This document shows, piece by piece, positions 1 to 15,626 of a stretch of 15,626 nt of DNA (position 1 is its first letter; the number at the start of each line of letters is the position of its first letter). A program made the translations under genes and the position numbers. Source of the stretch: Candidatus Acetothermia bacterium. Its GTDB lineage: Bacteria; Bipolaricaulota; Bipolaricaulia; M55B111. The stretch lies in assembly GCA_046543235.1 (NCBI GenBank), contig JBKGZT010000034.1:1-15626 (forward strand). Direction: 5' to 3'. Below the pieces are notes generated by a model. That model was not told the DNA's origin. It saw only the letters and a program-made list of their open reading frames with translations, and ran no database searches.

Positions 1-509
1 GTCCTCCATTCACCGTCGAGCAAGACCATGGAAGCGTATGGGGGCTCACCGTCGGCACCCGTTCCTGCAGGCCAACCATCTATCCCGTCGACCTCGTGAA
101 CCACCGTGTCTTTTTCGTCCTTAAGAACGAGCTTCTCGCCCGAGTTGGCCAGCGAACCCTTGAAAATCAGGTCTGCCTCGCGGGTAGATATCGTCTCGTC
201 GTCGGACCGTTCCAGCAAGAAGACCTCTCCCGGGCCTAAGACGGTCTCCCTAAGGCTCAGCGTATCCTCGGATTCCTCGCCTAGGGGGATCTCTGTTTCT
301 TCCCAGGTAAGTTTCCAGCCGGAGAGGTCGATCTTTTCGTCGGTCAGGTTTCTCAATTCTATCCACTCGTCCGCCCAGCTAGCCTCGGTCCCCGCCCAGG
401 CAACCTCACTTATCTCTACGCGTCTGCCCGAACTCGCCAGGGCGGCACTACCCAGTAATCCGATCAACACTCCGGAAATCAGCAGATACTTCAAAACGGA
501 CCTCTTCAA
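1..509 (-). CDS. Secreted lamin tail domain (LTD) protein, 3' end runs off the window
   Basis: Not in the ORF track; translated by hand from TTG at 509 with SD GAGGTGA 6 nt upstream. MKRSVLKYLLISGVLIGLLGSAALA looks like a signal peptide, followed by VEISEVAWAG, DEWIELRN, IDLSGWKL and LANSGEKLVLKD, which are typical LTD motifs. Open to the window edge. Confidence 0.85.
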   Translation of the reverse strand, partial: MKRSVLKYLLISGVLIGLLGSAALASSGRRVEISEVAWAGTEASWADEWIELRNLTDEKIDLSGWKLTWEETEIPLGEESEDTLSLRETVLGPGEVFLLERSDDETISTREADLIFKGSLANSGEKLVLKDEKDTVVHEVDGIDGWPAGTGADGEPPYASMVLLDGEWR

Positions 510-721
510 CTTCTTTCACCTCTCTTGTAAGCCTCTCGGCTTAGTCTTTTTGTCAGTTTAGCCGTAATCCGGGCCCGTCTCTATAACTCGAATTAATATT
601 TATCTTAACCTCAATCAATAATCACGATAGCTTAGATCACTAATTGATTTCACCAGCCCAAAAATCAATTCCTCAATAGACTAACTACAACTAAATTATT
701 TCACCTTTTCAACCCGGTTGC

Positions 722-774
722 AGTCCGAATTAATTATGGTGAAAGGATTGAGCAAAAAAATAAACTCCGGCAAG
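722..774. repeat. Dispersed intergenic repeat, copy A
   Basis: 722-751 AGTCCGAATTAATTATGGTGAAAGGATTGA matches 14881-14910 at 26/30; 765-774 CTCCGGCAAG matches 14923-14932 at 9/10. Confidence 0.75.
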
Positions 775-888
775 AGATCAGCGACGTTTGACAGAGCCTC
801 AACCCCTCCAGACCCACGAGACACGTTGCTGGTTCCCGAAGAGCCAACGAGATTGAAGTCCTGAAGGCCACCGGATGCTTTCCTCCCA

Positions 889-917
889 TTGATAAGGTAT
901 AGGCGGATAAATATAAT
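889..917 (+). promoter_or_regulatory. Sigma70-type promoter of topA
   Basis: TTGATA (889-894), 17 nt, TATAAT (912-917); SD GGAGGAGG at 930-937 before ATG 942. Confidence 0.8.
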
Positions 918-941
918 TATCCCCGTTCTGGAGGAGGAAAG

Positions 942-3221
942 ATGGACAATCTATTAATCGTCGAATCACCCACGAAAGCCAATACCATAAATAGATACCT
1001 GGGCCCGGAGTTCGAGGTGCTCTCCTCAAAGGGGCACGTCCGGGACCTGCCCGAAAAGGAACTCGGAGTCGAAATCGAAGACGGCTTCCGCCCGACGCTG
1101 GTCGTAAACCAGAAAAAGCTGGTAAATAAGTTAAAGGACGAGGCGAAAGGGAAACAGAACGTCTACCTCGCAACGGACAACGACCGCGAAGGCGAGGCAA
1201 TAGCCTTCGACCTGTACGAGCTCCTCAGCAAAAACGGGAACGGAAGAGAAGATGACGATAAGTTCAAACGCATTATATTCAACGAGATAACCAAGAACAG
1301 TATTAAAAACGCCCTGGAGGAGCCCACCTCTATCGACCTACGGAAGGTCGACGCTCAGCGAGCGAGGCGGATCCTAGACCGGCTCGTCGGTTACCTGATT
1401 AGCCCCCTACTCTCGAAGACCGTATCCGGAAGCCGTTTCGAAGGGCTCAGCGCGGGTCGCGTTCAATCAGTTGCGCTTCGATATATAGTCGAACGGGAAG
1501 AGGAGCGCGAGGAGTTCGACCCGGAGGAGTACTGGAAGGTCGCAGTAGACCTATATAAGGAGTCCAGGGCCGAGGCCTTCCCTCTCCAGCTGAAAAAGGT
1601 CCAGGGTGAAAAACCCGACATCGGCAGCGAGGACGAGGCAAAGGAATTGGAGGAGAAGCTGGAAGAGTCGGAGTTCAGGATTTCAAATCTCAAGGAAAAG
1701 CGGAACGAACGATCCCCTCTGCCACCTTTCATTACTTCTACGATGCAGAGAGCCGCTTCTTCCGTCCTGCACTTCACTCCGAGCAAGACGATGAGCGTTG
1801 CTCAGACCCTCTACGAGGGTGTCGAACTGGACGAAGGGGTCGAGGGTCTCATAACATACATGAGGACGGATTCGACCAGGGTCGCGGAAGAGGCAAACGA
1901 CGCCCTGCGAAAATTCATCAAGGGGGAAATAGGACCCGACTACCTGGCAGAGGATACCAGGTATTTTCGGAAGAAAAGCGGCGCCCAGGACGCACACGAG
2001 GCAATCAGGCCAACCGACGTGAGCCGGAGGCCGGAAGAGATAAAGAGTCACCTTTCCTCCGACCAGTACAAGCTCTACAAGTTGATCTGGGACAGGTTCG
2101 TTGCAACCCAGATGAGTCCGGCAATTTATAAAAGAAGAAAAGTCGACGTCGAGGCAGACGGTCTCGTCTTCAAGACTTCTGGCAGCAAATTAATCTTCGA
2201 CGGCTTCTTGAAGGTATTAAAACTCAAGCCACTAAAGGATCAGGATGTCGACGTCCCCGAGGGTATAGAGGAAGGTGACCGGCTACTGCTGAAGGACGTG
2301 GACTTGAGCCAGCACTTCACCAAGCCTCCCAACCGTTACACGGAAGCCGGTCTGATAAAGAAGCTGGAGAAGCAGGATATAGGCCGGCCAAGCACCTATG
2401 CGAGCATCGTTTCGACGATCCAGAAGAGGGACTACATAATAAAGCGCAATAGCTCTTTTGTTCCCACACTGCTCGGTTTCGTCGTGGTGGAGTTCCTGGA
2501 GGAGTACTTTCCGGAGATCGTGGAGCCGGATCTGACCGCGGAGATGGAAAAGGCCCTGGACGAGATCAAAGACGGGGAAACCAACAAGGAGAAAACCCTT
2601 GCTCGGTTTTACGCTCCGCTGAAGAAAGAGCTGGACAGAGTAGAAAAGTCCCTGGAGGATAAGGATAACGAGTTCCAGATACCCACCGACGTAGACTGTT
2701 CGAGCTGTAACGGCCACATGAATATCAGATACTGGAAGGGCAGTCCTTACCTTTCCTGTTCGTCATGGCCGGAGTGCGAAGAAAAGCGGAGCTTGCCTTC
2801 GGATCTATCCTTCACGTTCAAGGACGGCAGGGTCCTCATCGCGGAGGAACTGGAAAAGCACGAAAAGGAGGAGAAGAAACTGGGAGAAAAGGAGTGTCCG
2901 AAGTGTGGCTCCCCCATGGAAATCAAACACGGGAAATACGGCAGGTTCTACGCCTGTACGAATCCCGATTGCAACGAAACAGCTTCGATCTCCTCCGGAG
3001 TCGAGTGCCCCAAGTGCGGGGACGGGGAACTTCTGGAGCGTTACTCCCGGCGCAACAAGCAAACGTTCTACGGGTGCAGCAACTACCCCGACTGCGAGTA
3101 CACGACGAGTAAAAAGCCAATAAAACAGTGCCCGGACTGTGACATCGGCGTCCTCGTCGAGTCGGACGATAAACTCGTCTGTACCAACAAGAACTGTGAC
3201 CACGAAGAATCCCGAGACTAA
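942..3221 (+). CDS. topA: DNA topoisomerase I (type IA) with four C-terminal zinc ribbons
   Basis: LLIVESPTKA, SKGHVRDL, TOPRIM ATDNDREGEAIA, SAGRVQS, catalytic Tyr in GLITYMRTDS, AQDAHEAIRPT, IGRPSTYA; four CxxC...C..C repeats at the C-terminus. Confidence 0.98.
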   Translation: MDNLLIVESPTKANTINRYLGPEFEVLSSKGHVRDLPEKELGVEIEDGFRPTLVVNQKKLVNKLKDEAKGKQNVYLATDNDREGEAIAFDLYELLSKNGNGREDDDKFKRIIFNEITKNSIKNALEEPTSIDLRKVDAQRARRILDRLVGYLISPLLSKTVSGSRFEGLSAGRVQSVALRYIVEREEEREEFDPEEYWKVAVDLYKESRAEAFPLQLKKVQGEKPDIGSEDEAKELEEKLEESEFRISNLKEKRNERSPLPPFITSTMQRAASSVLHFTPSKTMSVAQTLYEGVELDEGVEGLITYMRTDSTRVAEEANDALRKFIKGEIGPDYLAEDTRYFRKKSGAQDAHEAIRPTDVSRRPEEIKSHLSSDQYKLYKLIWDRFVATQMSPAIYKRRKVDVEADGLVFKTSGSKLIFDGFLKVLKLKPLKDQDVDVPEGIEEGDRLLLKDVDLSQHFTKPPNRYTEAGLIKKLEKQDIGRPSTYASIVSTIQKRDYIIKRNSSFVPTLLGFVVVEFLEEYFPEIVEPDLTAEMEKALDEIKDGETNKEKTLARFYAPLKKELDRVEKSLEDKDNEFQIPTDVDCSSCNGHMNIRYWKGSPYLSCSSWPECEEKRSLPSDLSFTFKDGRVLIAEELEKHEKEEKKLGEKECPKCGSPMEIKHGKYGRFYACTNPDCNETASISSGVECPKCGDGELLERYSRRNKQTFYGCSNYPDCEYTTSKKPIKQCPDCDIGVLVESDDKLVCTNKNCDHEESRD

Positions 3222-3277
3222 AACCGGGGCCTATTCCGGACTTTTCTCCCTCAGCGGCCCTTTGAAGGTTCTTTGAT

Positions 3278-3306
3278 TTGAAAGAAAGGAGTTTTAAGCT
3301 TACCCT
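3278..3306 (+). promoter_or_regulatory. Putative promoter for the tRNA-Ser/SRP RNA transcript
   Basis: TTGAAA (3278-3283), 17 nt, TACCCT (3301-3306), ending 12 nt before the tRNA 5' end. Confidence 0.55.
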
Positions 3307-3318
3307 TTTTAAGCAAAA

Positions 3319-3406
3319 GGAGGGGTGGGCGAGCGGCCAAAACCGCCGGTCTGGAGTACCGGTGAACCGAGAGGTTCCGTGGGTTCAAATCCCACCCCCT
3401 CCGCCA
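3319..3406 (+). tRNA. tRNA-Ser (anticodon GGA), class II, CCA encoded
   Basis: Acceptor GGAGGGG/CCCCTCC, discriminator G plus CCA; anticodon stem CCGGT/ACCGG with loop CT-GGA-GT; long variable arm GAACC-GAGA-GGTTC; T arm GTGGG-TTCAAAT-CCCAC. Confidence 0.96.
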
Positions 3407-3408
3407 AA

Positions 3409-3674
3409 CCCATGCTAGGCGGGAGTTAGCGGTCCCCTTAGTCCCCAATCCGCTACAGGGGAGCCGATATACCTGCCGAGGAGTCGAACACTTGGGTCCG
3501 TACCTGGGTAAGTGGTGTCGACGGTCGAGTCCTCTGCGGCGCAAGCCTACCAACTCCGTCAGGCCCGGAAGGGAGCAGCGGTAAGTAGGCCTCTGTGGGT
3601 GTCAGAGGGTAGCTTGGCTCGAGCTAACTGCCCGGGCAACGCCAGGTGGACGGTTTCGAAGCAGGTTGCATGGG
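3409..3674 (+). ncRNA. ffs: Signal recognition particle RNA, large bacterial type with Alu domain (about 266 nt)
   Basis: Helix 8 CCGTCAGGCCCGGAAGGGAGCAGCGG at 3556-3581; terminal helix CCCATGC (3409-3415)/GCATGGG (3668-3674); 5' segment with TAGCGG...AATCCGCTA resembles the Alu domain of Bacillus scRNA. Confidence 0.93.
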
Positions 3675-3764
3675 ACTAAAGTGTCGAAAAAACGGTCTTG
3701 TAATATATAATTCTCCCACTTCACACCCGACCGTGAAAATTTCCCGACGAAGTCCGGTGATATA

Positions 3765-4328
3765 ATGCGCACCTTCTTTTGCCTCGAACTACCGGAAGAC
3801 GTGAAGGACAAGATAAATGGAATCAGAAAGGACATCAAAGGGCCGGCCTACGTCAAGTGGGTCTCTCAGGAGAATCTCCACATAACGCTGAAGTTCCTTG
3901 GAGAGGTAGAGGAAAATCAGGTTTCGACAATAAAGGAAAGGGCTGAAGGAGCGGCAATCAGGTCTTCCCCTTTCCGGGTGGATCTTGACAGGCTGGGGGG
4001 CTTCCCCCACCTGGGTTTTCCCAAGGTAATCTGGCTCGGTTCTAATTCACCTCCCGACGATATCTATCGCCTACACGAGGACCTGGAAGAGAGCTTGTTT
4101 GGTCTCGGTTTTGAAAAAGAGGACAGGGATTACGTTCCTCACGTAACACTGGGGCGGACCAAAGAGGATGAAGACTCCAGGATAGAACGACTCGGGGAAA
4201 ACCTGAAGGACCACGACTTCGATTCCAGCTGGCGGGTACCGATCGGGAGGCTTACTATGATGAAGAGCGAGCTTAGATCCGACGGGCCGGTCTATACCCC
4301 TCTCTTCAGGGTAGAACTGGGTAATTGA
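3765..4328 (+). CDS. thpR: RNA 2',3'-cyclic phosphodiesterase / 2'-5' RNA ligase (2H family)
   Basis: Two HxT motifs (NLHITLKFLG, YVPHVTLGR), MRTFF N-terminus, KSELRSDGPVY near the C-terminus, 187 aa. Confidence 0.95.
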   Translation: MRTFFCLELPEDVKDKINGIRKDIKGPAYVKWVSQENLHITLKFLGEVEENQVSTIKERAEGAAIRSSPFRVDLDRLGGFPHLGFPKVIWLGSNSPPDDIYRLHEDLEESLFGLGFEKEDRDYVPHVTLGRTKEDEDSRIERLGENLKDHDFDSSWRVPIGRLTMMKSELRSDGPVYTPLFRVELGN

Positions 4329-4329
4329 G

Positions 4330-4755
4330 TTGAGCCATAGCTACCTGGATCACGGCGCTGACATGGGGGTAAGCGCGAGAGCGGGGACGCTGGAAGGTGT
4401 TTTCCAAGAATCGGCAAAAGGATTGTTCAGCCTAATGGCAGATCTCAAGGAGGTCGCTACCGGAACCTCGGTAGAGATAAAAATCCACGGAAGGGATCGA
4501 GAAGACCTCCTCTACGAATGGTTGAGTGAACTCCTCTCCATCAGCAACTTGCGCGGAGAGGTATATTCCGAATTCGCCGATCTGACGATAGAGAAATCCG
4601 ACACCGGATACGATCTTCGAGGAACGGTGAAGGGTGAAAAGTTAGATCCGGGAACTCACGACCTGGGCACGGAAGTCAAGGCGATTACTTACCAGGGCTT
4701 GGATTTATCAAAGGAGAAAAATACCTGGAGGTGCAGGTTCGTCGTGGACGTCTGA
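4330..4755 (+). CDS. Archease (RtcB activating cofactor)
   Basis: YLDHGADMG, LLYEWLSELL, EVKAITY and terminal VVDV motifs; 141 aa; TTG start 1 nt after the thpR stop; directly upstream of rtcB. Confidence 0.95.
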   Translation: MSHSYLDHGADMGVSARAGTLEGVFQESAKGLFSLMADLKEVATGTSVEIKIHGRDREDLLYEWLSELLSISNLRGEVYSEFADLTIEKSDTGYDLRGTVKGEKLDPGTHDLGTEVKAITYQGLDLSKEKNTWRCRFVVDV

Positions 4756-4773
4756 GGGGGCGAGCCCTAGAGC

Positions 4774-6240
4774 ATGGAAGGTAAAGAGAAATACGAGCTG
4801 GAACGGATAGCGGAGTATACATGGGAAGTTCCACGGAGGGGCGACATGAACGTACCCGGCCGCCTCTTTGTCGACGAGGAAACGGCAACGGCCCTTCTCG
4901 AAGAAGCCCGAAGTGGTGCTGAATGGAACGCGCTGGATCAGGTTATTAACGTAGCTTCGCTTCCGGGAATAGCAAAAGCTTCCTTCGGGCTGGCCGACAT
5001 CCATCCCGGTTACGGATTCCCGATCGGCGGTGTCGGTGCCTTCGACGTCGACGAGGGCGTAACTGTCGCCGGCGGGGTCGGCTTCGACATAAACTGCGGC
5101 GTTAGGTTGATGAAGACCCCTCTCTCCACGGTAGAAGTAGAAAATTCGAAGGAAGAGATCGCGGACGCCCTCTTCGAAACCGTACCGGCCGGCCTGGGCT
5201 CCGAGGGTAGGATCGATCTATCCGTGGAGGAAATCAACAGCGTCCTAAGGAAGGGGGCCCGGTTTCCGCTCGAACGGGGATACGGGTTTGAATCCGACCT
5301 CGAGTTCATCGAGGAAAGGGGGACGATCGAAGGCGCAAACCCGGAAAACGTCAGTCGAAGGGCCAAACAGAGACAGTTCAAGCAGATAGGAACTCTCGGT
5401 TCCGGGAACCACTACCTGGAGATCCAGAAAGTAACGGAAATATACGACCGGGAGGCCGCAAGGGTTTACGGGTTAAACGAGGATCAAGCAGTCATTTCCA
5501 TCCACACCGGCTCCAGGGCGCTTGGACACCAGATAGGCCAGGACTACCTGAAAAAGCTGGAGGAAGCGAGCGAAAAATACAGCCTGCCAATTGCGGAAAA
5601 GGAGCTCGTCTCGGCACCTATAGGCAGCCCCGAGGGCAGGAAATACCTCAGCGCCGTACGCTGTGGAATAAATTGCGCCTTCGCTAACCGGCAGGCGATC
5701 TCCGGCCTGATCCGGGAAGCTCTGAGCGAAACCGTCGGGCTCGACCCGGTGGACGTAGAAACGGTCTACGAAGTAGGGCACAACACGGCAAAATTCGAGA
5801 GGCACGTGGTCGACGGCGAAAAAAAAGAGCTCCTGGTTCACAGGAAGGGCTCCACGAGAGCGTTCGGTCCGAATAGAGAGGAACTCCCGGCCAGATATAG
5901 AAACGTAGGCGGCCCCCTGCTCGTCGGTGGAACCATGGGAACTTCGTCCTACGTGCTCCGCGGTTCGAGGAAGGCAATGGAAGAGACATTCGGCAGCGGA
6001 ATTCACGGGGCCGGTAGAGCCATGTCACGAAAGAAAGCCAAGTCCAAATTCTGGGGCGAGGACGTGGAAAAACAACTGAAGGGAAAGGGAGTTACGGTAA
6101 AATCGCACTCCTATCCAGGCCTGGCAGAGGAGGCCCCGGGAGCTTACAAGGACGTCGAAAAGGTAGTCGCCGCCGCCAGCGGTAGCGGCCTGACCCCAAA
6201 AGTAGCAAAGCTGGAACCGCTGATCGTCGTAAAGGGCTGA
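4774..6240 (+). CDS. rtcB: RtcB 3'-phosphate/5'-OH RNA ligase
   Basis: DIHPGYGFPIGGV, GFDINCGVR, GTLGSGNHYLE, HTGSR, GHN, HRKGSTRAF, HGAGR (guanylylated His), EEAPGAYK, C-terminal VVKG; all expected catalytic motifs present. Confidence 0.98.
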   Translation: MEGKEKYELERIAEYTWEVPRRGDMNVPGRLFVDEETATALLEEARSGAEWNALDQVINVASLPGIAKASFGLADIHPGYGFPIGGVGAFDVDEGVTVAGGVGFDINCGVRLMKTPLSTVEVENSKEEIADALFETVPAGLGSEGRIDLSVEEINSVLRKGARFPLERGYGFESDLEFIEERGTIEGANPENVSRRAKQRQFKQIGTLGSGNHYLEIQKVTEIYDREAARVYGLNEDQAVISIHTGSRALGHQIGQDYLKKLEEASEKYSLPIAEKELVSAPIGSPEGRKYLSAVRCGINCAFANRQAISGLIREALSETVGLDPVDVETVYEVGHNTAKFERHVVDGEKKELLVHRKGSTRAFGPNREELPARYRNVGGPLLVGGTMGTSSYVLRGSRKAMEETFGSGIHGAGRAMSRKKAKSKFWGEDVEKQLKGKGVTVKSHSYPGLAEEAPGAYKDVEKVVAAASGSGLTPKVAKLEPLIVVKG

Positions 6241-6246
6241 TAACCT

Positions 6247-8082
6247 TCAACCCTCACTCACGCTGATCTCCGCTCCGCTGTCCCGAGCTGCTTCTATCTT
6301 ATCGGACTGAGGTGAGTTCCGATCCAGCTTAATCCTTCCCTGTTTTGAAACCGCCCCAGTGAAGACCCTTCGGCCCTCGACCCAGATTTCGACTTCCTCA
6401 CCCCTCAACGAAGGATCGAAATTCATTATCAGGTACTCGTCCGTCTTCTTGACGCTGAAACCGCTATCCTTCGTGCTCGACCCCCTTTCCTGAAAGCTCC
6501 TGACGTCGATACTTAATCCCAGCTCTCCTTCAAGGGCGTCGATCTTCTCGCCGCCCCGACCGAGAACCGCCGGCACGTGATTGTCAGCCACGTAAATGGC
6601 GATCCTGTTGTCGGATTTTATTTCCAGGTCGAAATCGAAATTGAACTCTTTACCCAAGTAGTACTCCAATTCCCTCCGGGCCAGGTTCCACATCGGCTTG
6701 GCTTCGTCGCCCTCGACGCTCATCACCACTACCTGTTCCCCGAAGGTATACATCTCGTAGGCGAGCGTACCGCTATCGAAATCCCTGACTTCAATCACCG
6801 GACGGGCGAGGTCACCTTGCTCCATTCCAGAAGGGGTCTTTACGGTGAGCTCGACGTCAAATACTTTCCTTACATCCCCGCCGTCGACGTGGACTACGGT
6901 GTCCACTATCTGAGGGATCATCCCCAGTTCGACCCGACCGATCAATCGCTGGATGGAATCGATCGCCTTGGTTGCGTGAACGACCCCGACCAGTCCGACC
7001 CCGGACATTCTCAGGTCAGCAAAGACCTCGAAGTCGGAGGTCTGGCGCATCTCGTCAAAGATCGTGTAGTCCGGCCTGGTCAACAAAAGTACTTCCGCCG
7101 TATTCGCCATGTCGCCATCCAGATCCCTATACTGGCTGATTTCGGGGGAAACGTCTAGATCCCGGGGTTTTTCCATCGTTTTAACTATCCAGCCGGACTC
7201 CCGAAGGTACTCCGATAGGGCCTGAACCAGCGTCGACTTCCCCATACCCGGAGCTCCGGAAACCACGACGCCGCGATGCGACTCGCTCAACCGCTCCTTC
7301 AGCAGCTCGGAATAGGAATAATCGTCGACCACGGTCTTCGTTACCGGTCTCGTGGCCGTAATCTCCACCGAATCGGAAAACGGGGGCTTCGCAATGGCGA
7401 TCCTGATGTCGCCGAGTTGAACCACCGAGGCTCCTCCCGAATCCATCTCGATGAACCCAGAAGTATGCGTATCAGCTGATTCTACTATTTCCTCGGCGAT
7501 TTCTTCCAATCTTTCGGGGCTTATCTCCTCGGAGCCGATCTGCTGAAGTTCCATCTTTCCCGGCTCTCCCTTCTTGGCCTTAGGGATCGTACCCGCCCGT
7601 AAGTGAACGGACATCGTGTTCTCGTCGAAGAACTCGAGCAGGCCAAGGCCGCTGAAATCCAGTTCTTCGGCCTCCTCCTCGAGCTCGTCCAGTACCACGG
7701 AAATTCCCTTGCTACGCGCCACCGTGGCCTGAATCCGGTCGCTCGTTATAAGAGTCGCGTCCTCCATTTCCGCCAGATCCCTTATCATCGCCTCGATCTC
7801 GCCGGACTCGGCCAGATCCACCTCGTTCTTGCTCGGCCTGTTCCCTTTGAAATCCAGTTCCAGCTGCTTTTCCTCACAGACCTCCCGCAGCCTGGCCAGT
7901 TCGTTCAACCCCTTATAACCCGTCTCCTTTCCTTTTGAAGCCTTAGCTTCCAGTTCCGCCACCACTGCCTCCGGGACGATTATACTTGCCCCTTCAATTC
8001 CCTCTTCTTCCAGCAGGCCAGTCACTCTGCCGTCCACTATTACGCTCGTATCCGGAACGTACTTTTTGCTCTCTCTTTTCAT
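6247..8082 (-). CDS. PIN domain-ATPase-KH protein (archaeal PINA / PINc-VapC family ATPase type)
   Basis: PIN N-terminus (YVPDTSVIVDG, VVAELE, LITSD), TMSVHLR, Walker A GAPGMGKST, KTMEKPRDL, Walker B YTIFDEMR, ADLRMSGVGLVGVVHA, KH GxxG (LGRGG). ATG at 8082 preferred over GTG 8094 because GAGGT lies just upstream. Confidence 0.9.
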   Translation of the reverse strand: MKRESKKYVPDTSVIVDGRVTGLLEEEGIEGASIIVPEAVVAELEAKASKGKETGYKGLNELARLREVCEEKQLELDFKGNRPSKNEVDLAESGEIEAMIRDLAEMEDATLITSDRIQATVARSKGISVVLDELEEEAEELDFSGLGLLEFFDENTMSVHLRAGTIPKAKKGEPGKMELQQIGSEEISPERLEEIAEEIVESADTHTSGFIEMDSGGASVVQLGDIRIAIAKPPFSDSVEITATRPVTKTVVDDYSYSELLKERLSESHRGVVVSGAPGMGKSTLVQALSEYLRESGWIVKTMEKPRDLDVSPEISQYRDLDGDMANTAEVLLLTRPDYTIFDEMRQTSDFEVFADLRMSGVGLVGVVHATKAIDSIQRLIGRVELGMIPQIVDTVVHVDGGDVRKVFDVELTVKTPSGMEQGDLARPVIEVRDFDSGTLAYEMYTFGEQVVVMSVEGDEAKPMWNLARRELEYYLGKEFNFDFDLEIKSDNRIAIYVADNHVPAVLGRGGEKIDALEGELGLSIDVRSFQERGSSTKDSGFSVKKTDEYLIMNFDPSLRGEEVEIWVEGRRVFTGAVSKQGRIKLDRNSPQSDKIEAARDSGAEISVSEG

Positions 8083-8127
8083 ATACGACCTCACGCTTTT
8101 GATCTCTTCCAGGGAAGCCTGAAAGAA

Positions 8128-8157
8128 ATTATAGTAAGTTAGAAGACTTCTTGTTAG
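8128..8157 (-). promoter_or_regulatory. Putative internal promoter for the PIN-ATPase gene
   Basis: Minus strand CTAACA, 18 nt, TATAAT (8128-8133) in an AT-rich gap; palindrome AGAAGACTTCT (8141-8151) in the spacer. Confidence 0.45.
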
Positions 8158-8165
8158 TAGTTCTC

Positions 8166-9434
8166 CTAGTGAAACGAACCGAGAATAAGTTCCGCCAGCC
8201 TCTCGTGATCGTGCTTTATCGTCTTTTTACCCTCCAGCTCGACCTTGCTGACCAGATCGTCCAGAAGGGGTTCAATACCGTATTCATTATCATCGACGAG
8301 ATCCGGTTCCACAAGCTCCGCACCCTCGCTGGTATAACGCTCCAGTATACTATCCTCCGCAGTACCCACGTTTACGACGGCATTATCCAGGTACGCCACG
8401 TTAATATAGTCGCTCAGGACCTCCAGGTGATCCCGGGCAGACATCCCGTCGGTCTCTCCCGGTTCGGTCATTATGTTCGTAACGTAGTACTTTTCCGCGT
8501 CCGCGGACTCCAGAGCCTCGGCAAACCCTTCCACCAGGAGGTTCGGGATCAACGAGGTAAAGAGGCTACCGGGCCCCAGTACGACGATGTCGGCGTTCTT
8601 CGCTTCCTCCAGAGCCGGCGGGTAGGCCGGTGCCTTCTCGGCAAGCTCTACTTTTTCTATTCTACCCGGGTGATTGGACAGGGTACTCTCCCCCTGCAAG
8701 ACTTCGCCGCCTTCAAGCCGGGCAACGAGGTTCGTATTCTTCAACGTCGAGGGGATCACCCTGCCCCGGATGTTCAAGAGCTTACTGGTCTCTTCTATCG
8801 CCAGGTCAAAACCACCCTCGATCCGCTCCAGGCCGGCTATAATCAGGTTGCCGAGCGAATGACCCTCAAGTTCGCCCCCCTGTTCAAACCTGTGCTGAAA
8901 TATCTCGCTCATCCTGGACTCGTCGTCAGCCAGGGCTATAAGACAGTTTCTAATATCGCCGGGAGGAAGCATGTTCATCTCCCGCCTGAGTCTGCCTGAA
9001 CTCCCCCCGTCGTCCATTACGGTCACTATGGCCGTAATGTTAGAGGTGTAGCCCTTTAAACCCCTCAATAGGACGGACAGGCCGGTTCCTCCACCTATGG
9101 CAACCACCTTCGCCCCTTTGGACAGCAGGCGCTTGTCCCAGATGAGTTCGGATGCAGGACGCTCAAGCGGCTCCATCGGTTCCGTCACTGACAGGGCGAG
9201 CCTGTTAAACCCCCAAACTAGCCCTGAAAGACCGGCAACCAACGATACCCCGGCGACCAGATAGTAATAAAGGGGGGTGGAAGACAACCAGTCATAGAGC
9301 AAATCTACCGTAGATCTTCCGACGAGGAGGATCAGGGAAAAACCGACCAGAAGGGCCGAGGCCACTCCGAGAAGGACCCATCTTTTTACCTTCATTCCCG
9401 GATAGAGCCACTTGGAGAGGTTCTTCCAGTCCAT
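8166..9434 (-). CDS. yvcK: YvcK/GlmR (UPF0052, CofD-like) protein with an N-terminal two-helix membrane extension
   Basis: IGGGTGLS, DDGGSSGRLR, PPGDIRNC, GHSLGNL, GPGSLFTSLIPNL, NIMTEPGET; N-terminal WLYPGMKVKRW followed by two hydrophobic stretches. Confidence 0.93.
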   Translation of the reverse strand: MDWKNLSKWLYPGMKVKRWVLLGVASALLVGFSLILLVGRSTVDLLYDWLSSTPLYYYLVAGVSLVAGLSGLVWGFNRLALSVTEPMEPLERPASELIWDKRLLSKGAKVVAIGGGTGLSVLLRGLKGYTSNITAIVTVMDDGGSSGRLRREMNMLPPGDIRNCLIALADDESRMSEIFQHRFEQGGELEGHSLGNLIIAGLERIEGGFDLAIEETSKLLNIRGRVIPSTLKNTNLVARLEGGEVLQGESTLSNHPGRIEKVELAEKAPAYPPALEEAKNADIVVLGPGSLFTSLIPNLLVEGFAEALESADAEKYYVTNIMTEPGETDGMSARDHLEVLSDYINVAYLDNAVVNVGTAEDSILERYTSEGAELVEPDLVDDNEYGIEPLLDDLVSKVELEGKKTIKHDHERLAELILGSFH

Positions 9435-9442
9435 TCTTCTCC

Positions 9443-12400
9443 TTACTCCCTGGGAGTTAACGTCACGTCGTTTATTCCTTCCACTTTTTTTAGTCGTTCC
9501 AGAGTATTCCGATCGACGGAAACCCTGAAGCTCCCTCCTGATTTAACTATCCTGTAGGTACCTCTCTGATCGTCCTTTAGCTTGAAGTATATCGGGGCAT
9601 CCCCCTGCTCAGGGATCTCCTTGATCCTGTCCAGGGTCTCTTCTGTCGTGAGGTTGGCGTTCAACTCTAACTCCACTTCCGTCTCCACCTCGTCCCACGC
9701 CCGCTCTATCGGTACGACCTTCTGAGCAATGAGCTGTCTTTCACCGTCCCTCCGGTCGACTTTCGCCTTCATTAAAAGGATGTTGTCCGGAGCGAGCAGC
9801 GACCCCGACTCCTCAAATACGTTCGGAAAAGCTACCAGCTCCTGTTCCCCGTAACCGTCGGAGATGGTCAGAAAGGCCATCGGATCGCCGTTTCTGGTGT
9901 TTATCTGATTCATCTCGCTTATCCGTCCGGCAACCCAGGTCGAACCGTTCTGACCGATCCCTTCGATGTCGTCCAGTTTACAACAGGAGAAGGAATCTAT
10001 CTCGAACCTGTGTTCTTCCAGGGGATCGCCGGAGATATAGACCCCGAGGAATTCCTTCTCCATCCTGAGCCGCTCCCCTCTCGGGAACCGTTCCATCTCC
10101 TCCCTCGGCGTGTCGTCCTCCTGGAACTCGATCCCCTGATCGAAGAAGGAGCGCTGACCGCTCTTCTGCTGATCCGCTGTTATCCCGCTCACCTCGAGCC
10201 CCTTGTCCATTTGGGATAGCAGGTACTTCCTGGTCCCGAACTCGTCGAATGCCCCAACTCTGATAAGGCTCTCGAGGGATTCCTTGTTGAGGCTACCGCC
10301 CACCCTCTGACAGAACCCGAGAAAGGAGGAATAGCCGTCACCCCTCTTTTCGACTACCGCTCTTGCGGGTTCGCTCCCGACGTACTTTACGGCTTCGAGG
10401 CCGAACCTTATGTCTCCGTCCCCGTTTGGCGCGAACCCGAGGAGGCTCTCGTTGACGGAAGGCGGAAGTACTTCTATACCCATACTCTCGCAGTCCCCGA
10501 TGTACTTTTCTACTTTGTCCTCGTTTCCCCCTACGGAGGTGAGCAGACTCGCCATGTACGAAGCGGGATAGTTCGCCTTCAACCAGGCCGTCCAGTAGGA
10601 AATCATGGCATAAGCCGTGGAATGGGACTTGTTGAAACCGTACCGGGAGAACTTATCTATGTCTGAGAAAAGTTCATCCGCCTGGCTCTCTTCGATTCCG
10701 TTGTCGACACAACCATTGATAAACTTCTCCTTGAGCTGGTTCATCACCTTCTTTTTTTTCTTCCCCATGGCGACGCGCAAAGTATCAGCTTCGGGAAGCG
10801 AGAAACCAGCAAGCTCCTGTGCCATCTGCATGATCTGTTCCTGGTAGATCGGCAAACCATAAGTATCATCGAGCACCCCCTCCAGATCCGGATGGGGATA
10901 GGTTACTTCCTCCCTGCCGTGCTTCCGCTCGATGTAATCCTCGGTCATCCCGCTCTCAAGCGGTCCTGGCCGATAGAGGGCATTCGCAGCAACGATATCC
11001 TCGAACTTCCTCGGCTCGAGTCGCTTCATCAACCCCTGCATTCCCTCGCTTTCCAGCTGAAATACCCCGATCGTCCTGCCATTCCTGAGCAGTTCGAAGG
11101 TGTTCTGATCCCTCTCAGGTATATCCTCGATATCCAAGCTCTTCCCTTCGACCTTTTCTATCAATTCAAAGGTATCCTCGATTATAGTCAGGTTACGCAA
11201 GCCGAGGAAGTCCATCTTCAGGAGACCGATATCCTCGAGGACGTCCATGTCGTACTGGGTAACTACCTCCCCGTCGCTCAACCGCTGGAGCGGGGCGTAC
11301 TCAGTCAGTTCACCCGGCGCTATCACCACGCCGGCAGCGTGCGTGGAGGCATTCCGCATCAACCCTTCAAGCTTCAGCGCGACCTCGAACAACCTACTAT
11401 AAGTCTGGTTCGCCTTCGATTTCTTCTCCAGCTCGGGCACGTTTTCCAGCGCCTCATCCAGCGAGCTTCCCGGGGGGATCGCCTTCGCGATTTCGTCCGC
11501 GTCGTCGTAAGGTATGTCCAGAACCCTGGCGACGTCCCGGATAGCACTACGGGCTGCCATCGTGTCGAACGTCGCGATCTGTGCCACCTGGTCCTCCCCG
11601 TATTTGTCAACGACGTAATCGATGACCTCGTCCCGGCCCTCCATGCAAAAATCTATGTCTATATCGGGCATGCTCACCCTACCGGGGTTGAGGAAACGCT
11701 CAAATAGGAGATCGTGTTCTAGAGGATCGACGTCGGTAATCCCCAGGGTATAAGCAACCACGCTGGAGGCGGCCGACCCGCGCCCCGGACCTACCGGTAT
11801 GTCGTTTTCCTTGGCAAATTCTATGAAGTCCCTGACTATCAGGAAGTAGGTCGGATATCCCATCTCATCTATGATCCCCAGTTCGTGATCTATCCGGTCA
11901 GATATCTCCTCCGTGATCTCGCCCCAGCGCTCCCTCGCACCCTCTTCCACCAGCTTCCGCAGGTAATCGAGCGAAGATTCGTACTCGTCTGGTACTTCAA
12001 ACGGGGGTAGCAGGTAGTCGTCACCGAAGTCCAGGTCCACCTCGCATCGTTCCGCTATTTCCACCGTGTTCTCCAGGGCATCCGGAACGTGGGAAAACCT
12101 CTCCTTCATTTCCTCCGGCGACTTGAGGTAATACTCTTCCCCTTCGTACCTCATCCTGTCCTCGTCGCTGAGTTTCTTGTTGGCCTTGATGTTCAGCAAC
12201 ACTTCGTGAGCGAGGCGATCCTCGGCTTCCAGGTAGTGGACGTCGTTAGTCGCTACTAGCCCGAGATCCATCTCGTGAGCGAGGTCAATGAGCTCCTCGT
12301 TAAGCTCGTCCTGGCCCTCCACCCCCTGATCCTGAAGCTCTATATAGAAATCGTCCTCTCCAAATATCCCGGCATACCTTTCCGCGGCCTCTATGGCCCC

Positions 12401-12862
12401 TTCGCGGTTATCCTGCAGCAGTTTCTTTGGAACTTCACCGCTCTTGCAGGCACTCAAACTTATCAGGTCTTCCGAGTATTCCTCCAGCAGCTCGTAATCC
12501 ACCCGGGGTTTATAATAGAAACCCTCGGTAAAAGCGCGGCTGGTAAGCTTTACGAGGTTCTCATAACCCTGGTTGCTCTTGGCAAGTACCACCAGGTGAT
12601 AGTACTTTTCCTTGCCCTGGTTATGTCCTCTTTTATCATGCCTGCTACCCGGCGCCACGTAGAGTTCACAACCGATAATTGGTTTTACATCAGCCTTCCT
12701 GGCTTCCCGGTAGAACTCGACGGCACCCCTTATGTTACCGTGATCGGTCAGGGCAATCGCCGACATGCCCTTCTCCCTGGTATTTTCTACCAGACCAGCC
12801 AGGGTATTCGTCGAATCCAGCAGGCTGTATTCCGAGTGGTTATGCAGATGAACGAAGTCCAT
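9443..12862 (-). CDS. dnaE: DNA polymerase III alpha subunit
   Basis: FVHLHNHSEYSLLD PHP domain, GPGRGSAASS, FERFLNPGRVSMPDIDIDF, HAAGVV, KMDFLGL, YGFNKSHS, OB fold (GDPMAFLTISD); 1139 aa with no insertion. Confidence 0.98.
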   Translation of the reverse strand: MDFVHLHNHSEYSLLDSTNTLAGLVENTREKGMSAIALTDHGNIRGAVEFYREARKADVKPIIGCELYVAPGSRHDKRGHNQGKEKYYHLVVLAKSNQGYENLVKLTSRAFTEGFYYKPRVDYELLEEYSEDLISLSACKSGEVPKKLLQDNREGAIEAAERYAGIFGEDDFYIELQDQGVEGQDELNEELIDLAHEMDLGLVATNDVHYLEAEDRLAHEVLLNIKANKKLSDEDRMRYEGEEYYLKSPEEMKERFSHVPDALENTVEIAERCEVDLDFGDDYLLPPFEVPDEYESSLDYLRKLVEEGARERWGEITEEISDRIDHELGIIDEMGYPTYFLIVRDFIEFAKENDIPVGPGRGSAASSVVAYTLGITDVDPLEHDLLFERFLNPGRVSMPDIDIDFCMEGRDEVIDYVVDKYGEDQVAQIATFDTMAARSAIRDVARVLDIPYDDADEIAKAIPPGSSLDEALENVPELEKKSKANQTYSRLFEVALKLEGLMRNASTHAAGVVIAPGELTEYAPLQRLSDGEVVTQYDMDVLEDIGLLKMDFLGLRNLTIIEDTFELIEKVEGKSLDIEDIPERDQNTFELLRNGRTIGVFQLESEGMQGLMKRLEPRKFEDIVAANALYRPGPLESGMTEDYIERKHGREEVTYPHPDLEGVLDDTYGLPIYQEQIMQMAQELAGFSLPEADTLRVAMGKKKKKVMNQLKEKFINGCVDNGIEESQADELFSDIDKFSRYGFNKSHSTAYAMISYWTAWLKANYPASYMASLLTSVGGNEDKVEKYIGDCESMGIEVLPPSVNESLLGFAPNGDGDIRFGLEAVKYVGSEPARAVVEKRGDGYSSFLGFCQRVGGSLNKESLESLIRVGAFDEFGTRKYLLSQMDKGLEVSGITADQQKSGQRSFFDQGIEFQEDDTPREEMERFPRGERLRMEKEFLGVYISGDPLEEHRFEIDSFSCCKLDDIEGIGQNGSTWVAGRISEMNQINTRNGDPMAFLTISDGYGEQELVAFPNVFEESGSLLAPDNILLMKAKVDRRDGERQLIAQKVVPIERAWDEVETEVELELNANLTTEETLDRIKEIPEQGDAPIYFKLKDDQRGTYRIVKSGGSFRVSVDRNTLERLKKVEGINDVTLTPRE

Positions 12863-12879
12863 ACCCGTCCCCCGATTTG

Positions 12880-13191
12880 TCAGTCACTTCCCCTCTCCTC
12901 ATCCGGCGGATATACGAGCCCCAGTTCTTCTCTGGCAAGTTTTTCGATGTAGCCGGGGTCGTTCCGCCGGGCCACCTCATCCTCAAGCTTCGAGATCTGC
13001 TCTCTCAATTCAGCCCTTTCCTCCTTTAACTCGGAGAGCTCGGCCCGAAGCGTGAATATCCTCTCGAACCTCCTCCAGTAGACCCAGCCGAGAAACCCCG
13101 ACGCAAGGAGGGCAATTACGAGCAAAATGGTCACGGCTCTACCCTGCATGGGGCCAGCTAACCCAGCCTGCTCTTTATCCCCTGTTGCCAT
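12880..13191 (-). CDS. Septum formation initiator (FtsB/DivIC family)
   Basis: ATG at 13191 with SD GGAGGTGA; single TM helix, coiled coil, then DPGYIEKLAREELGLVYP; downstream of eno, a widely seen gene order. Confidence 0.88.
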   Translation of the reverse strand: MATGDKEQAGLAGPMQGRAVTILLVIALLASGFLGWVYWRRFERIFTLRAELSELKEERAELREQISKLEDEVARRNDPGYIEKLAREELGLVYPPDEERGSD

Positions 13192-13259
13192 AGGGTCACC
13201 TCCCCGGTTTCGGAAGACCCTGACCAAACTAGGAACCCATATATTCCCTTAAGGGATTT

Positions 13260-14663
<1,404 letters not shown>

Positions 14664-14880
14664 TCACCGGTAGTTACTACGGGTCGTGTCCTCCATCCGA
14701 CCAGTCAGGGTCGATTATCGTATCGGGACCAGGTGGTCCTATATAGCTCAACCCGGACCTTTCACCTCTACCAACCAATTTAATTACCGACCAAGAAAGA
14801 CTGGAGAGGAGGGTCCGGGGCGCTAGCTAAGGAGTACCAGAAATCAATCTAGAGCTTTCTTAGACGACCATAGCAGTCAT

Positions 14881-14932
14881 AGTCCGGATTAAAGATGGTG
14901 AAAGAATTGATTATAGAAGAGTCTCCAGCAAG
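14881..14932. repeat. Dispersed intergenic repeat, copy B
   Basis: AGTCCGGATTAAAGATGGTGAAAGAATTGA...CTCCAGCAAG; same orientation as copy A at 722-774. Confidence 0.75.
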
Positions 14933-14982
14933 GAAAAAGAAAGGGCGTGATATATCCGGTCATCGATCGTTGGCATCGTATC

Positions 14983-15489
14983 TTACTCGGAGGACCCGTC
15001 TTCGGAAGGAGTTGCGATCTCCAGGATCCGGTACCGTGTCTCCCCTTTCGGGGTCTCTATCTCCACTTCTTCTCCTGCTTCTCTATCGAGCAGACCCTTA
15101 GCCACCGGGGATTTGACGGAGATCTCACCCTCCATCAGCCGGGCCTCGTGCTCACCCACTATCCGATAGGTAAACTCCCTATCCTGATCGAGATCCCTCA
15201 CGGTAACTTCCGTGCCGAAGTCCACCCGGTCGGTCTCGATCTCTTCTTCCGAGATCACCGTCGCTTCGCTCAATACGTCCTGAAGCTTGTTTAAGCTCTT
15301 GCGATGGTTTTGATAGGACTCTTTGGCCGCCATGTATCCGGCGTTTTCCGATAAGTCACCGTTGTCGGCCGTTCGGCTCATGTCTTCTCTGTTTTTTTCA
15401 ATCTTACCCTGGAGCTGTTCCACCTTCTCGGATAAGCGCTCGTAGCCTTCTTCCGTCAGTAAAGTGCTATTCTCGTAATCCCTCTCCAA
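14983..15489 (-). CDS. greA: Transcription elongation factor GreA
   Basis: LLTEEGYERL, GDLSENAGY with acidic D and E retained, VDFGTEVTV, YRIVGEHEA, ISVKSPVAKGLL; TTG start with SD GAGGTGG. Confidence 0.95.
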   Translation of the reverse strand: MERDYENSTLLTEEGYERLSEKVEQLQGKIEKNREDMSRTADNGDLSENAGYMAAKESYQNHRKSLNKLQDVLSEATVISEEEIETDRVDFGTEVTVRDLDQDREFTYRIVGEHEARLMEGEISVKSPVAKGLLDREAGEEVEIETPKGETRYRILEIATPSEDGSSE

Positions 15490-15626
15490 TTTAAACCACC
15501 TCGCTGTCCGCGCGAAATATTAGATCCTGGCAGACTTGTTGTAACCCTCAAGTAAGGACTTTTCAAGGGCGGCATAGTGTAGCGCTTTGTGTGTAAAAAA
15601 CAGCTTTGGAAACCGTTCGACAAAAC

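Follow-up and report, generated by a model that had tools for sequence, protein, structure and literature searches.

A gene on the minus strand of the window (the whole stretch of DNA analysed here, 15,626 nucleotides from a MAG of hypersaline Bipolaricaulota that is 87% complete) is best explained as a functional orthologue, in a bacterium, of the archaeal family of PIN-domain ATPases, in its long, MJ1533-type PINA form. The gene is under strong purifying selection, it is compositionally native to its host, and the clade to which it belongs was met, within the sampling, only in the class Bipolaricaulia. With high confidence, the distribution and phylogeny of the family point to a single ancient transfer, from a donor of euryarchaeal type, to an early ancestor of the Bipolaricaulia, followed by vertical descent with at least two losses. 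The PIN-ATPase-KH family (PINA, MJ1533, COG1855) has been counted among the small number of proteins that all archaea and no bacteria possess, and its role in vivo is still disputed. The family is called archaea-specific in two papers (PMC4858521; PMC1852104, Table 2), and a literature search, whose reach stopped short of supplementary files, returned no report of it in Bipolaricaulota/Acetothermia or in any other bacterium.

The original prediction had described a complete, archaeal-type architecture of PIN domain, PilT-like P-loop ATPase and KH domain, and this was borne out by the Pfam domains, by a full-length family match and by the match to PINA structures. NCBIfam model NF010335 (PRK13764) scored 776.6 bits against a cut-off of 340, with residues 8-612 aligned to model positions 2-610 of 613. 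The Sulfolobus PINA structures (PDB 5F4H and 5YWW) were matched over residues 28-461 with an E-value of about 1e-101 (2e-101 for 5F4H), and the structure of the MJ1533 PIN domain (PDB 3i8o) with an E-value of 3.2e-32. The PINA equivalog NF053733 gave 411.1 bits, below its cut-off of 800 and with the match limited to residues 14-464, and the PilT model TIGR01420 gave 31.8 bits, below its cut-off of 319.1. Within the ATPase core, Walker A corresponds to G276-T284 and the Walker B region to D338-R346. The KH domain scored 19.6 bits with KH_2 on the whole protein and, when the C-terminal 155 aa were scanned alone, reached marginal scores with both KH_1 (22.1 bits, cut-off 21.5) and KH_2 (22.0 bits, cut-off 22); G508 and G511 of its GxxG loop were invariant among 72 alignment rows. 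The AlphaFold model of the protein (mean pLDDT 79.4) displayed the domains in the expected order.

Beyond these three domains, the protein carries an extra C-terminal beta-barrel, and residues 536-611, modelled separately, gave a pLDDT of 91.2 and the order five strands, helix, strand. No name was assigned to the barrel fold: a Foldseek search against the PDB returned one match with E <= 0.001 (8b0u_C, TM 0.51, rmsd 5.8), and in a wide VIA-align comparison the best Z was 5.5, followed by FNR-type barrels at Z 4-5, all of these matches being too weak to identify a fold.

Table 1. Features of the gene and its immediate neighbours (coordinates are those of the window)
Feature	Position	Strand	Description
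Whole gene	6247..8082	-	611-aa PIN / PilT-like ATPase / KH / beta-barrel protein of the PRK13764 (COG1855, MJ1533/PINA) family
PIN domain	7717..8061	-	about residues 8-122 (from ATG 8082); PF01850 31.2 bits, cut-off 23.6
P-loop ATPase core	6940..7308	-	about residues 259-381; T2SSE PF00437 36.8 bits, cut-off 24.9
KH domain	6496..6696	-	about residues 463-529; GxxG loop G508-R-G-G511 intact; secondary structure from the model
C-terminal small beta-barrel	6250..6462	-	about residues 541-611; found in the long PRK13764 form, not in the 505-aa Sulfolobus PINA
Shine-Dalgarno GAGG	8089..8092	-	seen in the sequence, 6 nt before the ATG; kept, like the ATG, across 11 related loci
Sigma70-like hexamer pair CTAACA-18-TATAAT	8128..8157	-	10/12 consensus matches; consensus match only
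yvcK/CofD-like gene	8166..9434	-	directly upstream, same strand; TIGR01826 353 bits
rtcB	4774..6240	+	convergent; PF01139 509 bits; last gene of the thpR-archease-rtcB operon

The gene lies in a single open frame on the minus strand (6247..8094). Its predicted start, ATG 8082, was upheld both by the Shine-Dalgarno sequence and by conservation: M1 is almost invariant in the 72-row alignment, and in the spacer between yvcK and the gene, compared across 11 related loci, GAGG and the ATG were the only conserved elements. A candidate sigma70 promoter had also been proposed, and while the site is indeed present, its function as a promoter is unsupported, because the 2.4-kb region held two such sites against 1.1 +/- 0.9 in shuffled sequences, and conservation of the hexamers was not found in 10 related spacers. 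A look-up of RNA runs for positions 5600-8700 listed none.

Across the bacterial clade, the constraint on the PIN acidic tetrad is relaxed, whereas the ATPase motifs are invariant. All 82 homologue rows were identical at G276, P278, G279, G281, K282, D338, D343, E344, R346, H369, R379 and R383. The PIN acidic positions of the window protein are D11, E43, E97 and D115 (DEED), with E at position 97 where 35/35 archaeal rows have D; the tetrad DEDD is present in all 35 archaeal copies versus 18 of the 47 bacterial ones. In 16/47 bacterial copies the tetrad has been lost (D-L-H-S), a loss of three of the four catalytic acids that is found in one Bipolaricaulia family, and RNA cleavage is thereby excluded as the function conserved in the bacterial proteins.

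The 'PINc/VapC family ATPase' of Euryarchaeota and DPANN (PRK13764 / COG1855 / K06865, with its PIN domain solved as PDB 3I8O) has the same PIN-linker-ATPase-KH-beta-barrel order, and its archaeal members share the invariant motifs with the window protein at 42-50% identity; what sets the window protein apart is its bacterial host, the D-to-E exchange in the PIN site and the patchy retention of DEDD in its clade. Sulfolobus islandicus PINA (SisPINA) is homologous over PIN, C1, ATPase and C3, and the two are presumably alike in being hexameric motors, but SisPINA has 505 aa rather than 611, ends in a lysine-rich Hjm-binding tail where the window protein has an acidic C-terminus and the added barrel, and lacks the KH GxxG loop (PMC6061704). 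PilT, VirB11 and GspE belong to the same P-loop ATPase clade (PDB PilT matches at about 1e-4 to 1e-5); unlike them, the window protein has PIN and KH domains fused to the ATPase and no secretion or pilus genes around it.

The best explanation overall, to which we would give about an even chance, is that this archaeal-origin PINA-type orthologue acts as a partner-independent hexameric nucleic-acid motor and serves as an auxiliary remodeller of branched DNA. By homology, and with moderate confidence, the protein would form a hexameric ring like that of PilT/FtsK and, powered by ATP, move along nucleic acid or remodel it. The KH domain, through its GxxG loop, and the beta-barrel may recruit single-stranded or branched substrate, and the PIN domain would mainly be a substrate-handling module, though the window copy, with all four acidic sites occupied, may still cut. 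The motor would work independently of Hjc and Hel308/Hjm, the partners of PINA, because both are absent from these bacteria: neither Hjc (PF01870) nor Hel308 domain 4 (PF21280) was found in any of 41 genomes related to the window, and the archaeal controls were positive for both. Stalled forks, junctions and flaps are our best guess for its substrates, by comparison with the in vitro activity of Sulfolobus PINA.

It is possible, if rather doubtful, that the same gene, of the same origin, works on RNA instead, as an ATP-driven remodeller or RNase in rRNA/tRNA maturation or quality control. RNA enzymes are the more usual setting for a PIN domain combined with a GxxG KH domain, and cold sensitivity is typical of RNA and ribosome-assembly factors. 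Here the KH domain would bind single-stranded RNA and the PIN domain would cut it, and both domains are intact in the window protein; the gene is, moreover, kept in bacteria that lack Hjc and Hel308, and in the host's family it adjoins an RNA-repair operon. The DNA-junction role is itself contested: an S. acidocaldarius delta-pina strain is viable and not sensitive to mitomycin C, its sole phenotype in vivo being cold sensitivity (PMC8775617). Against an RNA substrate stand the published biochemistry, all of it done on DNA (PMC6061704), the D-L-H-S copies with their lost tetrad, and the lack of conserved linkage to RNA-processing genes across the locus groups. It is conceivable, though less likely than not, that the core function of the family at large is that of a partner-independent ATP-driven motor, quite possibly one acting on RNA or ribonucleoprotein, rather than the Hjc/Hjm-coupled Holliday-junction processing proposed from Sulfolobus biochemistry, with PIN cleavage as an archaeal add-on.

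The genes flanking the window gene are bacterial: topA (TIGR01051, 738 bits), thpR, archease, rtcB, yvcK/CofD-like, dnaE (NF004226, 1383 bits), a DivIC/FtsB-type gene, eno and greA. The dnaE/ftsB/greA run of the original prediction was thus confirmed, with yvcK and eno, which it had not mentioned, also present. In 16 loci of the host's family, drawn from several independent MAG studies, the same arrangement is found: eno-ftsB-dnaE-yvcK-gene, convergent with rtcB-archease-thpR-topA. Upstream of the gene, yvcK was found in 16/16 of these loci and in 0/31 other bacterial loci, and rtcB is the convergent neighbour in 15 of the 16, in this family only, down to 62-67% protein identity. Gene families common to all three locus groups were sought among the neighbours (10 clusters were Pfam-annotated), and none was found.

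That the gene abuts an RNA-repair cluster in convergent orientation was also correct, the stop codons of rtcB and the gene lying 6 bp apart (6240 / 6247), and this junction, kept in nearly all loci of the host's family, is what favours the proposal that the protein cuts or remodels RNA as the partner of ThpR-archease-RtcB in a turnover-and-repair system. We regard this proposal as very unlikely. Because the gene is convergent with rtcB, the two would share no transcript, and the adjacency is a trait of one family: rtcB, archease and thpR were not found in the flanks covered for the 31 other bacterial loci, and near 35 archaeal loci no rtcB was found and a single archease lay 3.3 kb away. Neither does co-occurrence discriminate, as RtcB is present in 41/41 relatives and archease in 39/41, irrespective of the gene, which exceeds the cut-off in 26/41; both are present in families without the gene too, and the archease-rtcB pair remains adjacent in genomes that lack it. 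An RNA turnover-and-repair system, attractive as the idea is, is thus not supported.

As to the origin of the gene, it exceeded the family cut-off in 47 of the 184 genomes of the phylum, covering 7 of 11 families, and the NF010335-type family did so in four archaeal controls and in none of 10 bacterial ones. The ten nearest ESM-Atlas clusters were 92-100% archaeal. This picture of the bacterial distribution is non-exhaustive, drawn from the 10 controls, the Atlas clusters and the top 80 matches of two scans each, and the archaeal sample, likewise the best 80 matches from each of two scans, is one from which TACK and Asgard sequences are absent. In the unrooted tree, the bacterial copies formed one clade (support 100/100, in 100% of 200 bootstrap trees), and their nearest sampled archaeal relatives were a small set of MAGs labelled 'Halobacteria/Methanobacteriota archaeon' (the L054 group), which joined the bacteria with support of 98/95. 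Because this group joins them, the bacteria would nest inside archaeal diversity, unless the root falls precisely on the stem of the bacterial clade; it is the distribution that gives the direction of transfer, and the donor is read from adjacency in a tree built without an outgroup. On a RecG+RuvB proxy tree, only two presence/absence changes were needed for the gene. The transfer appears old, since it is common to 7/11 families, rather than recent or private to the window genome. Homologues had been envisaged as possibly widespread and vertically inherited in bacteria, of which vertical descent holds and wide distribution does not, the gene being restricted, as sampled, to the class Bipolaricaulia.

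In composition the gene is like its neighbours. It has a GC content of 0.553, a GC3 of 0.683 and a codon-use correlation with its neighbours of 0.913 (range 0.72-0.94), and its pI of 4.56 against 4.43-5.71 for nine neighbours bears out the remark that it is similarly acidic. Against its nearest relatives, pN was 0.065 and pS 0.72, and dN/dS was about 0.03-0.04 (0.038 for the least saturated pair). The prediction of an ameliorated archaeal transfer therefore holds in both its parts, archaeal origin being the best reading and the composition matching that of the neighbours.

Inheritance from the last universal ancestor, with loss in all other bacteria, seems to us quite improbable as an alternative to such a transfer. 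A single long branch (0.41, in the tree without an outgroup) does separate bacteria from archaea, as such inheritance would have it, and some authors place Bipolaricaulota among the deep-branching bacteria (bioRxiv 10.1101/2025.11.21.689855). It would, however, need loss in nearly every other bacterial lineage, given the negative bacterial controls and the archaeal nature of the nearest clusters, and it sits poorly with a small archaeal group that is nearer to the bacteria than it is to the rest of the archaea.

It is highly unlikely that the gene compensates for lost RuvAB or RecG branch migration at replication forks, as its co-orientation with dnaE had suggested, and as a replacement for RuvAB/RecG the gene is refuted; what survives of the idea, an auxiliary role on DNA, belongs to the best explanation. 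In vitro, Holliday junctions are migrated by SisPINA (PMC6061704), the gene follows dnaE and yvcK on the same strand, and RuvA was not found in the window MAG. The same MAG nevertheless keeps RuvB, RuvC and RecG, and its lack of RuvA is probably an assembly gap, since 34/41 relatives have RuvA, as do 23/23 genomes of 90% completeness or more. Across the phylum there is no loss to compensate, as RuvB occurs in 176/184 genomes and RecG in 177/184, irrespective of the gene, and the linkage to dnaE was seen only in the host's family. RuvAB and RecG may be functional analogues, as ATP-driven remodellers of branched DNA, yet their folds are unrelated to that of the window protein and they co-exist with it. 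No conserved neighbour tying the gene to DNA repair was found in the locus groups; mutL lies near the gene in 12/31 other Bipolaricaulia loci, but with a convergent gene in between.

Finally, it is extremely unlikely that assembly or binning fused an archaeal piece onto a bacterial contig, and a chimera was ruled out by gene order and native composition: although Logan contigs of three runs end at 6249 and resume at 6266, close to the rtcB/gene junction, leaving 6250-6265 without cover among the contigs listed for those runs, this 16-nt hole falls within the gene's final five codons and not between genes, identical junctions occur in 15-16 independently assembled loci, codon use is native and the nearest relatives of the gene are bacterial, not archaeal. 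In addition to the MAG loci, Logan contigs from three runs join yvcK to the gene, and one run's contig spans 5600-8648, though this run may be the source of the contig itself.

A selected and stable bacterial clade corrects the 'archaea-specific' label of the family and shows that the protein can be useful without its proposed archaeal partners. The Bipolaricaulia copies amount to a natural experiment, in which the gene is held under strong selection in cells that have RuvABC and RecG and lack Hjc and Hel308/Hjm, and in which the constraint outside archaea falls on the ATPase motifs and the KH GxxG loop, not on the PIN active site. The bacterial copies narrow the hypotheses for the archaeal protein and, now that a first isolate of the Bipolaricaulota is on record (bioRxiv 10.1101/2025.11.21.689855), may allow them to be tested against a simpler genetic background.

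A minor observation concerns the loci outside the host's family, where a 150-aa GAF-domain gene lies upstream in 22/31 other Bipolaricaulia loci; its product presumably resembles free methionine-R-sulfoxide reductase.

Combining ORF calls with Pfam and NCBIfam profile searches, we annotated ten genes in the window, which is contig C26 of G000, a metagenome-assembled genome (MAG) of 1.32 Mb that is 87% complete. The gene under study, encoding PIN, PilT-like ATPase and KH domains, lies within a bacterial dnaE/ftsB/greA run, as originally predicted.

Genes annotated in the window, with their positions and strands
Gene	Position	Strand
topA	942-3221	+
thpR	3765-4328	+
archease	4330-4755	+
rtcB	4774-6240	+
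PIN-ATPase-KH gene	6247-8082	-
yvcK/CofD-like	8166-9434	-
dnaE	9443-12862	-
DivIC/FtsB-type	12880-13227	-
eno	13260-14657	-
greA	14983-15489	-

The frame of the PIN-ATPase-KH gene extends open up to a GTG at 8094, and its conserved start is the ATG at 8082, with a GAGG 6 nt upstream. Its product proved as acidic as those of the flanking genes, as had been claimed (pI 4.56 versus 4.43-5.71), and its GC, GC3 and codon use are like its neighbours'. The stops of rtcB and this gene are 6 bp apart (6240 and 6247), with no terminator-like site found between them; the sole such site in 6000-8400 is on the minus strand within rtcB. The topA-thpR gap (3222-3764, ~540 bp), also present in related loci at ~500-630 bp, contains no Pfam-annotated gene and a single listed ORF (100 aa, minus strand, 3251-3553), and the enolase ORF as listed begins at a TTG 50 residues ahead of the Enolase_N match, its true start probably being further downstream.

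The 611-aa product consists of four parts: a PIN domain (PF01850, 31.2 bits), a PilT-like P-loop ATPase (PF00437, 36.8 bits), a KH domain, which passed Pfam cut-offs marginally and solely when the C-terminus was scanned by itself, and a C-terminal domain of ~70 aa. It matched NCBIfam NF010335 (PRK13764) end to end (776.6 bits, cut-off 340), and scored 411 bits against NF053733, the Sulfolobales-type PINA equivalog, under the cut-off of 800. In sequence searches, structures 5F4H and 5YWW of Sulfolobus islandicus PINA (SisPINA) matched residues 28-461 (E about 1e-101) and the MJ1533 PIN structure 3I8O matched as well (E 3e-32), and an AlphaFold model computed from a 72-row alignment (mean pLDDT 79.4) displayed the expected domain order, confirming the full architecture that the original prediction had described. 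The C-terminus forms a small beta-barrel and then an acidic tail; structure searches returned no convincing fold match for the barrel. Comparison with the closest relatives revealed strong purifying selection (pN 0.065 versus pS 0.72; dN/dS 0.038 for the pair with the least saturation). Taken together, these data show that the gene is an intact, selected and native-looking member of the PRK13764 family.

Among the matches listed, the closest public loci came from hypersaline MAGs named 'Candidatus Bipolaricaulota', at 79-90% protein identity. Within the host's family, 16 loci share the order eno, ftsB, dnaE, yvcK and PIN-ATPase-KH gene, convergent with rtcB-archease-thpR-topA, and this order persists to 62-67% identity of the encoded protein; yvcK adjoins the gene in 16/16 and rtcB in 15/16, the 16th contig stopping just past it. 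Since the synteny recurs in related loci, a chimeric contig, which the original prediction had flagged for checking, could be excluded. The stretch was found in four DNA runs of one study. In one, possibly the source run, a single contig covers 5600-8648; in the other three, Logan contigs link yvcK to the gene and leave 6250-6265 without coverage, stopping at 6249 and resuming at 6266, within its last five codons, which suggests strain variation there. The titles 'uncultured Thermotogae bacterium' (L011-L013, L016, L018, L019, L021, L024, L031, L033, L044, L046 and L050) and 'Candidatus Fraserbacteria' (L025, L026, L042, L043 and L047) on homologue loci are treated here as submitter labels, unreliable for taxonomy because several such rows are identical in protein to genomes of G000's class.

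A profile search placed the family over cut-off in 47 of 184 genomes of the phylum Bipolaricaulota. Across its families (f1-f11), the gene was present in 17/18 (f1), 1/1 (f2, f3 and f9 each), 15/18 (f5), 9/9 (f7) and 2/3 (f10) genomes, and in 0/74 (f4), 0/50 (f6), 0/4 (f8) and 0/4 (f11); the 18th f1 genome holds a gene fragment at a contig end, adjoining rtcB. Among 14 control genomes, 4/4 archaea and 0/10 bacteria passed the cut-off, and the ten ESM-Atlas clusters closest to the protein are 92-100% archaeal. The protein family itself is already known: earlier reports describe it as archaea-specific (PMC4858521), list it as 'specific to all Archaea' (PMC1852104, Table 2) and place a homologue in every sequenced archaeon (PMC6061704). 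A literature search covering article texts found no account of the family as a stable, vertically inherited clade of a bacterial class, and such a clade contradicts the 'archaea-specific' label.

In a quick tree of 82 rows, all 47 bacterial rows formed one clade (SH-aLRT 100). A more careful tree, built on 56 rows after thinning, split 13 bacterial from 43 archaeal sequences (100/100; 200/200 bootstrap trees) and joined the bacteria with three loci from MAGs labelled 'Methanobacteriota/Halobacteria archaeon' (L054, L129 and L130) against the other archaea (98/95). These gene trees are unrooted and lack TACK and Asgard sequences, because each scan comprised the best 80 matches. A proxy tree based on RecG and RuvB, covering 21 genomes and all 11 families, grouped the gene-less f4, f6 and f11 in one clade (99/96) and placed f8 among gene-bearing families, so two state changes are enough. 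The simplest account is that a euryarchaeal-type donor passed the gene to an early Bipolaricaulia ancestor in one old transfer, after which it ameliorated fully and was inherited vertically, being lost at least twice. The trees and native composition support, in modified form, the ameliorated archaeal transfer originally proposed, now as an old event, and the case is a clean example of ancient inter-domain transfer. A divergent copy in L051 (G185, 4.4 Mb, 'bacterium UCB3') and L056 (G184, 4.8 Mb, 'uncultured Anaerolineales bacterium') branches within the Bipolaricaulia clade by a long stem (0.81) and matches model positions 5-527 only, although its reading frames run to 692-770 aa; this may reflect another C-terminal module, a second, bacterium-to-bacterium transfer or a mislabelled bin.

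Walker A residues G276, P278, G279, G281 and K282, the D338...D343-E344-x-R346 region, and H369, R379 and R383 were identical in 82/82 rows. The KH GxxG loop is retained (G508 and G511 invariant in the 72-row alignment), whereas the KH domain of SisPINA is without one (PMC6061704). The four PIN acids (positions 11, 43, 97 and 115) read D-E-D-D in 35/35 archaeal and 18/47 bacterial rows; the other bacterial rows read D-E-E-D (five, comprising the window's own and those of its four nearest relatives), D-E-D-N or D-E-N-D (six), D-D-E-S (one) and D-L-H-S (16 plus one partial row, f5 genomes G022, G025, G031 and G040 included). The 16 D-L-H-S copies, an f5-type clade (L004, L005, L008, L010, L027, L030-L032, L034, L036-L040, L042 and L047), have three of four PIN acids replaced and every ATPase motif intact. 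This variation against a fixed ATPase indicates that, once the gene had entered bacteria, constraint on PIN catalysis relaxed and the motor remained unchanged. The archaeal partners proposed for the family, Hjc (PF01870) and Hel308/Hjm (domain 4, PF21280), were found in 0/41 related genomes, archaeal controls being positive, and the lysine-rich C-terminal tail with which SisPINA binds Hjm has no counterpart here, the protein running on into the barrel and acidic tail. The bacterial clade bears on the question of the family's function, this constraint pattern in a partner-free background being its useful extra.

With moderate confidence, we regard the protein as an auxiliary factor that remodels branched DNA independently of those partners, a reading favoured because Holliday-junction migration and 3'-flap unwinding are the sole activity demonstrated for any family member (PMC6061704). 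By homology, it would assemble into a PilT/FtsK-type hexamer, a ring driven by ATP to translocate along or remodel nucleic acid, its KH domain and barrel contacting single-stranded or branched substrate. An RNA or ribonucleoprotein substrate is a tentative alternative, suggested by the combination of PIN and GxxG-type KH, by persistence of the gene without Hjc/Hjm, and by the cold-sensitive, mitomycin-insensitive delta-pina phenotype (PMC8775617); the activity demonstrated on DNA weighs on the other side.

The fork role first suggested for the gene, linked to ruvAB-recG loss, did not hold up: RuvB is encoded in 176/184 and RecG in 177/184 phylum genomes, G000 itself encodes RuvB, RuvC and RecG, and dnaE-yvcK linkage does not extend beyond the host's family. 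Searches for RuvA found none in G000 or in 6 further incomplete members of its family; since 34/41 relatives and 23/23 genomes at least 90% complete encode it, its absence from G000 is probably an assembly gap. The 31 other Bipolaricaulia loci carry an upstream 150-aa GAF-domain gene (22/31), a convergent 174-aa gene without assigned family (16/31), mutL past the latter (12/31) and a GatA-like amidase (12/31), and Thermococcus loci carry ParA/MinD, GPN-loop ATPase, Maf and AsnB. Across the groups of loci, the neighbours have no family in common.

Partnership with ThpR-archease-RtcB, suggested by an adjacency limited to the host's family, is highly improbable: RtcB and archease occur in 41/41 and 39/41 related genomes, every gene-less family included, the archease-rtcB pair remains adjacent without the gene, rtcB, archease and thpR were absent from the examined flanks of 31 bacterial loci outside the host's family, archease lay nearby (3.3 kb) in one of 35 archaeal loci, and the gene and the rtcB operon are convergent. 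The case is therefore not the RNA turnover-and-repair system envisaged in the original prediction. Archease and rtcB are adjacent in f1, f4 and f6, and lie on different contigs in G022, G031, G040 and G037 (C3/C12) of f5 and f7. In G019:C18:15507-16673, G025:C47:4716-5885 and G028:C7:737-1906, the RtcB match starts at model position 46 and sits in open frames of 992-1044 aa, which may be intein-containing or fused forms.
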